Sequence record: MH791411.1
Strand: one strand, 5' to 3'
Source of the DNA: Escherichia phage Ecwhy_1
Length of the DNA: 64,000 bases
Notes under the pieces: generated by a model
What the model was told of the DNA's origin: nothing
Seen by the model: only the letters and a program-made list of their open reading frames with translations
The model's database searches: none
Shown: in pieces, positions 1 through 64,000 of the stretch
Numbering within the stretch: position 1 is the first letter of the stretch
How the letters are laid out: each line of letters opens with the position of its first letter
Program-made: the position numbers and the translations under genes

Positions 1-1473
1 AATGGAAATGAAGTTCTTGTTATGATTAACATCAAATATACTGCTGAAACCTGGGAATTTGATGCGAATGGCGTTGAATATGTGTTCGTTGGTGGTGATA
101 AAGTTCGTTTTTACTTCGTTTCTTCTAAAAAGATAACTGATATTAGTACTGGTAGTGTTCAAAGTGACAAAATTGAAATTTTATCATCAAATACCACAAG
201 CAATAGTAATGCTGGGTTGACAAGTAACATAGATTTCCAAATTTATGACACAATTCAACAAGAAAACGGGTATCTTGATGGTTCTCGTGTGGTTATCACC
301 TCTGAAAACGTTGATAGTAATGGAATCCCACTAGAACCTAATCAATTCAGAGAAATTGTACCAAATTGGACTGGTGAAGATTCAGTTAAATATGGTGGTA
401 TATTGGTTTTCCAAGAAAACGATGATTTCACTATATCAGTACTGTCATTACCGAATGATACTTTCACTATTCTTGATTCTTCATGGGCTTATACAATGGA
501 TCAAGCACTTGCAGAAACTAATGCGTATAAGAGAAGTGAATTTGTTCGCAACAATGCTATTCGATCAACAACATTGAGTGGTATCTATAGTAAAGGTTCA
601 GGCTTTATAGTTGGCTTTAACTATGATGGTAAATATTACTTCATTGAACAAACTGTTGGTAATAATAATGACCGTTTAAACCAATTAATTGAGAACTTGA
701 CCTATTCTGATGATACAACTGCTGCAACTCCTGAACTTGCGTTTTATCGTGCTATTGTTAATATCGGTACTAATGCTGATGTTAACCAAAAGTTAGATTA
801 TTATGGTTATAAAGATGTAACTTCACAATATACCGTAAAAACGAATGCAAGAACTGGTATTGATTTCCACTGGAAACATTATGCACCAGATGATAATCGC
901 ATTGACCCAAGTAGAACAAACTTGATTGACATGTATGTATTAACCAATTCATACAAAACTGAAGTTGATGTATGGTTGAAGAATGGAACACAAGGTAATA
1001 TGCCTAAACCGCCAACATCTGTTGAATTGAAAGACATTTTTAAAGAAGTTGAACAAAAAATAGTCATCAGTGACAGTATTATTTGGCATAGTGCAGAATA
1101 TCTACCATTATTTGGTGCGAGTGCTGCTGAAGATTATAAAGCAGATTTTAAAGTCGTCAAATTGCCTAACAGTACAATGAGTGATGATGAAATTCGTCAA
1201 AATGTCGTAGCACTAACTAACGAGTATTTTAATGTTGACAACTGGGATTTTGGTGAAAGTTTCTATTACACAGACTTGTGTACATACATTCATTCCCAAT
1301 TAGGACGACATATTAGTACTATTGTTATCGTAGCTCAAAACCCTAACTCTAAATTTGGCTCACTATTTGAAATCCCTTCACGTTCTGACCAGATTTTCTT
1401 AAGTACTGCATCAGTTGATAACGTACAGATAGTCAATTCCTTGGCTAAGAGTAACATTAACATTGGTTCATAA
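1..1473 (+). CDS. Virion structural protein, 5'-truncated at window edge; probable baseplate wedge subunit (T4 gp6-like position)
   Basis: Frame is open from nt 1 (NGNEVLV precedes the first Met at 22), so the gene starts upstream of the window. Beta-rich Asn/Thr/Ser composition typical of virion proteins. Sits directly 5' of the giant ORF and is followed by a hairpin+T-run. Function is positional inference only. Confidence 0.55.
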   Translation, partial: NGNEVLVMINIKYTAETWEFDANGVEYVFVGGDKVRFYFVSSKKITDISTGSVQSDKIEILSSNTTSNSNAGLTSNIDFQIYDTIQQENGYLDGSRVVITSENVDSNGIPLEPNQFREIVPNWTGEDSVKYGGILVFQENDDFTISVLSLPNDTFTILDSSWAYTMDQALAETNAYKRSEFVRNNAIRSTTLSGIYSKGSGFIVGFNYDGKYYFIEQTVGNNNDRLNQLIENLTYSDDTTAATPELAFYRAIVNIGTNADVNQKLDYYGYKDVTSQYTVKTNARTGIDFHWKHYAPDDNRIDPSRTNLIDMYVLTNSYKTEVDVWLKNGTQGNMPKPPTSVELKDIFKEVEQKIVISDSIIWHSAEYLPLFGASAAEDYKADFKVVKLPNSTMSDDEIRQNVVALTNEYFNVDNWDFGESFYYTDLCTYIHSQLGRHISTIVIVAQNPNSKFGSLFEIPSRSDQIFLSTASVDNVQIVNSLAKSNINIGS

Positions 1474-1480
1474 CACATTA

Positions 1481-1506
1481 AGGCGTTCTTCGGAACGTCT
1501 TTTTTA
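1481..1506 (+). terminator. Rho-independent terminator after the baseplate-like gene
   Basis: aggcgttc-ttcg-gaacgtct (8-bp stem with one G.U pair) followed by TTTTT. Confidence 0.6.
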
Positions 1507-1511
1507 TATCA

Positions 1512-1517
1512 TAAATA
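1512..1517 (+). promoter_or_regulatory. TAAATA late-promoter-like motif upstream of giant ORF
   Basis: cataaaTAAATAaatc lies 36 nt upstream of ATG 1554. Resembles the T4 late promoter TATAAATA. Confidence 0.4.
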
Positions 1518-1523
1518 AATCAA

Positions 1524-4500
1524 ATGAATGAACGAATTATATGGAGTCCAAAAATGACTAATAATTTTAAGTTTCAACCTACACAGATGGCTGAAGCAGT
1601 ACAGAAGAAGCTTTTCATAAAAAGATTGCCTGAGTGGATGCAAGGCTTAGAAGATATTCAGAAAGTCAGTGATGATGTTATCCAACAATGGTTTAATCCG
1701 GCTGAAAACGAATTAGTTGACGGCTACATTGGTGACATGGGTTCTCCGGCAGCAGCAGGGAACATCTTCTTACACGAGTCAACAGTCGCACGTCAACTAT
1801 ATCAGTTGTCCACTGCGTATGTCTCAAGAAATGATGACTCCAGCATTCGTTCAATTCAATTTTATGATGATCTAGTTGGCTATATGAATCATTACGGTGC
1901 ACTAACCGAAAATGAAAGCCGTTTGTTTAATGGTAAGTTCTATTCATGGACCCCACCAATTAACCCAAATAAAATGAACAACTACAGTTCATACCTATGG
2001 GATTCCAAGAATAGCTATAATATCACAACTCCAGATTATATTGTAATGGAACGTGGTGCAGAAAATGGTAACACTTGGTCACTACAAAACTTCTGGTACA
2101 CATTAGGTGAAACTTTAGAAGATGGTACTATCCTAACTGAAGAACTAATGCAAGATTCCCGTTTTGTTCGTGCTCGTGCACCAATTATCGAATACAATAA
2201 AAATATCGAACTAATGAACTACGGTACTAAATTCCGTGGGACAGTTGATTTGTTCTCTGATATTATTAAACCTGAAGATATCGTACAAAAAGATATTAAC
2301 AGCGGTATACGTATTGATGGTATTATTCCACAAGATGGTATGCGTATTCTTTTCACCAGTATTGGTAACAATGGTGAAAACAACCGAATTTATAAAGTAT
2401 ATGTTAAACGTATGCAAGATGGAACACGTGTGTATGGTCTAGCATTAGATCCAGACGAAGAATCTGAAAGCCGTCCGAGTGGTGAACCACAAGATGGTGA
2501 CGTAGTTCTTATTATCAAAGGTAATGAATTTGGTAACAGTTCCATGTATTGGGACGGTTCTCATTGGATTCAAGCACAGTCTAAAACTTCTGTGAACGTA
2601 TTTCCACAATTCCAATTGTATGACCGTAATGGTGTTAAACTAAACAACACTACTACCTATCCATCAAGTACTTTTACTGGTTCTTCACTATTTGGTTTTA
2701 AAATTAACTATAATTATGCAACTGATAGCGTTTATGGTTATAATATTGAACTAGGTGATTACAATTATTACACATATGAGAATTTCCTACAATCAACTCG
2801 TTATACTTACGAGCATTTGGGTGTGGAAGTTGAAATTGATGGACTATATTACTATAACGTAATTGGTGAAGGTAATACAATGAACCTAGAAACTGATTGG
2901 GTTCGTAGTACTGAATACTCCAAACAATATGTTAAACAAACTCCACAGGTTGAACGTACAGTAATGTTCCGCGTGTTCAGTACTGTTTATGACATGGAAA
3001 GTTTCAAAGACCCAGTTGAAGGAATGTATGCTTATGTAATTGAAGTTGACAGAACTTATCAATATTACAAAGCAGAACGTGAAACATATCTTGATTGGCA
3101 TGTTATCGTTGGTGATGGGGTACAAAGCGTTAAGTACAATCATACATTTGAATTGGCACAAAAAGTACTAGATAATTCTGATGATATTATCGAACTAGTT
3201 GTTGATGGTGTGGAAATAAAAGAATACACCAAAACTGTAGTTAATAATCAAGTACAAAGTATTACAATTGATAGCTCTGTTGATTTGGATGAAGATTCTG
3301 TTGTACAAATCAGAACTTATAGTAGCACTATCACTCCTAATAAAGAGTTGGGTGCATATGAAGTTCCAATTAACCTACAAAATAACCCATATAATTCAAA
3401 CATTGAATACATCAACCAAGGTGATTACACCCTGCACTTCCAAGATATTATTCAAAAGAATATTACATCTGGTTCTGCTGATGACTTTAACAATTACGAA
3501 GAACGTTTGGCTGCTGGTTTGGTTAATAATGGTGTAGGCACTAAAATTATTCAAAACGAAGCGTCCATGTTACCACTAATGGCACATACCGCTAATGAAG
3601 ATATTGATTTGTTTGAATCAATCATGTTTATGCAAGCAGAATACTTCCGCTTCATTAACAAGTTCAACACTCAAATGCTTCGTTTGTATGAAGAAGACCC
3701 AAGTGCTTTTCTTGGTAATAGTGCATCAAACATCGTAGATGCGATTCTAACAGCTATTAATATGGGACGTGATAGTACATTCCCATTCTACTATGACAAC
3801 GTTGCAAGCACTGCTGGGTTTATTCGTGCATTTGTCCCACCAACTCCACAGTTCTTGGGTATTTTGCAAGCTTATACACCACAAAAAGCAACATTCTTAA
3901 CTGCTGGTAGTAAATCTAGCTGTTATAATATCAGTCATACTGGTATTATTTCAAAAGCATACCGTGTTATCAATGGTGTTGATAAAATGGATGACGTAGT
4001 TTTTGAATTGGAAAATCGTATCTTTAATAGTATTGATCTTACTTTCAAGGATATTGATTATAAACCAGTACTAAACAGTGAAGACCTATTCCCAACTCCA
4101 TATTTCACTGGTACTGATTATAGTGCAGAAGAAAAGAAAACTCTATTACTACGTGGTTACATTAACTTCACAGCAACCAATGGCATTAGTAACAGTACTC
4201 ATGATTATGATGCAAATAACTGGAGAACTTGGAACTATACTGGTAGTTATTATGTTGTTGATGGTCAACGTACTGAAATTCCTGCTCGTGGTTCATGGCG
4301 TGCAATCTATACTGACCAATATGGCACATATCGTCCAGCAACCCATCCGTGGGAAATGATGGGCTTCTCTCAACGTCCTACTTGGTGGAACCAAGAATAC
4401 GAACCAACCGCAGTTCAAGTTGGTGAACGTGAGGGTGATGTTGTTTATGTGTATGAAGCACTAGTAATGAATGAAAATGGTGATTTGGTCCCAAGTGGAT

Positions 4501-7500
4501 TGTGGGATATTGATGGTACTATCGGTGATAGCAGTACTGGTACTATTTTGTCAGGTGAACGCCGTGGTCAATATGACAAATACAAGCGTTTCGGTGTACA
4601 GCCATTTAAAATCACTAAGACTGGCGAGAAAACCAGTACTGGTATTGATATTTGTGAAGTTGAGTATATTGCACCTGAAGTTTTAGGTCTTGTTAGTGGT
4701 AATTTAGATCATCGTGCAGAACCGTGGTCTTATGGTGACATGGGTGACATGGAATTCACTTACATGAACACTGCGATGTTTGCTTATGACCAAATGCTTC
4801 TTCTATACAAAGCAAAACCAGCACAGTTTGCAAACTATTACTGGGATACCCGTAATGATAACCTTAAACCAGTTTATACTGATGGTTCACAGTTCCTTTA
4901 TGGTGAAACTCGTAAGCGTCTAAACTTTGACAGTACTACATTAGTACATGGTGAGAAAAACACCCGTACTATCGGTTATCAAATGTTTGTTAGTGACTAT
5001 TTGATGTATCAGAATAAGAACATTACCACCAAATACGGTGACGTTGTTCGTTCTTCTTATGTCAATGTCGCTCACAAAATTGGTGGCTTTACTAAAGCAG
5101 ACCAATTGACATTCACTGCTAAATCTTTCGGTTTGATTTCACAAGAAAACCAAACTATCGGTCTAGTTCGTTCCAATAACATTCGCGATGAGCAAATGAG
5201 TGCAGTAAAAATTACTTGGAATGGTAGTGCATATCAAATTGATGGTTATGATTTAGTTGGTGCTAAATTTAAATATAAAATTCCAGTTAAAAATGGAAGA
5301 AAAGTAACTCTTAAATTGGAAGACAGAACTGTTGTTCATTACAATGAATGGAAATCTGAAGGTACATTAGAATATGGTAAAATATTCAATACATACCAAG
5401 AAGTTTATACTTTCATTTGTGGATATGGTGAATATCTAAAAGAACATGGCTGGATTTTTGAAGATGTAAATGATAGTGGTACTCAACAAGACTGGACAAC
5501 TATTGCTAAAGACTTTGTTATTTGGAGTCAGAATAATTTAAGTACTGGTGAGTTCATCTCCTGCACTCCAAGTGCAGCTAATGCTAAATTTGGTGCGGAT
5601 TTTGGTTCAGTTCAATCTGTTACACAGAATAGTGGTGGTGTTTGGTCACTACTCGATGATGAAAACCAAGGTATCCGTCAATATGAAATCGAAACTTCGC
5701 GTATCGGTAACGTATTCACAGTGAGAACTACATCTGAATCACAAAAACGTATGGCGTTGATTCGTTTGAGCCTAAGTTCATATGAACACGCAGTTGTTTT
5801 TGATGATAAAACTATCTTTGGTGATTACATTTACCAACCAACTTATGGTGCTATTCAAGAATTGATTAAAATGTATGGTTACATTACTGGGTCATGGACT
5901 GGTCGCCTACAAGCACCTGGTTTCATTATCCTAGAAGCAGGAACTTTACCATCATTTGAAAAATTAGTAACTGATTTTGAATTATATTATAATAGTGAAA
6001 CTCCTGTGAGTGATGTTCAGCTTCAAGAGTTATCAAATCACTTGATTGGCTATCAAACTCGTGATTATCTACAACGTATGATTAGTAGTGATGTTAGTCG
6101 TGTTGATTTCTATAAAGGATTCATTCATGACAAAGGTACTAACCAAGTAATGGAAAAAGTACTACGCGTTTCTAAATCTTACGACACTGATGAATATAAA
6201 GCACTTCAGGAATGGGCATTTAAGATTGGTACTTATGGTAATATCAATGGTAAGAAAAATCTACAATTTAAACTAATCAATGACCAATTTAAACAACAAC
6301 CACAGATGGTTTCGTTTGATGTTAATGCTACATCAAATGGTACTGGTAATGGTATTGTTTATTACGGTGAACAAGGGGTTGACTCACGCTGGATTACTCG
6401 TCCAAATGGTAAGTTTTCATTCCCAATGCGTAGTGGAAGAAGTGAGAATATCCAACTTCCAGACATTGGTCCTGTAACACTAGATGAAATTTCATACGTT
6501 ACTAAAGATTTCAGTACTGCATATAATGATCGTATCAATTATATGAATAACAGTGGTGAAATCCCAGATTCTGTATGGATGTTTAAAGATGGTAATGATT
6601 TGTGGAATATTTTCGAACTAGTAGACACTGAAGTTGAGATGCTCTCTATCGTTCCAATTGAAAATACCGATGTATATGCAGAACAATTCTGTAAAGTAAC
6701 TCTAAGTGATGATATCCCACTAAATGATGGTGATTATTATTACTTTGTTGATGAAACTAACTTTATGCCAGATACATTGACTATAGAAAGTCAATATTAT
6801 ACTGCGGGTAATGACCCTAGAGTTATGGTAGTTCCGTTTGACACTTCAATCACTATTGACTTCACTGATCCTGATACTCGCCCACGCTTGTATCGTTATG
6901 TTTCACGATTCAGTACTGAAGAGATGCGTCAGGAATACATTGACAGAAAATATAGTTTTAAAGCTCCACAAAGTACTTTGTTTGACCGCCCAACCACATA
7001 TGATGAGCGTACTAACATTACTGCGTTGTACCTAAACGTGTTTGACCCAATCAACGGTGTTATTCCTGGTGCAGCGATGCAGAACGTTACCTACACATCT
7101 CCAGTTGACCCAGCACAATACAACAGCAATGGTGAATTGATTCAAGCATGGGGTGCTGATAAAGTTGGTCAGGTTTGGTGGAACACCAGCACTGCTTTCT
7201 ACTTAGATTACACTCGTGCAATCTATGATGCTGATGGTAATGTGGATGTTGATGCAACAAATGAATATAAACGTTATAACTGGGGCAGATTGCTACCGCA
7301 CAGTACTGTTGATGTTCTTGAATGGGTATGTTCACCAGTTGAACCATATAACTGGGACAAATACTGCAAAGACGTTGCTAACAAAAATAAAAACAACACT
7401 ATGTACCTACCAAGCGGAACCGCATTGGAAGATAATTATAGTACGTTCTTAGAATATGATAGCACAACTGATACTTATGTTACAAAATACTATTTCTGGG

Positions 7501-10500
7501 TTCGTGATACAATCTATGTACCACCATTGCATTCCAGAACTAAATCTTGTACTGATATTGCTCGTATTATTAAAGAACCAGCACAGCTTAACATTCCTTG
7601 GTTTGCACCAATCAATGAAAGCTCGTTCATTCTAAGTAATATGCAATTTGAAGTCAACGATGACACAAGTATTTTAACTGTTTCTTATTACATGGATAAT
7701 ACTGAAGTTATTAAACATGACCAGTATCAATTATGTAAAGAAGGTGATAGCTATAACTTCAATCCATCAATCTGGACTTCTATGTGGAATTCTATGATTG
7801 GTCAAGAAACTACTGAATCAGGAACTGTTATTGATTTACTATATCCTTTAGTACCAAACGGTTTAGGTTCTAATAAGACTTGGTTCCAAGATGTAATTGA
7901 AGCTCGTAGAAACTTTGTAGAAAGTGCAAATAACTATTATCGCTCACAGAATATAACAACTAACACTGTTCTAATGGACGAAGTGTTTAATGTTAAAACT
8001 ACTGAAGTTAACCCGAATGAAGTATCATATCGTGTACTAACTTACAATAGTGAATTAGTCATTGCACCTGAAAGTGACAAGTTCAAAGAAAACGACGCAG
8101 TACTAGTAAGTACTAGTGGTGTATTACCTAACCCACTATCAACTAGCTCTGTATATTTTGTGCATATTGATGCTAATGGTTATATTCATCTAATGAATAG
8201 TCCATCAAGTGCTGGTAGTGTGGTTACCATTACATTGGAAAACCGTGGTGAAGGTCAACAGAAAATGATTAAACAATCAGACTATGTTGAAGCACTAGGA
8301 ACTTCATTGGACATGACCCAGTACTGGTCACTAGCAGATTGGTATGATATTGGCTACGATAAAAATACTGCATATACACAAGAATCCAGCCTAGAAGATG
8401 CAAACACTAAGAACTATCAAGTTGGTGACATTATCAGAATTACAGATGTTGATGGCATCTGGACATTGTACATTAAAGCACAATCACGTGATTCAGTTTA
8501 CTGGAAAGCAATTGGTCGTGAAAATAGTACAGTTGAATTGAATGATATGTTATACGCTGACTATACAGTTCGTGATGCTAATGGTTCGTTGAGTAATCGT
8601 GAGATTAACGTTCGTAAAGCACTAGCTTTATTGAAGAACTCATTCGACTTACATCAGAGTGAAATTGTGTTTGATATGGTTAAGTATGTTCACGTAGAAC
8701 AAAGCGTTGTTGATTGGGTATTCAAAACATCTTACATTTATATTGTAGGTTTAGAACAATCATTAGTACAGAACTATTCCAACGACAACTTGATTAATCA
8801 AATCGTTGAGTACTTTGAAGAAGTTAAACCATATAGAACTAAGATTCGTTCCCAGATTGAACAGAAAACTTCAGATGATGATTTAATTAAAGGTTTGTGT
8901 AATGATTTAGATCCTAATGGCTATATATTTGCAGATGGGACTTGGGTTAAAACGGAAAAAGACATTTGGGATTATGAATATGCTCAATTCAATGAGGTAA
9001 CTCAACGTTGGGAGCAAGTTGGTGAATTGCCAAGTGATTTCGTAACACCTAATCGCCGTTTCCAAGAAATTGATGTTATCATGCACTACGACAACACTCA
9101 ATGTAAACCAAATGATAATTTGGCAAGTGTTGATGTATTGGAAGAAGTGAATAAGAAATATCAATCTAATGCACAAGATGTTGTTAGTAATTTTGAATTA
9201 CAACGTTACAAATATACATTCCCAGAATACAGTGATGAAGATTTCGACCTATTGGTTGCTTATCAGATGCAATTGTATTACCCAGAATTGAACGTAACTC
9301 TAGGGATTGCTTACGGTGTTAACCAATGGTATGCAGACCATGCAGATGATTTGGTAGCAACCGCAGAATTCACAGAAACGTTGAATCGTGTATATAAAGA
9401 ATCAACACAAAATGAAATGTTTAATGACGTAAATCATTATGTTCAGTATAACACACTCTCTAACCGTTTGAAATTGTACACAGGTGCAGATGATGAAGTA
9501 ATTCATGATGAGGTTGGATGTGGATTTAGTGGGTTAACCTATGATGATAATCCAAGCACCAGACTACCGTTTGGTTATGCATCCAGTACTGATTATAACT
9601 TTGGTTACTTTGAAGTTAGTAGTGAGTTGTATAAAAAGTATGTTTCTTTAATTAAAGAAAACAATACTACTGCAACTGATGATGAAGTTAGAATTATACT
9701 TGAAGTTGAATATGGTGTTTATTCATATCGCCATGTAGATGAAGATGGAAATCAACGATTCTACAATGACGCAATTCATGTATTGTCTGGTATGCGTGGT
9801 TTGTATGACAAAGATGCTACCGACCATTATGAAAAGGCTGAAGAAATACTAAGTAGAATGCCTATTGATATTCATGCATTTACTATGATGCCACGAAAAT
9901 ATGTTTATGTTAATGTTAATGGTGTATACGAGAGTATCCCAGATGACCAAAGCATTGATGATTTCATGGAAGACAAATTCATAACTGACGGTCAACTAGT
10001 TCAATTGGCAGAAATAAATCTTGATGACTTACCTCTTGATAGAAATAACCCAATGTACAGTGATTATCAGCACATCCTAGATAGCATCACCGATGCTAAG
10101 TACTACGATGATATGAATGCATTTGATAACCTAGCACTTGAATCACAAACTTCCGAGTTAAAATGGGAAGTTGAAGGTGACGAAGTAGATCCGTACATAA
10201 TCGACATTTCTGATATTAACCCATCAGGAAGAAAGATTGGTCAGATTCGCTTCACAGTTGATGGTTATGGATTCAATAGTGTTTCACTAGTTCAATTGAG
10301 AGACAATAGTAGATATAAAACTGAAGGTATGGTTATCATCAACCCTTATAAAACAACAGAAGCAATTGTTAGTATTCCTTCTTACGCTAAGATTGAAAAT
10401 GATATTAGTAAATCATACAGTAAGTATGATGAAAAATACTTCTATAAAATTAAATCAATTGTTAGTGATACAGAAGCTGAAGTAATTGACAATACCCTAT

Positions 10501-11525
10501 CTGATGGTGATAAGGTTATGATATTCACAACTGATGGTGAAGATTATGTGAGATACCAAAACAATGCATGGGAAACCATCTTGAGTGTATCAAAAATCAA
10601 AACTGACACCACACCAACCTTGTACACAGTAAGAAACACTGCGAACGGAACTGTAGAACTACTAGATAGTACTGGAGTTGTACTTCGTTATGATAACATC
10701 ACTAAACAACAACAGAATGAACCAGCAATACCTCTAGCATTGAACATCGTTCGTATTAGAACCTTTGCTGATCCAGAATTCTTGGTTGATGGTGTTAAGT
10801 TGTATGAAACAAATAGAAACTATGCTATCGACGCAATGAACTATGAAGTATTCTACGACACAACACTATACGGTGGTTCTTATAATGATGGAATTACACC
10901 AGATGACGTTGATGTTTGGGTAGTGTCTAACGAGATATTTGAAGTTGATGGTGTTACCATTGATAACGGATATAACTTACCAATTACTGGTGCAGGTGTT
11001 CTTAGTGAGTTAGTGAGAACCAAAATGACTGATAGTGTGGAAATTAACGTGTTCGAGTATGATGTTGGTATTATTCAACCAGTACTGAATACTGAAGGGG
11101 TATGGGAATATGCATATCCACTAGTTAGTGATACATATATTGGTGTAGTTGGTGGAACCGTAACTAACATTACTGCTATCAGTGAAGAAAATACTACTTA
11201 TGTTTCACAACCAGATTCAGTTAGTCCATATAGTGTTACTAATAATGTTCTATCTGGTGCTGGTGCAAGTATGAATGATATTATTTCTCTTGGTTTTGAA
11301 AAAGTTGAAGTACGTTTTGCAAATAACTTACTCCGTGGGGTAATGTATAGTGCAGAACACGACTTTAAAGAGAATGTGACATATTCATTTAATGGCTTGA
11401 ACTTAGGTAAAGTTAATTTACTAAAACGTTATAGTGTTAACAGTTATCCAATCGAACTATCTGTTTACTCCGATAGTTTGCAAATAAGTGGTACTGACAT
11501 TAAAAATCTATTAGAAGTTAAATAA
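1524..11525 (+). CDS. Giant virion protein (3,333 aa; 3,323 aa if started at ATG 1554), putative expanded baseplate/fibre-network protein in the T4 gp7 position
   Basis: Single uninterrupted 10-kb ORF. ATG 1554 has GGAG 7 nt upstream (tatatGGAGtccaaaaATG); ATG 1524 has no SD. Ends at a bidirectional terminator. No catalytic motif recognised by eye. Confidence 0.85.
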   Translation: MNERIIWSPKMTNNFKFQPTQMAEAVQKKLFIKRLPEWMQGLEDIQKVSDDVIQQWFNPAENELVDGYIGDMGSPAAAGNIFLHESTVARQLYQLSTAYVSRNDDSSIRSIQFYDDLVGYMNHYGALTENESRLFNGKFYSWTPPINPNKMNNYSSYLWDSKNSYNITTPDYIVMERGAENGNTWSLQNFWYTLGETLEDGTILTEELMQDSRFVRARAPIIEYNKNIELMNYGTKFRGTVDLFSDIIKPEDIVQKDINSGIRIDGIIPQDGMRILFTSIGNNGENNRIYKVYVKRMQDGTRVYGLALDPDEESESRPSGEPQDGDVVLIIKGNEFGNSSMYWDGSHWIQAQSKTSVNVFPQFQLYDRNGVKLNNTTTYPSSTFTGSSLFGFKINYNYATDSVYGYNIELGDYNYYTYENFLQSTRYTYEHLGVEVEIDGLYYYNVIGEGNTMNLETDWVRSTEYSKQYVKQTPQVERTVMFRVFSTVYDMESFKDPVEGMYAYVIEVDRTYQYYKAERETYLDWHVIVGDGVQSVKYNHTFELAQKVLDNSDDIIELVVDGVEIKEYTKTVVNNQVQSITIDSSVDLDEDSVVQIRTYSSTITPNKELGAYEVPINLQNNPYNSNIEYINQGDYTLHFQDIIQKNITSGSADDFNNYEERLAAGLVNNGVGTKIIQNEASMLPLMAHTANEDIDLFESIMFMQAEYFRFINKFNTQMLRLYEEDPSAFLGNSASNIVDAILTAINMGRDSTFPFYYDNVASTAGFIRAFVPPTPQFLGILQAYTPQKATFLTAGSKSSCYNISHTGIISKAYRVINGVDKMDDVVFELENRIFNSIDLTFKDIDYKPVLNSEDLFPTPYFTGTDYSAEEKKTLLLRGYINFTATNGISNSTHDYDANNWRTWNYTGSYYVVDGQRTEIPARGSWRAIYTDQYGTYRPATHPWEMMGFSQRPTWWNQEYEPTAVQVGEREGDVVYVYEALVMNENGDLVPSGLWDIDGTIGDSSTGTILSGERRGQYDKYKRFGVQPFKITKTGEKTSTGIDICEVEYIAPEVLGLVSGNLDHRAEPWSYGDMGDMEFTYMNTAMFAYDQMLLLYKAKPAQFANYYWDTRNDNLKPVYTDGSQFLYGETRKRLNFDSTTLVHGEKNTRTIGYQMFVSDYLMYQNKNITTKYGDVVRSSYVNVAHKIGGFTKADQLTFTAKSFGLISQENQTIGLVRSNNIRDEQMSAVKITWNGSAYQIDGYDLVGAKFKYKIPVKNGRKVTLKLEDRTVVHYNEWKSEGTLEYGKIFNTYQEVYTFICGYGEYLKEHGWIFEDVNDSGTQQDWTTIAKDFVIWSQNNLSTGEFISCTPSAANAKFGADFGSVQSVTQNSGGVWSLLDDENQGIRQYEIETSRIGNVFTVRTTSESQKRMALIRLSLSSYEHAVVFDDKTIFGDYIYQPTYGAIQELIKMYGYITGSWTGRLQAPGFIILEAGTLPSFEKLVTDFELYYNSETPVSDVQLQELSNHLIGYQTRDYLQRMISSDVSRVDFYKGFIHDKGTNQVMEKVLRVSKSYDTDEYKALQEWAFKIGTYGNINGKKNLQFKLINDQFKQQPQMVSFDVNATSNGTGNGIVYYGEQGVDSRWITRPNGKFSFPMRSGRSENIQLPDIGPVTLDEISYVTKDFSTAYNDRINYMNNSGEIPDSVWMFKDGNDLWNIFELVDTEVEMLSIVPIENTDVYAEQFCKVTLSDDIPLNDGDYYYFVDETNFMPDTLTIESQYYTAGNDPRVMVVPFDTSITIDFTDPDTRPRLYRYVSRFSTEEMRQEYIDRKYSFKAPQSTLFDRPTTYDERTNITALYLNVFDPINGVIPGAAMQNVTYTSPVDPAQYNSNGELIQAWGADKVGQVWWNTSTAFYLDYTRAIYDADGNVDVDATNEYKRYNWGRLLPHSTVDVLEWVCSPVEPYNWDKYCKDVANKNKNNTMYLPSGTALEDNYSTFLEYDSTTDTYVTKYYFWVRDTIYVPPLHSRTKSCTDIARIIKEPAQLNIPWFAPINESSFILSNMQFEVNDDTSILTVSYYMDNTEVIKHDQYQLCKEGDSYNFNPSIWTSMWNSMIGQETTESGTVIDLLYPLVPNGLGSNKTWFQDVIEARRNFVESANNYYRSQNITTNTVLMDEVFNVKTTEVNPNEVSYRVLTYNSELVIAPESDKFKENDAVLVSTSGVLPNPLSTSSVYFVHIDANGYIHLMNSPSSAGSVVTITLENRGEGQQKMIKQSDYVEALGTSLDMTQYWSLADWYDIGYDKNTAYTQESSLEDANTKNYQVGDIIRITDVDGIWTLYIKAQSRDSVYWKAIGRENSTVELNDMLYADYTVRDANGSLSNREINVRKALALLKNSFDLHQSEIVFDMVKYVHVEQSVVDWVFKTSYIYIVGLEQSLVQNYSNDNLINQIVEYFEEVKPYRTKIRSQIEQKTSDDDLIKGLCNDLDPNGYIFADGTWVKTEKDIWDYEYAQFNEVTQRWEQVGELPSDFVTPNRRFQEIDVIMHYDNTQCKPNDNLASVDVLEEVNKKYQSNAQDVVSNFELQRYKYTFPEYSDEDFDLLVAYQMQLYYPELNVTLGIAYGVNQWYADHADDLVATAEFTETLNRVYKESTQNEMFNDVNHYVQYNTLSNRLKLYTGADDEVIHDEVGCGFSGLTYDDNPSTRLPFGYASSTDYNFGYFEVSSELYKKYVSLIKENNTTATDDEVRIILEVEYGVYSYRHVDEDGNQRFYNDAIHVLSGMRGLYDKDATDHYEKAEEILSRMPIDIHAFTMMPRKYVYVNVNGVYESIPDDQSIDDFMEDKFITDGQLVQLAEINLDDLPLDRNNPMYSDYQHILDSITDAKYYDDMNAFDNLALESQTSELKWEVEGDEVDPYIIDISDINPSGRKIGQIRFTVDGYGFNSVSLVQLRDNSRYKTEGMVIINPYKTTEAIVSIPSYAKIENDISKSYSKYDEKYFYKIKSIVSDTEAEVIDNTLSDGDKVMIFTTDGEDYVRYQNNAWETILSVSKIKTDTTPTLYTVRNTANGTVELLDSTGVVLRYDNITKQQQNEPAIPLALNIVRIRTFADPEFLVDGVKLYETNRNYAIDAMNYEVFYDTTLYGGSYNDGITPDDVDVWVVSNEIFEVDGVTIDNGYNLPITGAGVLSELVRTKMTDSVEINVFEYDVGIIQPVLNTEGVWEYAYPLVSDTYIGVVGGTVTNITAISEENTTYVSQPDSVSPYSVTNNVLSGAGASMNDIISLGFEKVEVRFANNLLRGVMYSAEHDFKENVTYSFNGLNLGKVNLLKRYSVNSYPIELSVYSDSLQISGTDIKNLLEVK

Positions 11526-11526
11526 C

Positions 11527-11560
11527 AAAAAGGAGAGCAAATGCTCTCCTTTTCTTTTTT
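11527..11560. terminator. Bidirectional terminator between convergent giant ORF and clpA-like gene
   Basis: aaaa-aggagagc-aaat-gctctcct-tttctttttt: perfect 8-bp GC-rich stem flanked by an A-run and a T-run. Confidence 0.8.
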
Positions 11561-13847
11561 ACGCAATAACTTTTTCTACTGCTTTAGTGCGTTTAGGTTT
11601 GATAGCCAATTTACCATCAATCACATCAAACGTCACGTTACCACCATTAACTAGAGAACCACACAACATCTCTTTAGCTAGTGGAACACGGATGTTTTGC
11701 TCAATAGTGCGTTTCATTGGACGTGCACCCATCCCAACTTTAACACCATTTGTTGCCAACCACTCACGTGCCGCTTTAGTCAGGGAAACTTTAACTTTGC
11801 GGTCTTTGATTTGTTCATTCAGACTACCCATGAACTTATCAATGATGCTGTCAATCGCTTCGCTGCTTAGGTCTTTGAATGTCACAATACTATCGATACG
11901 GTTGATGAATTCAGGTGGCAAGAATGCTTTAATAGCTTTATCTTGTGCTGTATCACTACCGCTCATCCCAATACTACGCTTGGTTGAATCTGCTGCACCA
12001 AGGTTAGTCGTCATAATAACAGTTACGTTATTGAAGTAAACAGTTTTACCTTGTGAACCAGTCAAACGTCCTTCGTCCAGAACCTGTAGGAAGGTTAGTA
12101 GTACTTTACGATCAGCTTTTTCGATTTCATCAAGCAACAGTACTGCATTCGGGAACTGCTCAATCTTGTCGAGTAGCAGACCGTTACCAGAATCGTGACC
12201 AACATAGCCTGGAGGTGAACCAATCAGTTTAGCAACAGTATGTTCCTGTGAAAACTCGGACATATCGAAACGAATCAGTTCGGAACCAGTTGCATCAGCC
12301 AGTGCTTTGGTAATTTCAGTTTTACCAGTACCAGATGGACCAACAAACATGAATGCACCTTGAACACTTGATTTATCACGCAGACCAGCACGAGCTACCA
12401 TCACGTTATCAACCAGTTTCTGTACTGCTTCTTCTTGACCGTATACACGAGAACGGAGTGCATCTGGTAGATTACGCATACGTTCACTTTCAGTGCAAGC
12501 AACCACGTTAATATCTAGGTTTGCGATACCTGCAACAACTTCTTGAATCAGTGCAACAGTGATGATGTTATCATCAGTTTCACGAGAACGTACTTTCGCT
12601 GCTGCCGCATCCATTAGGTCGATTGCTTTGTCAGGGAAGTGTTTGTTCTTCAGGAACTTATCACTTAGTGTAATAACTGCATCCATTGCTTCAGTACTGA
12701 ACTCTACGTTATGGAAAGTTTCATAAGTAGATTTCAAACCATTCACAATCGCACGGGTTTCATCAATTGTTGGCTCAACTACATCAATTTTCATGAAACG
12801 GCGAGTTAGTGCACTATCTTTTTCGATGTTTTTACGATATTCATCGTAAGTTGTTGCACCGATTACACGAATCTCACCACGAGATAGTGCAGGTTTGAGC
12901 ATGTTGCTCATATCCATAGAACCGTTGCTTGCTGACCCAGCACCAACCATAATATGGATTTCATCGATGAACACAATAGTGTTTTCACGTTTCTTCAGTT
13001 CTTTTAGTAGGTTATCGATACGTTCTTCGAACTCACCACGGTACTTAGTACCAGCAGTCAGTGCACCTACGTTCAGAGACAGAATTTCAACATCTTTAAG
13101 ATGCTCTGGTACTTCACCATCAGCGATTGCCTGTGCTAGACCATCAATGATTTGAGTTTTACCAACACCAGCTTCACCAGTCAGGATGGCATTCTTCTTA
13201 GTCTTACGGGCCAGAGTTTCAATCAGTGCAGAAAGCTCTTTCTGGCGACCAATCATTGGGTCAAGTTTACCTTCTTTTGCAAGTGCGGTTAGGTTAGTGG
13301 TGTAATCTTCTAAACCTTTTTGTTTGGACGATGGTTGCTGTTGTGCCACTTTTTTCTCCCCAGTTGGCTCATCACTAATGCTTTGAAGGTTGATTCCGTT
13401 GTCGATTGCTTCTACGTGCTTCTGTAGAGTTCGTGCTGCTTCAGTACAAGTGATACCCTCTTCACGCAATGCTGCTTCTAGTGCAGTATTTGGGAAGGAC
13501 AAACACTCAAACAGTACAAAATAAGCATCAATTGAGAAATCATCACGTTTAAGTTGCTCAATTACTGATTTCTTAGAAAGTTCCTGAACTACACGGTTCA
13601 CGAGAAGTGATGTGCGGTTCGCTTCATCACCATCAGCACTTTTAGGTGCATGTGGGAATGTTGTATTCTTCAGATATGCAATCAAACGACCGTGTAGGTT
13701 GTCTGCATCGATGTTCATATCTTCAAATACTGCTTTGATGCTATCGATTGTCAGTACTGTAGCACTTAGATGGTCAATAGTCAAGAATGTATGACCCAGA
13801 GAAGTTGCCAGTTCGTCGCTTTTTTTGAATAATTGGGTAAGATTCAT
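11559..13847 (-). CDS. clpA: ClpA-type double-ring AAA+ unfoldase (Clp_N + D1 + D2)
   Basis: Clp_N-like N-terminus (LTIDHLSATVL). D1 has Walker A GEAGVGKT and Walker B IVFIDEIH; D2 has GPSGTGKT and LLLDEIEKA. The C-terminal third parallels recalled E. coli ClpA (TTNLGA..KRSIGM..PEFINRIDSIV, GARPMKRTIE). About 760 aa with no long M-domain, so ClpA-like rather than ClpB-like. Track start 13871 is GTG; ATG 13847 has ttaGGAGaatacATG. Confidence 0.9.
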   Translation of the reverse strand: MNLTQLFKKSDELATSLGHTFLTIDHLSATVLTIDSIKAVFEDMNIDADNLHGRLIAYLKNTTFPHAPKSADGDEANRTSLLVNRVVQELSKKSVIEQLKRDDFSIDAYFVLFECLSFPNTALEAALREEGITCTEAARTLQKHVEAIDNGINLQSISDEPTGEKKVAQQQPSSKQKGLEDYTTNLTALAKEGKLDPMIGRQKELSALIETLARKTKKNAILTGEAGVGKTQIIDGLAQAIADGEVPEHLKDVEILSLNVGALTAGTKYRGEFEERIDNLLKELKKRENTIVFIDEIHIMVGAGSASNGSMDMSNMLKPALSRGEIRVIGATTYDEYRKNIEKDSALTRRFMKIDVVEPTIDETRAIVNGLKSTYETFHNVEFSTEAMDAVITLSDKFLKNKHFPDKAIDLMDAAAAKVRSRETDDNIITVALIQEVVAGIANLDINVVACTESERMRNLPDALRSRVYGQEEAVQKLVDNVMVARAGLRDKSSVQGAFMFVGPSGTGKTEITKALADATGSELIRFDMSEFSQEHTVAKLIGSPPGYVGHDSGNGLLLDKIEQFPNAVLLLDEIEKADRKVLLTFLQVLDEGRLTGSQGKTVYFNNVTVIMTTNLGAADSTKRSIGMSGSDTAQDKAIKAFLPPEFINRIDSIVTFKDLSSEAIDSIIDKFMGSLNEQIKDRKVKVSLTKAAREWLATNGVKVGMGARPMKRTIEQNIRVPLAKEMLCGSLVNGGNVTFDVIDGKLAIKPKRTKAVEKVIA

Positions 13848-13885
13848 GTATTCTCCTAAATGAGTAGTCACTCTAATTAATAAAC

Positions 13886-13913
13886 ATTATATCACATTCT
13901 TTGCGTTTGTCAA
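13886..13913 (-). promoter_or_regulatory. Consensus sigma70-type (early) promoter of the clpA-like gene
   Basis: Minus strand reads TTGACA-aacgcaaagaatgtga-TATAAT (16-nt spacer, TGa extended -10), about 40 nt upstream of ATG 13847. Confidence 0.75.
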
Positions 13914-13918
13914 CAAGG

Positions 13919-13924
13919 TAAATA
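13919..13924 (+). promoter_or_regulatory. TAAATA late-promoter-like motif upstream of neck-position gene
   Basis: ggTAAATAaag lies 31 nt upstream of ATG 13956. Confidence 0.4.
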
Positions 13925-13955
13925 AAGATATACCCGATTTATTTTGGAGACAAAC

Positions 13956-15452
13956 ATGGCATATAGAATGTGGAAAAAAGGTAGAACCAATGATTACAAG
14001 TTCATTGACTCTGCCATAGCAGAACAATACAACATCGGTGGTGTTGACATGTGGCTTTATGCCTATGTCGGACCAAAACAAGTCGCTGATAACACTGATT
14101 TATCATACGGCGGTGATTATTATGGATCAGATAGTACCGTTGTGTCAAGCATTGGTGATTTAATTTTTGGTGACACTCCAAGTCGTAACTATAATCTCGA
14201 AGCTATCACCTTAAGTTGCGTCTACCAAGTCCAAGAAGCAACTCCTGACTTGAAAATCCCAGGATTGTTCTTCAACTTTAACACTATGGACATCACAATT
14301 CATTATAACACAATGATTCAGCGTTTGGGAAGAAAAATTATGCCAGGTGACGTAATCGAACTTCCTAACTTACGTGATTTTGATGTACTTGGTAAAGATT
14401 CTGGTTTAAACCGCTTCTATGTAGTACAAGATGGGTTTAGAACGTCAGAAGGTTACTCAGTTACATGGCAACATCACATTTACAAACTCCGTGTTAAACC
14501 TCTTACTGATTCACCAGAGTACTCTGACCTTCTAGGTAACAATAACTACCCTGATGACCCAGATGATCCAAACAACGGCAATGGTAATACTGATGATGGC
14601 TCTTCAGAGAACAGCAGCTATGGTAATGAAATGGATATTATGAACCGTATCATTATGCAAGCTGATGATGAAGTACCATACATTCATTTTACTAACGAAC
14701 ACTTGTTCGATGACAGACCAGATACTGTTGATTTGTCTAAGTATATGCTAAATGGATACGAATTACCAGAGGAACCAGCAAATAAAATGTATTTCCTCAA
14801 GAAAACTTACCCAGTACTGAAAGAACTATCTAATGATACATGGATTTCTGTAGAAGTCAAGCGTGGAACAATCTTTCCTCGCAAACCGATGGATGGTGAC
14901 TTCTTCTTTAAAGAAAACGAGGCTGATGTCACTGGCTTCTCATTGTATCAATACGATAAATCTGCCAAAAAGTGGCTAAATTGTGATGTTGAGTATACTA
15001 CAGAAAGCACACCACCACAAGGGGTTGATGATTTTTATATTGAATACAAAGAACCACACATTTATCAGTACTTAAATGGTAAATGGGGAGAACCAGAAGT
15101 AACTTACGTTAATGACCCATTCACTTCTAATAGTGTTTATGGAAATATCGATTCACAACAAGATTATCGTCCTAAGATTCCTCCAGCACGAGGTACAGTT
15201 CCTGAAGGTAATATGTTCCCAAGTGATGCAGTTGATGGTGATTACTACTATCGTACCGATTATACACCAGTAACCCTATGGGAATACAGTGCGTCCAAGA
15301 ATTCTTGGGTGATTTTCGATTACGGTGGTAGAAAACCGTGGGAAGGTGCAGATCTTGCTCTAACAGAATTTGTTAATAGCCCGAACCGTGTACCATTACA
15401 TGATGCAGTTAAACCTAATACAGCGTATCGTATACATAAGGATTCAGAATGA
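13956..15452 (+). CDS. Virion protein, putative neck protein (T4 gp14 position)
   Basis: Track start 13944 is TTG; ATG 13956 follows tttGGAGacaaac. Its stop overlaps the start of the gp15-like gene (ATGA at 15449-15452). Contains an Asp/Asn/Gly linker (PDDPDDPNNGNGNTDDGSSENSS). Function is inferred from position only. Confidence 0.55.
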   Translation: MAYRMWKKGRTNDYKFIDSAIAEQYNIGGVDMWLYAYVGPKQVADNTDLSYGGDYYGSDSTVVSSIGDLIFGDTPSRNYNLEAITLSCVYQVQEATPDLKIPGLFFNFNTMDITIHYNTMIQRLGRKIMPGDVIELPNLRDFDVLGKDSGLNRFYVVQDGFRTSEGYSVTWQHHIYKLRVKPLTDSPEYSDLLGNNNYPDDPDDPNNGNGNTDDGSSENSSYGNEMDIMNRIIMQADDEVPYIHFTNEHLFDDRPDTVDLSKYMLNGYELPEEPANKMYFLKKTYPVLKELSNDTWISVEVKRGTIFPRKPMDGDFFFKENEADVTGFSLYQYDKSAKKWLNCDVEYTTESTPPQGVDDFYIEYKEPHIYQYLNGKWGEPEVTYVNDPFTSNSVYGNIDSQQDYRPKIPPARGTVPEGNMFPSDAVDGDYYYRTDYTPVTLWEYSASKNSWVIFDYGGRKPWEGADLALTEFVNSPNRVPLHDAVKPNTAYRIHKDSE

Positions 15453-16792
15453 AAATAGATTATTATTATGATGGTCAATTTCGTCGAGTACTGAAACATC
15501 TTATCAGAGTGTTTGGTGAATTTCAAGTACAAAATGGTGTTGATGCTGACGGAAAACCAAAATATAAGAAAGTTCCTTGCCGCTATGCAGATATTTCACG
15601 TATGGCAGCAGCAATTATTAATGGTAACAGTGAGAACGTGCTTCCAACAGCACCAATCATGACCATTAGTGTAAACCAACTTAAACTAGATCGCAAGTCA
15701 GTTCGTTCAAACGCAAATGAAACATTAGTTATGGGGACTAACAAGTCCCCTGGAATTAACGAATATACTAAAGACTTAGATAAACAGTATAAAGTAACTC
15801 GTCATAACCCAGTACCTTGGACATTTACGTTTGATGTTAATATTTGGGTTACACAAACACAAACTAAAATGGAACTATTTGAGCAAATTTCAACATTGTT
15901 TGCTCCTAGTATTCAATTACAACTCTCCGAGAACCCACTGGATTGGACATCATTGAGTGATGTGGAGTTGATTGACTGTCAATTTACTACTCGTGGTTTC
16001 CCACAAGGAACCGATAGTGATTTGGATATAATGGTATTGACATTTGAAACCACAATTTGGTTCTCTTTGCCAGCTATTGTTGAGAAACCAAAACTTATCC
16101 AACAAATCACCACCAATATTAAAGGTGCTCGTGATGAACTTGATTTTGAAATTGGTAATTACTCGGATATCATTACTGATGTATTCACACCAAAGAACTT
16201 ATGTATTAAAGTTGATGAAATAACAAACTCTGAACTTAATATTCCAGATACTTACCAACTCACTCTTGTTAGTCAATCACTATCAGAAACATCACCAAAT
16301 GGTGGGATTTATTCATGGGAAAAATACCTTAAGTACTTGGACCCAGAATATGAAGACAAGACTGTAGGTATTAAATTCCAACAAGCTATAGAAGAGGATA
16401 ACCCACTAAAAGGACATATCTCTTCATTTGGGGAAGGGGCTGATTCTAACAAGATTGTAGTTCAGCTTGATAATAGTAATTATACTGTTGATTATACAAT
16501 ACATGGATTCATTAGTAAAGACTCTTTGTTATATAACGCACTACCTGAACAATATTATGTAAATAATAGCATACATAACATCATTTACAAAGAGACTGAA
16601 ATCCCAGCGAACTATTTGTTTAAAATTACCAATGATGGAGCAGAACTTATTGAGCCATCGCGAGTACACAACTATGTTTATAATATGGAAGATAGTGGAT
16701 ATTATAGATATAATGACAAATTCAAATGGCATAAGAGTATTATGTCAGTATATCGTCAGGGATATTGGAAAATAACTTTCACTGACAAATAA
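15449..16792 (+). CDS. Tail sheath stabiliser / tail completion protein (T4 gp15-like), C-terminally extended
   Basis: YYYDGQFRRVLKHLIRVFGEFQV and KYKKVPCRYA parallel recalled T4 gp15 FYNSSFRRYATLMGDLFSNIQI and KFIRVPITYA. The blocks HNPVPWTFTFDVNIW and MELFEQISTLFAPS parallel gp15 YNPSPIKMIYELSIF and FQIVEQILPYFQP. Confidence 0.7.
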   Translation: MKIDYYYDGQFRRVLKHLIRVFGEFQVQNGVDADGKPKYKKVPCRYADISRMAAAIINGNSENVLPTAPIMTISVNQLKLDRKSVRSNANETLVMGTNKSPGINEYTKDLDKQYKVTRHNPVPWTFTFDVNIWVTQTQTKMELFEQISTLFAPSIQLQLSENPLDWTSLSDVELIDCQFTTRGFPQGTDSDLDIMVLTFETTIWFSLPAIVEKPKLIQQITTNIKGARDELDFEIGNYSDIITDVFTPKNLCIKVDEITNSELNIPDTYQLTLVSQSLSETSPNGGIYSWEKYLKYLDPEYEDKTVGIKFQQAIEEDNPLKGHISSFGEGADSNKIVVQLDNSNYTVDYTIHGFISKDSLLYNALPEQYYVNNSIHNIIYKETEIPANYLFKITNDGAELIEPSRVHNYVYNMEDSGYYRYNDKFKWHKSIMSVYRQGYWKITFTDK

Positions 16793-16804
16793 GGAGGTGT
16801 TGTT

Positions 16805-17269
16805 ATGAATGAAGCAGTAGGTGCTATATTTTTATCTAAAAGTACTGGACACATGATGTTAAACTTGAGATCAGAAAGAAGTACGTATTCTAACAACTGG
16901 GCATTTGTTGGTGGGAAGCTTGAGTATAATGAAACTCCGTTACAGGGTCTTATGCGTGAGATTAAAGAAGAGCTAGGTGATTCTATTCCAACGATAATAG
17001 ATATTATACCATTTGATGTATTTTGTACGAAGAATGGTAAATTTAAATATTATTCATTTGTCATTGTAGTTGAAAATGAATTCGTACCTACTTTAAATCA
17101 TGAGAGTTCTGGTTATGCATGGGTTAAGATTGGCTCATGGCCCAAACCATTACATCCTGGTGCAAAAAACACATTACTCAACACAAATTTAATGAAGGAT
17201 TTCTATTCATTGTGGGAAAGTATACGACAAGGTACACAGTTTGTCAACAGCTTACCATATCGATATTAA
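16805..17269 (+). CDS. Nudix hydrolase
   Basis: Nudix box GGKLEYNETPLQGLMREIKEELG (GX5EX7REUXEEXGU). Strong RBS aaGGAGGtgttgttATG. Confidence 0.85.
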   Translation: MNEAVGAIFLSKSTGHMMLNLRSERSTYSNNWAFVGGKLEYNETPLQGLMREIKEELGDSIPTIIDIIPFDVFCTKNGKFKYYSFVIVVENEFVPTLNHESSGYAWVKIGSWPKPLHPGAKNTLLNTNLMKDFYSLWESIRQGTQFVNSLPYRY

Positions 17270-17270
17270 T

Positions 17271-17300
17271 AAAAAAAAGGAGCCAATGGCTCCTTTTTTC
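17271..17300. terminator. Bidirectional terminator between convergent Nudix and minus-strand cassette
   Basis: aaaaaaaa-ggagcc-aat-ggctcc-tttttt. Confidence 0.7.
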
Positions 17301-17303
17301 TTT

Positions 17304-18404
17304 TTATACCCCAATTAGTGGGATACCTGTTATATTAAGTAGAACCGATGCTTGAAGCTTAACTGACTCACCTGCCGAAAGGTTGTTTACTATACCATCG
17401 ACGCGGAACCCTAAGTTTTTATTAGAGTTAAGAGAGTTAACCACCCAGTTTTCGTAATCCGCTTTTGTAATACCATTCGGATTTGGGAGAGTTGGGTCAA
17501 CACCATTAATTACCATAGATACATCCCAATTAGGGCGACTACTTGTAATTACATCCTTGATTGATTCTAGTTGTGTTATGCGACGTGGGTCTGGAATCTG
17601 ACTTGCACCAATTGAACCAGGAACAAATGTACCTTGGTTATCAACATAGAACTGACCTTTAATGAAAAATGTTTTTGAATTATACGGAAGAGAAACAATT
17701 TCACCTGATGAATCACTAACTTCACGAATCATAATTTTCAATTCATAAAAATAGTTACTACCAAATTCAAACACACCAGTACCATTTGTAAATGTTGTCC
17801 AGTTATTTGAATCAACCTGTGAAGTACCACCCATATTGAAGTACGCTAATGGCTTAGTACTGTTACTTTGTGTAAATTCAATATATTTCTTACCTGTATC
17901 ATAGTTGATATCAAGTAGTGTGGAGTACTCTTTATTTTCTGGACGAGATGTTTGAATTTCACGCCATTCTTTATTTTTCATTAGGACACGAAGGGAATCA
18001 CCATTACTGGTAAGAACCATACGACCCATAATACTATTTTCACCATCTGGTACTGTGTTGAAAATTGAAATCATTGGGATAGATGCCCAGTCAGCTTCAG
18101 ATGCAGTATCTACTGGCTGACGAGCATTATCAACTAATGCAAGAAGTAGTTCGCCAGTGTTGCCAGTATTTCTGTACCAAATCTGACCATTAACGTTACC
18201 ACGAGGTGCAGTAGCTCCACTGAAGTTCTCAACCAAGTGGAGGAAGTTTTCGTTCCATGCTTGACCGTAACCAACTTTATTTCGACCTGCAAAGTTTAAC
18301 GGTACTGGGTTACTACCAGGTTGGTTTGGTCCTAATATTACGTTATTTGGAATGGTAGCATAAACGCTACCATTACTTCTATAAATTGTATAACTTACAC
18401 TCAT
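17304..18404 (-). CDS. Putative tail fibre / baseplate-associated structural protein
   Basis: 366-aa beta-rich ORF, last gene of a three-gene leftward cassette. The N-terminal block PLNFAGRNKVGYGQAWNENFLHLVENF resembles fibre attachment regions. No enzymatic motif. Confidence 0.5.
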   Translation of the reverse strand: MSVSYTIYRSNGSVYATIPNNVILGPNQPGSNPVPLNFAGRNKVGYGQAWNENFLHLVENFSGATAPRGNVNGQIWYRNTGNTGELLLALVDNARQPVDTASEADWASIPMISIFNTVPDGENSIMGRMVLTSNGDSLRVLMKNKEWREIQTSRPENKEYSTLLDINYDTGKKYIEFTQSNSTKPLAYFNMGGTSQVDSNNWTTFTNGTGVFEFGSNYFYELKIMIREVSDSSGEIVSLPYNSKTFFIKGQFYVDNQGTFVPGSIGASQIPDPRRITQLESIKDVITSSRPNWDVSMVINGVDPTLPNPNGITKADYENWVVNSLNSNKNLGFRVDGIVNNLSAGESVKLQASVLLNITGIPLIGV

Positions 18405-18416
18405 ATCATCACCTTA

Positions 18417-19025
18417 TTATTGTAGTTGGACACGAACTGTGTATTTGATTTGCAAAACACGGTTAGCACTTTTCTCAACTGGGTGAAAAATAATATGGGT
18501 AAGTGGAATACCGCTATCACCATTTGTATATAAACCCAATTCGTCAAATACATATGTCCCATCCATGCTAGTACCAGAGCTAACACCTTGGTCAGATGGC
18601 TCACCTAAACCTAATGTACAAATACAGACGATATCAGTGTAAGCTTGACCTGGAATGTGAACAGTTGTAATGTTGTTATATTGTGAATCAATACCAGCAG
18701 AGATACGTGGGTTGATTTTTTTCAGATAAGTCTGAGAATATAGACCACCGAAAGAAGTAACGCGTGGTTTCTTGTATGTGATACGACCAGTACTCAAAAC
18801 TACTGTTCCACCATTACCAAAACGCATCTCACTAATAGATCCAATAGGAATACCAGTACTATCTTGATTATAAGCCAACGCATTAGCAATAGCAGTACTC
18901 ATATTTTCAGGGTGAATTGCGTTTGATTTATCCAAAACGATTTTTTGGTTAGATGGATCAGTAACGTCAGTAATTAGTACATGACCCTTAACAAATAGTT
19001 TTGGTTGTTCTGTTTCTAATTTCAT
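18417..19025 (-). CDS. Hypothetical virion-associated protein
   Basis: 202-aa ORF tightly packed between neighbours (9-12 nt gaps), beta-rich composition, late-type context. Confidence 0.6.
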   Translation of the reverse strand: MKLETEQPKLFVKGHVLITDVTDPSNQKIVLDKSNAIHPENMSTAIANALAYNQDSTGIPIGSISEMRFGNGGTVVLSTGRITYKKPRVTSFGGLYSQTYLKKINPRISAGIDSQYNNITTVHIPGQAYTDIVCICTLGLGEPSDQGVSSGTSMDGTYVFDELGLYTNGDSGIPLTHIIFHPVEKSANRVLQIKYTVRVQLQ

Positions 19026-19034
19026 TTCTAATCC

Positions 19035-19532
19035 TTAGTAGTTAATTAAAATTTGTTCTAACTTACCAGCTAAACTTTTTTGTACATCAGATGGATACTT
19101 GCTAATGTAATCACGGTCAATACCAACTTTCAGATAGGTAAAGTTTCCGGTTAAGGTTTCAGCGAATGTACCAGTTGTACCTTGTTCTCTAATAAGGTCA
19201 CCACCATTTGGGTTAAGAATGACATTATCAGTAAATTCAAGATAGAAGTTGCAGCTTTCGGTAAATTTAATTGGGAACCAATCATCGTCAGATGGATTAC
19301 TTGCCAGTGTAGCGAGTACGTAAATTCTACCAATGAAGTTACGTAGGGTAAAGGATATTGTATGTAATCCTGTAGTACTACCATAATAGCCGCCACTAGC
19401 TAATGGTAATGTTTGTTCGTTCCAATGATAATCTAAGTTAGCAGGATACCAGCTATCTGATTCAGGAAATTCTTGCCATGAACCATCTTTAGTTTTTCTT
19501 TTGAAGAGGAAGTCTTTTGATCTTAATGCCAT
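19035..19532 (-). CDS. Hypothetical virion-associated protein
   Basis: 165-aa ORF, first gene of the leftward cassette, with a TAAATA motif 31 nt upstream. Confidence 0.6.
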   Translation of the reverse strand: MALRSKDFLFKRKTKDGSWQEFPESDSWYPANLDYHWNEQTLPLASGGYYGSTTGLHTISFTLRNFIGRIYVLATLASNPSDDDWFPIKFTESCNFYLEFTDNVILNPNGGDLIREQGTTGTFAETLTGNFTYLKVGIDRDYISKYPSDVQKSLAGKLEQILINY

Positions 19533-19563
19533 TGTTAAGCCCTTTTAGTAGTGAACTTTCATT

Positions 19564-19569
19564 TATTTA
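19564..19569 (-). promoter_or_regulatory. TAAATA late-promoter-like motif (leftward cassette)
   Basis: Minus strand attaaTAAATAaatg lies 31 nt upstream of ATG 19532. Divergent with the motif at 19600-19605. Confidence 0.4.
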
Positions 19570-19599
19570 TTAATGGCAACGAAATGTATTTTGTACTGA

Positions 19600-19605
19600 T
19601 AAATA
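19600..19605 (+). promoter_or_regulatory. TAAATA late-promoter-like motif (fibre operon)
   Basis: ctgaTAAATAttgg lies 36 nt upstream of ATG 19642. Confidence 0.4.
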
Positions 19606-19641
19606 TTGGTATATGACATTAACTCATACAAGGGAAATATT

Positions 19642-20769
19642 ATGACAATTTCATTCAACAATGGGTCAGGTGGTTCATGTAATAATTCTGGCATCAAAAG
19701 TTTAGTTATTAACGCTGCTGGACATTTAATTGTAACCTATTCCGACAATACAATCCAAGACCTAGGTCTAGTGGTTGGACAAAATGGTGCTAACGGTAGA
19801 AACTTTTATCCAAATGAGATAGGTTTTGAAGTTCCTAATGAACTCTTCCGTGTTGGTGAAGAACTAGGGTGGTGTTATCTTAGTCTTGCAAATGGCACTA
19901 GTACTTTATATTTCAAATCAAACGATGCACAAGAAGCAATTAGTACTTGGAACCGTGTAGAGTTTGGTAAAGGCGATACTGGTGAAACTGGTAAACCATT
20001 CCACATTGACAGTTCTGGTACGGTGTTTCCAACAACTGGTCTTTTCAATAATTACACATTCTATAATACTGAAGATGGTAAATTATATTTCTATCAAAGC
20101 GTAACTGCAACATGGAGTGATGGTATTCCTTTCCGTGGTGAACAAGGTCTACGTGGTCGTTTCCATATTGATAGTACTGGTAGTCAATTCCCAAGCATTG
20201 ATAATCTACCACAAGATTATTGCTTCTATAACACGACAGATGGTAATTTGTATTATGTCGATATCGTAACTACATCATCAACCCCAACTAAAGAGTGGAG
20301 TGCTGGTATCTTATTCCGTGGAAAAGACGGTGAAGAAGGTAAGCAAGGTGAACAAGGTATTCAGGGTGAACCAGGTAAAGATACAGTTGTTATCATCAAC
20401 ACTATTGATCATTCATGGACTAACGCATTGTTAGTTATTGGTACATGCCCTGCTGGATACCTAGTAACTAATATCGAAGTTGATATTAACCAAGCATATG
20501 ATGAACCAGTAAATGAAATGTTTGTACGTTTCGGTGGTGAAGCACAAGAAGATATTGGTGGTACTGTAATTGCACCTGTTGATTATTTCGATATCAACCG
20601 CAAAATGCGTTACATTGTTAACGAAACCAACCACGAAGTATCAAGTAAAGATGAAATCATTTCTTGTGTATTCAATGATTCCGTAAACAACAGTTCATTT
20701 GGTGAAATGAAGATCGTTTGTACTTTATCATGGCAAGCACCTATTCAGCCTATTCAAGATAACATTTAA
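19642..20769 (+). CDS. Collagen-like tail fibre protein
   Basis: Gly-X-Y run GKDGEEGKQGEQGIQGEPGKD, plus shorter GKGDTGETGKP and GEQGLRG. Track start 19606 is TTG; ATG 19642 has acAAGGGAaatatt upstream. Confidence 0.7.
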   Translation: MTISFNNGSGGSCNNSGIKSLVINAAGHLIVTYSDNTIQDLGLVVGQNGANGRNFYPNEIGFEVPNELFRVGEELGWCYLSLANGTSTLYFKSNDAQEAISTWNRVEFGKGDTGETGKPFHIDSSGTVFPTTGLFNNYTFYNTEDGKLYFYQSVTATWSDGIPFRGEQGLRGRFHIDSTGSQFPSIDNLPQDYCFYNTTDGNLYYVDIVTTSSTPTKEWSAGILFRGKDGEEGKQGEQGIQGEPGKDTVVIINTIDHSWTNALLVIGTCPAGYLVTNIEVDINQAYDEPVNEMFVRFGGEAQEDIGGTVIAPVDYFDINRKMRYIVNETNHEVSSKDEIISCVFNDSVNNSSFGEMKIVCTLSWQAPIQPIQDNI

Positions 20770-20783
20770 AAGAGGGTTGATAA

Positions 20784-22925
20784 ATGGCAGTTTTTTCCAA
20801 TTTAGAAGGGACCATGATGCCAACATTCAAGTTGGGTAAACGTGGTGCTTCTATTAATTTTGTAAACGATTCTGTCGCAATCAAAGACTTTTTAGGCGAA
20901 ACGTTCCTACCTGTTAAGGTGGGAACTCCTAATGACGATGATTCCGCAGTAAACGTTAGGTATCTTGAAGATAACCCAAATGCTTTATTTGGCGTACTTC
21001 CACCAACAAATGACATTGGTAAAAATAACAACACTTATTTTCAAGTTGATTCTGAGGGTATTGTTGATATCTTTGCAAAAACAAATGATGTTTGGGTAAA
21101 ATCATTATACATTAATAAAAATGTCCTTTCCAGTGTTAACGGTGCTGATTATATCGGACTTATTACTGGAGGAACACTTCAACAGGCACAGTTTTACATA
21201 ACTCCAGAAGAGTTTGGTGCAAAAGGTGATGGCATCACTGATGACACGGCGGCGGTTAACGCATGTGCAGTTTATGCTAAAGAACACAAAATCCAAATTC
21301 AAGCTGGTGGTAATTATCGTATCAGAACTGCTGTTTATTTGAATGATATTCAATGGTTTGGTGGTACAATCACTGGTAACGGTGGCACAATGGTATCGGT
21401 ACTGAATAGTACAATCCAACAAGCAACATTAACAGGATGTTATTTAAAATTCTTTGGTGGTAATGGTAAATTTTATTTTAATAAATTTATTAATATTACA
21501 AGTACTGCTGCATTTCTAATGCAAGGTATGACTGAATCAGGTACTATCGACTTCTGCTTTAATGAAATGACACAATGTAAGTACGGTGTTCTTCAGCAAG
21601 GCACTGGTGAGAAAATGACCGTTGGGCGTTATTCATACAACCACATCCATGATATATATGGTGATGCAATTGAATTGAACGTAGTCAACTCACATTACCC
21701 AGACGGATTTGTAATAGAAGGTAACTTGATTGAAAACGTAGATGGTACAAATGCACCAATTCCTCTTTCAAACTGGGGTATTGGTATCGGTGTTGCAGGT
21801 TCTGGTCCTTATGATGTGAATGCTGATGATTCACAATATGTAAAAAAATTCGTTATAAAAAATAACCGCTTGTACAATGTCCGTCAATGTATTCACGTTG
21901 AGTTGGGTAAAGACTTTAAAATTCTCAATAATGAAGTTTATCCATCAACGTTGGTATCAATTGGTACTGGTTTGACAACCGCTGGTGTAATTACTTATGG
22001 TTCTGTTGATTTTATTATTGATGGCCTATCTGGGCATCTATTAAATGATCCATCAGTAACTAACCGTATGGTTTCTATTAACTGGGGCGTAACATCTGGT
22101 AAATTTGCTGGTCCTCCACGAAACTTTAAATTATGTAATCTCCACATTCCTGAGTCGTCTATTATTGTGTATACTTCAGGCTCTGATAATTGGCTAAATA
22201 CTACTGAACTTTCTAATATTACATGTAGTAGAATTCAATGGCGTGGATTGCCGTCATCTTCCAAGTTTAATAATATCAGTACTAAAGAACTTGATGTTAT
22301 TGGACAACACCTTGCAACTGAAGGTGAAGGAGGGGGCTTATATACTCGCTCTAAATATACATATACCAACTGGACTAATTGTGTTGTTCAAGATGATTGT
22401 AACATATCAAAATATAGTTTCTCAAGAATGTATGTTGACCGTATTGACCAATCATCTAATAACTTTAAAGTAACCACTGCAATTGATGGAACGGGTCATC
22501 GTGGACCTGTAGTAATACCTGTAGTTGAACAGTATTACGTGCCTTATGATGTTTTTCCTGGTGGGAGATATTTCCCAGCAGGAACAATTATCCATAAACA
22601 ATCAGGTGGAAAATTTATTGTTACAGTAGGTGGTTCTTTCTTTGGTCGATATGACACAATTAGACAAACAGTTGCAGGACAAACTTATATCGAAGCATTG
22701 GGTGTATCATGGGGTGATAATCAATATGCTAAAGCTGCTGGAACCGAAATCCTAATCACAGGAGCAGGGGAAAATGGCGAAGATTTAAAAACATATATCA
22801 CTAGAGCAGTTTATGTTGTTAATAATGCGTATCGTATCGATATTGCCGATCCGATTGTTACTGCTACCGCAGCAGGGGCATTATTGAAAGCTGCTCAACC
22901 AATAACATATATCACCCTATCTTAA
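20784..22925 (+). CDS. Tailspike-like receptor-binding protein with right-handed beta-helix (pectate-lyase-type) domain, putative depolymerase
   Basis: FYITPEEFGAKGDGITDDTAAVNACAVYAKEHKIQIQAGGNYRI is the hallmark cap of tailspike / pectate_lyase_3 beta-helices. Rung-like IEGNLIENVDG, IKNNRLYNV and ILNNEVY follow. The N-terminal ~60 aa are shared with the next ORF. Confidence 0.7.
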   Translation: MAVFSNLEGTMMPTFKLGKRGASINFVNDSVAIKDFLGETFLPVKVGTPNDDDSAVNVRYLEDNPNALFGVLPPTNDIGKNNNTYFQVDSEGIVDIFAKTNDVWVKSLYINKNVLSSVNGADYIGLITGGTLQQAQFYITPEEFGAKGDGITDDTAAVNACAVYAKEHKIQIQAGGNYRIRTAVYLNDIQWFGGTITGNGGTMVSVLNSTIQQATLTGCYLKFFGGNGKFYFNKFINITSTAAFLMQGMTESGTIDFCFNEMTQCKYGVLQQGTGEKMTVGRYSYNHIHDIYGDAIELNVVNSHYPDGFVIEGNLIENVDGTNAPIPLSNWGIGIGVAGSGPYDVNADDSQYVKKFVIKNNRLYNVRQCIHVELGKDFKILNNEVYPSTLVSIGTGLTTAGVITYGSVDFIIDGLSGHLLNDPSVTNRMVSINWGVTSGKFAGPPRNFKLCNLHIPESSIIVYTSGSDNWLNTTELSNITCSRIQWRGLPSSSKFNNISTKELDVIGQHLATEGEGGGLYTRSKYTYTNWTNCVVQDDCNISKYSFSRMYVDRIDQSSNNFKVTTAIDGTGHRGPVVIPVVEQYYVPYDVFPGGRYFPAGTIIHKQSGGKFIVTVGGSFFGRYDTIRQTVAGQTYIEALGVSWGDNQYAKAAGTEILITGAGENGEDLKTYITRAVYVVNNAYRIDIADPIVTATAAGALLKAAQPITYITLS

Positions 22926-22939
22926 AGGAGATTATAAAA

Positions 22940-23839
22940 ATGGCAGTTTTTTCTAATTTAGAAGGAACCATGAAGAAGACCTTCATACTTGGTAAAAATG
23001 GTGCACAAATTGCCACTAATGGTAATGTTGTTCAAATCCAGAACTACACGGGTACACAACTTCTTCCTGTTTCAGCAGGTGACCCAACCGCAAATACACA
23101 CTTGGTTACATTGGGTTATTTGAATACACATAGCGGTGGTGGTGGTGGTTCCGGTATTTTACGTGGAACTATTGCACCATCTGAATCAATCGGTGTAGAT
23201 GGTGACGCTTACTTCTTAGTTGACAGTACTAATATTATTCAGATCTATATTAAAGACCTTGGTGTTTGGAAGCCTCTCCAAAGCACAACTCCAGGTACTG
23301 ATAGTTCTTACGTTACTACTGAAATCGTTCCTGTATCGGCATTTACATTAGTTCCTGGAACAACAGATCAATATACTTATTCTTTGCCTGAATCAGTACA
23401 TGGTCGTGGTCCAGATATTATGGTTCAGCTACAGGGTGATCCTGGTAACATCCCACTTGACACTGTATTCCAAACTAACGTCACTGTGAGTGGTATTGGT
23501 GACATTACGATTGATGTTATTGGTCAAATCACTGAATACACAAGTGTCAAAGTCAACATCATAGGAGCAACAACAATGACAGTACCTTATAGTAAATTAA
23601 TTAATATAGCAGATTGGGTAGCATCTGGTGATGATTACACCATTACTGTTCCAGCGTCAGAACATAACCAAACACCTGACAATTTGTATATTTCTATATA
23701 TTCAAATAAAACACCAGGCAGTACAGCAGCATCACCATTTGAACTGGTAATAACCGAAACTCAAATTGATGCAAGTGGTAATGTTACATTCACTTCTGAC
23801 GAAGCGTTTAGTGGTAAAATAGTAATTTCCGGTAAATAA
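22940..23839 (+). CDS. Short tail fibre sharing the N-terminal adaptor of the tailspike
   Basis: Begins MAVFSNLEGTM.., the same first 11 residues as ORF 20784. Gly run HSGGGGGSG. RBS aaaGGAGattataaaaATG. Confidence 0.6.
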   Translation: MAVFSNLEGTMKKTFILGKNGAQIATNGNVVQIQNYTGTQLLPVSAGDPTANTHLVTLGYLNTHSGGGGGSGILRGTIAPSESIGVDGDAYFLVDSTNIIQIYIKDLGVWKPLQSTTPGTDSSYVTTEIVPVSAFTLVPGTTDQYTYSLPESVHGRGPDIMVQLQGDPGNIPLDTVFQTNVTVSGIGDITIDVIGQITEYTSVKVNIIGATTMTVPYSKLINIADWVASGDDYTITVPASEHNQTPDNLYISIYSNKTPGSTAASPFELVITETQIDASGNVTFTSDEAFSGKIVISGK

Positions 23840-23848
23840 AAAAAATAG

Positions 23849-23881
23849 TCCAGACTATGATTCATCTAGTCTGGATTTTTT
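23849..23881 (+). terminator. Rho-independent terminator
   Basis: tccagacta-tgattcatc-tagtctgga (9-bp stem) followed by TTTTTT. Confidence 0.75.
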
Positions 23882-23889
23882 ATATCAAT

Positions 23890-23913
23890 AACTAAATATA
23901 TGTATATTAACAA
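23890..23913 (+). promoter_or_regulatory. Conserved promoter/leader box of giant fibre gene 1 (contains TAAATA)
   Basis: aacTAAATAtatgtatattaacaa matches 23 of 24 nt of the box at 28972-28995, at the same distance (44 vs 46 nt) from the start codon. Confidence 0.55.
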
Positions 23914-23957
23914 GGTCAAATGTATTTTATGCTTTTTGCCTATTTGGAGGGAACTAA

Positions 23958-26900
23958 ATGTACTCGATTAAAACAGATCTCGATATAACTGGTGGTGCAA
24001 CGGTTGCTAAAGATCTTCTTGTGAAAGGCGATGCAGTATTCAATAAAAATCTAACAGTTAATGGAACTGTAACTTTTGCTGACGCTGTATTCACTGCAAT
24101 TGAAGCAGAAACTGTAGACATTTCATCTACACTAGATGTTGCTGGTAAAGCATCATTGAATGGTGGAATTGAAGTTCATGGTAATTCCGTAATTGGTAAT
24201 TTGCCTGTTGGTTCTGATACTGCAACGATTAATTCTAATGCACAATTCCAAAGCCCAGTATCAATGGCAGGTAATCTAACACAAACCGCTGGCACTGCTG
24301 TACTAAAAGATACCCAAGTGGCATCAATGGATGTTCTTGGGACTTCTTCATTTAAAGGTAATATTACTGCTGAAACTGGCACTACCGCAGCATTTGACAA
24401 AATAACTGCAACTGATGCAACATTCACAAACACTGCAACTACTGATATCACATCAACTGGAACTGCAAACTTTAAAGATGTGAATATTTCCGGTACACTA
24501 GGTGGAACATTTAGTCTATCTGATGTTAATGCAACAACTCTAACTGTTTCTGGTTTAACCAGTCTACAAGGTGGTGTTACATTAGGTTCCAACATTACTG
24601 GTGTGAATAGTAGTGCAAACTTCCGTGATATTAAAATTGGTTCCAATGCTGCAAACACTAACTACCGTTTGAGCTTTAACTATTCTGCTCCAAGTCTTCG
24701 TCCAACTGTAATTCTACAGAACGAAATCCAATCAGAATTGATGTCTCCAGCTACCCTAAGTGTATTGAAAACTGCATCTTTTGGTGATTCGTCACTATCC
24801 ACTTTTGGTATTACTGGTAATGGTCTAAACAAACTAGATTACCTAACAGTATCTGGTAACTCTGTTCAAGATCCAACAACTCCACTATTACAAGTAACTT
24901 CAGGTAAAACTAAAGTTCATGATTTCGAAGTAACAGGAACTGCAACTATTCCTAACATTGAAAGTACTGGTACTGCTAATTTTAATAACATCAACGTATC
25001 TGGTACACTCGGTGGTACTTTCAGTCTTGATGATATTGAAGCAAACACACTAACTGTATCCGGTTTAACTAGCCTTGTTGGTGGTGTAACTTTAGGTGCT
25101 GATATTTCCGGTGCTAATAGTACTGCTAATTTTAAAGCAGTAAGTTTAGGACAAAACGCCGCCGATGCTAACGTTAAGTATGGTTTTGCTTATTCTGCCC
25201 CTGGTGCTCGCCCAACTGTAATTCTACAAAATGAAATTCAGTCTGAGCTAGTATCTCCAGCAGTACTTAATGTACAAAAAACTGCAACCTTTGGTGATGC
25301 ATCTCTTGCAACCTATGGTATCACAGGTAACGGTCTAAACAAACTAGATTATCTATCTATTACTGGTAATGGTACACAAAGTCCAGCTACCCCACAACTA
25401 CAAGTTGCTGGTAAATCAGTACTAAATGATGTTGAATTCACTGGTACTGTAACTGGTCTAACTGTTGATGTGAGTGGACAAGATCTAACTCCTAAATCAG
25501 TAGATGCTGCTGAAGCAATCAAAGGTCAAACCCTTGAATCAGTTGGTCAAACCACAGTAGGAACTAACCTACAAGTTGGTGGAACTGCTAATGTTGTTGG
25601 TGCACTAACTGGTACTGCTGCTACCTTCACTGGTGATGTAAGTGCTGCTAAAGGTACTTTCAGTGGTGATGTTAGCGTTACTGGTCAAACTGTAACTGTA
25701 CGTGATTTAGTAGTAACTGGTACAACTACTGGTGTAACTGCCCAAGCTGATGTTGATGGTCTTGATATCGCCCCAAATAAAGTTGATGTTACAACAACAC
25801 TATCTGTTGCTGGGGACACTACTTTAGCTGGCCTAACTGCTAGTTCAGTAACCAGTACTGGTGATGTTACTGGTGCGTCTGTATCTGGTAATACAGTAAC
25901 TGCGGCTGGGGCACTATCTGGTGGTTCTCTTGCAGTAACTGGTGCTGGTTCTATGGCTTCACTAACTGTTCCAAGTATTACTGGTGACACTACTTTTGCT
26001 AATAACGTAACTATTACTGGAACACTAACTCCGAGTAGTATAGATTTAAGCACTACTGATGTAAGTGCTGCTTCTTTAACAACTACTGGTAACGTAACTG
26101 TTGGTGGTTCTCTTGCAGTAACTGGTGCTATTGATTTGTCTGCTGCTGATGTAGTAACAAAATCAGTTAGTGCAACTAACCCAAGTACATTTGGTGTAAT
26201 TAATGCATCTTCTGTTGCCGCAACTGGTGACGTTTCAGGTGGCACACTAACTACTACTGGTGCAGCGAAAGTAGGAACACTAACTAGTACTGGTGTAGTA
26301 TCTGGTTCGCGTTTGTCTTCTGGTACTGCAACAATCACAACTTCTGTAACAGTTCCAACTTTACAAGCTGAAGCTGCTGGTGCTGGTACACTAAATCTAG
26401 CAAGTAATGTTGTCGCGGCAAAAGATCTAACTGTCACTGGTGTATTCAAACCTGAAGGTGGTCTTGATCTAACAACTGTTGATATTACTGCAAACTCACT
26501 AACTACTACTGCTGATGTTAATGTTGGTGGAAACTTAGTAGTTGATGGTACTTTTGACCTAAGTGCTGCTGATGTGTCTGTGAAATCTCTTGCAAGTGCA
26601 GAGACAATTACAAGTGCTGGTGTTATTACCGTTACCGATTCAACCAATACTAGTTCGTTACCTAAAATTACTTCAACTGATGCAACACTCTTTACAGTAA
26701 ATGCAGGTACTATTAATGCAACTGGTAACAGTGTACTACAAAGTGTATCAGCTACTCAAGTAACTGCTAATAGTGCTGAATTTTCTGGTGGTGGCCTTGG
26801 TCTTCAAGTTGATAATGATGCAAACGTTGGTGGTGCATTATCTGTTGGTGGCATTGCAACTGTTGGTTCTTTAACAACAACTGCTGCTTCTCTTAATATT

Positions 26901-28892
26901 GCAAAAAATACTGCAATCACTGGTGATTTAGCTGTATCTGGCACACTAACTGCTGGTTCAATCGACCTAAGCAATACTGATGTAACCGTTAAATCTCTTG
27001 ATTCACTAGGTAACGCACACATTGCTGGTAACCTAACTGTAGATGGTGCATTCGACTTAAGTGCAACTAACCTTGTAGCTGCAAGTCTAGCAAGTACTGG
27101 TTCTACTACTGTTGGAACTGATCTAGTACTAACAACTGGTGTTGTGACTGGTAGCCCAGCTATCTCTGGTAATACAACAATCGGTGGAACTCTTGGTGTA
27201 ACTGGTGCTGTTAACCTAACTGATATTGTTAATATCGGTAAGAAAGTAACAGTGAGTACTGGTGGTATTCAGGTAGTTGATGGTGGTATCAATACTAACA
27301 CAATTAACGTTTCTGGTGCTTCTACTCTAGCAGGAACTTCCATTACTGGAACTTTAGGTGTAACTGGTGCTTCTACTCTAGCAGGTGTATCTGCGACATC
27401 ACTAACAGTTTCTGGTGACAGTACTGTTCAGAAACTAACTGTCCAAGGTGAATTGATCCCACAAGGTGGTCTTGACCTAAGCGGTGCAGACATTACTGCT
27501 AATAGTCTAACTACTGCGACAACTATCAATGCAACTGGCCTAAGTACTCTAAGTGGTGGTGTTAGTACTTCTACTGTGACTGCATCTGGTCTAGCAACTG
27601 TTGGAAGTTTAACTTCTACTGCAAACGCATCAGTTGGTGGTAATTTGGGTGTAACTGGAACTCTAGGTGTTACTGGTGCAACTACTGTATCTTCACTAAC
27701 AGCTACTGGTGCAGTGAAAACTGGTACAACCCTAACTGTTGGTACTCCAGTTGGTGAACAACCTGAAACTGTACAGATCATTCCAGATACTTATATTGCT
27801 GGTAAATTGCGTGTAATCGGTGGTATTAACGCTGAAATCGACGTAAGTGGTCAAACACTAGAACCATATGCAATTGAAGCTGCTGCAACACTATCTGCTG
27901 TTGGTAACATTACTTCTGGTGCAACCATCGTTTCTAAAGCTGCAACAATTGGTGATGTTGGTTCACAAAACAACAACCTAACTGTTAATGGTAACGTAGT
28001 AACTAATGGTGACTTCACCGTTACTGGTGTACTAAATGCACAATTGAACCAAGCAGATTCCGATGTAGCTGTTAAGTCTTTGACTGCAACTAATAACGTT
28101 GCGGCTGGTACTTCAATCACTGCTGGAACATCCATCACTGCATCAGGCTTACTAAAAGGTAATTCGTTAGAAGTCACCACTACTGGTTCATTTGGTGGTG
28201 CAGTAACTATGTCAAGTGGTGCAAACATCACTGGTACTGTTGGTATCACTGCTGGTGACCTAACAGTAGGTGGTAATATCTCTGCAACTGGTACTGCTGG
28301 ATTCGGTGCAACAACCGTTTCTACCATTACAACATCAGGTTTAGCTACCCTTGCAAGTGCATCTGTAACTGGTGCTCTAACTGTAGGTGGTACATTAACT
28401 GCAAATGGTAACACTGTGATTGGTGATGCTGCTGCTGATACTTTAACTGTAAATGCAACATCTACATTTAAAGAGAACGCAACATTTGATAAGAACCTAA
28501 CAGTGACTGGTTCTATTAACACCACCACTGCAAACTTCACTACAAACAACATGGTAACTAAGAAATATTCTGTTATCCCTGCTAGTGTTACTGCTTCTAC
28601 TGCTGCTGTAGGTGGCACTTGGACACCAGATGGTACTACTAACGTATATCGCTTAACTCTTGACCAAAGTGTTACAATGGATTCCATCGCGGGTCTAATT
28701 GGTAGTGGTCAAGCATGTTCAGTGTATATCTATGTAACTCCATCTGTTGCTGATACTACTTTCACCTTCGGTGGTGCATACTCTGTAGTTTCTGGTACAG
28801 TAAGTGCTGTAGTTGGTCAAACAAGTATTATCCAAGTAATCTATGATGGTTTCAGTACTGTGTTTGATACCTTCGTTGCACAACGTGTATAA
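23958..28892 (+). CDS. Giant repeat-rich fibre protein 1 (1,644 aa)
   Basis: N-terminus MYSIKTDLDITGG is shared with ORF 29042. Contains an internal ~170-aa tandem duplication. Has hundreds of degenerate Thr/Gly/Ser/Val-rich repeats (..LTVSGxSTLxGGVTL.., ..DLSAADVxVKSL..) and a distinct ~110-aa C-terminal domain. RBS tttGGAGGGaactaaATG. Confidence 0.8.
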   Translation: MYSIKTDLDITGGATVAKDLLVKGDAVFNKNLTVNGTVTFADAVFTAIEAETVDISSTLDVAGKASLNGGIEVHGNSVIGNLPVGSDTATINSNAQFQSPVSMAGNLTQTAGTAVLKDTQVASMDVLGTSSFKGNITAETGTTAAFDKITATDATFTNTATTDITSTGTANFKDVNISGTLGGTFSLSDVNATTLTVSGLTSLQGGVTLGSNITGVNSSANFRDIKIGSNAANTNYRLSFNYSAPSLRPTVILQNEIQSELMSPATLSVLKTASFGDSSLSTFGITGNGLNKLDYLTVSGNSVQDPTTPLLQVTSGKTKVHDFEVTGTATIPNIESTGTANFNNINVSGTLGGTFSLDDIEANTLTVSGLTSLVGGVTLGADISGANSTANFKAVSLGQNAADANVKYGFAYSAPGARPTVILQNEIQSELVSPAVLNVQKTATFGDASLATYGITGNGLNKLDYLSITGNGTQSPATPQLQVAGKSVLNDVEFTGTVTGLTVDVSGQDLTPKSVDAAEAIKGQTLESVGQTTVGTNLQVGGTANVVGALTGTAATFTGDVSAAKGTFSGDVSVTGQTVTVRDLVVTGTTTGVTAQADVDGLDIAPNKVDVTTTLSVAGDTTLAGLTASSVTSTGDVTGASVSGNTVTAAGALSGGSLAVTGAGSMASLTVPSITGDTTFANNVTITGTLTPSSIDLSTTDVSAASLTTTGNVTVGGSLAVTGAIDLSAADVVTKSVSATNPSTFGVINASSVAATGDVSGGTLTTTGAAKVGTLTSTGVVSGSRLSSGTATITTSVTVPTLQAEAAGAGTLNLASNVVAAKDLTVTGVFKPEGGLDLTTVDITANSLTTTADVNVGGNLVVDGTFDLSAADVSVKSLASAETITSAGVITVTDSTNTSSLPKITSTDATLFTVNAGTINATGNSVLQSVSATQVTANSAEFSGGGLGLQVDNDANVGGALSVGGIATVGSLTTTAASLNIAKNTAITGDLAVSGTLTAGSIDLSNTDVTVKSLDSLGNAHIAGNLTVDGAFDLSATNLVAASLASTGSTTVGTDLVLTTGVVTGSPAISGNTTIGGTLGVTGAVNLTDIVNIGKKVTVSTGGIQVVDGGINTNTINVSGASTLAGTSITGTLGVTGASTLAGVSATSLTVSGDSTVQKLTVQGELIPQGGLDLSGADITANSLTTATTINATGLSTLSGGVSTSTVTASGLATVGSLTSTANASVGGNLGVTGTLGVTGATTVSSLTATGAVKTGTTLTVGTPVGEQPETVQIIPDTYIAGKLRVIGGINAEIDVSGQTLEPYAIEAAATLSAVGNITSGATIVSKAATIGDVGSQNNNLTVNGNVVTNGDFTVTGVLNAQLNQADSDVAVKSLTATNNVAAGTSITAGTSITASGLLKGNSLEVTTTGSFGGAVTMSSGANITGTVGITAGDLTVGGNISATGTAGFGATTVSTITTSGLATLASASVTGALTVGGTLTANGNTVIGDAAADTLTVNATSTFKENATFDKNLTVTGSINTTTANFTTNNMVTKKYSVIPASVTASTAAVGGTWTPDGTTNVYRLTLDQSVTMDSIAGLIGSGQACSVYIYVTPSVADTTFTFGGAYSVVSGTVSAVVGQTSIIQVIYDGFSTVFDTFVAQRV
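24453..25472 (+). repeat. Internal tandem duplication (2 x ~510 nt, ~170 aa) in fibre gene 1
   Basis: STGTANFKDVNISGTLGGTFSLSDVNATTLTVSGLTSL...GITGNGLNKLDYLTVSGN recurs 170 aa later as STGTANFNNINVSGTLGGTFSLDDIEANTLTVSGLTSL...GITGNGLNKLDYLSITGN. Boundaries are approximate. Confidence 0.7.
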
Positions 28893-28910
28893 CATTTTAA
28901 ATTAATAATT

Positions 28911-28943
28911 AAAGCCAACTTTTTTAGTTGGCTTTTTCTTTTG
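28911..28943 (+). terminator. Rho-independent terminator
   Basis: aaagccaac-ttttttta-gttggcttt followed by ttcttttg. Confidence 0.7.
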
Positions 28944-28971
28944 TATTAGATAATAGTGTTTTTGTGAATTA

Positions 28972-28995
28972 AACTAAATATAAGTATATTAACAA
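28972..28995 (+). promoter_or_regulatory. Conserved promoter/leader box of giant fibre gene 2 (contains TAAATA)
   Basis: aacTAAATAtaagtatattaacaa is a duplicate of the box at 23890-23913. Confidence 0.55.
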
Positions 28996-29041
28996 AAGAT
29001 GGGTTATGAATATATAGTTCATCGTTATAGGAGGGGACTCT

Positions 29042-32000
29042 ATGTACTCGATTAAAACGGATCTTGATGTATCTGGTAATTCCACGGTAGGTAAGGATCT
29101 TTTGGTCAAAGGTAATGCAGTATTCAGTAATGACCTAACGGTTAATGGGGAAGTGTCTTTTGCTAACGCAGTATTCACTGCAATTACCGCTGGTTCTGTG
29201 AATGTCACAGGTGCATTGGATGTTGCTGGTAAGGCAACCTTATCCGGTGGTGCTGATGTTTCAGGTGCTGCGACATTTGCAGGAAACATTACTGCTGCTG
29301 GCGGCACAACTGCAAAATTTGATAACTTAGAAGCTAATTCAGGATCATTTGATTCTGTTGAATCAACTGATATTACTTCAACTGGCACAGCAACTTTTAA
29401 AGATGTAAACATTTCTGGTACACTTGGTGGTACTTTTAATCTTTCTGATATTAATGCTACAACACTTAATGTGTCTGGTGCTTCAGCACTAACTGGTTCA
29501 GTCACATTGGGTGCAAATATCACTGGTCTTGCAAGTACTGCAAACTTCCGTGATATTCGTATCGGGCCTAATGAAGCAGGTCAAGCATATAGACTAAACT
29601 TTGGTTACACCGTTCCAGGACAACGACCAACCGTTCTTCTACAGAACGAAGTTCAATCCGAACTAATGTCACCAGCTAAGTTGAATGTTCTACAAACTGC
29701 AACATTTGGTGATTCTTCACTTTCAACTTACGGTATTACAGGTAATGGTTTAAACAAATTAGATTATGTAACTATTTCTGGTAACGCAATTCAATCACCA
29801 ACCACTCCTTTACTTGAAGTAACTAAAGGTAAAACTAAAGTTGTTGATTTAGAAGTAACTGGTGTAGCAACTATTCCTAATATCGAAAGTTCTGGTACTG
29901 CAAACTTTAACAACATCAACGTATCTGGTACTATTGGTGGTAGTTTTGATTTAGATGATATCCAAGCAACAACATTATCAGTATCCGGTGCTTCAGCACT
30001 AACTGGTGCAGTTACATTGGGTGCAAACATCACTGGTCTAGCAAGTACTGCAACATTCAAAGCAATCAATTTGGGTCAAAATACCGCTGATGCTAACGTT
30101 AAGCTAGGTTTTGCATATACTGCACCTAGTGCACGTCCAACAGTCTTGTTAGCAAACGAAGTTCAATCTGAACTAATGTCTCCTGCTAAGTTGAACGTTC
30201 TACAAACTGCAACCTTCGGTTCTGCTGCACTATCTACCTATGGTATTACTGGTAATGGTCTAAACAAATTAGATTATCTAACAATTACTGGTAACGCAAC
30301 ACAAAACCCTGCTACTCCACAACTTCAAGTTGGTGGTAAAGCAATTCTTAATGATGTTGAATTTACAGGTACTGTAACTGGCCTAACTGTTGATGTGAGT
30401 GGACAAGATCTAACTCCTAAATCAGTAGTTGCTGCTGAAGCAATCAAAGGTCAAACTCTTGAATCAGTTGGTCAAACAACTGTAGGTTCATCTCTACAAG
30501 TTGGCGGTACTGCAACTGTTACTGGTGCATTATCTGCTGCCTCTGGTACTTTCAGTGGTGATGTTAGTGGTTCTAAAGGTATCTTCAGTGGTAGCGTATC
30601 CGGTACAAGTGCAACCTTTACTGGGGATGTTAGCGGTGATAACGCAACCTTTAGTGGCGATTTATCTGCTGTAGCTGGCACTTTCAGTGGTGATGTAACC
30701 GTAACTGGTCAAACAATCACTGTTAAAGACTTGGTAGTAACTGGAACTTCAACTGGTGTAACTGCAATCGCTGACGTTGACGGTCTTGATATTGCTCCAA
30801 ACAAAGTTGATGTTACAACAACTCTATCTGTTGCTGGTGAATCAACTCTTGCTGGTATTACAGCAACTTCAATCAATAGTACTGGTGCAATTGCAGGTAC
30901 TGCAATTTCTGGCTCTACTATTACAGCAACTGGTGAAATTTCTGGTGCATCATCTGTAGTAACTGGTCTTTCTAAATCTGGTAGCGTTGAAACTGGTGCT
31001 CTAAAGGCATCTTCTGTTGAAACTGCAATCATTAGCAACACTGCTGGTGTGTCAATAACAAACAACACTTCCATTGCAGGTAATCTATCTGTGACTGGAA
31101 CTGTTACCCCTGGTGCAATTGACCTAAGCACTACTGATATTGATGCTAAGTCCCTAACTACAACTGAAGGTGCTAACATTGGTGGTAACCTAGTTGTTGC
31201 AGGTACAGTTGATCTAAGTGCTGCTGACGTTGCTGTTAAATCTCTAACCAGTACTGGTGCAGTTATTAGTTCTGAAGGTACTGTAAGTAGTGTTCTACCT
31301 AAACTTTCCAGTACTGAAGCTAATATTACCACAGTAACTGCAACCACTGCAAATGCTACCACACTAAATGTAACTGGTACATCAACTCTAGCTGGTGTTA
31401 ACGCTTCTGGTGCTATTACTTCTGCAACTAACATTACCGCTACTGGTGTATTAAAAGGTGCATCTGTTGAAACTGCGTCAATCAGCAATGCTGATGGTGT
31501 AGCAATTAACAATAACACTACAATCACTGGTAATTTGGACGTATCTGGGACATTGACCCCTGGTGCAATTGACCTAAGCACTACTGATATTAGTTCTAAG
31601 TCTCTAACCACAACTGAAGGTGCTACAATTGGTGGCGATCTTGTGGTAGCAGGTACTGTTGACCTAAGTGCTGCTGATGTGTCTGTGAAATCTCTTGCAA
31701 GTGCAGAGACAATTACAAGTGCTGGTGTTATTACAGTTTCGGATACAGTGAATTCTAGCACTCTACCAAAACTAATTACTACTGATGCAACTATTGGTGC
31801 TGTCCATGCAGCTACTATTGAAACAACTGGTTCAAGTACACTAAAACAAGTATCTGCTACTGAAGTAACAGCTACAAGTATTGTACTAAATTCAGTTGGT
31901 GAAGGTTTACGTGTTGACAATAATGCAAACATTAATGGTATATTAAGTGTTAATAATATTACTTCTACCAATGATACTATTGCAATTGCGAAAAGTGCTG

Positions 32001-34741
32001 CTATTACTGGTGATCTGACCGTATCTGGAACTGTTACCCCTGGTGCAATTGACCTAAGTACTACCGATATTAGTTCTAAATCCCTAAGTACTACTGAAGG
32101 TGCTACAATTGGTGGTGACCTAGTTGTTAATGGTTCAATTGATTTAAGTTCTTCCAATGTTTCAGCAATTACCCTTGCTAGTTCTGGTAATACTACCGTT
32201 GGTGGTAACCTAGTACTAACAACTGGTGTTGTAACTGGCAGCCCATCTGTATCTGGCAACCTTTCAGTTGCAGGTACTGCGGCAGTAACTGGTGCAACTA
32301 CCCTAACTGATATCGTAAATATCGGTAAGAAAGTAACTGTAAGCACTGGTGGTATTCAAGTAGTTGCAGGTGGTATTAATACCGACGCTATATTAGTATC
32401 CGGTGATACAACTTTAAACAACACTACTGTAAACACTACCTTAAATGTAACTGGTCAAAGTACAGTAGCTGCACTAAGTGCTGCATCTTTGAATGTATCT
32501 GGTGATAGTACTGTTCAAAAACTAACAGTTGAAGGTGAATTGGTTCCACAAGGTGGTATCGACCTAACTGGTGCAGATATTTCTGCTAATAGTCTTGCAA
32601 CTGCTTCAACAATCACTGCAACTGGACTAAGCACACTAAGTGGTGGTGTAAGTACTACTAATGTTACTGCATCTGGTACAGTGAATGCTGGTAGTTTGGA
32701 TGTTACTAACAACGCAACCGTTGGTGGTAATTTGGGTGTAACTGGTTCATTAACTTCTGGTCCATTGAGTGTAACAGGTATTGCGAATATTACTGGTGTA
32801 ACAACTGTTGGTTCATTGGTTTCCGGTGCAGTATCTGGTAGTACTGGTACATTTAGTTCAACATTAGGTGTAACTGGTGCAGCTACATTTGACAATGACG
32901 TAACTGTTGAAGGTGTATTCACCCCAGCAGGTGGTTTAGACCTAACAACTTCTGATATTACGGCTAAGAGTTTGTCAGTATCTGAAACTATTCACTCTGA
33001 TGGTGCAGCTTCCTTTGGTGGTAACACAACAGTAGGTGGTACATTGGGTGTAACTGGTGCAGTAACTGCTCCATCGGCAACCCTAAGTGGTACTGGTACT
33101 GCACTAGCAGTAACTAATAATGCAACTATTGGTGGTACATTAGGTGTAACTGGTCAAGCATCACTTGGTTCTATAGTAACTTCTGGCGTTTCTGCAACAA
33201 GTGGCTCTTTCAGTACTACTCTTGGCGTTACTGGTGCTGCGACATTTGGTAACGATGTAACTGTAGTTGGAACACTAACTCCTGGTAGCTTAGATCTAAC
33301 TGGTGCAGATATCTCTGCTAAAACACTAACTCTATCTGAAACATTAAATGCAACAGGTAATACTACCCTTGGTGGAACATTAGGTGTAACTGGTTTAGCA
33401 ACAATTGGTGGAACACTAACGTCTGGTGCAGTAACTGCTCCATCTGCAACCTTGAATGGTTCAGGTACTGGTCTAGCAGTAACTAACAACGCAACCGTTG
33501 GTGGAACATTAGGTGTAGTTGGTCAAACAACACTAGGTTCTGTTAAAACTGGTGCAACTCTAACAGTTGGTACACCATTAGGTGAGCAGCCTGAAACTGT
33601 ACAGATTATGCCAGACACTTATATTGCTGGTAAACTACGTGTTGAAGGTGGTATTAACGCAGATATCGATGTTGGTGGACAAACACTAGAACCGTTTGCA
33701 GTAATAGCATCTGATTCTTTATCTTCTGCTGGTAATATTACTGCTGGTGCAGCAATTATTTCAAGTTCTGCAACAATTGGTGAAGTCGGTTCACAAAACA
33801 ACAACCTAATCGTTAATGGTAACGTTGTAAACAACGGTAACTTCACTGTTACTGGTGTACTAAATGCACAATTGAACCAAGCAGATTCCGATGTAGCTGT
33901 TAAGTCTTTGACTGCAACTAACAACGTATCTGCTGGAACCACATTAAGTGCAGGTACTGCAATTACTGCTGGTACTTCCATCACTGCAACTGGATTACTT
34001 AAAGGTAATACTTTAGAAGTTACTACTACTGGTTCATTTGGTGGTTTAGTAACTATGTCAAGTGGTGCAAATATCACTGGTGCAATGACCACTGCGGGTA
34101 ACATAACAGTGGGTGGCAATATCACTGCAACTGGTACTGCTGGATTCGCTGCAACAACCGTTTCTACAATTACAACAACAGGTTTGGCTACAATTGCAAG
34201 TGCATCCATTACTGGTAACGCAACAGTAGGTGGAACACTAACTGCGAATGGTAACGTAACATTAGGTGACGCAGCGGCAGACGTTCTAACCGTTAATGCA
34301 ACTTCATCATTTAAAGAAAATGCTGTGTTTGATAAGGCAGTAACAGTAACTGGTGCACTAACCACTACTAATGCTAACTTAACTACTACAACAGTAACTA
34401 CCAAAAAGTATGATGTAATCCCAACTCAAGTTACATCATCAGTAATTGCTCCAACCGGAACATGGACTCCAGATGGTACAAGTAACGTATACTTCATCAC
34501 TCTAGACCAAGATACCACGTTGGCTCCAATTACTGGCCTAATTGGTGGTGGTAAAGCTGCATCAGTATACATCTATGTTAAACAAGATACAACTGGTAAC
34601 AGAAACTTTACAACTGATGGTACTTATGCTGTTGTTGATGGTGAACTAAACAAAACTGCTGGTAGTGTGACCATTTACCAAGTAATTTATGATGGTGTAA
34701 GTCCAGTTACTGATTTGTTCATTGCACAACGTACTGCTTAA
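29042..34741 (+). CDS. Giant repeat-rich fibre protein 2 (1,899 aa), paralog of ORF 23958
   Basis: Same N-terminus (MYSIKTDLDVSGN), same duplicated 170-aa module, same repeat style. The C-terminal ~110 aa are divergent (TKKYDVIPTQV...FIAQRTA vs TKKYSVIPASV...FVAQRV). RBS ataGGAGGGGactctATG. Confidence 0.8.
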   Translation: MYSIKTDLDVSGNSTVGKDLLVKGNAVFSNDLTVNGEVSFANAVFTAITAGSVNVTGALDVAGKATLSGGADVSGAATFAGNITAAGGTTAKFDNLEANSGSFDSVESTDITSTGTATFKDVNISGTLGGTFNLSDINATTLNVSGASALTGSVTLGANITGLASTANFRDIRIGPNEAGQAYRLNFGYTVPGQRPTVLLQNEVQSELMSPAKLNVLQTATFGDSSLSTYGITGNGLNKLDYVTISGNAIQSPTTPLLEVTKGKTKVVDLEVTGVATIPNIESSGTANFNNINVSGTIGGSFDLDDIQATTLSVSGASALTGAVTLGANITGLASTATFKAINLGQNTADANVKLGFAYTAPSARPTVLLANEVQSELMSPAKLNVLQTATFGSAALSTYGITGNGLNKLDYLTITGNATQNPATPQLQVGGKAILNDVEFTGTVTGLTVDVSGQDLTPKSVVAAEAIKGQTLESVGQTTVGSSLQVGGTATVTGALSAASGTFSGDVSGSKGIFSGSVSGTSATFTGDVSGDNATFSGDLSAVAGTFSGDVTVTGQTITVKDLVVTGTSTGVTAIADVDGLDIAPNKVDVTTTLSVAGESTLAGITATSINSTGAIAGTAISGSTITATGEISGASSVVTGLSKSGSVETGALKASSVETAIISNTAGVSITNNTSIAGNLSVTGTVTPGAIDLSTTDIDAKSLTTTEGANIGGNLVVAGTVDLSAADVAVKSLTSTGAVISSEGTVSSVLPKLSSTEANITTVTATTANATTLNVTGTSTLAGVNASGAITSATNITATGVLKGASVETASISNADGVAINNNTTITGNLDVSGTLTPGAIDLSTTDISSKSLTTTEGATIGGDLVVAGTVDLSAADVSVKSLASAETITSAGVITVSDTVNSSTLPKLITTDATIGAVHAATIETTGSSTLKQVSATEVTATSIVLNSVGEGLRVDNNANINGILSVNNITSTNDTIAIAKSAAITGDLTVSGTVTPGAIDLSTTDISSKSLSTTEGATIGGDLVVNGSIDLSSSNVSAITLASSGNTTVGGNLVLTTGVVTGSPSVSGNLSVAGTAAVTGATTLTDIVNIGKKVTVSTGGIQVVAGGINTDAILVSGDTTLNNTTVNTTLNVTGQSTVAALSAASLNVSGDSTVQKLTVEGELVPQGGIDLTGADISANSLATASTITATGLSTLSGGVSTTNVTASGTVNAGSLDVTNNATVGGNLGVTGSLTSGPLSVTGIANITGVTTVGSLVSGAVSGSTGTFSSTLGVTGAATFDNDVTVEGVFTPAGGLDLTTSDITAKSLSVSETIHSDGAASFGGNTTVGGTLGVTGAVTAPSATLSGTGTALAVTNNATIGGTLGVTGQASLGSIVTSGVSATSGSFSTTLGVTGAATFGNDVTVVGTLTPGSLDLTGADISAKTLTLSETLNATGNTTLGGTLGVTGLATIGGTLTSGAVTAPSATLNGSGTGLAVTNNATVGGTLGVVGQTTLGSVKTGATLTVGTPLGEQPETVQIMPDTYIAGKLRVEGGINADIDVGGQTLEPFAVIASDSLSSAGNITAGAAIISSSATIGEVGSQNNNLIVNGNVVNNGNFTVTGVLNAQLNQADSDVAVKSLTATNNVSAGTTLSAGTAITAGTSITATGLLKGNTLEVTTTGSFGGLVTMSSGANITGAMTTAGNITVGGNITATGTAGFAATTVSTITTTGLATIASASITGNATVGGTLTANGNVTLGDAAADVLTVNATSSFKENAVFDKAVTVTGALTTTNANLTTTTVTTKKYDVIPTQVTSSVIAPTGTWTPDGTSNVYFITLDQDTTLAPITGLIGGGKAASVYIYVKQDTTGNRNFTTDGTYAVVDGELNKTAGSVTIYQVIYDGVSPVTDLFIAQRTA
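29378..30403 (+). repeat. Internal tandem duplication (2 x ~513 nt) in fibre gene 2
   Basis: STGTATFKDVNISGTLGGTFNLSDINATTLNVSGASAL... recurs as SSGTANFNNINVSGTIGGSFDLDDIQATTLSVSGASAL.... Boundaries are approximate. Confidence 0.7.
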
Positions 34742-34760
34742 TAATTATAATAAAAAAAAC

Positions 34761-34784
34761 GGTGTCATCAATTATGGTGACACC
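34761..34784 (+). terminator. Hairpin after fibre gene 2, possible weak terminator
   Basis: ggtgtca...tgacacc stem preceded by an A8 run but not followed by a T-run on the plus strand. Confidence 0.3.
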
Positions 34785-34807
34785 ATCTTAACAAGTGAGG
34801 TAGATAT

Positions 34808-35587
34808 ATGTTTACATATGTAAAAGGTAGTTCTAAAGAAAATTATGAATTGGGTAACATCATCTCCAACCCAGTTGGTGTTAAGGGTTTAAAAGAACGC
34901 CCTGGGGCAACTCCAGATGATGAACAAACATATCGTTATTTGTACAGTGATATCCGTGCACTTTATGGTATTTCAAGTAAAGATGGTTCTGAAATTGAAC
35001 CTAATAACGCTGTTCGCAAAGAAGAGGGTTTCTGGTGGTTGGAATATAAGAATGTTGGTAATGTGAACGCAATTAATGAGAATTTGGAATATATTAAACT
35101 ACAAGATAGTAATCAACCAGTCATCACATTCTTAGAAGAAGCAGAAGGTGAATATAAAGAGTTAACAGTACTGAAAACTTATAATTATGTTGATATGGAC
35201 ATTGCAGCAGTTAAATCTGATCTGAAAGCACGCACAGTATCATCTCGTAGTGATCGTATTAATGCTGGTTATATGTTTAACGGTCATCGTTATAGTACTG
35301 ATCTAGCTGGTCGTCAAATGCTTCTTAATTATTATACACAAGTAACTTCCGGTTCTGATAGCGTTTCGATTTTCCTTGATGACGCAATTGTAAAACTATC
35401 TGCTGCTGAAATGACTCAACTATACACTGAAGCATTTGCTATGGTTGAATCCCTATTTGCAGAGTGTAATAAGCAATGTGCTGACATTGATGCAGTTCCT
35501 GATGCTGATGAAGATGCAATTTATAAAGCACAACAGGCGGCTGTATGGGTATATGAAGGTATTGATATTCCTGAGCGTATTCGTTAA
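34808..35587 (+). CDS. Putative tail-fibre accessory/assembly protein (DUF4376-like C-terminal half)
   Basis: RSDRINAGYMFNGHRYSTDLAGRQMLLNYY...KLSAAEMTQLYTEAFAMVESLF resembles the recalled DUF4376 pattern found next to fibre genes. Lies between two fibre genes. RBS gtGAGGtagatatATG. Confidence 0.45.
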   Translation: MFTYVKGSSKENYELGNIISNPVGVKGLKERPGATPDDEQTYRYLYSDIRALYGISSKDGSEIEPNNAVRKEEGFWWLEYKNVGNVNAINENLEYIKLQDSNQPVITFLEEAEGEYKELTVLKTYNYVDMDIAAVKSDLKARTVSSRSDRINAGYMFNGHRYSTDLAGRQMLLNYYTQVTSGSDSVSIFLDDAIVKLSAAEMTQLYTEAFAMVESLFAECNKQCADIDAVPDADEDAIYKAQQAAVWVYEGIDIPERIR

Positions 35588-35600
35588 TTTATATTTTTTT

Positions 35601-35630
35601 AAAGGTCAACTATGGTTGGCCTTTTCTTTT
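35601..35630 (+). terminator. Rho-independent terminator
   Basis: aaaggtcaac-tatg-gttggccttt (one G.U pair) followed by tctttt. Confidence 0.65.
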
Positions 35631-35637
35631 ATCTAAA

Positions 35638-35643
35638 ATAAAT
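35638..35643 (+). promoter_or_regulatory. TAAATA late-promoter-like motif
   Basis: ctaaaaTAAATActt lies 35 nt upstream of ATG 35679. Confidence 0.4.
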
Positions 35644-35678
35644 ACTTAATATATAATCTATTCTGAGGAAATATTTAA

Positions 35679-37643
35679 ATGAGTATAAATCGAATTAGAG
35701 GTGATGGTGGTGTAATTATAGATAGTCAGGCATTTCTAGAATTACCTAAAGCACCGACTAAAGAAACCGCTGATGTGGTTAGATCAGGGATGATTAGATA
35801 CAATAAAGGATGGAAAGCATTTGAAGGTGTACTAGACTTTGAAGATGGTTCAATGGCATATCGACGTTTTGCAAACCTAGATGCAAACGGTAAACTTCTT
35901 ACTTCCCAATTACCAGATTCAGTAACTAGTGGTTTACAATTTGTTGGTACATATAATCCCATCCCAGATGATATCGATCCACCTTTAGCACAAACTCCAC
36001 TACCAGCACCATCACCATCGCTTAATGGTGATTATTATGTCGTTCGTGGTATAATGGATGCCGCACAAGCACATTATGAAGCAAATAATCCACAAACAAG
36101 TCCTGTTACATTTACACCTACAAATCCAACTGGACAAGGTAATTGGATTGAAATTTTATATTATGTTGACTCTAATCCAAATATATCTGGTGCTAAACTA
36201 GTAACATACGCTTTTGCTAGAATTATTACTGCATCTATTCCCAGTACTGGACATGATGGCCTTGAAAATTTAGCAACAGATACTGACTTGACCAAACCAT
36301 TTGCATCTGGTGTTCCAATGAACCAAACTGCACTTTCAGATGGTGATTGGATTATTATAACTGAAGATAAGAATATACGTCTTCGTCAGTCAAGAACAAG
36401 CATTTCCGCTGCTTCAGTATTATATGACAATACTGTAATGATTGCAAATCATCGCCAATTTAGAACAAACGCAGGGACCGTTCAAACATCCATAGATAAC
36501 GTTGTGATTGAGTGTTTACGTAGAACTGGCGATTCCATGTATAATGATGGAACAGACGGCTCTGGGCGTTTTGGGGTGGTGTATGGCAGTGCAGCAGCAC
36601 CAGCATTGACATTTAATAATAATCCGTTTGACCCAACGAACAACCCAGGTAATGACCCAACTAAGTGGTCCGATGCTAATACTGGTATATTCCATCCAGC
36701 AGATGATGCAATTGGTTTTACAACAGCCGGAACTGAGCGTGTTAGAATTAATAATGGAACATTAACATTATTCCAAACTACCGCTACACCAGCAGCTACG
36801 CCAGTAATACGTTTTGATAATGCATCAAACACAAACGTAGGGATAAGTGCAAGTAGTAATATTATTTCTTTAAGTTCAATGAATAAAGTTCAAGTTGAAT
36901 TTAAAAATGGTGAATCACATTTTCATGGAAATATTATTGTAGATGGATCAACATCACTAACTGGTGATTTAAACGCAGGTAACATCACTGCCAGCGGGAA
37001 TTTAGTTGTTAAAGGTAATACAACACTAGGCGACACTACTGGTGACACTATTACAGTTAATGGTGTTAGTACTTATAATGCAAATACTAATTTCAATGGA
37101 ACTAATAACAAATTCAAAAACATAAACTTACTAGAGAATGGTGTATTCACATTAGAAAGTACTACAAACCAAAGTGATATAAAACTACTTGGTGCAGACT
37201 TACGTTTCACTATGGGAAGTTATGCTGATGTAAGTATATATGATAACGGTGTTATTCGTACTCGTTTCAACCGATATGGTATTCAATTACCAGTACTGGC
37301 TACAATTGATAACTCAGTTGGTGTTGATGGTATGATTGCATACTCAAATACCGAACGTACATCGATGCAGAAGGTCCAAGGACAATGGGTTCCAATTGGT
37401 TCTGGTTCTGTACGTACTGACCCGTTTACTGCGTCAGCGTGGGTTTTAAACGGCTCATATTACACATTAACAGTAACTGCTAGTAACATAGTAACTGCTG
37501 AAATTCAAGAACTCGTAAGTACTGGTGTTTACACTCGTGTTGAAGTTGATAGTGTTACATTCAATGGAACAAGCGTAGTGTTCAGTATTCCTGCAACTCC
37601 TGATGTGAGATTTGCCGGACGTACACTGGTTACATTAAGATAA
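35679..37643 (+). CDS. Tail fibre protein
   Basis: 654-aa beta-rich ORF in the fibre cluster. N-terminal GMIRYNKGWKAFEG-type fibre shoulder. Asn/Thr/Gly-rich repeats (GNIIVDGSTSLTGDLNAGNITASGNLVVKGNTTLG). Confidence 0.55.
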   Translation: MSINRIRGDGGVIIDSQAFLELPKAPTKETADVVRSGMIRYNKGWKAFEGVLDFEDGSMAYRRFANLDANGKLLTSQLPDSVTSGLQFVGTYNPIPDDIDPPLAQTPLPAPSPSLNGDYYVVRGIMDAAQAHYEANNPQTSPVTFTPTNPTGQGNWIEILYYVDSNPNISGAKLVTYAFARIITASIPSTGHDGLENLATDTDLTKPFASGVPMNQTALSDGDWIIITEDKNIRLRQSRTSISAASVLYDNTVMIANHRQFRTNAGTVQTSIDNVVIECLRRTGDSMYNDGTDGSGRFGVVYGSAAAPALTFNNNPFDPTNNPGNDPTKWSDANTGIFHPADDAIGFTTAGTERVRINNGTLTLFQTTATPAATPVIRFDNASNTNVGISASSNIISLSSMNKVQVEFKNGESHFHGNIIVDGSTSLTGDLNAGNITASGNLVVKGNTTLGDTTGDTITVNGVSTYNANTNFNGTNNKFKNINLLENGVFTLESTTNQSDIKLLGADLRFTMGSYADVSIYDNGVIRTRFNRYGIQLPVLATIDNSVGVDGMIAYSNTERTSMQKVQGQWVPIGSGSVRTDPFTASAWVLNGSYYTLTVTASNIVTAEIQELVSTGVYTRVEVDSVTFNGTSVVFSIPATPDVRFAGRTLVTLR

Positions 37644-37644
37644 T

Positions 37645-37676
37645 AAAAAAGGGAGACATAAGTCTCCCTTTTCTTT
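37645..37676. terminator. Bidirectional terminator at the convergence of the plus and minus blocks
   Basis: aaaaaa-gggagac-ataa-gtctccc-ttttctttt. Confidence 0.8.
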
Positions 37677-38605
37677 TATACAGCCATTGGTGCTTTGATT
37701 GTTGGCATTGGATCGTAATTAACTAATTTGAAAGAATCCATAGTGAAATCTTCAATATCAGTAATAGTAGGATCTAGCCATAATTCTGGTAATGTACGTG
37801 GTTCACGTTGGAGTTGCTCTTTTACTTGTTCAATATGGTTTTGATAGATATGGCAGTCGCCACCATTCCAAATAAATTCACCAACATCTAACCCTGTAAT
37901 TTGTGCAATCATATGAGTTAGTAGTGAGTAACTACTAATATTAAATGGCACACCAAGGAATAGATCAGCACTACGTTGATGAAGAATACAACTTAGTTTA
38001 CCCTGTACAACACAAAACTGCACAAAGCTATGACAGGGTGGCAAAGTCATAGCATCAAGCTCACCAACGTTCCATGCACTTAGAATGTGACGACGACCGT
38101 ATGGATCAGTATTGATACCTTCAATAACTTGTTTTAGCTGGTCAGTTACACGACGCATAATAACACCATGTGAACCAGTATAATCAATAACTTTATACCC
38201 TTTATCTTTTAGTTCTTGAATTTCTTCAGTACTGGAACTGAATTTATAATCTTCCCATTCACGCCATTGTTTACCATAAACTGGGCCAAGCTCACCATCA
38301 GAATACCCAAGGCTTACACCTTGATTAAGGTAGTTGTCTGTCCAAATTGTTTTCTTTTCTACATCACGTGTCCCGTGTAAAATTTCACACAGACGACGCT
38401 CATCGTGAGAACCTTCAATAAACCATAACAATTCTGAAGTCATTGCTTTCCAAGCCAAACGTTTAGTAGTTACTGCTGGGAAACCTTCTTTTAGGTCAAA
38501 ACGCATTTGTTGTCCGATTAGCTTGATAGTGCCAACACCAGTACGATCAACGCTTTCGACACCTTGATCCAGAATTCTTTGATATAGTTCTTGTAGTTGT
38601 TTCAT
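37676..38605 (-). CDS. thyA: Thymidylate synthase (ThyA family)
   Basis: Near-colinear with recalled E. coli ThyA: DRTGVGT, GFPAVTTKR, ELLWFIEG, LGPVYGKQWR, catalytic LPPCH, RSADLFLGVPFNISSY (Asn retained, so dUMP-specific), GDCHIYQNH, IKAPMAV. Carries a ~30-aa insertion (YKFSSSTEEIQELKDKGYKVIDYTGSHGVIM). Confidence 0.95.
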   Translation of the reverse strand: MKQLQELYQRILDQGVESVDRTGVGTIKLIGQQMRFDLKEGFPAVTTKRLAWKAMTSELLWFIEGSHDERRLCEILHGTRDVEKKTIWTDNYLNQGVSLGYSDGELGPVYGKQWREWEDYKFSSSTEEIQELKDKGYKVIDYTGSHGVIMRRVTDQLKQVIEGINTDPYGRRHILSAWNVGELDAMTLPPCHSFVQFCVVQGKLSCILHQRSADLFLGVPFNISSYSLLTHMIAQITGLDVGEFIWNGGDCHIYQNHIEQVKEQLQREPRTLPELWLDPTITDIEDFTMDSFKLVNYDPMPTIKAPMAV

Positions 38606-39198
38606 TTTACGTCCTTGAAAAATGTAATAAAGTGTTCCATGTGTTTTTGTGTAGCATTACGTGAACCAATCCCAGTCCAATTACCGTGTGGTGCTGGTAT
38701 TGAGAATGTTTCAGTAAACTCTTTCAGTACTGTATCATAATAAAATACAGAGCGAGTGTTCATATCATAACAATATATTTCTGGATTGTCAACTGAATCC
38801 ATATACATCTGTACGGCCCATGCAGTTCCACCTGAAACTTGCGTAGGTGATGTAATATTTGCAATACAATATACTCTTTTTGTATTAAGTATCTGGTAAC
38901 TATTCCTTGCAAGTAAGTTATATACATACGAACCAGGCTTAGGAACTTTACGGCGTAAAGAGTAACATGCAATGTTTAATTGTTTTAATATTGAACTATC
39001 ACAAAGGATATTGGGTGGAATTTCTAATATAGTATTTTCATCTACGCTGCTTTGGTGACCCTTGAATGAAAAATTTATTACTTCAAATCCATTGTCTTTT
39101 GCATAGATAGAAAAAAGGCGGTCAGCACCTGCTGCCCCGCCACTGAAACATACATTAGATAAACCATTGATTGCTTCATCTAATTCTATTTTATTCAT
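38602..39198 (-). CDS. SLOG-superfamily (DprA/LOG/YpsA-like) Rossmann-fold protein
   Basis: CFSGGAAGADRLFSIYA (GGAxGxD), LLARNSYQILNTKRVYCIA and VSGGTAWAVQMY mirror the three conserved DprA/SLOG motifs. Its stop overlaps the thyA start (ATGA at 38602-38605). Confidence 0.5.
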   Translation of the reverse strand: MNKIELDEAINGLSNVCFSGGAAGADRLFSIYAKDNGFEVINFSFKGHQSSVDENTILEIPPNILCDSSILKQLNIACYSLRRKVPKPGSYVYNLLARNSYQILNTKRVYCIANITSPTQVSGGTAWAVQMYMDSVDNPEIYCYDMNTRSVFYYDTVLKEFTETFSIPAPHGNWTGIGSRNATQKHMEHFITFFKDVK

Positions 39199-39203
39199 TT
39201 ATA

Positions 39204-39857
39204 TTATTTTGCTTTACGTTCAGCAAATGCCTGTTTAACTTTCTCAATTGCTTTGGTTTGTGAAATTCCTTCTGGGATTTCAATATAGAAAGTTTTGCTA
39301 TCAGGTGCTACAGGTGTTGCTTGAACTTGTGGACGTAGAGATGGTTCTAAGTTGTAAGCACGTTCAAAGTGCTCTTTAGCCAACTGCTCATAACGTTGTG
39401 CATCTTTAAGTAGTTGCTCAACAATGGTAGCTTCTTCAACAGAAGTATCGACTTCTTGTGGCTTGAATGGGTTGTATTCTTTAACTTTACCATCTTCATG
39501 TTTTTTAGCATCATTATCATTGATTGCGTTGTTTAGAACATCAAGAGAAATCTTACTGTTTCCACCAACATGCATATCAATATCACAAGTACGTGCACGA
39601 CGCAAATGTTGTAGATTATGAAGAACATCTAGCATTTTGCGACCGTCTAGATGACCAATCTTATGCATAACTTCCCACAAATCTACATTCGATTGACCTT
39701 GATTCATTACTAAATCTGCAACAGATTGAGCATATGCTTCAGGAAGTGAGTCGCGATAAACAATGAGACAATGTTCTGGATCATCAGGGAGTGAACGCCA
39801 TACCACAAATACTCGTGAACCCGTATTACGTACTACACCAACGTGACGAATAGCCAT
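39204..39857 (-). CDS. Hypothetical protein (217 aa)
   Basis: RBS aaaGGAGaataataATG, tightly packed in the operon. No motif recognised. Confidence 0.7.
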   Translation of the reverse strand: MAIRHVGVVRNTGSRVFVVWRSLPDDPEHCLIVYRDSLPEAYAQSVADLVMNQGQSNVDLWEVMHKIGHLDGRKMLDVLHNLQHLRRARTCDIDMHVGGNSKISLDVLNNAINDNDAKKHEDGKVKEYNPFKPQEVDTSVEEATIVEQLLKDAQRYEQLAKEHFERAYNLEPSLRPQVQATPVAPDSKTFYIEIPEGISQTKAIEKVKQAFAERKAK

Positions 39858-39859
39858 TA

Positions 39860-40090
39860 TTATTCTCCTTTATTTTGTTCAGCAGCAGCTTGTGCAGCAT
39901 CAGCTTCTTCTTGTGCTTTGATATCTTCGAGTGCAGAGTTAGCAAACTCAACAAACTTAGATACGACTGGAGCAACATCAACAAGTTCTTCGACTTTAAA
40001 TGAATTACGAGCCACAGCAGCTTCCATGATTTTAGCAGCGTTGATTAGGTCGATTAGGGTTAGTTGAATTTTTTCTGGTTCTTGTTCCAT
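39860..40090 (-). CDS. Small acidic hypothetical protein (76 aa)
   Basis: The track ORF extends to 40189 but would run through a terminator and a promoter. ATG 40090 (MEQEPEK) has catGGAGAGtattaaaATG and lies downstream of promoter 40125-40152. Confidence 0.6.
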   Translation of the reverse strand: MEQEPEKIQLTLIDLINAAKIMEAAVARNSFKVEELVDVAPVVSKFVEFANSALEDIKAQEEADAAQAAAEQNKGE

Positions 40091-40124
40091 TTTAATACTC
40101 TCCATGTATGTTGTTACAAATATA

Positions 40125-40152
40125 ATTATATCACCTTTTTCCAAGCTGTCCC
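40125..40152 (-). promoter_or_regulatory. sigma70-type promoter of the 76aa-217aa-SLOG-thyA operon
   Basis: Minus strand GGGACA-gcttggaaaaaggtga-TATAAT (16-nt spacer, TGa extended -10). Confidence 0.6.
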
Positions 40153-40155
40153 GCT

Positions 40156-40187
40156 GAAAAAAGTAGAGAACGGAATTTTCCGTTCTC
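40156..40187 (-). terminator. Rho-independent terminator after the VWA gene
   Basis: Minus strand gagaacgg-aaaatt-ccgttctc followed by tacTTTTTT. Confidence 0.75.
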
Positions 40188-40199
40188 ATTATTTAGTAC

Positions 40200-41609
40200 T
40201 TAGCTACGTTGACGCTTTTTGTCAGCTTCATATTCGTAGTGTACAGTTTCGCCAAATGGTGCTTGTTTGTTAGGATTACTGTGGATAACAAACAGTGTCT
40301 TACAGTAATCAGGATCACCCCATGACTGCCACGGCTCACCATCTGTAAACATAATAAGCTGTTTAGGCTTATAGTTGTCATGCTTCATATGAACCCATAC
40401 TGCTTCAAAGTCAGTACCACCACCACCTTTCACTGGATATTCGAGAATCTTACTCTCTTCACCAGTTTTGTAATCTTTCACAGTATAAACTTCAGTATCG
40501 AACGTCATGATACGGATTTTAAATTGTTTAAACTGCTTAGTGATACCCAGTACTTCACTGATGAAATCACGGAGCATATCTTCAGAGATAGAACCGGATG
40601 CATCTAGTGCAATTGCAATATCAATATCATCATCTGGTTTCATACCAGGGAAGATTGGATTCCCGTAGAATGAACCAGAACTACCAAAACCAGCACCCCA
40701 TGAACGACGATTAGGATTTTGATAAGTTGCATCAGACTTCAACCAGCTACGCAGTGTGCGGTGAAGTTTGGAACGCCAGTCAATCTTAGGTTCTTTGAAG
40801 TTGTTAATCATACGTGCGATTTCAGCAGGAGTACCACCTGCACGAGCAGCATTCATCATTGCTGTTTTGAAATCATCCATATAATCACGTTTTTGTTTAT
40901 CACTTGAACCACCTTCTTGACCTTCTTGTGGAACGTCATGCTGGTCGATTGTTGTACCTTTGCCTTTACCATCTTTGATATCACCAAAAGTACCGCGTGA
41001 TTTACCTTCACCCTCACCACTACCAGCCTGTGGATTTCCTTCACCTTCTCCGTCTTGATCCTGCTTATCTTCTTCTTCGAGAATGTTATAAATCTCTTCA
41101 GCAGTCATACCATCGTACTTTTTATCGTACAGCCATTGGCTTTGGATTTTACCAATTTTATCACGAACAAGAATCTGGTTAATTGCATAGTCAGCAGCAC
41201 GGTTATAACGCTGCGGGTCACGCATACCACGACGCAAGAAGTGGTCATATGCACAGTGAAGAATCTCATGACAGATAACTGCAATCAGGTTTTCATCGGT
41301 CAAACCTTCTGTCATTTCTTTAAGTTGTTCTTCAGTTACTTCAGGATGTTTCTCACGAATTGCTTCTTCGTATGCTGACTTTTTGGATTGGTCCTGAATA
41401 CCCATGATGAATTCTACGTTGTAGAATAAATGCTTACCATCTACAGCCAAAGTACGACACCATGTGTTGTTTGCAACTGGACGCAGACGAGAAGCCAGTA
41501 CACCAAAGAATGGGAATGTTAGCATTAAAGATGTGCGAGCTAAGATCAGACGATCTTGACATTCTTTCTGGAGAGCCGGAGTAACATCACTGAAACGTTT
41601 ATCTGACAT
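40200..41609 (-). CDS. VWA-domain protein with N-terminal HExxH putative metallopeptidase domain (DUF2201_N + DUF2201/VWA type)
   Basis: VICHEILHCAYDH (HExxH), RAADYAINQIL, MIDAS motif IALDASGSIS (DxSxS). Acidic/Gly-rich linker (EEEDKQDQDGEGEGNPQAGSGEGEG). RBS cGAGGAaatacaaATG. Confidence 0.85.
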   Translation of the reverse strand: MSDKRFSDVTPALQKECQDRLILARTSLMLTFPFFGVLASRLRPVANNTWCRTLAVDGKHLFYNVEFIMGIQDQSKKSAYEEAIREKHPEVTEEQLKEMTEGLTDENLIAVICHEILHCAYDHFLRRGMRDPQRYNRAADYAINQILVRDKIGKIQSQWLYDKKYDGMTAEEIYNILEEEDKQDQDGEGEGNPQAGSGEGEGKSRGTFGDIKDGKGKGTTIDQHDVPQEGQEGGSSDKQKRDYMDDFKTAMMNAARAGGTPAEIARMINNFKEPKIDWRSKLHRTLRSWLKSDATYQNPNRRSWGAGFGSSGSFYGNPIFPGMKPDDDIDIAIALDASGSISEDMLRDFISEVLGITKQFKQFKIRIMTFDTEVYTVKDYKTGEESKILEYPVKGGGGTDFEAVWVHMKHDNYKPKQLIMFTDGEPWQSWGDPDYCKTLFVIHSNPNKQAPFGETVHYEYEADKKRQRS

Positions 41610-41630
41610 TTGTATTTCCTCGTTTAGTTA

Positions 41631-41669
41631 AGATAAAAGAAGGATACCATGTGGTATCCTCCTTGTCAA
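41631..41669 (-). terminator. Intercistronic hairpin + T-run between MoxR and VWA genes (attenuator/partial terminator), overlapped by a weak promoter-like sequence
   Basis: Minus strand aggatacc-acat-ggtatcct followed by tcttttatc. TTGACA lies immediately upstream, with TATCCT (the hairpin 5' arm) 17 nt downstream. Confidence 0.5.
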
Positions 41670-41684
41670 CACTCTTTTTAATTA

Positions 41685-43013
41685 TTAACCAAGAGAGCGT
41701 GCTTTACGTACTAGGTCAGAGTACTTCATAACGAAGTCTTTAAACGCTGGTACATCTTTAATCGTAATCGCTACTTTATGAAGCGTGATGGTACGAATCG
41801 CCAGTACTGCCAGTTCTGCTTGAGTTGCAGAGAAGTTATGGTCTAGGAAGGTGATGAAGTTGTTGCACAGCTTACCCCAATCTTCCACTGGTAGACGTTG
41901 TTCTTGCTTCTCATTGTAGAGGTCGATAATTTTGTAAACCAGATTCAGAGTGATGAAGTAGTTCGCGGAAATATCAAGCGAAGCATCAATCTCTTTAATC
42001 TCACCCTGTAGGATGGACATGGTATCTGGTAGTTTAGCTACGTTATCAACATACTCGATGTATTCAGTTGCTACGCCTTCACCAACACGACCTGCAATCA
42101 TCGCACGGAACACTTCTTTATCAATGTTCTTAACTTTCTTCAGATCTTCGTAGCGTGCTACTGCTTCCCATGAACGTGGAGAAGTACCACCACAGTGAGA
42201 AGGATCTTGTGGGCTAAGGGTGTTGAAGTGTTTAGCACCAGTGTTGTTGATGAACGCTACAGTTGCTGGGTTCAAACGCTTACCAATCGCATAATCGTTA
42301 ATCCAATCTTGATGATAAGGAATCATTTCGATGTGGGTCATACGGTCACGCAGTGGTGTAGCTAGAGAGAACGTTACACCGCCATCAGTTTCACGGTTAC
42401 CTGCTGCGAGAATCAGTGCAGTCTTAGGTAGCTTCATCTCACCAACACAACGGTCGAGGATTAGCTGATAAGACGCTGCCTGTACAATCGGCATTGCAGA
42501 GTTGATTTCGTCAAACAGAATAACACCTTTCCAATCTGGAGACAGTTTCAGTACTTTAGGTGCTGCCCACACAACTGCTGTTTCAGCGATGTAATCTTGT
42601 GCACTAGCCAGTTCAGATTCAATCAGTTGCTTACCATCCATATCAAGGAACACTTTCTCTGGAACTGGGATACCGCGAAGGTCACTTGGTTCAATCTGAG
42701 ACAAACGGAAATCGATAAAGTTAGTGTCTTGGTCGATTAGTTTGGCTTCAAACGCTGCCAGTTCACGGCGAAGTTGATCAGCATTTTCAGTATCAGCTTC
42801 GATTTGTTGTTTCATGAACTCAATTTTTGCCACGTTATCTTTACGCAGTGGGTAGTTCTCATCAGCGTATTGACGTGCGATAGCAGATTTACCGATACCA
42901 GGGCTACCCCAAATCATCAGGCTATCTTGAATCATGTCAGCCAGTGCCATTGCTTCTTTAGCTTTCTTAGGAGTCAGTTTTACGTTCAGGATATCGTTGT
43001 TTTGAGTAGACAT
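41685..43013 (-). CDS. MoxR/CobS-like AAA+ ATPase (AAA_5 type)
   Basis: Walker A GSPGIGKS, Walker B VILFDEIN, sensor region ILAAGNRETDGG..PLRDRM. RBS caAAAGGAaaatatacATG. Confidence 0.85.
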   Translation of the reverse strand: MSTQNNDILNVKLTPKKAKEAMALADMIQDSLMIWGSPGIGKSAIARQYADENYPLRKDNVAKIEFMKQQIEADTENADQLRRELAAFEAKLIDQDTNFIDFRLSQIEPSDLRGIPVPEKVFLDMDGKQLIESELASAQDYIAETAVVWAAPKVLKLSPDWKGVILFDEINSAMPIVQAASYQLILDRCVGEMKLPKTALILAAGNRETDGGVTFSLATPLRDRMTHIEMIPYHQDWINDYAIGKRLNPATVAFINNTGAKHFNTLSPQDPSHCGGTSPRSWEAVARYEDLKKVKNIDKEVFRAMIAGRVGEGVATEYIEYVDNVAKLPDTMSILQGEIKEIDASLDISANYFITLNLVYKIIDLYNEKQEQRLPVEDWGKLCNNFITFLDHNFSATQAELAVLAIRTITLHKVAITIKDVPAFKDFVMKYSDLVRKARSLG

Positions 43014-43051
43014 GTATATTTTCCTTTTGTTGGATAAAATCGTTTAGGTTT

Positions 43052-43080
43052 CTATTATAGCCAATCCGTGGGCAAAAGTA
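43052..43080 (-). promoter_or_regulatory. Proximal sigma70-type promoter (P3) of the MoxR-VWA operon
   Basis: Minus strand TTTACT-tttgcccacggattggc-TATAAT (17-nt spacer). The -35 overlaps the foot of the hairpin. Confidence 0.45.
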
Positions 43081-43120
43081 AAGGAACTGTGTTAAAAGAA
43101 TTTTTAACTTATCAGTTCCT
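43068..43120 (-). terminator. Long leader hairpin with U-rich tail (terminator/attenuator) downstream of P1/P2
   Basis: 10-bp outer stem (aaaggaactg/cagttccttt) plus 7-bp inner stem (gttaaaa/ttttaac) with a 4-nt loop. On the minus strand it is followed by ACTTTTGCCC. Confidence 0.5.
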
Positions 43121-43186
43121 TTGTTACTTCATGAATCATCCGTGTATTTAAAAAGGCATTTCTCTTTGCCGTCTTGATGTGGTCAT
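43068..43186 (-). ncRNA. Candidate ~120-nt small RNA / leader transcript (P2 start to hairpin terminator)
   Basis: Consensus promoter P2 followed ~110 nt later by a terminator-like hairpin, with no convincing ORF between them (only an 11-codon ATG frame without SD). Purely structural inference. Confidence 0.2.
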
Positions 43187-43230
43187 TATATCACATCGTT
43201 CAGGCTTGTCAACAACTTTTTTATTTCTTT
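43187..43230 (-). promoter_or_regulatory. Consensus sigma70-type promoter P2 (copy 1 of a duplicated 44-bp cassette)
   Basis: Minus strand TTGACA-agcctgaacgatgtga-TATAAT (-35 at 43215-43220, -10 at 43193-43198, TGa extended -10). About 38/44 nt identical to the copy at 43271-43314. Confidence 0.75.
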
Positions 43231-43270
43231 TTCAATCTCACATCTTGTGATTTTGAAAACTTGCTTCGTG

Positions 43271-43314
43271 GTGGTCATTATAACACATCATTCGGCGTTG
43301 TCAACATCTTTTTT
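43271..43314 (-). promoter_or_regulatory. Consensus sigma70-type promoter P1 (copy 2 of the duplicated cassette)
   Basis: Minus strand TTGACA-acgccgaatgatgtgt-TATAAT (-35 at 43299-43304, -10 at 43277-43282). Lies 84 nt upstream of P2. Confidence 0.75.
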
Positions 43315-43329
43315 TCTTTATTTTCGAAG

Positions 43330-43707
43330 CTACATGTGCATCGAAAATAACATTCTAAAATCATCACCACACAATGTTAACTCTGTAACTATCATTGCGT
43401 CCGAGAGGTATATGTACTGCCCTTCTACATAGTAGGGTGAAGTACATATCCTATCAAGCGATGTAAAGATTATAGAACTTTTGAACTCTCTTTGCAAGGG
43501 GATTTTTGTAAATTCGTAAAGAATGTTTTCTTTACAAATTGTATATCCAAACTTGCTAAGTCTTAAACCACCGCCAGTTCTGAAATTTTCAAAAATTGAC
43601 ATCAGAAGCATACGGTCTGTTAATTCAGCGTCTGATCCATGTACTTCTCTAACTTTTAAAAGTACATCGTTTTGAAATTCAGTACTGTTGTGTGGTTCAG
43701 GAATCAT
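43330..43707 (-). CDS. Hypothetical protein (125 aa)
   Basis: Last gene of the long leftward late operon. An SD-like GGGGA sits upstream of the ATG. Confidence 0.6.
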   Translation of the reverse strand: MIPEPHNSTEFQNDVLLKVREVHGSDAELTDRMLLMSIFENFRTGGGLRLSKFGYTICKENILYEFTKIPLQREFKSSIIFTSLDRICTSPYYVEGQYIYLSDAMIVTELTLCGDDFRMLFSMHM

Positions 43708-43710
43708 AAA

Positions 43711-44103
43711 TTACATCCCCACGAAACCCTGTCTTGCTGCATATGAAGGAGCATCTTTAACTTTATAGTCTTGGACACCATCTTTACCAATTTTCGGACC
43801 CATATCTTTGGTTCCGAAGCAGCAATCAGTGGATTCATCAACTTCTTCAGTACTTTCATCATTATATCGAACATCCGATAAAATGTCACACGCTTTTTGA
43901 AGCTTTTCTACGATTTCTTTTTGATCTTCACCTGATTTAACCTTATCCACAATGTGGATAAGGCATTCGGTGATATCTTTAAGTAAATCGGTGGCAACAG
44001 CATCAGAAGGAGTCTCAACTGCAAAACTTTCTTCTTCAGTAGATTCTTCACTAGAAGTGATTTCATCTAATGCTTCAACCAATTCACGATAATTATATCC
44101 CAT
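43711..44103 (-). CDS. Acidic hypothetical protein (130 aa)
   Basis: RBS aGGGGAcaaataagATG. Glu/Asp/Ser-rich (SSEESTEEESF, NDESTEEVDESTD). Confidence 0.65.
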   Translation of the reverse strand: MGYNYRELVEALDEITSSEESTEEESFAVETPSDAVATDLLKDITECLIHIVDKVKSGEDQKEIVEKLQKACDILSDVRYNDESTEEVDESTDCCFGTKDMGPKIGKDGVQDYKVKDAPSYAARQGFVGM

Positions 44104-44104
44104 C

Positions 44105-45097
44105 TTATTTGTCCCCTAGAAATTGTTGATATTTCTTCTGGAGACTTTCGAAAATGTCTTCGACTTCTTCATCGCTTTCATCTTCTAGTTCTTCGTTACC
44201 TTCCACTGACTCATCACTCTCATTAACATTGAGTGGGTTGTCACCTAGAGCAGTACCTGGAAACTTAGGTTCAAATTTGTGAACACGGTTCTCGTTACCG
44301 TCATTGTCATAGTACTCTGGTTCAGGACGATTGTCAACATCTTCATCAACGACACGTCTCCAGTAGAACTTGTTACCCTTGGTAATAACAACAAAGTGGT
44401 CACCTTCTACACCATTAGTTTTAGCTTGACCGTCACGAACAGCATCAGCTTCAGTGTTGTAAGGACCAAAATCAGTACTGTCACCTTGTTCTTCATCTTC
44501 AGAGATGGTTAGGTCTGGTAGGAAAGTGTTTTCTTCAACTTTAACTTCAGTATCTGGGTTACCTTCTACTGAATATTCATCTTCTGGTTCGTCTTGAAGA
44601 CCAGCTAGAGATAGCATACGACTGAAATCGAATTCTTCTTCGATGATTTCTTCTTCTTCTTCCTCTTCTTCAACTGATTCTAGTTGAGGTTGACCGGAAA
44701 GATCTAAAGAAAACTCTTCTTCATCTGCAACACCAGGCTCTTCGAACTCTGCATCCATACTTACTTCTTCAGAATCACCACCAAAATCACCAGCTTCAGC
44801 AGATAGTGAGTCAGCAGCTACTTCCAATGGGTCTTCAACTGGTGCATCAATCGCACCATCCATTGTACCACCAACTTCTTCTTCAGCACCCGCACCAATG
44901 GAATCCATGTCGAGTGGAGCGATTGGTGGTAGAGAAGGGGTCATAGACCCCATAGAAGGAACTGGAGCAGCAACAGGAGAAGCTTGACGCTCTGCTTGAC
45001 CAGCTAATGCAAGCATACGAGATAGTGTTTCTAGATCTTCAGATTCTAGACCTGCGATATCGATTTTAACTTGTGCTTCATTAATTTTTTTAGCCAT
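44105..45097 (-). CDS. Hyper-acidic protein (330 aa)
   Basis: RBS aAAGGAtttatttaaaATG. Long Asp/Glu tracts including SVEEEEEEEEIIEEEFDF, with only the C-terminal third mixed in composition. Confidence 0.7.
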   Translation of the reverse strand: MAKKINEAQVKIDIAGLESEDLETLSRMLALAGQAERQASPVAAPVPSMGSMTPSLPPIAPLDMDSIGAGAEEEVGGTMDGAIDAPVEDPLEVAADSLSAEAGDFGGDSEEVSMDAEFEEPGVADEEEFSLDLSGQPQLESVEEEEEEEEIIEEEFDFSRMLSLAGLQDEPEDEYSVEGNPDTEVKVEENTFLPDLTISEDEEQGDSTDFGPYNTEADAVRDGQAKTNGVEGDHFVVITKGNKFYWRRVVDEDVDNRPEPEYYDNDGNENRVHKFEPKFPGTALGDNPLNVNESDESVEGNEELEDESDEEVEDIFESLQKKYQQFLGDK

Positions 45098-45119
45098 TTT
45101 AAATAAATCCTTTTAGTTA

Positions 45120-46631
45120 TCAATCATTCTTATTTAATGATTTTAAAATTTGCACTGTTTCATCCTTTTTACCAGATAGTAAAATGTCAGCAGCAATTAG
45201 AGAAACCTCATCACCACGCGTTAAGAGTACTGTAATTTTCTTAGCGTAAGGTGATTCTTTAATTCGTGAAGCCAATGATTGAACTTCATCACCAGGAGCA
45301 GGAACTTCAGGTTCTGGCTCTGATACAGGTTCTGGTTCTTTAGTAGGTTCAGCTTTTGGTTCAACTACATCAGTACTTGATACTTCAGCATCTACTTTCT
45401 CTTCAGGTTCTTCTTCTTTCTTATCAGCATGTTCTGCATCATAACGAGCAAGAATGTCATCAGCAGTTGATTTTGGAATCAATTTACCTTCTGCACTGAT
45501 AAAGCGGTTACCACCGATATAAGAATACTCTGTGCCTTTCTTAGATTTTACTTTAGTTCCGATTTTCATTGCACCAGAACTGTTATGGCGAATTATATCA
45601 CGTTGAGCAGCACGTTCAACACTTTTTGCAGCACTAGAATTTAGTTGTTTTTTAGTTTCTACATCAAACCATGCATTTTTTTGTTTAATGTATGTTTTAC
45701 CTTTATTTGAAGTAATGCGGTAACCATGTGGAACCACAACAGATTCAGTTTCTTCAATCTCTTCATCTGCTTCATTAATGGATTCTTTTGTTGCGAATAC
45801 TGGCTGTTTTACTGGTTGTTTAGGTTGTTCTGGCTTTTCACCTGAACCAAAACGTTGTTCACCTGATTCATGATCACCAGTTAGTGAAGGAAAATCACCA
45901 GGGTTAGCCTTAACAAATTGCTGATATGCATTAAAGATTACATGTGCATTTTGTTCTGGAATTACAACATTACCATCATTATCACAAAATTCTTTACCAT
46001 TCCATTCTGAACGAGTATTACCTTGTACTAATGTAGATTTAATTGGAATTAGTTTGTTTTTTGGTGCTAATTGGCGAGCAATACGCATACCTTCATCGGA
46101 AAGTTTACGTGTCATTGCTGGGTCAACTGGACGTCCAGATTTTGCATCAACAAAACGGTGATTTTTAGGGATGAATTTAAATCCACTAACTTCCATACCT
46201 GCTGGAATAGAAATATCATCAGCATATGGTGGAAGGATATAGAATTTTAGGGAGTTCCATTCTTTTTGTAGAGTTTCTTTTGAAACATTATATACACGGT
46301 GGTCATCTGCCATTAGTTCAGTGATAATTTCACTTTCAGTTAGTAGAATTCCATCTTTAGAATTGAAACGATTTTCACCAAGAAATGTACACTCTTTACC
46401 TTCAAGAATATATTTTTTACCAATTTTATATTCACTAGAAGATAGATTGTGCTCAACAATCTGTTGTCGAGCACTTGCGTACATGGATGGGTATTTTTTA
46501 GGGTCTACCATTAACATATTATTGTCGTTAAACCAGAAACCTTCTAGAAATACATATTTGCCACCAGTGTGAGAAGTATATACATATCCATTAGGTACTG
46601 TGGTAGTTTCAGTACTGAAAAAATTATCCAT
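45120..46631 (-). CDS. Hypothetical protein with internal ~90-aa domain duplication
   Basis: ATG 46631 (MDNFFSTE) has aaGGAGaatcaacacATG; the track start 46673 overlaps the upstream gene. Repeat: VPNGYVYTSHTGGKY...IVEHNLSSSEYKIGKKY...GENRFNSKDGILL vs VPHGYRITSNKGKTY...IIRHNSSGAMKIGTKV...GGNRFISAEGKLI. Pro/Glu-rich linker near the C-terminus. Confidence 0.7.
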   Translation of the reverse strand: MDNFFSTETTTVPNGYVYTSHTGGKYVFLEGFWFNDNNMLMVDPKKYPSMYASARQQIVEHNLSSSEYKIGKKYILEGKECTFLGENRFNSKDGILLTESEIITELMADDHRVYNVSKETLQKEWNSLKFYILPPYADDISIPAGMEVSGFKFIPKNHRFVDAKSGRPVDPAMTRKLSDEGMRIARQLAPKNKLIPIKSTLVQGNTRSEWNGKEFCDNDGNVVIPEQNAHVIFNAYQQFVKANPGDFPSLTGDHESGEQRFGSGEKPEQPKQPVKQPVFATKESINEADEEIEETESVVVPHGYRITSNKGKTYIKQKNAWFDVETKKQLNSSAAKSVERAAQRDIIRHNSSGAMKIGTKVKSKKGTEYSYIGGNRFISAEGKLIPKSTADDILARYDAEHADKKEEEPEEKVDAEVSSTDVVEPKAEPTKEPEPVSEPEPEVPAPGDEVQSLASRIKESPYAKKITVLLTRGDEVSLIAADILLSGKKDETVQILKSLNKND

Positions 46632-46644
46632 GTGTTGATTCTCC

Positions 46645-56375: not shown

Positions 56376-56415
56376 AGCACCTCATTAATGTTTATATACA
56401 TTATTTAGAGGTGCT
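56376..56415 (-). promoter_or_regulatory. Hairpin that pairs the neck-gene SD, with a TAAATA late motif (56402-56407) in its loop
   Basis: Minus strand agcacctc-TAAATAatgtatataaacattaat-GAGGTGCT-ttttttATG. The 3' arm is the Shine-Dalgarno sequence, and the 5' arm lies upstream of the putative late start site. Confidence 0.5.
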
Positions 56416-56420
56416 AATAG

Positions 56421-56639
56421 TTATTTGGAATTATACAAGCAATACAAGTATACCATAGGAGCAAAATGTTCGGTATCAACTAAGTATATTAACTGGGTGT
56501 CATATATACCGTACAAATCTCGAAATTTATCTCTGTACAGCAACAATGACTTATTGTTGTGTGGGTCAACCCAGTACTTTAAGTCATTGTAGTGCAACGT
56601 GTTATTACGGTAACCTGATAATATTTGTTTTTTAGCCAA
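56421..56639 (-). CDS. Hypothetical protein (72 aa)
   Basis: Overlaps the upstream gene by 8 nt. No motif recognised. Confidence 0.55.
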   Translation of the reverse strand: MAKKQILSGYRNNTLHYNDLKYWVDPHNNKSLLLYRDKFRDLYGIYDTQLIYLVDTEHFAPMVYLYCLYNSK

Positions 56640-57009
56640 CTTTTTTACAATTACTTAGTAAATGCATGATGGCATCAGCGGTAAATGGTCCCAGTACTAA
56701 AACTTCTTCTCCATTACCGAAGATACTCAATGGTACAGATTGTTGTCCTGCTAGATATTCGATTTGTTCTAATTCGAAAATGTCATCAGCAGCATAAACA
56801 ACCTGTTCCATTTCATTATCTTTAATCCATGACTGCCAATGTTCTTTAAACTGCTTCGCTTCGTATTCCAGTACATAGTTAGGTGATTCTGGATTGTACT
56901 GATGTAGCATTGTCATACCAGCCATAACCAGTTCTTTTGGTGATGGAGTAGAATCTTTCAGTACTACGATAGCTTGGATAGTTTTAACTTTAACGTTTTG
57001 AGCAGCCAT
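56632..57009 (-). CDS. Hypothetical protein (125 aa) with weak PTH2/DUF2000-fold resemblance
   Basis: The spacing of AIVVLKD...W..W....EQVVYAADDIFELEQIEYLA....VPLSIF...EEVLVLGPFTADAIMHLLSNCKKV mimics peptidyl-tRNA hydrolase 2. The catalytic DAGxT-type residues are not evident. Confidence 0.45.
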   Translation of the reverse strand: MAAQNVKVKTIQAIVVLKDSTPSPKELVMAGMTMLHQYNPESPNYVLEYEAKQFKEHWQSWIKDNEMEQVVYAADDIFELEQIEYLAGQQSVPLSIFGNGEEVLVLGPFTADAIMHLLSNCKKVG

Positions 57010-57021
57010 TAGATACCTCTA

Positions 57022-57330
57022 TTATAGAATGATTTTGTTATCAGGAACAATCAGTGCTGGTTTTTCTTCGATAGCCTTGATTGCTTCAACATAAGCTTCA
57101 ACTAGTGCAGGGTTTGCATCGCTGATGCTAATGATGTTGGATTTATAAAAAATAACGCCTTTTTCAGAACTAATGAATTCTAGATAATCACGTAGAATGA
57201 TTTCACCTTGTTCGTCAGTACCTAGCTGTGCTGGGTAGTTAACTACTACTGCTTCTGGTGCATCATTTTGTAGAATTGCTAGTACTGGGCCAACGCTGTT
57301 GATGTTTAGTAGTTTAACGGTCATAGTCAT
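57022..57330 (-). CDS. Hypothetical protein (~102 aa)
   Basis: Track start 57339 is TTG. ATG 57330 is preceded by aAAGGActtgacaaaa. Confidence 0.6.
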   Translation of the reverse strand: MTMTVKLLNINSVGPVLAILQNDAPEAVVVNYPAQLGTDEQGEIILRDYLEFISSEKGVIFYKSNIISISDANPALVEAYVEAIKAIEEKPALIVPDNKIIL

Positions 57331-57349
57331 TTTTGTCAAGTCCTTTTGT

Positions 57350-57829
57350 TTATTTTAGAATGTATAAGTGTTTTTCTGCATTAACCAGTCTGTGGTCAAT
57401 GATTTCTTTGATAACGTTCCAGTTACCACCGCCTAAATCGGCTCCAATTTTCGGGAAGTGTACATGGATCTCTTGTGGTTCATTTTTAATGAATTCATTC
57501 ATCGAGTTAAATGCAAGGTCAATCGCATCATAACTTACATACTTCTTACCATCATTACCATAATACTCTTGTGTAATGCAGTTTGCAATAATTAAGTTAT
57601 TATTTGGTGCTGCATAGACAACTTCACCCAATTTCAAACCATTCTGATTGGTATAACGTGTATGATACACATCATATGCCAATTGGTGACGCTTTCTTAA
57701 TTCTTTTGCAAAACCAGAACCCATCTTACCCTGAGCGTTACAACCATGAGCGATAATATGTAATGCAGTTTGATCAGTAGTAACAGTACTGAATAAATCA
57801 AACAGATTACCACAATGTTCATGTATCAT
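57350..57829 (-). CDS. Macro-domain protein (ADP-ribose / Appr-1''-p binding or hydrolase)
   Basis: LHIIAHGCNAQGKMGSGFAKELRKRH is the N-terminal macro signature (h.NC.G.MG.GIA). 159 aa is a single macro-domain size. RBS cGGAGaatataATG. Confidence 0.8.
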   Translation of the reverse strand: MIHEHCGNLFDLFSTVTTDQTALHIIAHGCNAQGKMGSGFAKELRKRHQLAYDVYHTRYTNQNGLKLGEVVYAAPNNNLIIANCITQEYYGNDGKKYVSYDAIDLAFNSMNEFIKNEPQEIHVHFPKIGADLGGGNWNVIKEIIDHRLVNAEKHLYILK

Positions 57830-57840
57830 TATATTCTCCG

Positions 57841-57870
57841 AAAAGAAAGGACTCTGTAATCAGAGTCCTT
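57841..57870 (-). terminator. Rho-independent terminator upstream of the macro gene
   Basis: Minus strand aaggactctg-atta-cagagtcctt followed by tcTTTTcgg. Confidence 0.7.
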
Positions 57871-57880
57871 AATTTATATT

Positions 57881-58123
57881 TTATTCTTCTTCACCGAATC
57901 GAATTTTTTTCAATTCTTTTCGTTGTTTGCGAGCAATGGTACTTTTGTGAAGTCTATTACCACGTTTTGTGTCTTTCGTAATGTACCATGAATCTTCTGG
58001 TGCATTATAATCACAATAACCATCTTCTGTAATCGTCCCTAAGAAAGCAGACTTTTTAGGAATGGATGTTTGAGCTTTAGCAGCGAATTGGCCTTTTGCT
58101 AATTGTTCACGAAAACTGAGCAT
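57881..58123 (-). CDS. Basic hypothetical protein (~80 aa)
   Basis: Track start 58138 is TTG. ATG 58123 (MLSFREQ) follows GGGAGAtactatt. Lys/Arg-rich C-terminus (KSTIARKQRKELKKIRF). Confidence 0.55.
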   Translation of the reverse strand: MLSFREQLAKGQFAAKAQTSIPKKSAFLGTITEDGYCDYNAPEDSWYITKDTKRGNRLHKSTIARKQRKELKKIRFGEEE

Positions 58124-58168
58124 AATAGTATCTCCCAAATTGTTACGAAGAACTTGTGTTCTTCATTA

Positions 58169-58411
58169 TTATTTAGGGTTGCTCGAAACCTCTACTGAAG
58201 CGATGAATGCCAAAATATCATCTTTACTGAAAGCTTCAATAATATAAGCAACCGCTTTATCGTACTGTTCTTTCTTAGTAGTGTATTCTTTCATTTTGTG
58301 AATTTTACGTTGTGCTTTAACTTTTGCAGCTTCCATATCAGGCATTTTAAATTCAACACCCAATGTGTCAGCTAAATGTTTTGCACGAGATGATACTTTA
58401 TCAATATTCAT
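58169..58411 (-). CDS. Hypothetical protein (80 aa)
   Basis: Start overlaps the glutaredoxin stop (TAATG-type junction). Helical, Lys-rich. Confidence 0.55.
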   Translation of the reverse strand: MNIDKVSSRAKHLADTLGVEFKMPDMEAAKVKAQRKIHKMKEYTTKKEQYDKAVAYIIEAFSKDDILAFIASVEVSSNPK

Positions 58412-58659
58412 TAATTCCAGCGACCTTCTTTAAGACCTTCAACGAAACCAGTACAGCCACCTGGAACGTAAACATCGTTTACGAAAATTTGTGGAACCTG
58501 TCGTACTGGCTCACCACATAGTTCAGATAGTTTAGCACCATCAATACCAGCGGTAACAATATCGATAAACTCCATATCAAATTTGTTATTTTCACATACT
58601 GCTTTAGCAGTGTCGCAGAATTTACAACCAGTAGTGCGACCATAAATTTTAACTTTCAT
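58411..58659 (-). CDS. Glutaredoxin (Grx1 / T4 NrdC-like)
   Basis: KIYGRTTGCKFCDTAK (CxxC) and VPQIFVNDVYVPGG parallel E. coli Grx1 FGRSGCPYCVRAK and VPQIFIDQQHIGG (recalled). Confidence 0.8.
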   Translation of the reverse strand: MKVKIYGRTTGCKFCDTAKAVCENNKFDMEFIDIVTAGIDGAKLSELCGEPVRQVPQIFVNDVYVPGGCTGFVEGLKEGRWN

Positions 58660-59062
58660 TTCTTTTCCCTTTATTTCGTTGAAACATTGTAACAGCCTTT
58701 ATTATACTGTTACACATTCGTTCAGTCAAATACTTTTGACAATCTAGTACATCAATGTACATGAACTTATCCAATTCTGGGTGACTTCTACCATATCTGT
58801 TTGTGTAAGTACTTTTACACTCCAACTCTTCTGGTATAGGCTTATCTTTGGCTGTATAGAAAAATAAAACTAAACGTTTCCCCTTTCTATACGATACATC
58901 ACCAAGAAACAGAAGATCATCTTCATCGATTTCATATCCTGTCTCTTCGTAGCATTCACGTACAGCAGCCTCTTTAAATGTTTCTGTACCTTCAGTTTTA
59001 CCTTTAGGTAAGTCCCAGTGATTCTGTCCGTGTTGTATGCCCGATAAGTATCTGACCATCAC
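58649..59062 (-). CDS. Nudix hydrolase (second copy in window)
   Basis: Nudix box PKGKTEGTETFKEAAVRECYEETGYEI. GTG/ATG start with no SD, very close to an extended -10 element. Confidence 0.8.
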   Translation of the reverse strand: MMVRYLSGIQHGQNHWDLPKGKTEGTETFKEAAVRECYEETGYEIDEDDLLFLGDVSYRKGKRLVLFFYTAKDKPIPEELECKSTYTNRYGRSHPELDKFMYIDVLDCQKYLTERMCNSIIKAVTMFQRNKGKRNES

Positions 59063-59070
59063 GATAAAAT

Positions 59071-59079
59071 ATTATACCA
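59071..59079 (-). promoter_or_regulatory. Extended -10 promoter (TGgTATAAT) immediately upstream of Nudix 2
   Basis: Minus strand gctgTGgTATAATattttatcGTGATG. The -10 ends only 8-11 nt from the candidate start codons, so the mRNA may be leaderless or short-leadered. Confidence 0.35.
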
Positions 59080-59135
59080 CAGCTATAACGCATAATCTTA
59101 TCTCTTTATCATCAAGTGATGTTCAGATACTAGTA

Positions 59136-59163
59136 ATTATATCAGAAGATGTTAACTTGTCCC
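59136..59163 (-). promoter_or_regulatory. sigma70-type promoter downstream of cca
   Basis: Minus strand GGGACA-agttaacatcttctga-TATAAT (16-nt spacer, TGa extended -10). Same -35 variant as promoter 40125-40152. Confidence 0.5.
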
Positions 59164-59168
59164 AGCTT

Positions 59169-60284
59169 TTAGAACATTTGCTTGATTGCTTCAATACGCA
59201 ATTCAGCAACAAAATCACGAATCTCCGATGTTTGGAGTTCACCATCTTTCACTAACTGCTGAATATCAGGTAATTCAACATCAGTATAACGATCATAAAC
59301 TTTAATAATCAAATCTTCAAGTTCAGAATCAATTTCTTTGTTCAAAATGAAGTTTTCCAGTACTTTGTAAAGGAAATCTTCACCACCATTGTTTTTGATA
59401 TTCATATCCAGTAAGATTTGTCCCATTTCAACTGGGGTCTTCTTACGGAAGGTTTTAATATCTTCACGGAAACGCTTGATGTAATTACTAAACTTAACGT
59501 ACTTAACTGGAACCTTAATGGAACCGTTAAGTACTGAATCATTATTTACTTCTTCATTTTCAAGAAGTACTGTCCATAAGAAATATGGTTTATATTCTTC
59601 TGTACAATTTGCAGCGATAGAATCAATTAATTCCAGACGTTTCTTGGTAACTGGAACTGTAGTAAATGCCTTTTCGTAATAACCAAATTGTACCAGAGTT
59701 TTGATAAACTTGGAAGGGTTTTCTTCAGAAAGTGCTTTTTCGAATTCAACAAAAACACGATCTGGAACTAGATGGTCTAGTTCACCAGTACTAACCATAT
59801 CTTTACACATTGTCATAGTATCATCATGGATTGTAAAGTCGGAGTAACGCGTAGCGAAACGGGCCAAACGTAGAACACGCAATGGATCTTCTTTAAAGTG
59901 TTCTGATACATGACGAAGTACTTTGTTCTTGATATCAGCTTTCCCGCCATAAGGGTCGATGTGAATCTGGAGTACTGGATCATATGCAATACTATTGATT
60001 GTGAGATCACGACGATATAGATCTTGTTCTAGTGTCACACCTTTTGTATTCACTTCGAAGCCACCATATCCAGTACCAGTTTTACGCTCAGTACGGGCTA
60101 ATGCGTGTTCATTACCTTCTGGACTTAGATATACAGGGAAATCCTTACCTACTTGCTTGTATCCAATACTTTGCAAGTATTTAATATCGGATTCGGTAGC
60201 ACCGACAATAACATAATCTTTGTCTTTTGCACGGATACCCATTAAACGGTCACGAACGTAGCCACCAACCAAATACTTTTTCAT
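59169..60284 (-). CDS. cca: tRNA nucleotidyltransferase (CCA-adding enzyme, class II, no HD domain)
   Basis: LVGGYVRDRLMGIRAKDKDYVIVG (GGxVRD...DxD), RRDLTINSIAYD, DPLRVLRLARFATRY. 371 aa. Confidence 0.9.
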   Translation of the reverse strand: MKKYLVGGYVRDRLMGIRAKDKDYVIVGATESDIKYLQSIGYKQVGKDFPVYLSPEGNEHALARTERKTGTGYGGFEVNTKGVTLEQDLYRRDLTINSIAYDPVLQIHIDPYGGKADIKNKVLRHVSEHFKEDPLRVLRLARFATRYSDFTIHDDTMTMCKDMVSTGELDHLVPDRVFVEFEKALSEENPSKFIKTLVQFGYYEKAFTTVPVTKKRLELIDSIAANCTEEYKPYFLWTVLLENEEVNNDSVLNGSIKVPVKYVKFSNYIKRFREDIKTFRKKTPVEMGQILLDMNIKNNGGEDFLYKVLENFILNKEIDSELEDLIIKVYDRYTDVELPDIQQLVKDGELQTSEIRDFVAELRIEAIKQMF

Positions 60285-60285
60285 A

Positions 60286-60408
60286 TCATTCCCCCATCAA
60301 CCAATCACGTAGACGTTCCCAGAAGCCTTTTGGCTGATATTCTGGATATTCATATTCATCTGTTCCTTGCTCGGAAACACCCCAATCTTCTTCTAATACT
60401 GTAATCAC
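60286..60408 (-). CDS. Unannotated acidic micro-ORF A (40 aa), paralog of micro-ORF B
   Basis: GGAGGcattGTG start. Peptide (M)ITVLEEDWGVSEQGTDEYEYPEYQPKGFWERLRDWLMGE*. The stop lies 1 nt before the cca ATG. About 60% identical to the peptide at 61418-61543, with substitutions that preserve the frame. Confidence 0.55.
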   Translation of the reverse strand: MITVLEEDWGVSEQGTDEYEYPEYQPKGFWERLRDWLMGE

Positions 60409-60419
60409 AATGCCTCCAA

Positions 60420-60857
60420 TTAAATTAATCTATCACGTAGACGGTCGTAATATTTTGCATGTATATCTAGTATACACTGAAATGATGGATAGTCAATACT
60501 AAATGTATCATCAATGAACATGTACTGAAGAAGTGTTTCTGGTCCATTATCAACAACTGGTAATGTCCCTTCTTTTTTTGATAGGGTGTGCCACATCAAC
60601 TCACTTTCAATATGGTGAGTTGCGTATGTCAATTCAATCTTACTTTTTCGTAGTAAAATTAACAATTCATCATTGTCATCGAGTGCATTACGAAATTTAA
60701 TACGAACTGTACCCTGGAAATTATTAGTGTACATAACACGATGATGATTGTATGAAATTAAACCACGTCTTTCAGTACTGATTTCATGTTCAGCAAAGTA
60801 CTTTAACGTTTCATTAAATTTTGGAATTTTACTTGCGTCCACCAATGTAATCCTCAT
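60420..60857 (-). CDS. Small paralog-family protein (member 4)
   Basis: C-terminal LLQYMFIDDTFSIDYPSF matches YLQYQFIDDTFGFDFELY of ORF 60829. The N-terminus MRITLVD matches MRTFNID and MRNTLIK if started at ATG 60857 (track start 60863). Confidence 0.65.
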   Translation of the reverse strand: MRITLVDASKIPKFNETLKYFAEHEISTERRGLISYNHHRVMYTNNFQGTVRIKFRNALDDNDELLILLRKSKIELTYATHHIESELMWHTLSKKEGTLPVVDNGPETLLQYMFIDDTFSIDYPSFQCILDIHAKYYDRLRDRLI

Positions 60858-61236
60858 ATACATGATATACGTTCATTATACTATTATATAGTTCAAAGTC
60901 AAATCCAAATGTGTCATCAATGAACTGGTATTGCAGATATTCTTCATATGAAGCATCAATTGGTAATGATCCAGCACGAATATCATCTGATTTAAAATCG
61001 TCAATGTATCTTAATGTTATGTCTTCATCAACAGTAATATCTATCATCAACGTATCGTCACTGTACCAAAGGTTATGTATACGGATGTAAAGTTTCTTAG
61101 CACGATTAAAACTAGATACATTGGTATTGCGATGGAGTTTATCTAAGTTGAAGTAAAAACCAGGCTCGTTTTTACTTATGTTTTTCATATGTTCTGCAAT
61201 CGAATCAATTATATAATCAATGTTGAATGTTCTCAT
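60829..61236 (-). CDS. Small paralog-family protein (member 3)
   Basis: Track start 61242 is TTG. ATG 61236 overlaps the upstream stop (ATGA). See paralog motifs above. Confidence 0.65.
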   Translation of the reverse strand: MRTFNIDYIIDSIAEHMKNISKNEPGFYFNLDKLHRNTNVSSFNRAKKLYIRIHNLWYSDDTLMIDITVDEDITLRYIDDFKSDDIRAGSLPIDASYEEYLQYQFIDDTFGFDFELYNSIMNVYHVYEDYIGGRK

Positions 61237-61418
61237 AAACAAATCTCATAGCGGTTTGTGTTTGGATTGTAGCAATAGGTATCATTAATTTTAACACCAG
61301 GTTTAAGTGTTATTGTTGTTCCTACTTCAGTACTGGGTTCTGCATCACAATAAATCATCACACCAACGCCACAGATTAAAGCTAAGATACAAATAATAGC
61401 ACATATTGTATATTCCAT
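61233..61418 (-). CDS. Small membrane protein (61 aa)
   Basis: MEYTICAIICILALICGVGVMIYC is one hydrophobic helix, followed by a Cys-containing soluble tail. ATG 61418 overlaps the micro-ORF B stop (TGATG); the track start 61436 lies inside micro-ORF B. Confidence 0.55.
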   Translation of the reverse strand: MEYTICAIICILALICGVGVMIYCDAEPSTEVGTTITLKPGVKINDTYCYNPNTNRYEICL

Positions 61419-61543
61419 CACTCCCCCATCAGCCAATCAAAGAGACGTTCCAAGAAGCCATTAGGCTTGTATTCTGGTTCTTTGTTCACGTCGGTTTCTT
61501 GTTCATAAACACCCAAATCTTCTTCAAGTATAATTGTATTCAT
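61418..61543 (-). CDS. Unannotated acidic micro-ORF B (41 aa), paralog of micro-ORF A
   Basis: The ATG overlaps the upstream stop (TAATG). Peptide MNTIILEEDLGVYEQETDVNKEPEYKPNGFLERLFDWLMGE*. The stop overlaps the next ATG (TGATG). Confidence 0.6.
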   Translation of the reverse strand: MNTIILEEDLGVYEQETDVNKEPEYKPNGFLERLFDWLMGE

Positions 61544-61914
61544 TATATATTATACTCTATTATACCATCATCACTTTCACCAGACAACCACTTAATGTAA
61601 TTTACTTTGTAGAAATTAATCAATGCATAAGTGCTGTACTCAATCAACAAGTGATCTCTCAAGAATTCGTCTTGAGCATATCCATCTTCATCCAAATCTG
61701 TTGGAATATCAGTTTCTTTGTCTTGAATGTGTAAAGTTATTGTGTCTTTTGTTATACAAATTGTTATATGATTACAAATAGTAATGATGATTATGCTATA
61801 TGTTCTATTGAAATATATTGTGAAATCTTCATTAATATTATATCTTCGACTTTCTTCATATTTCTGATATGGGTCGAAATGTGATAAATTAACTTTAATT
61901 AATGTATTTCTCAA
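61543..61914 (-). CDS. Small paralog-family protein (member 2, divergent)
   Basis: Probable TTG start at 61914 after GAGGTGtaag, giving (M)RNTLIKVN. The C-terminal DEFLRDHLLIEYSTYALINFY weakly matches the family motif. Confidence 0.5.
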   Translation of the reverse strand: MRNTLIKVNLSHFDPYQKYEESRRYNINEDFTIYFNRTYSIIIITICNHITICITKDTITLHIQDKETDIPTDLDEDGYAQDEFLRDHLLIEYSTYALINFYKVNYIKWLSGESDDGIIEYNI

Positions 61915-61926
61915 CTTACACCTCAA

Positions 61927-62307
61927 TCATATAAAGTAATTATACATTTTATTGTACAATATAAAAAGGTCTTTAACATTATCATAAGTAATATCAGATA
62001 CATCATGAATTAATGATAACTGGAAAAATGATGCTTCGTCTATCTCTACTGGGATTATAACATCATAGTCTTCGTCAATTTTATGGGTGTAGTATTTTAT
62101 GTGATCAGCATTCAACACAAGGTTGTATTTTGTATCATCTTCAATTAATCCGACAAATTGAGATTTTTGATTAATAAAAAATCCAATCCCAACACAACGG
62201 TTATCTGGATATGGATAGTACCATCTATTAATAACTAGGTGTTCAGGTAAGTCCATATCATGTGTTGATATTAAAGATTTTACAATTCCCATCCAGGAAT
62301 AATTCAT
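61927..62307 (-). CDS. Small paralog-family protein (member 1, divergent)
   Basis: The C-terminal EASFFQLSLIHDVSDITYDNV follows the pattern of ..LQY.FIDDTF..D. RBS tatGGAGttttaattATG. Confidence 0.55.
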   Translation of the reverse strand: MNYSWMGIVKSLISTHDMDLPEHLVINRWYYPYPDNRCVGIGFFINQKSQFVGLIEDDTKYNLVLNADHIKYYTHKIDEDYDVIIPVEIDEASFFQLSLIHDVSDITYDNVKDLFILYNKMYNYFI

Positions 62308-62320
62308 AATTAAAACTCCA

Positions 62321-62352
62321 TAAGAAAAGGGACAGAATAATCTCTGTCCCTT
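62321..62352 (-). terminator. Rho-independent terminator after hpf
   Basis: Minus strand aagggacag-agattatt-ctgtccctt followed by TTcTTat. Confidence 0.65.
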
Positions 62353-62353
62353 T

Positions 62354-62382
62354 ATTATATCTTACTCTTCGTCTTCAGTCAA
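62354..62382 (-). promoter_or_regulatory. sigma70-type promoter straddling the hpf stop codon
   Basis: Minus strand TTGACT-gaagacgaagagtaaga-TATAAT (17-nt spacer). The predicted start site falls inside the 5' arm of the terminator hairpin. Confidence 0.55.
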
Positions 62383-62694
62383 GTCTTCTTGAACTGGATG
62401 TTCGGGGTGGTTACGGCGATGCAATTTGATGCTTTTGTCTTTACCTAAGACAGTTTCCATTTTTTCAAATGAATCACCAATTGCTTTGTATAAATCTGCA
62501 TCATCGGCGGTGACAATCTTACCACCTGATGTTAAAGTTACGGAATATTGATTCTTATGCTCTTTCTTCACATGAACACCGATATAAAGTACTGAAGAAT
62601 CACTAAACTTCGTTAGTGCATTTGCTTCTGCATGAATCGCGTCATTGATTGCTGGAGTAATATCAACATTACCTTGGATAACTAAATCTAGCAT
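62362..62694 (-). CDS. hpf: Ribosome-associated inhibitor / hibernation factor (short HPF-RaiA/YfiA family)
   Basis: 110 aa. VDITPAINDAIHAEANALTKF and DADLYKAIGDSFEKMETVLGK parallel recalled E. coli YfiA [21 protein letters not shown] and [21 protein letters not shown]. The acidic C-terminal tail QEDLTEDEE resembles the YfiA EEVEEE tail. Confidence 0.8.
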   Translation of the reverse strand: MLDLVIQGNVDITPAINDAIHAEANALTKFSDSSVLYIGVHVKKEHKNQYSVTLTSGGKIVTADDADLYKAIGDSFEKMETVLGKDKSIKLHRRNHPEHPVQEDLTEDEE

Positions 62695-62719
62695 AATTTA
62701 CCTACCTTTTTTTTTAGTT

Positions 62720-64000: not shown

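What the first reader, a model, noticed from the sequence alone, without database searches (positions are those of the whole stretch)
57350..57829. Stand-alone macro-domain protein as a candidate counter-defence enzyme
The 159-aa protein carries the HGCNAQGKMGSGFA signature and is insulated by its own upstream terminator and SD. Macro domains hydrolyse ADP-ribose adducts on proteins, DNA (the DarG antitoxin reverses DarT) and RNA, or degrade Appr-1''-p and O-acetyl-ADP-ribose. A phage-encoded copy is a plausible antidote to ADP-ribosylating defence toxins or to ADP-ribose-derived immune signals.
Basis: partly seen in the sequence, partly recalled or inferred. Interest (0 to 1): 0.5.

Follow-up and report, generated by a model that had tools for sequence, protein, structure and literature searches.

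The report
Phage macro-domain ADP-ribose remover (AdfM-like)
This is a small ADP-ribose-removing enzyme of a giant E. coli phage, related to a phage T4 protein recently shown to defeat the bacterial DarTG2 DNA-ADP-ribosylating defence, so it is a likely but untested counter-defence gene of an already described kind.

Summary
ORF 57350-57829 (-) encodes a 159-aa stand-alone macro domain with the HGCNAQGKMGSGFA loop. A 10-bp hairpin with a T-tract and a GGAG Shine-Dalgarno site precede it.

The window is an Asteriusvirus-type jumbo coliphage, 99.7% identical to phage Turkey3. The 121Q orthologue is already annotated as a macro-domain protein.

Profile and fold searches place the protein in the ALC1-like macro class. 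Its nearest relatives are Bacteroides BT1257 and Streptomyces SCO6735, ahead of Poa1p, DarG and TARG1. At the catalytic Lys of DarG/TARG1 it has an invariant Gln87, matching the essential Gln85 of SCO6735, which cleaves thymidine-linked ADP-ribose from DNA and rescues DarT toxicity.

It is homologous to T4 Tk.4/AdfM (hhalign 99.3%), whose knockout sensitises T4 to DarTG2. It is more distant from the Lys-type PhiKZ AdfM.

The most likely function is therefore reversal of DarT2 DNA ADP-ribosylation. This is inferred from homology and was not tested on this protein.

Two caveats:
- A clade-specific Asp131 replaces a loop Gly whose Glu mutant cripples SCO6735.
- No promoter is seen between the hairpin and the ATG.

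One extra finding: the gene is a recombination patch, 71% amino-acid identity to phage fEgEco12 while the flanking genes are 99-100% identical.

Verdict: a new member of a known kind, of modest interest.

The parts
57350..57829 (-). CDS for a 159-aa stand-alone macro-domain protein of the ALC1-like class, BT1257/SCO6735-like Gln type. It is homologous to T4 Tk.4/AdfM.
   Evidence: ORF. PHROG 335 E 1.3e-44. Profile against PDB: BT1257 4e-26, SCO6735 5e-19, Poa1p 8e-15, DarG 1.5e-12, TARG1 1.7e-9. AF2 pLDDT 93.9 and Foldseek TM 0.83 to 2FG1. hhalign against T4 Tk.4: 99.3%, E 1.5e-20.
57836..57839 (-). Shine-Dalgarno-like GGAG, 6 nt upstream of the ATG.
   Evidence: Read directly from the sequence.
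57847..57870 (-). 10-bp G+C-rich hairpin followed by TCTTTTCGGA. It lies in the 51-nt gap between the stop codon of ORF 57881-58138 and the macro ATG. It is terminator-like for the upstream gene, or possibly a 5'-UTR stem.
   Evidence: Terminator scan. Fold -16 kcal/mol, z -3.2, no shuffle out of 200 folds as well. The stem is conserved in 121Q and fEgEco12. TATAAAT at 57878-57872 abuts it.
57467..57815 (-). Recombination (allele-replacement) patch inside the macro gene, covering codons ~5-121. It is about 70-80% identical to phage fEgEco12, while roughly 9 kb to the left and 2.6 kb to the right are 99-100% identical.
   Evidence: Sliding-window identity and alignment. Per-gene statistics: macro 0.71 aa identity with dN/dS 0.33; eleven neighbouring genes 0.99-1.00. 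The window allele is 71-75% identical to all sequenced Asteriusvirus alleles, which are 83-92% identical to each other.

Best explanation
The gene encodes an AdfM-type orphan 'antitoxin': a soluble, single-domain macro hydrolase made inside the infected cell. It removes ADP-ribose that the host toxin DarT2 attaches to thymidine in single-stranded phage DNA (TNTC motifs), so that replication, transcription and packaging can proceed.

Mechanistically it would work like SCO6735 rather than DarG/TARG1:
- There is no nucleophilic or catalytic lysine.
- Gln87, held in position by Asn31, binds the ring oxygen of the distal ribose.
- A backbone-positioned water at the His28-Gly29 turn protonates the thymine leaving group.
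- The long Gln87-to-Tyr100 loop, with Lys95 and Lys96, clamps the ssDNA.
- The free ADP-ribose released may then be degraded by the NudE-like Nudix protein encoded three genes upstream.

What is shown: the fold, the class, the conserved residues, and homology to T4 AdfM and SCO6735.

What is inferred: the substrate, the in vivo role and the Nudix coupling.
For: 1. Class. The family profile ranks BT1257 (4e-26) above SCO6735 (5e-19), Poa1p (8e-15), T. aquaticus DarG (1.5e-12), M. tuberculosis DarG (2.5e-11) and TARG1 (1.7e-9). MacroD and viral nsP3 macros are at E >0.06. Foldseek gives the same set of top hits, in slightly different order.

2. Residues. Gln87 is invariant in 122/122 homologues, including T4 Tk.4. 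His28, Gly29, Cys30, Asn31, Thr86, Pro126 and Gly129 are also invariant. Gln87 aligns with SCO6735 Gln85. SCO6735 Q85A is dead, N27S is nearly dead, and the enzyme cleaves dT-ADPr DNA and rescues E. coli from DarT (PMC9411070).

3. Homologue genetics. T4 tk.4 (AdfM) was the only hit in a transposon screen on DarTG2, and a clean knockout sensitises T4 to DarTG2. The window protein matches Tk.4 at BLASTP E 1e-13 with 32% identity, and at hhalign 99.3%. Both belong to PHROG 335, and their PADLOC DarG scores are alike at 34.6 and 36.0 bits.

4. PhiKZ AdfM, also in PHROG 335, removes DarT2 marks in vitro; mutating its conserved Asn reduces activity.

5. E. coli, the host species, carries DarTG (EPEC system, PMC7003065 abstract).

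6. Evolution. The active-site loops are conserved and the surface is variable. dN/dS is 0.30-0.33 and the gene has undergone allele replacement, as is common for conflict genes.

7. The Nudix neighbour is 40% identical to T4 NudE, which the RefSeq record notes as active on ADP-ribose.
Against: - No experiment exists on this protein or on any Asteriusvirus orthologue. I found no paper that discusses the Asteriusvirus macro protein, either in a term search or in the three Asteriusvirus papers I checked.
- For T4 AdfM itself only genetics is reported; its enzymology is assumed.
- Identity to T4 Tk.4 is only 32%, and the mobile loop differs: 14 residues here against 10 in Tk.4.
- Asp131 occupies the position of SCO6735 Gly128, and G128E causes a substantial loss of activity. 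The jumbo-phage clade has D/A/E/Y at this position, whereas distant homologues, Tk.4, BT1257 and SCO6735 have Gly.
- SCO6735 Lys34 and Lys89 are not conserved in place (Ser38 and Gly91); only Lys95 aligns with Lys93.
- Poa1p, an ADP-ribose-1''-phosphate phosphatase, is nearly as close structurally.
- The gene sits next to virion and tRNA-related genes, not in an obvious early anti-defence cluster.
Confidence: 0.55

Rival explanations
1. The protein is a de-ADP-ribosylase for another macromolecular target. Candidates are Glu/Asp-linked protein ADP-ribose, RNA ADP-ribosylation by toxins such as CmdT or Tpt1-like enzymes, or marks written by phage- or host-encoded ADP-ribosyltransferases. Anti-DarT2 activity would then be absent or secondary.
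For: - SCO6735, the closest characterised relative, also removes protein ADP-ribose.
- The discussion of one paper credits SCO6735 with activity on RNA phosphate ends (PMC11833690).
- The clade-specific Asp131 and the 14-residue loop could signal altered specificity.
Against: - The results section of the same paper reports SCO6735 as inactive on 5'-phosphate and on 2'-OH RNA/DNA ADP-ribose.
- The T4 homologue gave a phenotype specific to DarTG2.
- No ADP-ribosyltransferase domain was found in the ten neighbouring ORFs scanned with Pfam. The rest of the genome was not scanned.
Confidence: 0.2
2. The protein processes soluble ADP-ribose derivatives. It could be an ADP-ribose-1''-phosphate phosphatase or O-acetyl-ADP-ribose deacetylase that clears by-products of RNA repair, or it could destroy ADP-ribose-derived toxins or immune signals. 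Aravind and colleagues proposed this for most phage macro domains.
For: - Poa1p is the third-best solved relative (profile E 8e-15, TM 0.74-0.76).
- Poa1p shares the H-x-C-N motif.
- The T4 and 121Q records carry 'A1pp phosphatase / Appr-1-p processing' labels.
- A CCA-adding tRNA repair enzyme and a NudE-like Nudix lie within 2.5 kb.
- PMC9503650 argues for low-molecular-weight substrates.
Against: - Poa1p has Ser where this family has the invariant Gln87. The Gln is the hallmark of the DNA-active SCO6735 subclass.
- The T4 homologue's phenotype is anti-DarTG2.
- No tRNA genes are found in the window.
- No Tpt1/KptA domain was found among the neighbours scanned.
- The database labels are inherited names, not tests.
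Confidence: 0.15
3. The protein is a catalytically impaired ADP-ribose binder. It would act as a sponge, or inhibit DarT by contact, because the second Gly of the diphosphate-binding loop is replaced by Asp131.
For: - G128E at the equivalent SCO6735 position causes a substantial loss of activity.
- The jumbo-phage clade tolerates D/A/E/Y at this position.
- Catalytically dead SCO6735 still inhibits DarT by interaction.
Against: - All other active-site residues are invariant across 122 sequences.
- dN/dS is about 0.3, which indicates purifying selection. Such conservation of Gln87, Asn31 and His28 is not needed for binding alone.
- The loop is modelled with reasonable confidence: the 10-residue block 131-140 has mean pLDDT 86.
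Confidence: 0.07

Closest known systems
T4 Tk.4 = AdfM (anti-DarT factor macro), bioRxiv 10.1101/2025.11.20.689424
   Same: - A stand-alone phage macro protein of ~155-159 aa in PHROG 335.
- The same motifs: HGCN, MGSG, TQ (Gln type) and P-[KR]-IGA-x-[LI]-G-x-GNW.
- Its best solved relative is also BT1257.
- hhalign 99.3%, E 1.5e-20.
   Different: - Only 32% identity.
- Tk.4 has a 10-residue loop after the Gln, against 14 here, and lacks Lys95 and Lys96.
- Tk.4 keeps Gly where this protein has Asp131.
- The genomic neighbourhood differs: tk/vs/regB in T4, neck/Nudix/CCA here.
Streptomyces coelicolor SCO6735 (PDB 5E3B) and Bacteroides BT1257 (PDB 2FG1/2AFC), a subclass of ALC1-like macrodomains
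   Same: - The closest solved structures: E 1.3e-15 and 2.3e-10 for the single sequence; 4e-26 and 5e-19 for the profile; TM 0.83 and 0.76.
- Gln replaces the catalytic Lys.
- The Asn and His equivalents are conserved.
- A long lysine-bearing mobile loop is present (PMC9411070).
   Different: - Those proteins are bacterial chromosomal genes; SCO6735 is DNA-damage induced.
- Identity is 25-30%.
- Val25 corresponds to Gly29, Lys34 to Ser38, Lys89 to Gly91 and Gly128 to Asp131.
- BT1257 has no reported activity in what I read.
Chimallivirus AdfM (PhiKZ gp104), PMC13309987
   Same: - A phage-encoded stand-alone macro protein in PHROG 335.
- It counters DarTG2 by removing ADP-ribose from DNA.
- The catalytic-site Asn is conserved.
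   Different: - gp104 is a DarG-type Lys enzyme (FPTKDNWR). Its best PDB hit is M. tuberculosis DarG at 9e-25, and its PADLOC DarG score is 132.9 bits against 34.6 here.
- Identity to the window protein is 19%.
- gp104 is imported into a phage nucleus, which is described there for chimalliviruses and was not examined for this phage.
DarG antitoxin of DarTG2 (PDB 5M31/5M3E/5M3I)
   Same: The same macro class and the same likely substrate, thymidine-linked ADP-ribose on ssDNA. Profile E values are 1.5e-12 and 2.5e-11.
   Different: - The catalytic Lys80 is replaced by Gln.
- There is no C-terminal DarT-binding domain: 159 aa against a 338-position model.
- There is no adjacent darT gene.
- NCBIfam score is 26.6 bits against a 250-bit cut-off.
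Yeast Poa1p ADP-ribose-1''-phosphate phosphatase (PDB 6LFQ-6LFU) and human TARG1 (4J5Q-S)
   Same: The same ALC1-like fold. Poa1p shares the H-x-C-N motif. TM scores are 0.73-0.76.
   Different: Poa1p has Ser at the Gln87 position. The TARG1 Lys84/Asp125 dyad is absent: the window protein has Gln87, which aligns with SCO6735 Gln85, the residue equivalent to TARG1 Lys84, and SCO6735 has neither residue of the dyad.

Membership tests
Macro domain superfamily (Pfam PF01661) | Three-layer alpha/beta/alpha macro fold. | tested here: met
   The AF2 model has pLDDT 93.9 and pTM 0.90. All top Foldseek hits are macro domains, with TM 0.83 to 2FG1.
Macro domain superfamily (Pfam PF01661) | Score above the Pfam gathering threshold. 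| tested here: not met
   17.9 bits against a 22-bit cut-off, E 0.0031, aligned over 115 of 118 profile positions. Many homologues at 40-65% identity do carry PF01661.
ALC1-like class, SCO6735/BT1257 (Gln-type) subclass | Closest profile and fold relatives are BT1257 and SCO6735 rather than MacroD or viral macros. | tested here: met
   Profile E values are 4e-26 and 5e-19, against >0.06 for nsP3-type macros. Foldseek ranks BT1257 (2FG1/2AFC) 1st and 2nd and SCO6735 (5E3B) 5th.
ALC1-like class, SCO6735/BT1257 (Gln-type) subclass | Gln at the position of TARG1 Lys84 / DarG Lys80 (SCO6735 Gln85, essential). | tested here: met
   Gln87 aligns with Gln85 and is invariant in 122/122 homologues. The essentiality of Gln85 comes from PMC9411070.
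ALC1-like class, SCO6735/BT1257 (Gln-type) subclass | Asn27 and His24 equivalents in the H-x-C-N turn. | tested here: met
   His28 and Asn31 are invariant. Val25 corresponds to Gly29, but the proposed role of Val25 is carried by its backbone.
ALC1-like class, SCO6735/BT1257 (Gln-type) subclass | Extended mobile loop with lysines after the Gln. | tested here: met
   Gln87 to Tyr100 spans 14 residues in 116 of 122 homologues, and Lys95 and Lys96 are present. Lys95 aligns with SCO6735 Lys93, but Lys89 aligns with Gly91.
ALC1-like class, SCO6735/BT1257 (Gln-type) subclass | Conserved Gly128 in the diphosphate-binding loop. | tested here: not met
   The position is Asp131 here. The jumbo-phage clade has D/A/E/Y, whereas distant homologues, Tk.4, BT1257, SCO6735 and DarG have Gly. 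G128E impairs SCO6735.
ALC1-like class, SCO6735/BT1257 (Gln-type) subclass | Hydrolysis of thymidine-linked ADP-ribose on ssDNA. | not testable with these tools
   This requires a biochemical assay.
AdfM (phage anti-DarT factor, macro type) | Stand-alone phage-encoded macro protein homologous to T4 Tk.4. | tested here: met
   BLASTP E 1e-13 with 32% identity over 122 aa. hhalign 99.3%. Same PHROG 335.
AdfM (phage anti-DarT factor, macro type) | Protects the phage from DarTG2 / relieves DarT2 toxicity. | not testable with these tools
   This is known only for T4 Tk.4 (genetics) and PhiKZ/PhiPA3 AdfM.
DarG antitoxin (DarTG2) | Catalytic Lys80 in the P-T-K motif. | tested here: not met
   The motif is I-T-Q here, against P-T-K in both DarG structures and in PhiKZ gp104.
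DarG antitoxin (DarTG2) | C-terminal DarT-binding domain and an adjacent darT toxin gene. | tested here: not met
   The protein is 159 aa and matches positions 20-139 of a 338-position model, at 26.6 bits against a 250-bit cut-off. The four adjacent small ORFs, two on each side, have no Pfam domain.
TARG1 | Lys84/Asp125 catalytic dyad. | tested here: not met
   Gln87 aligns with SCO6735 Gln85, the residue equivalent to TARG1 Lys84, and SCO6735 lacks both dyad residues. The Asp125 equivalent is Gly133 by my own reading of the loop, using the TARG1 sequence recalled from memory. Profile E is 1.7e-9.
Poa1p-type ADP-ribose-1''-phosphate phosphatase | Sequence and fold similarity, with the H-x-C-N motif. 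| tested here: inconclusive
   Profile E 8e-15 and TM ~0.75. His28 aligns with the Poa1p His, but Poa1p has Ser at the Gln87 position. Activity cannot be tested here.
MacroD-type / viral nsP3 macro hydrolases | Profile-level sequence similarity. | tested here: not met
   All such PDB chains score E >0.06 with the family profile. They appear only as lower-ranked fold matches with TM 0.65-0.70.

The most novel reading that the evidence does not exclude
The jumbo-phage clade has retuned the enzyme. Its features are Asp/Ala/Glu at loop position 131, a 14-residue lysine-bearing loop, hypervariable surface helices, and gene-confined allele swapping between otherwise identical genomes. On this reading, either the enzyme targets an ADP-ribose linkage other than DarT2's thymidine mark (for example CmdT-type adenine marks on mRNA, or an undescribed toxin), or it is escaping a host factor that senses or inhibits phage macro proteins. 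The alleles would then differ in which defences they neutralise.
Probability: 0.1. Interest if true: 0.6.

Novelty: new member of a known kind. Interest (0 to 1): 0.25.

Why it matters
If the assignment is right, Asteriusvirus-type jumbo coliphages carry a Gln-type AdfM. Several of these phages are being considered for therapy against APEC and UPEC, and an AdfM would help predict their host range on DarTG2-positive E. coli.

The analysis also makes a point that the two AdfM papers I read do not state. 'AdfM' covers two mechanistically different macro lineages: the Lys-type, DarG-like enzymes of chimalliviruses, and the Gln-type, SCO6735/BT1257-like enzymes of T4 and of this phage.

The gene-confined allele replacement offers natural variants for testing specificity. 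None of this would change the field's picture; it extends it.

Tried and rejected
- DarG membership was rejected. The NCBIfam score is 26.6 bits against a 250-bit cut-off, the protein has Gln rather than Lys, there is no second domain, and there is no darT gene.
- MacroD and viral macro membership was rejected because profile E values are >0.06.
- A weak Pfam Peptidase_M16_C hit (16.9 bits, below its cut-off) and an NCBIfam phosphomevalonate-kinase hit (12 bits) were dismissed as noise.
- I looked for a linked ADP-ribosyltransferase, Tpt1/KptA or tRNA genes nearby. Pfam on ten flanking ORFs gave only Nudix, HPF and lysozyme/LysM, and ARAGORN found no tRNA in the window. The whole ~360-kb genome was not scanned.
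- The 'peptidyl-tRNA hydrolase' label on neighbour 56632-57009 in related records has no Pfam or NCBIfam support, so I did not use it to argue for a tRNA-repair context.
- I tested whether the macro protein is packaged in virions. The phAPEC6 orthologue gp283c is not in the published virion MS list. This is weak negative evidence.
- I tested for positive selection. dN/dS is 0.30-0.33, so there is no gene-wide signal; the pattern is relaxed or fast evolution plus recombination.
- A T4-type late promoter (TATAAATA) upstream of the gene is absent; only a 7-mer TATAAAT is present.
- A term search and three Asteriusvirus papers (phAPEC6, fEgEco12, Sharanji) turned up no discussion of the macro gene.
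Full report
**Observation**

The minus-strand ORF 57350..57829 starts with ATG and encodes 159 aa containing IAHGCNAQGKMGSGFAKEL. The intergenic gap upstream is 51 nt and has three features:
- A 10-bp hairpin with 5 G-C pairs lies at 57870-57847, followed by TCTTTTCGGA. It folds at -16 kcal/mol with z = -3.2, and none of 200 shuffles folds as well.
- GGAG lies at 57839-57836, 6 nt before the ATG.
- The hairpin stem is conserved in phages fEgEco12 and 121Q, and only the loop differs in 121Q.

'Insulated' is an interpretation. No sigma-70-like promoter fits in the 17 nt between the hairpin and the ATG. The gene must therefore be read through the hairpin, or be transcribed from a start just upstream. 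A TATAAAT heptamer abuts the stem, in which case the hairpin would be a 5'-UTR structure. I could not decide between these.

**Source and prior annotation**

The region is 99.7% identical to Escherichia phage Turkey3, about 97% to fEgEco12, vB_Ec-M-J and WPEC3, and 85% to 121Q and PBECO4, which belong to the genus Asteriusvirus (genomes of ~350-385 kb).

The orthologue in RefSeq 121Q, gp544, is already named 'macro domain-containing protein / Appr-1-p processing domain protein'. Other records call it 'phosphatase' or 'hypothetical'.

The gene lies on the same strand as, and between, a block of CCA-adding enzyme, NudE-like Nudix, glutaredoxin and small ORFs on one side, and the neck, sheath and tube genes on the other.

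**What it is**

Pfam Macro scores only 17.9 bits, below the 22-bit cut-off, but the assignment is secure on other evidence:
- PHROG 335: E 1.3e-44.
- 329 homologues in the protein collection.
- tblastn hits in 2014 phage records, including T4-like 'tk.4' genes.
- An AlphaFold2 model with pLDDT 93.9, whose best solved matches are all macro domains.

A profile of 69 homologues gives the following order against solved structures:

| Solved structure | Profile E-value |
|---|---|
| BT1257 | 4e-26 |
| SCO6735 | 5e-19 |
| Poa1p | 8e-15 |
| T. aquaticus DarG | 1.5e-12 |
| M. tuberculosis DarG | 2.5e-11 |
| TARG1 | 1.7e-9 |
| ALC1 | 0.015 |
| MacroD / viral nsP3 macros | >0.06 |

This is the ALC1-like class, and within it the BT1257/SCO6735 subclass.

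**Catalytic residues**

- In SCO6735 the catalytic Lys of TARG1 (K84) and DarG (K80) is replaced by Gln85. Q85A abolishes activity and N27S nearly does. The enzyme cleaves thymidine-linked ADP-ribose from DNA, inhibits DarT by contact, and rescues E. coli and S. coelicolor from DarT (PMC9411070).
- Here Gln87 aligns with Gln85 and is invariant in 122 of 122 family members. His28, Gly29, Cys30, Asn31, Thr86, Pro126 and Gly129 are also invariant.
- The loop after the Gln is long (14 residues) and carries Lys95 and Lys96, as in the SCO6735 subclass.
- Poa1p has Ser at the Gln position.
- DarG and PhiKZ gp104 have P-T-K at this position.

It carries the residues of one characterised hydrolytic class.

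One deviation remains. Asp131 occupies the position of SCO6735 Gly128, and the G128E mutant loses much of its activity. Non-Gly residues (D, A, E, Y) are the rule in the jumbo-phage clade, that is homologues with at least 50% identity. Gly is the rule in more distant homologues, T4 Tk.4, BT1257, SCO6735 and DarG. I cannot tell what this does.

**Link to experimentally characterised phage proteins**

Two recent papers give the phage context.
- A transposon screen in T4 found tk.4 as the single gene required on a DarTG2-expressing host. A clean knockout became sensitive, and the gene was named adfM. Its enzymology was inferred, not shown (bioRxiv 10.1101/2025.11.20.689424).
- In chimalliviruses, PhiKZ gp104 (also named AdfM) removes DarT2-placed ADP-ribose from DNA in vitro, relieves DarT2 toxicity, and is needed on DarTG2 hosts (PMC13309987).

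I fetched both proteins and compared them with the window protein.

| Comparison | T4 Tk.4 | PhiKZ gp104 |
|---|---|---|
| BLASTP against the window protein | E 1e-13, 32% identity | 19% identity |
| hhalign against the family profile | 99.3%, E 1.5e-20 | 97.9% |
| Best solved relative | BT1257 | M. tuberculosis DarG, 9e-25 |
| PADLOC DarG score (window protein 34.6 bits) | 36.0 bits | 132.9 bits |
| Residue type at the catalytic position | Gln, motifs H-G-C-N and T-Q | Lys, DarG-type |

All three fall in PHROG 335. The window protein is thus a Gln-type relative of T4 AdfM, not a DarG-type protein.

**Most likely mechanism**

I put confidence at about 0.55. The protein is made in the infected cell. 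The phAPEC6 orthologue gp283c is absent from the published virion proteome. It removes ADP-ribose from thymidines that DarT2 modifies on single-stranded phage DNA. It would use the SCO6735-type mechanism: a water molecule does the chemistry, Gln87 and Asn31 position the distal ribose, and the lysine-bearing loop holds the DNA.

E. coli carries DarTG systems (PMC7003065 abstract). The released ADP-ribose could be hydrolysed by the Nudix protein at 58649-59062, which is 40% identical to T4 NudE; the RefSeq record notes T4 NudE as active on ADP-ribose.

The fold, class, residues and homology are shown. The substrate, the in vivo role and the Nudix coupling are inferred.

**Rival explanations**

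- *Another macromolecular target (about 0.2).* SCO6735 also acts on protein ADP-ribose. Reports on its RNA activity are inconsistent within one paper.
- *Soluble ADP-ribose derivatives such as ADP-ribose-1''-phosphate (about 0.15).* This is favoured by the closeness of Poa1p and by the argument of PMC9503650. Against it are the Ser/Gln difference and the T4 phenotype.
- *An impaired binder (about 0.07).* This rests on Asp131. Against it are the invariance of the other active-site residues and dN/dS of about 0.3.

**An additional finding: allele replacement**

Compared with fEgEco12, the window is 99-100% identical for about 9 kb to the left and 2.6 kb to the right of the gene. Identity falls to 70-80% between about 57467 and 57815, inside the macro ORF.
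- At protein level the macro is 71% identical, while eleven neighbouring genes are 99-100% identical.
- The window allele, shared only with Turkey3 and a few metagenomic contigs, is 71-75% identical to every other sequenced Asteriusvirus allele. Those alleles are 83-92% identical to each other.
- Variation falls in three stretches (about residues 11-23, 46-79 and 104-121), while the active-site loops are fixed.
- dN/dS is 0.30-0.33, so there is no gene-wide positive selection.

This looks like allele replacement by recombination from an unsampled relative. Such exchange is common for genes engaged with host defences, but it is not proof of that role. Two more such patches lie at 60573-60972 and 62555-63154.

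**Comparison with known families, and novelty**

The protein works like, and belongs with, the Gln-type ALC1-like macro hydrolases (SCO6735/BT1257) and the T4 AdfM family. It fails the defining tests for the other candidates:
- DarG: no catalytic Lys, no second domain, no darT gene, and a score below the family cut-off.
- TARG1: no Lys/Asp dyad.
- MacroD-type macros: no profile-level similarity.

The gene was already annotated as a macro domain, and the counter-defence role of phage macro proteins has been published for homologues. I therefore rate it a new member of a known kind, interest 0.25.

The small new points are:
- AdfM proteins come in two mechanistic types, Gln and Lys.
- The jumbo-phage clade has a clade-specific Asp131.
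- The gene shows allele replacement confined to the macro ORF.

Noticed in passing
window 60573-60972 and 62555-63154: There are two further patches of 66-87% identity to phage fEgEco12 within otherwise 99-100% identical sequence. The first covers ORF 60420-60863 (-) (147 aa, no Pfam hit, 76% aa identity to fEgEco12 but 92% to 121Q). The second spans the start of the HPF/RaiA homologue and the 3' part of the LysM-lysozyme gene. They look like additional recombination cassettes.
   Followed up: partly
window 61370-61969: This ~600-bp segment is present here and in fEgEco12 but has no counterpart in 121Q (identity 0-0.2 in the alignment). It contains ORF 61543-61926 (-) and appears to be an indel between Asteriusvirus lineages.
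   Followed up: no
whole window, both strands: The T4 late-promoter octamer TATAAATA is completely absent from 64 kb that is largely virion genes: 0 found against 7.0 +/- 2.8 expected from shuffles. This could reflect avoidance or a different late-promoter consensus.
   Followed up: no
window 58649-59062 (-): A Nudix hydrolase three genes upstream of the macro gene is 40% identical to T4 NudE (E 3e-17). The T4 RefSeq record notes NudE as active on ADP-ribose. It may form a disposal pair with the macro enzyme.
   Followed up: partly
window 56632-57009 (-): This ORF is labelled peptidyl-tRNA or aminoacyl-tRNA hydrolase in the Turkey3 and fEgEco12 records, but it has no Pfam or NCBIfam match at the thresholds used. 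The label looks unsupported.
   Followed up: partly
window 62362-62694 (-): The phage encodes a homologue of the ribosome hibernation factor HPF/RaiA (Pfam Ribosomal_S30AE, E 7e-11). It sits next to a LysM-lysozyme at 62720-63673.
   Followed up: no
window 59169-60284 (-): This CCA-adding tRNA nucleotidyltransferase (371 aa) matches only positions 1-204 of the 409-position multifunctional CCA/repair model. The C-terminal half is divergent or of another type. ARAGORN found no tRNA gene anywhere in the window.
   Followed up: no
window 57872-57878 (-): A TATAAAT heptamer directly abuts the 5' side of the hairpin upstream of the macro gene. The hairpin could therefore be a 5'-UTR stem of a macro transcript rather than a terminator.
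   Followed up: no

Follow-up and report, generated by a model that had tools for sequence, protein, structure and literature searches.

Small phage peptides that take over or inhibit host functions, such as T7 Gp0.4, lambda Kil and T4 Stp, are one point of reference for the pair of micro-ORFs described here (A and B). Like them, our micro-ORFs fall into the class of 26-60 aa, are stand-alone phage genes and lie in a variable accessory region, but they have no sequence similarity to any of these peptides, and the likeness is one of analogy only. A second comparison is offered by leader and arrest peptides, e.g., TnaC, SecM and ErmCL, which the micro-ORFs resemble as short ORFs that end at or on the next start and carry a Shine-Dalgarno (SD) sequence in their last codons. 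Unlike in these systems, however, we found neither a constant downstream gene nor an arrest motif whose distance from the stop is fixed (the length from motif to stop varies), conservation is strongest at the N-terminus, and A has a strong SD of its own. Finally, the C-terminal membrane-targeting amphipathic helices of MinD (KGFLKRLFGG; PMC5471200) and FtsA (GSWIKRLNSWLRKEF; PMC9098913) have in common with the micro-protein their C-terminal position and the pattern G-F-[LW]-x-R-L-x-x-W-L, or RLxxWL, with comparable hydrophobic moments (0.45-0.81, versus 0.5-0.8 for the C-terminal helix segment in all members of the family studied here). The micro-protein helix, in contrast, has a net charge of -1 to +1 rather than +3 to +4 and lacks a cationic polar face, and the net charge of the whole peptide (-4 to -10) argues against binding to anionic membranes. 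Sequence searches of Pfam, NCBIfam and PDB with the micro-protein returned nothing except a weak PDB match to Nup53 (E 1.9), whose C-terminal helix is alike in position and pattern; homology to the MinD, FtsA or Nup53 helices has no statistical support.

The window (the whole stretch of 64,000 nt that was analysed, from Escherichia phage Ecwhy_1, MH791411.1) comes from an Asteriusvirus-type jumbo coliphage, and Turkey3 is 99.4% identical to it. The initial annotation described the two micro-ORFs as unannotated, but this is true only of its own ORF track. Both are annotated CDSs in the GenBank record of Turkey3, as hypothetical proteins (XMR01183 for A and XMR01179 for B), A is also gp538 of 121Q (YP_009102125, a hypothetical protein in GenBank), and both match phrog_34272, a family of unknown function in PHROGs v4 (A over all of its 40 residues with E 3.2e-31, B over residues 5-41 with E 3.5e-16). 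Between A and phrog_34272, 121Q gp538 or the Turkey3 protein there is no difference in family or genomic position, whereas B is a diverged member of the family without its invariant Trp. The micro-protein genes are already known as hypothetical proteins in GenBank and PHROGs, and current understanding is not overturned. Literature searches by motif, by PHROG id and for papers on Asteriusvirus turned up nothing on the micro-protein. The features of the locus are as follows.

60286-60408, minus strand: micro-ORF A, GTG start, 40 aa, net charge -8, phrog_34272
61418-61543, minus strand: micro-ORF B, ATG start, 41 aa (41 codons), probable xenologous second copy, open here, no SD
60413-60417, minus strand: GGAGG, SD of A, spaced 4 nt from its start codon
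60289-60295, minus strand: GGGGGAA in the last codons of A, SD-like run for the cca start
61421-61427, minus strand: GGGGGAG within the final codons of B, SD of the 61-aa gene
59169-60284, minus strand: cca, CCA tRNA nucleotidyltransferase, directly downstream of A
61233-61418, minus strand: gene for a 61-aa predicted membrane protein, phrog_4189, whose ATG overlaps the TGA of B
61543-61914, minus strand: 123-aa ORF, whose TAA overlaps the ATG of B and which was probably co-transferred with B (the mechanical ORF call runs to 61926, giving 127 aa)
60420-61236, minus strand: two phrog_20693 paralogues (140/147 aa and 135/137 aa), flanked by A and the 61-aa gene
61927-62307, minus strand: 126-aa island gene, phrog_36582, left boundary of the putative imported cassette

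Both frames are found where the initial annotation had placed them, on the minus strand and with matching translations, and the junctions that it described are present in the sequence: the TGA of A is followed by a single base and then the ATG of cca (TGA-t-ATG), the TGA of B and the ATG of the 61-aa gene share one base (TGATG), and the ATG of B overlaps the TAA of the upstream ORF (TAATG). The proposal that the G-runs in the last codons double as SD sequences also holds up, as both lie at SD distance from the downstream starts and the run of A is annotated as a ribosome-binding site in the GenBank record of UE-S1; in other genera, the SD of cca is placed elsewhere. The claimed full-length alignment of the two regions is sound in that there are zero frameshifts, but it includes one in-frame gap of one codon near the N-terminus. 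Their identity is 65% at the amino-acid level and 77% at the nucleotide level. When a family HMM was run on the six-frame ORFs of the whole window that are 30 aa or longer, only A (E 1e-25) and B (E 7e-15) were recovered, with the third-best match at E=1.

Judged by how its sequence has evolved, A is most probably a genuine gene for a very acidic 40-aa micro-protein, with selection acting on the peptide sequence. In pairwise Nei-Gojobori comparisons of 12 genomes, dN/dS of A is 0.03-0.2 with pS of up to 0.66, i.e., strong purifying selection; the corresponding dN/dS values are 0.09-0.10 for cca and 0.2-0.45 for the island genes. The frame is intact in about 35 Asteriusvirus records, and synonymous codons turn over inside its invariant motif, where serine codons even switch between TCN and AGY from one genus to another. 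The GGAGG SD is constant in all A-type copies examined, with a start codon that alternates between ATG and GTG, and A is predicted to be translated from this ribosome-binding site of its own. These observations, together with conservation at the protein level across genera, bear out the suggestion of a real micro-protein in the case of A. The gene appears to lie within one polycistronic unit, since a terminator scan found none between the hairpin after the ribosome-hibernation-factor (HPF) gene and cca; a promoter scan gave sigma-70-like sites at chance level only. In the fENko-Kae01 proteome (>300 kDa material), HPF, the CCA enzyme, Nudix and Grx were detected and the micro-protein was not, which is a weak negative.

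Members of the family, phrog_34272, occur only in Rak2-like jumbo phages. When 1.84 billion representative proteins were searched exhaustively with an HMM, only 14 clusters came up, none of them a fusion to a larger protein; 13 are stand-alone peptides of 38-53 aa, and the exception is a frameshifted 65-aa copy from CMSTMSU. The locus of the family is a variable island between the HPF gene and the gene of the CCA-adding enzyme, to which the phrog_20693 paralogues also belong, and syntenic homologues occur in XaC1, Munch, fENko-Kae01, Hallingskeid and in IMG/VR and Logan contigs. The micro-ORF stands directly upstream of cca in Asteriusvirus genomes of the A type, in XaC1, Munch and fENko-Kae01 and in contigs L007, L025, L026 and L027, and is parted from it by other genes in JNE01, Turkey5, A4, TH47 and Hallingskeid-type genomes. 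Depending on the lineage, the gene that follows it is cca, the 61-aa gene (in JNE01 and Turkey5, directly after a single micro-ORF), a 355-aa gene (A4, TH47) or a 128-aa gene (Hallingskeid-type), and the spacing to the next start varies, the extremes being an overlap of 4 nt and a gap of 11 nt. Despite a CCA enzyme that is closer (67% identity) than that of Munch (59%), RaK2 has no recognisable micro-protein within about 2.5 kb on either side of cca, which argues that the peptide is dispensable in some lineages.

Could the conservation of these frames reflect something other than a peptide acting in its own right? The initial annotation had raised the option of conserved coupling or leader peptides. 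In the strict form of this idea, both ORFs would serve for coupling or as leaders only, ribosomes reading through them would deliver initiation to cca or the 61-aa gene, and the peptide itself would be functionless. This would be in keeping with the stop/start overlap or 1-nt spacing, with the SD-like G-run in the last codons, and with B beginning on the upstream stop codon without an SD of its own. Tight stop/start junctions are, however, ordinary operon packing in this genome, with 14 of the 48 same-strand junctions over 50 kb of Turkey3 having a gap of 3 nt or less. Since such packing is generic and the downstream gene varies between lineages, a dedicated leader or coupling role fails to explain the conservation of the peptide. 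Moreover, the peptide is under strong purifying selection with synonymous change saturated, its most conserved part lies at the N-terminus, far from the junction with the next gene, the spacing to the next start is variable, and the C-terminal stretch that follows the conserved Leu can be anywhere from 2 to 13 residues long (MGE, GL, NQKF, GRILFGKRETK and others), unlike in arrest peptides. We regard a role in coupling alone as very improbable. Conservation at the level of DNA or RNA (as a repeat, a site of recombination or an RNA structure rather than a protein) might be suspected because a region of about 125 nt occurs twice, in direct orientation, on either side of a 1-kb segment. Against this, the 77% nucleotide identity between the copies is low, changes concentrate at third codon positions, amino-acid motifs are kept across genera despite diverged DNA, a search of Rfam gave no match, and the RNA folding z-scores are -0.8 and -0.03; this idea is largely refuted, and we give it next to no credence.

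A different alternative accepts that A encodes a protein, but makes it an accessory subunit or regulator of the phage CCA enzyme that would modulate tRNA 3'-end repair, e.g., under tRNA-targeting host defences. The micro-ORF is indeed directly upstream of cca in most lineages, and it is part of a gene block concerned with tRNA and translation (HPF, cca, Nudix, peptidyl-tRNA hydrolase). Synteny within a conserved block is nevertheless weak evidence of interaction, other genes intervene in JNE01, Turkey5, A4, TH47 and Hallingskeid-type genomes, and not only RaK2 but also GAP32 and Eneladusvirus possess an orthologous cca (58-67% identity) with no detectable micro-protein. We consider such a role unlikely.

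As for B, the term paralogous, which the initial annotation had used, does not fit if it is taken to mean a local duplicate, as B is closer to the JNE01 copy (90% nucleotide identity) than to A (77%). B is probably a xenologous copy from a JNE01-like lineage that arrived with the 123-aa gene, and not a local duplicate of A. Nucleotide identity to JNE01 is 93.6% for the 123-aa gene (93.6% to Turkey5 as well) and 90.5% for B, as against 73% for the 126-aa gene, 78% for the 61-aa gene and 76% for cca. The cassette of the 123-aa gene and B is missing in 121Q-type genomes, where the 61-aa gene uses GGAG in a 13-nt spacer and not the GGGGGAG of B, and it is also missing in the close relatives WPEC3, vB_Ec-M-J and BF17. 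Recombination with a JNE01-like phage would have inserted the 123-aa gene and its micro-ORF between the 126-aa and the 61-aa genes, and the imported cassette would have replaced the 13-nt spacer.

Substitution patterns suggest that B evolves roughly neutrally. With A as the outgroup, 12 of the changes derived in the B lineage are nonsynonymous or nonsense and 3-4 are synonymous, small counts from 41 codons. The derived changes include W9L, S12Y, G15E, E18V, Y19N, K27N and W30L; none of the changed sites is altered in the copies of JNE01 and Turkey5 (J-type), the only amino-acid difference on the J side being Thr/Ile at position 2. All other members of the family that were examined have W9, the SD that precedes the micro-ORF in JNE01 is absent before B, and the orthologue of B in ph0011 contains two in-frame stop codons, i.e., the kind of interruption in homologues that the initial annotation had named as evidence against its proposal. 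For B, this speaks against the suggestion of a real micro-protein; B would now be redundant and decaying, with its 3' end still giving an SD and a stop/start overlap to the 61-aa gene. A residual or new function of B is possible, given that its 41-codon frame is open and identical in five close genomes. B could, for instance, be a functional diverged paralogue with a new or partitioned role alongside the downstream 61-aa membrane protein, and both the largely retained C-terminal helix and the single micro-ORF directly before the 61-aa gene in JNE01 and Turkey5 would be consistent with this. The five identical copies, however, come from genomes that are 94-99% identical to each other and carry no independent information, and the near-neutral changes, the nonsense codons in ph0011, the loss of W9 and of the SD, and the absence of the cassette from close relatives all speak against a functional paralogue, to which we assign a low probability. 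Overall, we are fairly confident that A is a genuine micro-protein gene, that B is a foreign, redundant and decaying allele, and that the tight junctions are ordinary operon packing.

What the peptide encoded by A does can be approached through its architecture. The N-terminal motif across the family is M-I-x-h-L-E-E-D-W-G-V-S (h being a hydrophobic residue); the form L-E-E-[DN]-W-G-V is present within the first 11 residues of A and has no match in B (W9L). As the best reading, we infer that A acts in trans as a two-part binding peptide, in which the invariant N-terminal linear motif would be disordered in isolation, a variable-length acidic linker would join it to a C-terminal amphipathic helix (F/W-x-R/K-L-x-D/E-W/F-L) completing the peptide, and motif and helix together would clamp a putative protein partner. 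Structure prediction of the 40-aa peptide with AF2 (13 sequences) gave only the C-terminal helix, residues 27-38, at low confidence (pLDDT 61), and a fold search from this model was dropped, the model being too poor. Such a two-part design is typical of small phage inhibitor or adaptor proteins. The more specific proposal that phrog_34272 is a new class of jumbo-phage effector micro-proteins, combining an acidic-aromatic motif with a MinD/FtsA-like helix to dock on one specific host machine so as to inhibit it or redirect it, seems to us quite unlikely. Under that proposal, the target could be a division protein or one associated with the membrane, or else a defence nuclease directed at tRNA, the latter being also countered there by the neighbouring CCA, Nudix and HPF module.

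By eye, there is some likeness between island proteins (FIDDTFSI..YPSFQ..YYDRLRDRLI) and the micro-protein (VLEEDWGV..YPEYQ..FWERLRDWL). The 120-150-aa island proteins (phrog_20693, phrog_36582 and relatives) share a C-terminal module of some 45 aa, and remote homology between this module and the micro-protein was considered and rejected (hhalign E 0.23), as was homology to the GAP32 and Eneladusvirus proteins encoded upstream of cca (hhalign E 0.13); by HMM, both gave E 1.3 or worse. For the neighbouring 135-aa island protein, one AF2 model reached a pLDDT of 76 and the other four were poor, and a Foldseek search against PDB gave no significant match, the best being a p32/gC1qR-like topology (E 0.13, TM 0.33).

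Phage proteins of very small size often go unnoticed, and the ones studied so far frequently turn out to inhibit host machinery potently. Since the 40-aa peptide of A is constrained as strongly as the adjoining enzyme and is conserved over several genera of 350-kb phages, it is a reasonable candidate for functional study. The pair formed by A and B, in turn, suggests how cassette recombination between related jumbo phages can yield an apparent paralogue, and how a redundant copy may decay while its 3' end goes on providing the following gene with a ribosome-binding site.

The DNA analysed here derives from an Asteriusvirus-type (121Q / PBECO4 / Rak2-like) jumbo coliphage; over 59000-63000 its identity to Escherichia phage Turkey3 is 99.4%, and about 35 further records match it at 83-97%. 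The initial annotation described two related micro-ORFs in this region, and these are confirmed on the minus strand with their translations and their closely packed junctions:

60286-60408, minus strand: micro-ORF A, GTG start, 40 aa
61418-61543, minus strand: micro-ORF B, ATG start, 41 aa
59169-60284, minus strand: cca, the CCA tRNA nucleotidyltransferase gene; one base separates its ATG from the TGA of A
61233-61418, minus strand: 61-aa membrane ORF, its ATG overlapped by the TGA of B

The ATG of B in turn overlaps the TAA of the ORF upstream. A and B share 65% amino-acid identity and align without frameshifts, with a single in-frame codon gap near the N-terminus, and they are the sole ORFs that the family HMM finds across the 64-kb window (E 1e-25 and 7e-15). 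Neither gene is new to the databases, where both have annotations and belong to one PHROG family: Turkey3 carries them as CDSs (XMR01183 and XMR01179), A corresponds to gp538 of 121Q and is annotated in most relatives, and both match phrog_34272, a 40-position family of unknown function (E 3e-31 for A, 3.5e-16 for B). The description "unannotated" therefore holds only for the ORF track from which it was made.

Searches of Pfam, NCBIfam and PDB sequences with the micro-proteins gave no significant match, and when 1.84 billion representative proteins were searched exhaustively with the HMM, only 14 clusters emerged. Thirteen of these consist of free-standing peptides 38-53 aa long; the remaining one is a frameshifted 65-aa copy of B in phage CMSTMSU, and none of the 14 is a fusion to a larger protein. 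Homologues occur in other genus-level Rak2-like lineages, namely Xanthomonas phage XaC1 (46 aa), Salmonella phage Munch and Klebsiella phage fENko-Kae01 (both 47 aa) and Erwinia phage Hallingskeid (39 aa), and further in IMG/VR and Logan metagenome contigs. Two records deserve comment: that of CMSTMSU (MH494197, P0005; UNVERIFIED), where the frameshift falls at the last codons of B and the 65-aa product is labelled 'tRNA nucleotidyltransferase', matches the family in four places, which suggests assembly duplication, and the GenBank annotation of ph0011 (OP557969, L008) lacks micro-ORF A, the B pseudogene and the 61-aa gene.

Several lines of evidence point to A being a real protein-coding gene. 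Pairwise Nei-Gojobori dN/dS, computed across 12 Asteriusvirus genomes for the copies orthologous to A (A-type) and the single copies of phages JNE01 and Turkey5 (J-type), is 0.03-0.2, with synonymous divergence of up to 0.66; this is on par with the adjacent cca (0.09-0.10) and below the neighbouring genes of the HPF-to-cca island (0.2-0.45). A GGAGG Shine-Dalgarno sequence (SD) 4 nt upstream is kept in all A-type copies, and the start codon switches between ATG and GTG. Codons for Leu, Gly, Val and Ser within the motif vary synonymously across lineages, including TCN/AGY serine switches; such variation within an invariant motif indicates selection at the protein rather than the nucleotide level. 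An Rfam search of the micro-ORFs returned no match, and they show no unusual RNA folding (z-scores -0.8 and -0.03). Given the low dN/dS, the conserved SD, the homologues in other genera and a reading frame intact in about 35 Asteriusvirus records, the micro-protein proposed initially holds for A, which appears to be a bona fide, already catalogued gene.

B has a different history. Its nearest DNA match is the JNE01/Turkey5 single copy (90.5% nucleotide identity, pS 0.18) rather than neighbouring A (77%, pS 0.62). The adjacent ORF (123 aa; 127 aa by mechanical call) is 93.6% identical to its JNE01 counterpart, and the flanking genes stand at 73% (126-aa), 78% (61-aa) and 76% (cca). Junction comparison shows that the cassette formed by this ORF and B exactly fills the interval from the end of the 126-aa gene to the 61-aa ATG, where 121Q-type genomes instead have a 13-nt spacer containing a GGAG. 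It is carried by Turkey3, fEgEco12, WPEC5, EC.P1, CMSTMSU and ph0011; WPEC3, vB_Ec-M-J and BF17, close as they otherwise are, do not have it. On this comparative evidence B is best described as an imported, recombination-derived second allele; the pair, earlier called paralogous, is homologous, but local duplication does not fit the higher identity of B to JNE01 than to A.

When changes are polarised by A as outgroup, 12 nonsynonymous or nonsense changes are derived in the B lineage, against 3-4 synonymous ones, near the ratio of about 4.5 to 1 expected under neutrality:

Shared (5): S12Y, G15E, E18V, Y19N, K27N
Window copy only (3): M4I, W9L, W30L
ph0011 only (4): W9*, E13*, T16I, E23K

None of these sites is altered in JNE01 or Turkey5, where the sole amino-acid difference is Thr/Ile at position 2, and W9 is invariant in all other family members. 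B has lost the GGAG that precedes the JNE01 copy, the ph0011 orthologue reads MNTIMLEED*GVY*QEID..., and the UNVERIFIED CMSTMSU copy has a 3' frameshift. B thus fails as a conserved micro-protein, given the two in-frame stops of ph0011, and, small as these counts are, appears to be a decaying copy; it may retain residual function, and its 3' end serves the gene that follows. Compared with ph0011, the cassette of the window shows 0 synonymous and 6 nonsynonymous changes in its 123-aa gene, to which B contributes a further 4 nonsynonymous changes and the 2 stops.

Of the 48 same-strand junctions in 50 kb of Turkey3 annotation, 14 show an overlap or a gap no longer than 3 nt; the junctions of A and B therefore reflect the normal packing of the genome. 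The SD within the last codons of the micro-ORFs is real in Asteriusvirus, but Munch does not share the arrangement and has its SD within an 11-nt spacer. The initial interpretation is partly supported, with A a real micro-protein, B decaying and the packing ordinary. The stretch from the hairpin after the ribosome-hibernation-factor gene (HPF) to cca contains no terminator-like site, so a single polycistronic transcript probably covers A and B. This 11-bp GC-containing hairpin (62326-62353) directly follows HPF, at a position where the G17 and UE-S1 records annotate a terminator, and overlaps a near-consensus minus-strand promoter-like site (62382-62354; TTGACT, 17 nt, TATAAT; 11/12 matches); 62326-62382 is probably a transcript boundary upstream of the island.

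The micro-protein gene sits within a variable island flanked by HPF (62362-62694) and cca, which across all Rak2-like jumbo phages holds 1-6 genes of about 118-150 aa.

Gene order from HPF to cca (numbers are protein lengths in aa; micro, micro-protein gene)
JNE01, Turkey5: HPF, 130, 123, micro, 61, cca
121Q type: HPF, 126, 61, 136, 140, micro, cca
Window: HPF, 126, 123/127, B, 61, 137, 147, A, cca
A4, TH47: 355-aa gene inserted between micro and cca
XaC1 and contigs L007, L026: HPF, 57-59, micro, cca
Munch: HPF, 136, 135, micro, cca
Hallingskeid type: micro, then three island genes, then cca

The 355-aa gene (2633-3700 of the A4 locus L011; same insertion in TH47, L014) ends the adjacency of micro-ORF and cca. 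The island genes, in the window the 126-, 123/127-, 137- and 147-aa ORFs (60420-62307, minus strand), form one superfamily, linked mainly through a common C-terminal module, P..[DE]EE.[FY][FL]Q.S.[IL].D...[IL].Y..Y; it is also present at related loci L004, L005, L018 and L022 and includes Munch 217/218, Hallingskeid 472-478 and RaK2 ORF030, with no Pfam or NCBIfam match. For the 135-aa phrog_20693 protein (60829-61236, minus strand), one of five AF2 models (pLDDT 76, pTM 0.74) comprises one helix, a six-stranded sheet and three more helices; the best Foldseek matches to it, p32/gC1qR-like proteins, are non-significant (E 0.13, TM 0.33). More broadly, tRNA and translation maintenance genes are concentrated at ~56600-62700 and in the Turkey3 annotation (L028): HPF/RaiA, the CCA-adding enzyme, a Nudix hydrolase (annotated as mRNA decapping type), glutaredoxin, a macro-domain protein and peptidyl-tRNA hydrolase, with an RNA ligase nearby in related contigs.

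All family members share three parts: an invariant extreme N-terminal motif, M-I-x-h-L-E-E-[DN]-W-G-V-[ST]; an acidic D/E/Y/P-rich linker of variable length; and a C-terminal segment, [FSW]-[WLVY]-x-[RK]-[LIV]-x-[DE]-[WFLV]-[LI], whose hydrophobic moment is 0.5-0.8 in every member. Net charge is -4 to -10. In a low-confidence AF2 model (13-sequence alignment, pLDDT 61) the sole predicted element is a helix spanning residues 27-38, and the N-terminal motif on its own is disordered. The C-terminal ends of A (FWERLRDWLMGE, then stop) and of the adjoining upstream 147-aa gene (YYDRLRDRLI, then stop) share an identical in-frame 12-nt string, CGTCTACGTGAT (R-L-R-D; near 60301-60312 and 60432-60443, minus strand; chance expectation ~0.003), which could reflect past local recombination or coincidence; profile comparison does not support homology of the two genes. 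Proteins directly upstream of cca in GAP32 and Eneladusvirus (GAP32_185, L019 2289-2498; L020 2115-2498; L021 2124-2504) carry a C-terminal pattern, M-[LF]-D-E-Y-x-G-x-D ... F-W-G-S-L-I-x-x-D-I-L, that recalls both motifs across a much longer linker, at non-significant E of 0.13 and 1.3; they may be a fused or diverged form of the micro-protein.

A role as accessory factor of the CCA enzyme is possible but weakened, since some lineages separate the two genes and others do without the peptide. RaK2, GAP32 and Eneladusvirus have no recognisable micro-protein within ~2.5 kb either side of cca, although their cca genes are orthologous (58-67% identity); the link to cca is thus frequent but not obligatory. 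In the fENko-Kae01 proteome, material above 300 kDa includes HPF, the CCA enzyme, Nudix and Grx; the micro-protein is not among them, a result that says nothing either way about a free 47-aa peptide. The C-terminal helix is similar to the membrane-targeting helices of MinD (KGFLKRLFGG; PMC5471200) and FtsA (GSWIKRLNSWLRKEF; PMC9098913), but the phage helices miss the cationic face and the peptides are strongly acidic, so that MinD/FtsA-like membrane targeting is a lead, not a classification; the sole PDB sequence match, the Nup53 C-terminal helix, is non-significant (E 1.9). In our best reading, the micro-protein would be a trans-acting two-part binding peptide, in which the N-terminal linear motif would fold upon binding and a flexible acidic tether would connect it with the amphipathic helix. 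The family matters chiefly in offering a well-constrained candidate for functional studies of jumbo-phage micro-proteins.

Follow-up and report, generated by a model that had tools for sequence, protein, structure and literature searches.

The window analysed here comprises 64,000 nucleotides (64 kb) of Escherichia phage Ecwhy_1, an Asteriusvirus (a 121Q/PBECO4-like E. coli jumbo phage) with 99.4% identity to phage Turkey3. Seven small genes are enclosed on its minus strand between a gene for an HPF/RaiA-type ribosome hibernation factor and the cca gene, in the order HPF / A / B / microB / mem / C / D / microA / cca (Table 1). The HPF gene, which carries the HPF/RaiA annotation in relatives, is the upstream anchor of a variable slot and is also found in Munch (a Salmonella phage), XaC1, Hallingskeid (an Erwinia phage) and the contig L013; cca, whose counterpart in L013 has a PolyA_pol Pfam match, is the downstream anchor. 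The gene order and the open reading frames, all on the minus strand, agree with the original prediction. Gene boundaries were set by conserved starts. The common 'MR.T' N-terminus proposed earlier for the larger genes is not retained, as the upstream extension of D is confined to this lineage, the start conserved among D orthologs being (M/L/V)D..KIP, and C begins with MKKF in the alleles of 121Q and A4.

Table 1. Features of the HPF-cca slot and of its two anchor genes, with positions in the 64-kb window
Feature	Position	Strand	Details
HPF/RaiA-type ribosome hibernation factor gene	62362..62694	-	Pfam Ribosomal_S30AE, E 7e-11
σ70-type promoter-like TTGACT-17-TATAAT	62354..62382	-	11/12 matches
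G+C-rich hairpin AAAGGGACAG-loop-CTGTCCCTTT, then TCTT	62326..62353	-	abuts the -10 box
paralog A	61927..62307	-	126 aa, pI 4.6; phrog_36582
paralog B	61543..61914	-	123 aa, TTG start, pI 4.6
microB	61418..61543	-	41 aa, pI 4.1; phrog_34272
mem	61233..61418	-	61 aa; phrog_4189, E 4e-18
paralog C	60829..61236	-	135 aa, pI 4.65; phrog_20693
promoter-like TTGACT-16-TATAAT	60875..60902	-	within the C-terminal motif conserved in C; D lies downstream
paralog D	60420..60842	-	140 aa, GTG start, pI 6.2; phrog_20693
promoter-like TTGACT-16-TATACT	60469-60496		equivalent position in D
microA	60286..60408	-	40 aa, GTG start after GGAGG ribosome-binding site
cca, CCA-adding tRNA nucleotidyltransferase gene	59169..60284	-	annotation in relatives

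Several of the genes overlap: D and the 3' end of C share 14 nt, the start of microB overlaps the stop codon of B (TAATG) and the stop codon of microB overlaps the start of mem (TGATG). The ATG of A has a GGAG ribosome-binding site 9 nt upstream, and the last codons of microA (ATG GGG GAA TGA) give a Shine-Dalgarno-like GGGGGA just before the ATG of cca. The computed net charge is about -10 each for A, B and C and -3 for D; acidity is strong in three of the four paralogs, with D (pI 6.2) as the exception, and the micro-proteins have a pI of 4.06. The product of mem is a single-pass membrane protein with a hydrophobic helix at its N-terminus and Cys in its tail; it is kept in relatives, the copy in L013 being 54% identical.

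The σ70-type promoter-like element at the head of the array has its -35 box within the last HPF codons and its -10 box directly after the HPF stop codon. The window has 11 sites that match at 11 or more of the 12 positions, all on the minus strand, against an expectation of 4.5±1.7 for both strands together. The site had been pointed out in the original prediction; it is present and, at the sequence level, conserved in relatives, and the distant contig L013 carries TTTACA-17-TATGAT despite a differing HPF C-terminus. Some of the conservation of the -35 box is owed to the protein, since these bases are also coding. The adjoining hairpin has invariant stems and variable loops in 12 relatives, Munch has an annotated terminator at the corresponding position, and the structure probably acts as the intrinsic terminator of the HPF gene. 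Transcripts initiated at the promoter would start inside the 5' arm of the hairpin and thereby escape termination. The sequence is consistent with a scheme in which host RNA polymerase would start at this conserved promoter abutting the HPF terminator hairpin, the slot genes would be translated as a tightly coupled string through overlapping stop and start codons, and each micro-ORF would end in a Shine-Dalgarno-like GGGGGA serving the next gene.

The two promoter-like elements inside C and D raise the alternative that the C/D C-terminal motif is conserved mainly as DNA, supplying internal σ70 promoters to downstream genes, with C and D being partly promoter carriers. They lie at the same motif position in the two genes with 11/12 and 10/12 matches, and their hexamers, which are absent from B and from the metagenomic relative X (see below), are invariant among D orthologs and between the two allele types in which C occurs (mutual identity merely 53%); this invariance includes synonymous third positions across alleles with dS 0.9-1.8. 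Upstream of microB, B has another promoter-like sequence, TTGTCT-17-TATAAT, in which the -10 is of the extended type. However, the protein motif is kept in X, B, A and other genera with other codons and no promoter hexamers, and the synonymous positions involved are few, so that chance may account for their invariance. Furthermore, dN/dS is below 1 over whole genes and hence indicates that the genes are under protein-level constraint (purifying selection). Conservation mainly as DNA appears unlikely on balance, although it retains more standing than the other alternatives discussed below; such promoters are also compatible with, and not exclusive of, the main explanation.

Sequence comparison identifies C and D as clear paralogs. 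They match each other with a phmmer E-value of about 1e-6 (among 1196 six-frame ORFs) and an hhalign probability of 96.6% (E 6e-10, 112 columns), and their matches to phrog_20693 have E-values of 2e-62 (C) and 5e-54 (D). The relationship of B to this pair is visible in profiles. Its pairwise comparison with C of the window is not significant (E=1.5), but a profile of C and D returns B as the first non-self match among 890 ORFs (E=0.002), a score equalled by one of 2000 shuffles. The metagenomic relative X (P0104) links B to C and D: it scores 36.5 bits with C, 33.2 with D and 27.3 with the B profile, none of 2000 shuffles reaching the last value, and the corresponding hhalign probabilities are 96%, 94% and 73% (P 3e-5 for B). 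These comparisons place B, C, D and X in one clade. B is restricted to some Asteriusviruses and is missing in the 121Q-type genomes.

A is more distant. It fails the full-length similarity test for the family defined by the C/D profile, which C, D, X and B pass; its E-values in HMM searches among the window ORFs are 0.36-2.5. The pairwise comparison of A with B is not significant (E=8.8), and direct comparisons with B, C and D give P 0.02-0.06, with 13-44 of 2000 shuffles scoring as well, the full range of P being 0.02-0.24. A profile was built from 13 non-Asteriusvirus proteins, the members from Munch, 7t3 and Hallingskeid (hereafter referred to as EXT). EXT finds A at E 1.1e-10 among the 890 window ORFs and aligns with A at an hhalign probability of 96.3% (P 1.5e-9) and with C at 77.7% (P 1.9e-5); P is 0.004 for B and 2.3e-4 for the B/C/D/X profile. 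None of the column-shuffled, composition-preserving decoys reached the real EXT scores. The comparison of EXT with D is not significant (P 0.54), and D is tied to the superfamily solely via C and X. Munch gp218 scores 19.6 bits with the A profile and the same with the B/C/D/X profile. When A and the Munch/7t3 proteins are aligned jointly with B/C/D/X, P is 1.4e-4 and the score 31.5, as compared to 19.3 for the best of 200 column-shuffled decoys. Orthologs of A give weak but consistent PHROG matches.

The superfamily alignments are collinear, each time over the same C-terminal motif, the segment shared by the members being [IL]P...EE.[FY][FL]Q..[FL]I.D...[IF].[YF]. Profile comparison assigns A, B, C and D to one very divergent superfamily, defined here by an [ST]EEE[FY]FQxS two-helix C-terminus, within which A falls as outgroup to B/C/D, in a sister clade with the Munch and Hallingskeid proteins. 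The C-terminal motif previously suggested to be common to all four genes is upheld by way of profiles. The claim of four paralogs stands for C and D both pairwise and by profiles; for A and B it fails pairwise and holds by profiles and intermediates. The outcome that the original prediction had set against itself, namely A and B lacking significant pairwise similarity to C and D, is literally what was found, because these pairwise comparisons are non-significant; profiles nevertheless recover both genes. Pairwise tests can thus falsely reject paralogy in fast-evolving phage genes. No further family members were detected in the 64-kb window beyond A-D with any profile.

It could be argued that C and D are the only true paralogs and that A and B are unrelated genes whose C-terminal likeness arose by chance in an AT-rich, acidic, aromatic-rich proteome. 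Besides the non-significant pairwise searches, the match of A to the B/C/D/X HMM (E 0.36) is no better than that of the best random ORF, and the structure model of A is poor. Such coincidence is nevertheless improbable in view of the match between X and B that none of the shuffles attained, the recovery of A, C and B by a profile free of Asteriusvirus sequences, and the collinear motif alignments together with the presence of related genes in the same slot of other genera.

Sequence comparison likewise identifies microA and microB as clear paralogs, with 67% amino-acid identity (E 1e-13) and a DNA repeat of 114 nt at 77% identity; both match phrog_34272. Their divergence (dN 0.20, dS 0.90) corresponds to a dN/dS of 0.22, and the values for micro-ORF orthologs are 0.12-0.41. 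In Munch and XaC1 a homolog immediately precedes cca, and in Hallingskeid one lies within the slot; the micro-ORF HMM gives E-values of 7e-9, 8e-14 and 1e-11 for the three, respectively.

The micro-ORFs might not be genes, being instead decayed C-terminal remnants of the family or purely regulatory leader or coupling sequences. The C-terminus of D (YYDRLRDRLI) does resemble that of the micro-ORF (FWERLRDWLM), a stretch of 23 nt being 83% identical, deletions in SD phages of Salmonella have produced D fragments of 33 aa and an ORF fusing mem to D (mem::D), and the 3' end of the micro-ORF provides the next gene with a Shine-Dalgarno-like sequence. On the other hand, hhalign gives P 0.04 for the micro-ORFs against D and 0.38 against EXT, an intact recognisable ORF is found in four other lineages (XaC1, Hallingskeid, Munch-like phages and Klebsiella phage fENko-Kae01), and the micro-ORF has its own strong ribosome-binding site (GGAGG). 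That the micro-ORFs are not genes is hardly probable, and their origin as decayed family C-termini was rejected because of the weak hhalign values, the retention in XaC1, Hallingskeid and Munch and the dN/dS below 0.5.

Superfamily members are present between HPF and cca in the source phage, Munch, Hallingskeid and L013, and their number in the slot varies from 0 to about 6 among the relatives compared; the plasticity earlier attributed to this accessory locus is thus borne out. The slot reads HPF / gp217 / gp218 / micro / cca in Munch, and HPF / X / mem / cca in L013. In Hallingskeid it contains three members, the micro-ORF, three genes and then cca; five of these six genes match the family well and the sixth weakly. 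XaC1 has HPF / 57 aa / micro / cca, without a family member. Word-indexed protein searches returned Asteriusvirus relatives alone, and IMG/VR, metagenome and genome contigs, when scanned with the alignment of the family, yielded 121Q-like loci or nothing. A match from the exhaustive search to P0105, a 736-aa repetitive secreted protein, was discarded as spurious and repeat-driven.

The relatives also bear on the origin of the array. The original prediction had proposed that a unit of paralog, paralog and micro-ORF was duplicated once into A-B-microB and C-D-microA and then diverged rapidly, a proposal that draws on the repeated gene order, the clearly duplicated micro-ORFs and the common superfamily of the four larger genes, but that is very improbable, as the pair depths, the extent of the repeat and the indel units disagree with it: the mutual best match is C-D, the positional pairs A-C (P 0.058, hhalign) and B-D (P 0.15) being weaker; the micro-ORFs still share 77% nucleotide identity and the DNA repeat ends at their borders with no wider repeat of the unit; and [B+microB] and [C+D+microA] are the units of insertion and deletion among relatives, with A occurring without B or microB in most genomes compared. 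In addition, the proteins of Munch and Hallingskeid are far closer to A (P 1.5e-9) than B/C/D are (P about 0.02), and the split between A and C therefore predates the divergence of these phage genera. As the arrangement paralog-paralog-micro-cca is already present in Munch, the order is ancestral and not a recent copy. A repeated gene order can thus be ancestral instead of recently duplicated.

The history we favour is one in which the array was built first by old tandem duplication and divergence, with a later cassette-level gain or loss of [B+microB] and [C+D+microA]. The micro-ORF underwent a separate duplication or gene conversion, and gene-by-gene exchange of alleles by recombination was a further step. 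Alleles are reshuffled gene by gene through recombination: relative to phage EC.P1, dS is 0.02 for cca, 0.52 for D and 0.38 for A, and 0 for mem, microB and B. Homing-endonuclease genes are located at the slot edges in relatives (phrog_953, E 8e-68; phrog_559, E 9e-51), a position which suggests that homing endonucleases may take part in the allele exchange.

The AlphaFold2 model of C (pLDDT 73.6, pTM 0.74) predicts a helix, six strands and two helices; the last two helices, formed by the C-terminal motif segment, pack against the antiparallel sheet of the six strands. A public model of a D ortholog superposes on it with a TM of 0.61. The model of A (pLDDT 42.7) is unusable for a fold search, and its order of helices and strands is compatible with that of C. 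The fold predicted for C has a loose counterpart in p32/MAM33. Proteins of this family (p32/gC1qBP/Mam33, Pfam MAM33) are acidic, doughnut-shaped mitochondrial trimers, the homotrimeric ring having an acidic face. Their fold consists of an N-terminal helix, a seven-stranded antiparallel sheet and two C-terminal helices, as against six strands in the C model, and they have about 180 residues as against 135 in C. The likeness is one of shape, drawn from the medium-confidence model of a single member (C). No sequence similarity to p32/MAM33 and no Pfam match to it were detected, and profile searches of PDB sequences gave chance-level matches to other proteins. Searches of Pfam, NCBIfam and PDB sequences returned nothing for any member, and neither these nor the PHROG annotation offer a functional assignment.

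The paralogs could be acidic binding proteins, made early, that would sequester or remodel basic partners from the host or the phage, and different copies and alleles would tune this binding to different hosts; this is the weakest step of the explanation and is offered tentatively. A host-takeover or anti-defence role of the family, as proposed earlier, would be a guess. By analogy, the superfamily may even be a phage-borne counterpart of the p32/Mam33 ring that acts with HPF and the CCA-adding enzyme on host translation, with the micro-protein as its obligate partner and the copy number tuned to hosts or to countering translation-targeting defences. We regard this as the most improbable of the readings discussed here. 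An example of such an action would be the holding of basic ribosomal or RNA-binding proteins.

Taken as a whole, the locus is best read, with a probability of roughly 0.6, as a variable accessory slot of Rak2-like jumbo phages, fixed between HPF and cca, which holds a diverged superfamily, micro-proteins and mem behind a putative σ70 promoter and arose by old tandem duplication and cassette turnover. Single genes of the slot are already clustered as phage protein families, as their PHROG matches indicate (phrog_20693 for C and D, phrog_36582 for A at 8e-68, phrog_34272 for the micro-ORFs and phrog_4189 for mem, with functions not given). However, B is without a PHROGs family, and that collection divides the superfamily among at least 10 families (including 27549, 23322, 17453, 24941, 13866, 12674 and 38573) and records neither the link between A, B and C/D nor the conserved HPF-cca slot.

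Rak2-like jumbo phages carry paralogous gene families, of which the A-D array is one. The papers searched on Asteriusvirus/RaK2 paralogs make only a general statement on their abundance and give no description of the A-D family, its motif, its fixed HPF-cca position or its copy-number polymorphism. The hyperplastic accessory regions of T4-like phages are packed with small early genes, carry σ70-type promoters and show mosaicism driven by homing endonucleases. The present locus resembles them in its string of small, closely spaced genes behind σ70-type promoter-like sites, its presence/absence polymorphism, sharp local jumps in divergence and nearby homing-endonuclease genes, but belongs to another phage lineage and consists of other gene families.

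About a tenth of the genes of Rak2-group jumbo phages belong to unexplained paralog families. One such family is now defined by a motif, a tentative fold and a fixed address between two translation-related genes, a definition that also takes in the accompanying micro-protein, which several phage lineages have kept. If its function is ordinary or the genes are dispensable, the locus would be merely another plastic accessory region. The natural variants, whose copies range from 0 to about 6, with 4-, 3-, 2- and 1-copy phages among them, constitute a ready experimental series for examining function, for example by comparing phages of the 121Q, JNE01 and Turkey3 types.

More arrays of the superfamily were observed elsewhere in Munch and 7t3 (gp395-gp405), beside tRNA genes.

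The region is 99.4% identical to that of Escherichia phage Turkey3, and 37 phage records match it, nearly all from 121Q/PBECO4-like Asteriusvirus jumbo phages of E. coli and Salmonella. Between HPF (a ribosome hibernation factor gene, Pfam Ribosomal_S30AE) and cca (the CCA-adding tRNA nucleotidyltransferase gene), an interval referred to here as the slot, lie four small genes (A, B, C and D), two micro-ORFs of about 40 residues (microA and microB) and mem, encoding a membrane protein of 61 aa, in the order originally described and all on the minus strand. The genes are tightly packed, with stop/start overlaps at B-microB (TAATG), microB-mem (TGATG) and mem-C (ATGA) and an overlap of 14 nt between C and D; both micro-ORFs terminate in ATG GGG GA(A/G) TGA, so that a Shine-Dalgarno-like GGGGGA lies immediately 5' of the next start codon.

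Features of the HPF-cca slot and promoter-like sites in the window (genes in order of transcription)
Feature	Position	Strand	Remark
HPF	62362-62694	minus	first in transcription order
A	61927-62307	minus	
B	61543-61914	minus	
microB	61418-61543	minus	
mem	61233-61418	minus	
C	60829-61236	minus	
D	60420-60842	minus	
microA	60286-60408	minus	
cca	59169-60284	minus	last
LysM-lysozyme (endolysin) gene	62720-63673		mosaic
Small ORF	63814-63993		start of small-gene run
Promoter-like site	62382..62354	minus	TTGACT-17-TATAAT
Hairpin abutting the -10 box	62326..62353		T-rich tail follows
Site inside C	60875-60902	minus	TTGACT-16-TATA(A/C)T
Site inside D	60469-60496		TTGACT-16-TATA(A/C)T
Sigma70-like site	61559-61587		B 3' end
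Sigma70-like site	58701-58729	minus	NUDIX 3' end
Promoter matches, at least 11/12	62382, 60902, 58729, 43889, 43304, 43212, 38792, 17247, 14148, 13913, 1160	minus	12/12 at 43304, 43212, 13913

The original prediction regarded A to D as four paralogs sharing a C-terminal motif. Pairwise, this holds for C and D (phmmer E about 1e-6 among 1196 six-frame ORFs; hhalign probability 96.6%, E 6e-10), the similarity extending beyond the C-terminus over the full length, since the alignment spans 112 columns. Both match phrog_20693 and can be regarded as clear paralogs, as can microA and microB, whose proteins are 67% identical (E 1e-13) and whose DNA forms a direct repeat of 114 nt with 77% identity. 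Pairwise comparisons of A and B with C or D are not significant, an outcome which had been expected to leave only a single gene pair; A and B are nevertheless connected by profiles and intermediates. A profile of C and D ranks B as the top non-self match among 890 window ORFs (E 0.002; next 1.4), a score equalled by one in 2000 shuffles of B. With ortholog profiles the similarity of A to B, C and D does not rise above noise (HMM E 0.36-2.5; hhalign P 0.02-0.06), 13-44 per 2000 shuffles of A scoring as well.

Word-indexed protein searches returned nothing beyond the Asteriusvirus relatives. When 1.84 billion representatives were searched exhaustively with profiles, one new protein emerged, X (P0104, 125 aa, E 3e-8), encoded on L013, a contig of metagenomic origin that belongs to a more distant relative (identity 76% for cca, 71% for the lysozyme, 80% for NUDIX and only 26% for HPF) in which the order lysozyme / HPF / X / mem / cca puts X in the equivalent place. 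X scores 36.5, 33.2 and 27.3 bits with the C, D and B profiles, the last value being reached by none of 2000 shuffles, and hhalign gives 73% for X-B, 96% for X-C and 94% for X-D; these profile similarities place B, C, D and X in one family. The HPF identity refers to L013 7632-7949 against window 62362-62694, and within the genus, too, no flank is less conserved than HPF (76-83% identity).

The link to A comes from other genera. Its orthologs gave recurrent weak matches to the same few PHROGs of unknown function and, by tblastn, weak matches in other Rak2-like jumbo phages, which pointed to small-gene arrays of Salmonella phages Munch and 7t3 and to a syntenic slot. The slot reads HPF / terminator / gp217 / gp218 / 47-aa micro-ORF / cca in Munch, and three members / micro-ORF / three genes / cca in Erwinia phage Hallingskeid, where five of the six genes fit the family well and the sixth weakly. 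The A profile and the B/C/D/X profile both give Munch gp218 a score of 19.6 bits. A profile compiled from 13 proteins of Munch, 7t3 and Hallingskeid, and free of Asteriusvirus sequences, ranks A first (E 1.1e-10) and B second among the window ORFs, and aligns with A (96.3%, P 1.5e-9), C (77.7%, P 1.9e-5) and B (P 0.004); with D alone it is not significant (P 0.54). A together with the Munch/7t3 proteins aligns with B/C/D/X at P 1.4e-4 and a score of 31.5, against a mean of 10.5 and a maximum of 19.3 for 200 column-shuffled decoys, and comparable controls hold for the C and B alignments of the 13-protein profile. From these sequence comparisons we conclude that A, B, C and D are homologs at the superfamily level, with A as an outgroup to B/C/D/X that is linked indirectly. 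Their common core is [IL]P...[ST]EEE[FY]FQxS.[IL].[DN]...[YF]. The proposed MR.T N-terminus is not a shared feature: the upstream extension of D is confined to this lineage, relatives starting (M/L/V)D..KIP, and the C start reads MKKF in 121Q and A4. In the 90%-identity protein collection, window-type A (P0089, P0093) was clustered with B (P0001) despite no similarity, a clustering artefact that masked the exact A match in the homolog search.

The array had been interpreted as the duplication of a three-gene unit. A single such event is disfavoured by the mutual best match of C and D, rather than A-C and B-D pairs; by A, which resembles proteins from other genera more closely than it resembles C; by the micro-ORFs, far less diverged than any larger-gene pair, at whose borders the repeat ends; and by Munch, which already has the order paralog-paralog-micro-cca. 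In JNE01 the micro-ORF mixes microA-like with microB-like residues, which suggests gene conversion between the two copies. Copy number varies across relatives: Turkey3, fEgEco12, CMSTMSU, WPEC5, ph0011 and EC.P1 carry the complete seven-gene array, most Asteriusviruses (121Q type) lack B and microB, JNE01 and Turkey5 lack C, D and microA, and WPEC3 lacks A. In the alignment, B with microB forms a clean cassette of about 500 bp from the A stop to the mem start, and C, D and microA form a cassette from the mem stop to the cca start. The Salmonella SD phages retain A, mem and microA with a D fragment or a mem::D fusion; in SD-1_S14 (locus 1633-1818) a deletion has fused mem to the last 30 residues of D, a protein also found as P0103 in the exhaustive search, and in SD-15_S21 (locus 1633-1734) a deletion has left a 33-aa D fragment.

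Every gene has a dN/dS below 1, the range being 0.2-0.5 in A to D, 0.12-0.41 in the two micro-ORFs and 0.07-0.10 in cca; these are genuine genes evolving under relaxed purifying selection. Divergence shifts gene by gene: C is 53% and D 92% identical to 121Q, and dS against EC.P1 is 0.017 for cca, 0.52 for D, 0.17 for C, 0 for mem, microB and B, and 0.38 for A. Because synonymous divergence jumps as well, these shifts are attributed to allele exchange by recombination rather than to positive selection alone. Genes of the homing/HNH-endonuclease family, which may have had a part in these exchanges, have been inserted at the edges of the slot in some relatives, between HPF and the lysozyme gene in JNE01 (locus 2993-3625; phrog_953, E 8e-68) and between cca and microA in A4 (locus 422-1489; phrog_559, phrog_9084), where the insertion breaks the micro-ORF/cca coupling. 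Munch gp215 (locus 1689-2306), at the same position as the JNE01 gene, looks homologous to it by eye. The lysozyme gene is 87% identical to that of Turkey3, against 99-100% for flanking genes, one half being 99% identical to JNE01; alignments of the closest relatives end at about window 62711.

The micro-ORF is conserved well outside the genus, its HMM matching XaC1 (E 8e-14), Hallingskeid (1e-11) and Munch (7e-9), always within the slot and, in Munch, XaC1 and Asteriusvirus, directly 5' of cca. A test of whether it is left over from the C-terminus of D led us to reject that origin.

The promoter thought to drive the array is present as a promoter-like site, conserved in relatives and reading TTTACA-17-TATGAT in L013 despite a different HPF C-terminus. 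All 11 window sites with at least 11/12 matches are on the minus strand, about 4.5±1.7 being expected in total. The adjoining hairpin, with invariant stems and variable loops in 12 relatives including the distant metagenomic one, probably terminates HPF transcription. If transcription began about 7 nt past the -10 box, the start would fall within the 5' arm of the hairpin; transcripts from upstream would halt there, and newly started ones, without the full hairpin, would escape. The sites inside C and D lie at equivalent points of the conserved C-terminal motif, and neither hexamer varies, even synonymously, between alleles that are very divergent; they are a lead and not a finding.

An AlphaFold2 model of C from 22 C/D-family sequences (medium confidence; pLDDT 73.6, pTM 0.74) predicts a helix followed by six antiparallel strands and, at the C-terminus, two helices that would carry the conserved motif; it resembles public models of the PBECO4 ortholog (TM 0.90) and a D ortholog (TM 0.61). 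No function for any member was given by the libraries searched. Computed net charges are about -10 for A, B and C and about -3 for D, and the micro-proteins have a pI of 4.06. A to D may tentatively be viewed, with a probability of roughly one in four, as acidic binding proteins made early in infection, with copy numbers and alleles that would suit the phage to different hosts. A translation-linked role is possible because the neighbours are translation-related (HPF, cca, peptidyl-tRNA hydrolase, NUDIX and a macro domain). Single genes were already clustered in PHROGs; the four-gene link, the motif, the tentative fold, the conserved slot with its micro-protein and the copy-number series are new.

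A run of small genes 5' of the lysozyme gene in Turkey3 (7805-9712 in Turkey3 locus coordinates; 136, 67, 43, 114 and 129 aa), just past the right end of the window, gave no match to family, micro-ORF or mem queries and resembles the array in size only. A second array of the superfamily occurs in the gp395-gp405 region of 7t3 and Munch, where tRNA genes and an HNH endonuclease gene are scattered among its members (at least five, of 136-167 aa); the family thus extends beyond the HPF-cca slot.

Follow-up and report, generated by a model that had tools for sequence, protein, structure and literature searches.

The window, which is the whole stretch of 64,000 nt analysed here, comes from Escherichia phage Ecwhy_1 (MH791411.1), an Asteriusvirus-type jumbo coliphage, and carries an HPF/RaiA-family gene behind a predicted endolysin (lysozyme) gene. 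Judging from the signals around it, HPF closes a unit of two genes, and the intrinsic terminator of this unit interlocks with a sigma70-type promoter for the genes that follow. The features are listed below in the order of their coordinates.

62326..62353, minus strand: intrinsic terminator hairpin closing the lysozyme-HPF unit; starts directly after the -10 hexamer of the following feature
62354..62382, minus strand: near-consensus sigma70 promoter TTGACT-17-TATAAT over the HPF 3' end (scan score 11/12)
62362..62694, minus strand: HPF/RaiA-family gene; ORF with an ATG start, 110 aa, C-terminus ...VQEDLTEDEE
62695..62719, minus strand: lysozyme-HPF spacer of 25 nt in the sequence, with an A-run and the SD-like AGGTAGGT at 62700-62707
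62720..63646, minus strand: predicted SAR-type endolysin, 308 aa, with a membrane helix, LysM and a GH24 phage lysozyme domain
62832..62859, minus strand: weak internal promoter-like site TTGATA-16-TAAATT inside the lysozyme gene (scan score 9/12)
63647..63731, minus strand: conserved 5' leader of the endolysin gene, from visual alignment and folding of 11 lineages
63683-63693 with 63650-63660, minus strand: conserved SD-sequestering hairpin in predicted folds, in which GCCCTCTTTGT (63683-63693) pairs with the SD ACAAAGGAGGC (63650-63660)
63697-63717, minus strand: hairpin GAGGC..GCCTC of the endolysin leader
63719-63731, minus strand: near-invariant motif GTAGAAAGTCCAA of the endolysin leader
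63763..63790, minus strand: sigma70-type promoter-like site TTGATA-16-TATACT, with TG before the -10, upstream of the unit (scan score 10/12)

The HPF gene is a genuine, selected gene and its product belongs to the short forms of the HPF/RaiA (Ribosomal_S30AE) family. In a Pfam search the protein matched PF02482 with 43.1 bits (E 7e-11; gathering cut-off 23.7) over residues 8-87, aligned to positions 5-84 of the 88 in the profile. In six lineages the syntenic genes likewise scored above the gathering threshold, the whole set ranging from 43 to 79 bits with the Ecwhy_1 protein as its lowest member, and the latter missed the thresholds of the NCBIfam HPF/YfiA equivalog TIGR00741 (34.7 versus 40.9 bits) and of the HPF equivalog NF007780 (23.3 versus 125). 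PF02482 was the only Pfam domain above threshold, with no second one that could represent a dimerisation domain. The predicted model comprises the elements E2-8, H14-30, E36-46, E49-56, E59-65 and H68-94, with a core from residue 1 to approximately 94 and a disordered extension (88/95-110); residues 88-110 are modelled as disordered with pLDDT <50. When this model was used in a Foldseek search, the best 35 PDB matches were all HPF/RaiA/pY chains (TM ~0.6-0.7), many of them ribosome-bound, and the sequence matches in PDB were exclusively hibernation factors. Pairwise dN/dS values of 0.15-0.29 show purifying selection and, together with the conservation of the gene, rule out a pseudogene or a chance ORF.

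Among the known hibernation factors, E. coli RaiA (YfiA, protein Y; 113 aa) is the closest in architecture. Both it and the phage protein have the same fold and lack a dimerisation domain, and in both a single S30AE domain is followed by an unstructured extension of ~20 residues that runs from a basic patch to an acidic end (...KLHRRNHPEHPVQEDLTEDEE in the phage). The nearest E. coli relative by sequence, however, is the short (95 aa) HPF (YhbH), with 29% identity and 31.2 bits against the phage profile as compared with 21% and 24.5 bits for RaiA. A neighbour-joining tree also places the phage protein outside the RaiA clade and, unlike RaiA, it lacks conserved basic residues at positions 17, 23, 26 and 83, is encoded by a lytic phage and adjoins an endolysin gene. 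By these identities, scores and tree position, the phage protein is no RaiA orthologue, and it resembles RaiA in architecture only. E. coli HPF shares with the phage protein the fold, the K80/K87/K89 ridge and the aromatic residue at position 30, whereas it stops at helix 2 without a tail; E. coli HPF together with RMF gives 100S particles, and from the RaiA literature a tailed protein would be expected to oppose them. The long HPFs of Firmicutes, Thermus and others (~180-190 aa) share the N-terminal S30AE domain, and the best single PDB sequence match of the phage protein is a 183-aa HPF (9t0z), but they carry a C-terminal dimerisation domain that the 110-aa phage protein lacks.

These results confirm what a preliminary description of the locus, drawn up from the DNA letters, observed, and bear out its interpretation in part. 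Its 110-aa protein with a short HPF/RaiA core and the acidic tail QEDLTEDEE is borne out by the ORF, Pfam and the fold, and the profile search confirms the Ribosomal_S30AE family that it named (43.1 bits against a threshold of 23.7). The gene does lie 25 nt behind the endolysin gene with an SD of its own and a terminator after it, and in Ecwhy_1 the two genes are physically coupled, without an intervening terminator. The proposed likeness to YfiA over long HPFs is right as to the short form and the acidic tail beyond helix 2 and does not extend to orthology, E. coli HPF being closer. The three roles it suggested, silencing of translation at the end of the cycle, preservation of ribosomes and blocking of ribosome-targeting abortive-infection effectors, are candidate roles.

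In the HPF gene, dN is lower in the tail than in the core, the terminal DLTEDEE is invariant or nearly so in the close phage family, and all phage lineages examined have retained an acidic C-terminus, whether or not a promoter overlaps it (TEDEE, TESDE, STEDNEE, SEEESEE, DEEIEE and DDDEDE being the ends found across lineages). The RaiA tail is flexible and directed to the RMF site, and the contacts of HPF with the ribosome comprise K/R17, K23, K26, K29, Y/H30, K80, R83, K87, K89 and K91, as well as positions D69 and Y71 (bioRxiv 10.1101/2025.10.07.680626). Among 18 phage HPF sequences compared in E. coli HPF numbering, K29, F/Y30, D69, Y71, K80, K87 and K89 are kept in 15-18, and the Ecwhy_1 protein has K29, F30, K80, K87 and K89. 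Position 23 is non-basic in all 18 sequences, R83 (the m4C1402 contact) is lost in 17 of the 18, and R17, K26 and K91 are additionally missing in the Ecwhy_1 lineage.

The identity of the gene was already known and is no new discovery, because the same protein is annotated as "HPF/RaiA family" or "ribosome-associated inhibitor A" in phages 121Q, PBECO4 and Turkey3 (99% identity in the last of these) and phage HPFs have been catalogued (Mizuno et al., 2019). The gene was found in 37 phage records. A word-indexed homologue search returned the phage HPF family itself and nothing else, an exhaustive profile search with the phage HPF gave 57 matches, and narrower queries of IMG/VR with the HPF locus gave one locus each. 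One profile match, the 1605-aa P0013, consists of ~29 near-identical repeats, scores only by summing weak matches and was set aside as a probable assembly artefact.

The lysozyme-HPF pair is syntenic in ~60 enterobacterial RaK2-like jumbo phages, being adjacent or nearly so in Asteriusvirus, EJP2, Hallingskeid, Munch-like phages, Mimasvirus, Eneladusvirus and XaC1, and this arrangement goes back to an ancestor of most RaK2-like jumbo phages. In some relatives the two genes are split by inserted genes, in Munch by an ORF and an annotated terminator. Phages of the RaK2/K64-1 type have the endolysin and no HPF in that slot, and HPF is therefore dispensable for such phages. In RaK2, gp505 matches the 137/147-aa paralogues, and its similarity to the 126-aa neighbour is not significant. 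The phage HPFs listed by Mizuno et al. (2019), those of rV5-like phages and gp183 of Cronobacter phage GAP32, belong to the same Pfam family and rest on the same concept, a hibernation factor encoded by a virus. GAP32 gp183 and CBB_188 are syntenic behind the same endolysin and have an acidic tail followed by a promoter-terminator module, whereas in the Ecwhy_1 lineage the promoter lies inside the coding sequence. The Ecwhy_1 protein is only 17-19% identical to the GAP32 / Yen9-03 type, and tblastn with it retrieved no rV5-like phage at E <= 0.01. Since the GAP32-type and XaC1 HPFs fall outside the Ecwhy_1 clade in the neighbour-joining tree, synteny is the sole argument for common descent of all syntenic HPFs, some of which may have been replaced in situ. 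The HPF surroundings encode an RNA ligase, a CCA-adding enzyme, a Nudix protein, a glutaredoxin and a macro domain, and neither a holin nor a spanin. The Turkey3 homologue of 56632-57009 is annotated as 'peptidyl-tRNA hydrolase', a name without Pfam support.

The endolysin assignment is based on Pfam scores of 38.8 bits for Phage_lysozyme and 21.4 bits for LysM and on the N-terminal membrane helix IAVGVLVSSALFAAIGFYG, with its hydrophobic segment at residues 12-30. Its homologues CBB_187, 121Q gp532 and RaK2 gp506 are predicted endolysins (PMC5259590), and the phAPEC6 homologue is not among the virion proteins in the published phAPEC6 data. The gene most likely starts at the TTG at 63646 (SD AAGGAGG), as in 121Q gp532; a start at 63673 is disfavoured by comparison. 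Because this SD sits in the conserved sequestering hairpin, endolysin translation is probably under separate control. A search of Rfam with region 61400-64000, leader and terminator included, gave no match at E <= 1. The spacer before HPF places the SD-like AGGTAGGT 5 nt short of the ATG, the lysozyme stop codon being 62720-62722; in relatives the spacer measures 15-19 nt and always contains a GGT/GAGG-type SD. The ribosome-binding site of HPF is predicted to lie in a weak AU-rich hairpin (pair probability 0.71).

Strong sigma70 matches numbered 11 on the gene strand and none on the opposite strand, with ~3.7 expected for both strands. The single 10/12 site upstream of the unit is not significant by itself; it has a counterpart in EJP2 and Hallingskeid (TTGACA-17-TAGACT). 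The internal site, 137-165 nt upstream of the HPF start, is weakly conserved: it scores 9-11/12 at the same place in 121Q, L017, EJP2 and Hallingskeid and is absent from L015, L010, CBB, Yen9-03 and XaC1. It could give rise to a separate HPF transcript, or its conservation may merely reflect conserved V-D-K codons. At the 3' end of HPF, the -35 element consists of the tail's Leu-Thr codons (TTG-ACx) and the -10 begins 2 nt past the stop codon; all 11 compared sequences retain both TTG-ACx and a -10 hexamer (A2, T6), with TTG making up only 25% of the local Leu codons, and the homologous CBB site has been published as the RpoD-like promoter Porf_189. The terminator that follows was scored by the scan on the plus strand as AAAGGGACAGAG-ATTA-TTCTGTCCCTTT (62326-62353) and then a T-rich tract; on the minus strand the stem is GGGACAGA/TCTGTCCC, followed by TTTTCTTAT. 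An RNAalifold analysis of eight lineages gave nine pairs for it, seven of them with compensatory double changes.

Adjacency to the endolysin does not entail lysis-time expression of HPF. Motifs of the ATAAATA type precede structural (tail) genes, and the exact late motif is missing upstream of the lysozyme-HPF unit, where a near-match GTAAATA occurs at 63793-63801, as it does in 121Q and EJP2. The sigma70-type signals suggest that HPF can be made well before lysis and not solely at the end of the cycle. The view of the preliminary description that HPF is probably expressed with lysis functions thus finds no support, given these signals, the lack of an exact ATAAATA and the sequestered endolysin SD, and it is further weakened by the internal promoter-like site and by the inserts and the Munch terminator between the genes in relatives. 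We found no published transcriptome of an HPF-carrying RaK2-like phage. In the text of the phAPEC6 paper, which tabulates the virion proteins, neither 'ribosome' nor 'inhibitor A' occurs, and in the CBB paper 'ribosom' is confined to the translation section.

The best explanation of these data, to which we give roughly even odds (a probability of about 0.5), is that the protein is a RaiA-like ribosome-docking hibernation factor, sigma70-expressed as the last gene of the endolysin unit. The data directly show its family, fold, purifying selection, synteny, tail conservation and transcription signals; ribosome binding, the effect on translation and the timing are inferences. By analogy with its cellular relatives, the protein would dock on the host 30S in its decoding cleft, presumably via the retained K29, aromatic residue 30 and helix-2 lysines K80, K87 and K89. 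Vacant host ribosomes would then be held as inactive, nuclease-protected 70S monomers, while the tail, as proposed for RaiA, would run toward the RMF site and oppose 100S dimers. Several observations argue against this explanation, namely the loss of K23 and R83 in the phage family and of R17, K26 and K91 in the Ecwhy_1 lineage, a Pfam score lower than any other in the syntenic set, with TIGR00741 below its cut-off, and the phages of the RaK2/K64-1 type that manage without HPF. In addition, the HPF of rV5, which belongs to a different lineage and is the only phage HPF tested, was expressed but was absent from salt-washed 70S ribosomes (PMC6375957), and ribosome silencing has no obvious benefit for a lytic phage that has tRNAs, IF3 and a CCA-adding enzyme.

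The same contact losses, with the tail strictly kept, speak for an anti-hibernation decoy, a weak and easily displaced binder of the HPF/RaiA site whose tail and occupancy exclude host RMF, HPF and RaiA. Such a decoy would prevent or reverse 100S formation and keep ribosomes available in slow-growing or stationary hosts. It is a role for viral HPF proposed by Mizuno et al., and it would fit the failure of rV5 HPF to survive the salt wash, the pre-late expression suggested by the sigma70-type signals and a phage that sustains translation, with a CCA-adding enzyme in the Ecwhy_1 stretch and tRNAs and IF3 in relatives. We nevertheless regard it as rather unlikely: contact loss is equally compatible with lost ribosome binding, RaiA itself inhibits and nothing shows that the phage protein is more easily displaced. 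Less likely again is the full scheme of a viral anti-hibernation factor that is a weakened HPF/RaiA mimic and the early product of an operon whose endolysin is silenced by the leader; if true, in slow-growing or stationary hosts such a factor would leave ribosomes as monomers that phage mRNAs could quickly use. If ribosome binding had in fact been lost, the S30AE fold could have been neofunctionalised off the ribosome, for instance for another RNA or protein partner, with the C-terminal conservation coming partly from the embedded promoter. The missing basic contacts, the score below the NCBIfam cut-off, the absence of rV5 HPF from purified 70S and the constraint on the Leu-Thr codons as a -35 element in the DNA could all be read in this way. 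We think it improbable, as the helix-2 lysine ridge, K29 and the aromatic residue 30 are kept, lineages whose promoter lies beyond the gene have retained the acidic tail as well, and the structural neighbours are all ribosome binders.

Two further readings are also little favoured. End-of-cycle shut-off, the main reading of the preliminary description, has HPF made late with the endolysin and silencing translation once it is superfluous. It can draw on the apparently shared transcription unit, the gap of 15-25 nt, a pairing kept in ~60 genomes and the GTAAATA near-match, but it sits poorly with the sigma70-type signals and the lack of an exact late motif such as stands before tail genes, and with the sequestered endolysin RBS, owing to which the timing of the mRNA and that of the endolysin protein need not coincide. 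Nor do the neighbouring genes include a holin or spanin, and no selective value is evident in shutting down ribosomes minutes ahead of lysis; we hold this reading to be quite improbable. Equally little weight falls on HPF as a shield in the A/P-site cleft that would guard 16S rRNA and idle ribosomes against abortive-infection effectors or takeover RNases. According to the abstract of PMC8406268, the cellular HPF of S. aureus keeps RNase R from degrading ribosomes, and the neighbourhood is rich in enzymes of RNA-repair or counter-defence type (RNA ligase, CCA-adding enzyme, Nudix, macro domain), but no ribosome-targeting defence is known to be countered in this way and the proposal overlaps with docking as a hibernation factor, from which it differs in the selective benefit only.

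Hibernation governs whether the translation apparatus of dormant bacteria stays usable, and it is in such hosts that phages have to make their proteins. Lists of HPF homologues encoded by viruses go back to 2017-2019; in the literature we found no functional studies of phage HPFs beyond Mizuno et al. and no demonstrated function for any virus-encoded homologue. The locus described here offers a clean test case, a single small gene beside the endolysin in ~60 enterobacterial jumbo phages, with a conserved tail, a distinctive pattern of lost rRNA contacts and natural 'knock-out' relatives in RaK2 and K64-1. As the last HPF codons double as the promoter of the downstream genes, tail deletions would be polar unless designed around that promoter.

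The window is part of the genome of a jumbo coliphage of Asteriusvirus type, and the 2.5 kb around its HPF gene are 94% identical to fEgEco12 and Turkey3 and ~83% identical to 121Q and PBECO4. The gene itself was found as given in the preliminary description, with the same acidic end:

62362-62694, minus strand: HPF gene, 110-aa ORF with C-terminus QEDLTEDEE

The family placement proposed there was borne out by the Pfam Ribosomal_S30AE profile, against which the protein scores 43.1 bits (threshold 23.7). A PHROG named Ribosomal_S30AE was also matched, and the score with NCBIfam TIGR00741 (HPF/YfiA) was 34.7 bits, below the model cut-off of 40.9. Among solved structures, the 35 best matches are hibernation factors without exception, often in ribosome-bound form, and the significant PDB sequence matches are HPF, RaiA and pY chains only. 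Residues 88-110 are predicted to be disordered in the structure model. Pairwise dN/dS values among diverged relatives are 0.15-0.29, and on this comparative evidence the gene is under purifying selection. The ORF is a genuine gene whose product belongs to this family, and its assignment to the HPF/RaiA (Ribosomal_S30AE) family and fold is practically certain.

The gene has already been annotated and catalogued, and its novelty is low. The Turkey3 protein, 99% identical to that of the window, is annotated as 'ribosome-associated inhibitor A', the RefSeq name for 121Q gp533 and the PBECO4 homologue is 'HPF/RaiA family ribosome-associated protein', and further records carry the name 'sigma 54 modulation protein / S30EA'. 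The Sharanji genome paper placed the protein among translation factors (PMC11895373), and a catalogue of phage-encoded HPFs by Mizuno et al. covers rV5-like phages and GAP32 (PMC6375957 and preprint). What is newly described here is the context, namely the conserved endolysin-HPF pair, a promoter within the tail codons and a sequestering leader.

The protein had been likened to RaiA (YfiA), which holds for its architecture but not for orthology. Like Escherichia coli RaiA, it is a short form with a flexible, acidic-ended tail; in RaiA, the tail has been described as unresolved and pointing to the RMF site. By sequence, E. coli HPF is nearer (29% identity, 31.2 bits) than RaiA (21%, 24.5 bits), and the window protein falls outside the RaiA clade. 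It is, as far as sequence comparison goes, a protein of RaiA-like layout and not a RaiA orthologue. An acidic C-terminal run is present in every HPF lineage compared, and D104, T106, E109 and E110 are invariant within the family of the window protein, which supports a function of the tail at the protein level.

Ribosome contacts (E. coli HPF numbering), listed from a recent structural preprint, were compared with 51 cellular relatives; this reference set is biased to sequences resembling the phage profile, and the phage-cellular contrast is probably understated. The phage HPFs keep K29, the aromatic residue 30, D69, Y71, K80, K87 and K89. The K23 position is non-basic in all 18 phage sequences, and 17 of the 18 have lost R83, a residue in contact with m4C1402. 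The window lineage additionally lacks R17, K26 and K91.

On one side of the lysozyme-HPF pair lies an RNA ligase gene, upstream of the pair in relatives; on the other lie genes for a CCA-adding enzyme, Nudix hydrolase, glutaredoxin and macro-domain protein, which in the window are:

59169-60284, minus strand: CCA-adding tRNA nucleotidyltransferase, downstream of the HPF gene
58649-59062, minus strand: Nudix hydrolase, downstream of the HPF gene
58411-58659, minus strand: glutaredoxin-like protein, downstream of the HPF gene
57350-57829, minus strand: macro-domain protein (weak match), downstream of the HPF gene

This RNA- and nucleotide-related cluster 3' of the HPF gene (57350-60284, minus strand) keeps its order from Asteriusvirus to XaC1. 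The pair occurs in Asteriusvirus, EJP2, Erwinia phage Hallingskeid and Munch-like Salmonella and Klebsiella phages, as well as in Mimasvirus (CBB, GAP32), Eneladusvirus, Serratia BF, Erwinia SNUABM phages, XbC2 and XaC1; about 60 of the 72 lysozyme-bearing records have an HPF gene alongside. All syntenic HPF proteins tested exceed the Pfam threshold (43-79 bits), that of the window being the lowest. Its identity to the proteins of Munch, GAP32 and XaC1 is only 31%, 19% and 21%, respectively, and a neighbour-joining tree does not unite the lineages, so the case for a common origin rests on position. In RaK2, the HPF slot is filled by a different ORF, related to the 137- and 147-aa paralogues of the window, and other RaK2-like Klebsiella phages gave no match to any of four HPF queries; the gene therefore appears to be dispensable. 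GAP32 has two small ORFs between the lysozyme and HPF genes. Munch (locus L004, 4372-4989) and one metagenomic lineage (L013, 33-659) have there an ORF of 205-208 aa, 60% identical between the two, which is not present in the close relative L010 and in Munch comes with an annotated terminator. Because of its AP2 match, weak and sub-threshold (17 bits vs 33), this ORF may be a mobile endonuclease-type insertion.

In the best-supported reading, to which we assign a probability of roughly 40-50%, the window protein, like its relatives, would bind the host 30S subunit in its decoding cleft and keep vacant ribosomes as protected, inactive 70S monomers, and its tail would oppose RMF-driven dimerisation. 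Ribosome binding as such is likely. Caution about the hibernation mechanism is warranted by the loss of K23 and R83, by the lack of an HPF gene in RaK2-type phages and by the negative result with the rV5 HPF, which was expressed in E. coli and was absent from salt-washed 70S ribosomes (Mizuno et al., PMC6375957 and preprint). Apart from that experiment, our literature search turned up no work on the function of any phage HPF, this one included. The most interesting alternative, suggested by Mizuno et al., is an anti-hibernation decoy, which is possible and would fit eroded contacts combined with strict conservation of the tail. A shut-off coupled to lysis, protection from ribosome-directed toxins and a new non-ribosomal function are also possible, with less support.

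The lysozyme gene ends 25 nt before the HPF ATG, and the spacer holds AGGTAGGT, whose end is 5 nt from the start codon, so that both the gap and the separate SD reported previously were recovered. The lysozyme has an N-terminal membrane helix and two domains, LysM and GH24 lysozyme. The longest ORF begins at TTG 63673; the more likely start is TTG 63646, which is preceded by a strong SD (AAGGAGG), yields 308 aa, as in 121Q gp532, and has its equivalent annotated in 121Q, Turkey3 and metagenomic relatives. The family of CBB_187, GAP32 gp180, 121Q gp532 and RaK2 gp506 has been predicted to be an endolysin of the signal-arrest-release type (PMC5259590), and a separate 162-aa T4-type lysozyme with lytic activity shown is located elsewhere, among baseplate genes; the endolysin identity is therefore a published prediction, not a demonstrated one. 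In phAPEC6, Gp293, one of two predicted lysozymes and probably a homologue of the window lysozyme, was not detected in the virion.

The lysozyme gene is preceded by a leader more conserved than the proteins:

63647-63731, minus strand: conserved 5' leader of the endolysin gene, also upstream of lysozyme genes in the related loci L001-L004, L010, L019, L020, L022 and L023

A near-invariant GTAGAAAGTCCAA motif is followed by two hairpins, the second of which engages the SD or start region in pairing. The sequences of this second hairpin differ between genera in a compensating manner: CCCTCTTTGT/ACAAAGGAGG in the window, CTCCTGTTGCT/AGCAAATAGGAG in EJP2 and Hallingskeid and TCCTTATT/AATAAGGA in GAP32, CBB and Yen9-03. 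Predicted pairing probabilities of the SD region are 0.7-0.98 in most lineages and 0.31-0.50 in Munch, L010 and RaK2. The leader has no Rfam match and has the appearance of an element controlling endolysin translation. It resembles in this respect T4 lysozyme gene e, which is translationally controlled, its early transcripts hiding the RBS. If the leader sequesters the SD, the timing of mRNA and endolysin protein may differ, and HPF could be made earlier.

Late, lysis-linked expression of HPF, deduced from adjacency in the preliminary description, is not supported by the sequence. The site matched upstream of the lysozyme gene is of sigma70 type (TTGATA-16-TATACT with TG; TTGACA-17-TAGACT in EJP2 and Hallingskeid). 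Tail and baseplate genes are preceded by motifs of the ATAAATA type, which is the late class reported in CBB and GAP32, and the lysozyme gene has only a near-match, GTAAATA, further upstream. A literature search found no transcriptome for this phage group. Strong sigma70 matches (at least 11/12) number 11 on the minus strand and none on the plus strand, where the structural genes of the window have none, against ~3.7 expected for both strands together; sigma70 promoters thus appear to be used by this phage. Sites in the window include:

62354-62382, minus strand: near-consensus sigma70 promoter TTGACT-17-TATAAT, at least 11/12
62326-62353, minus strand: terminator downstream of the HPF gene, GC-rich hairpin then T-tract
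62832-62859, minus strand: weak promoter-like site TTGATA-16-TAAATT within the lysozyme gene and 137-165 nt upstream of the HPF start
43277-43304 and 43185-43212, minus strand: strong sigma70 matches, 12/12
58701-58729 and 60875-60902, minus strand: strong sigma70 matches

The weak site has equivalents (9-11/12) in 121Q, L017, EJP2 and Hallingskeid and not in other lineages; it may merely reflect conserved V-D-K codons.

In the near-consensus promoter, the -35 element is made of Leu-Thr codons of the HPF tail and the -10 element begins 2 nt past the stop codon. All 11 sequences compared have leucine as TTG (25% of local leucine codons), threonine as ACA or ACT, and a 17-18-nt spacer to a -10 that keeps A2 and T6. 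CBB, GAP32 and Yen9-03 have a homologous promoter just past the stop codon, outside the HPF gene, which for CBB was listed by the authors of the CBB paper as the RpoD-like promoter Porf_189. The terminator hairpin, which had been noted previously, keeps nine pairs across eight lineages, and in seven of these pairs both sides have changed; there is good comparative evidence that it works as a terminator. Positions 62326-62382 form an interlocked promoter-terminator module whose geometry is kept in 11 sequences. Since the hairpin starts 1-3 nt after the -10 in every lineage, a transcript from the tail promoter would begin within the 5' arm and would not be halted by the terminator, unlike transcripts from upstream.

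At least three strong sigma70 matches (62354-62382, 60875-60902 and 58701-58729) are located within the 3' end of the ORF before them. The label 'peptidyl-tRNA hydrolase', given to the Turkey3 homologue of the 125-aa ORF at 56632-57009 (minus strand), is unsupported, this ORF having no Pfam match at E <= 0.01. Between the HPF and CCA-adding enzyme genes (60286-62307, minus strand) lie tandem small paralogues with no Pfam match:

60286-60408 and 61418-61543, minus strand: two 40/41-aa ORFs, 68% identical to each other
60829-61242 and 60420-60863, minus strand: 137-aa and 147-aa ORFs, respectively, with a common C-terminal motif

The C-terminal motif of the latter two is also found in RaK2 gp505, the occupant of the RaK2 HPF slot.
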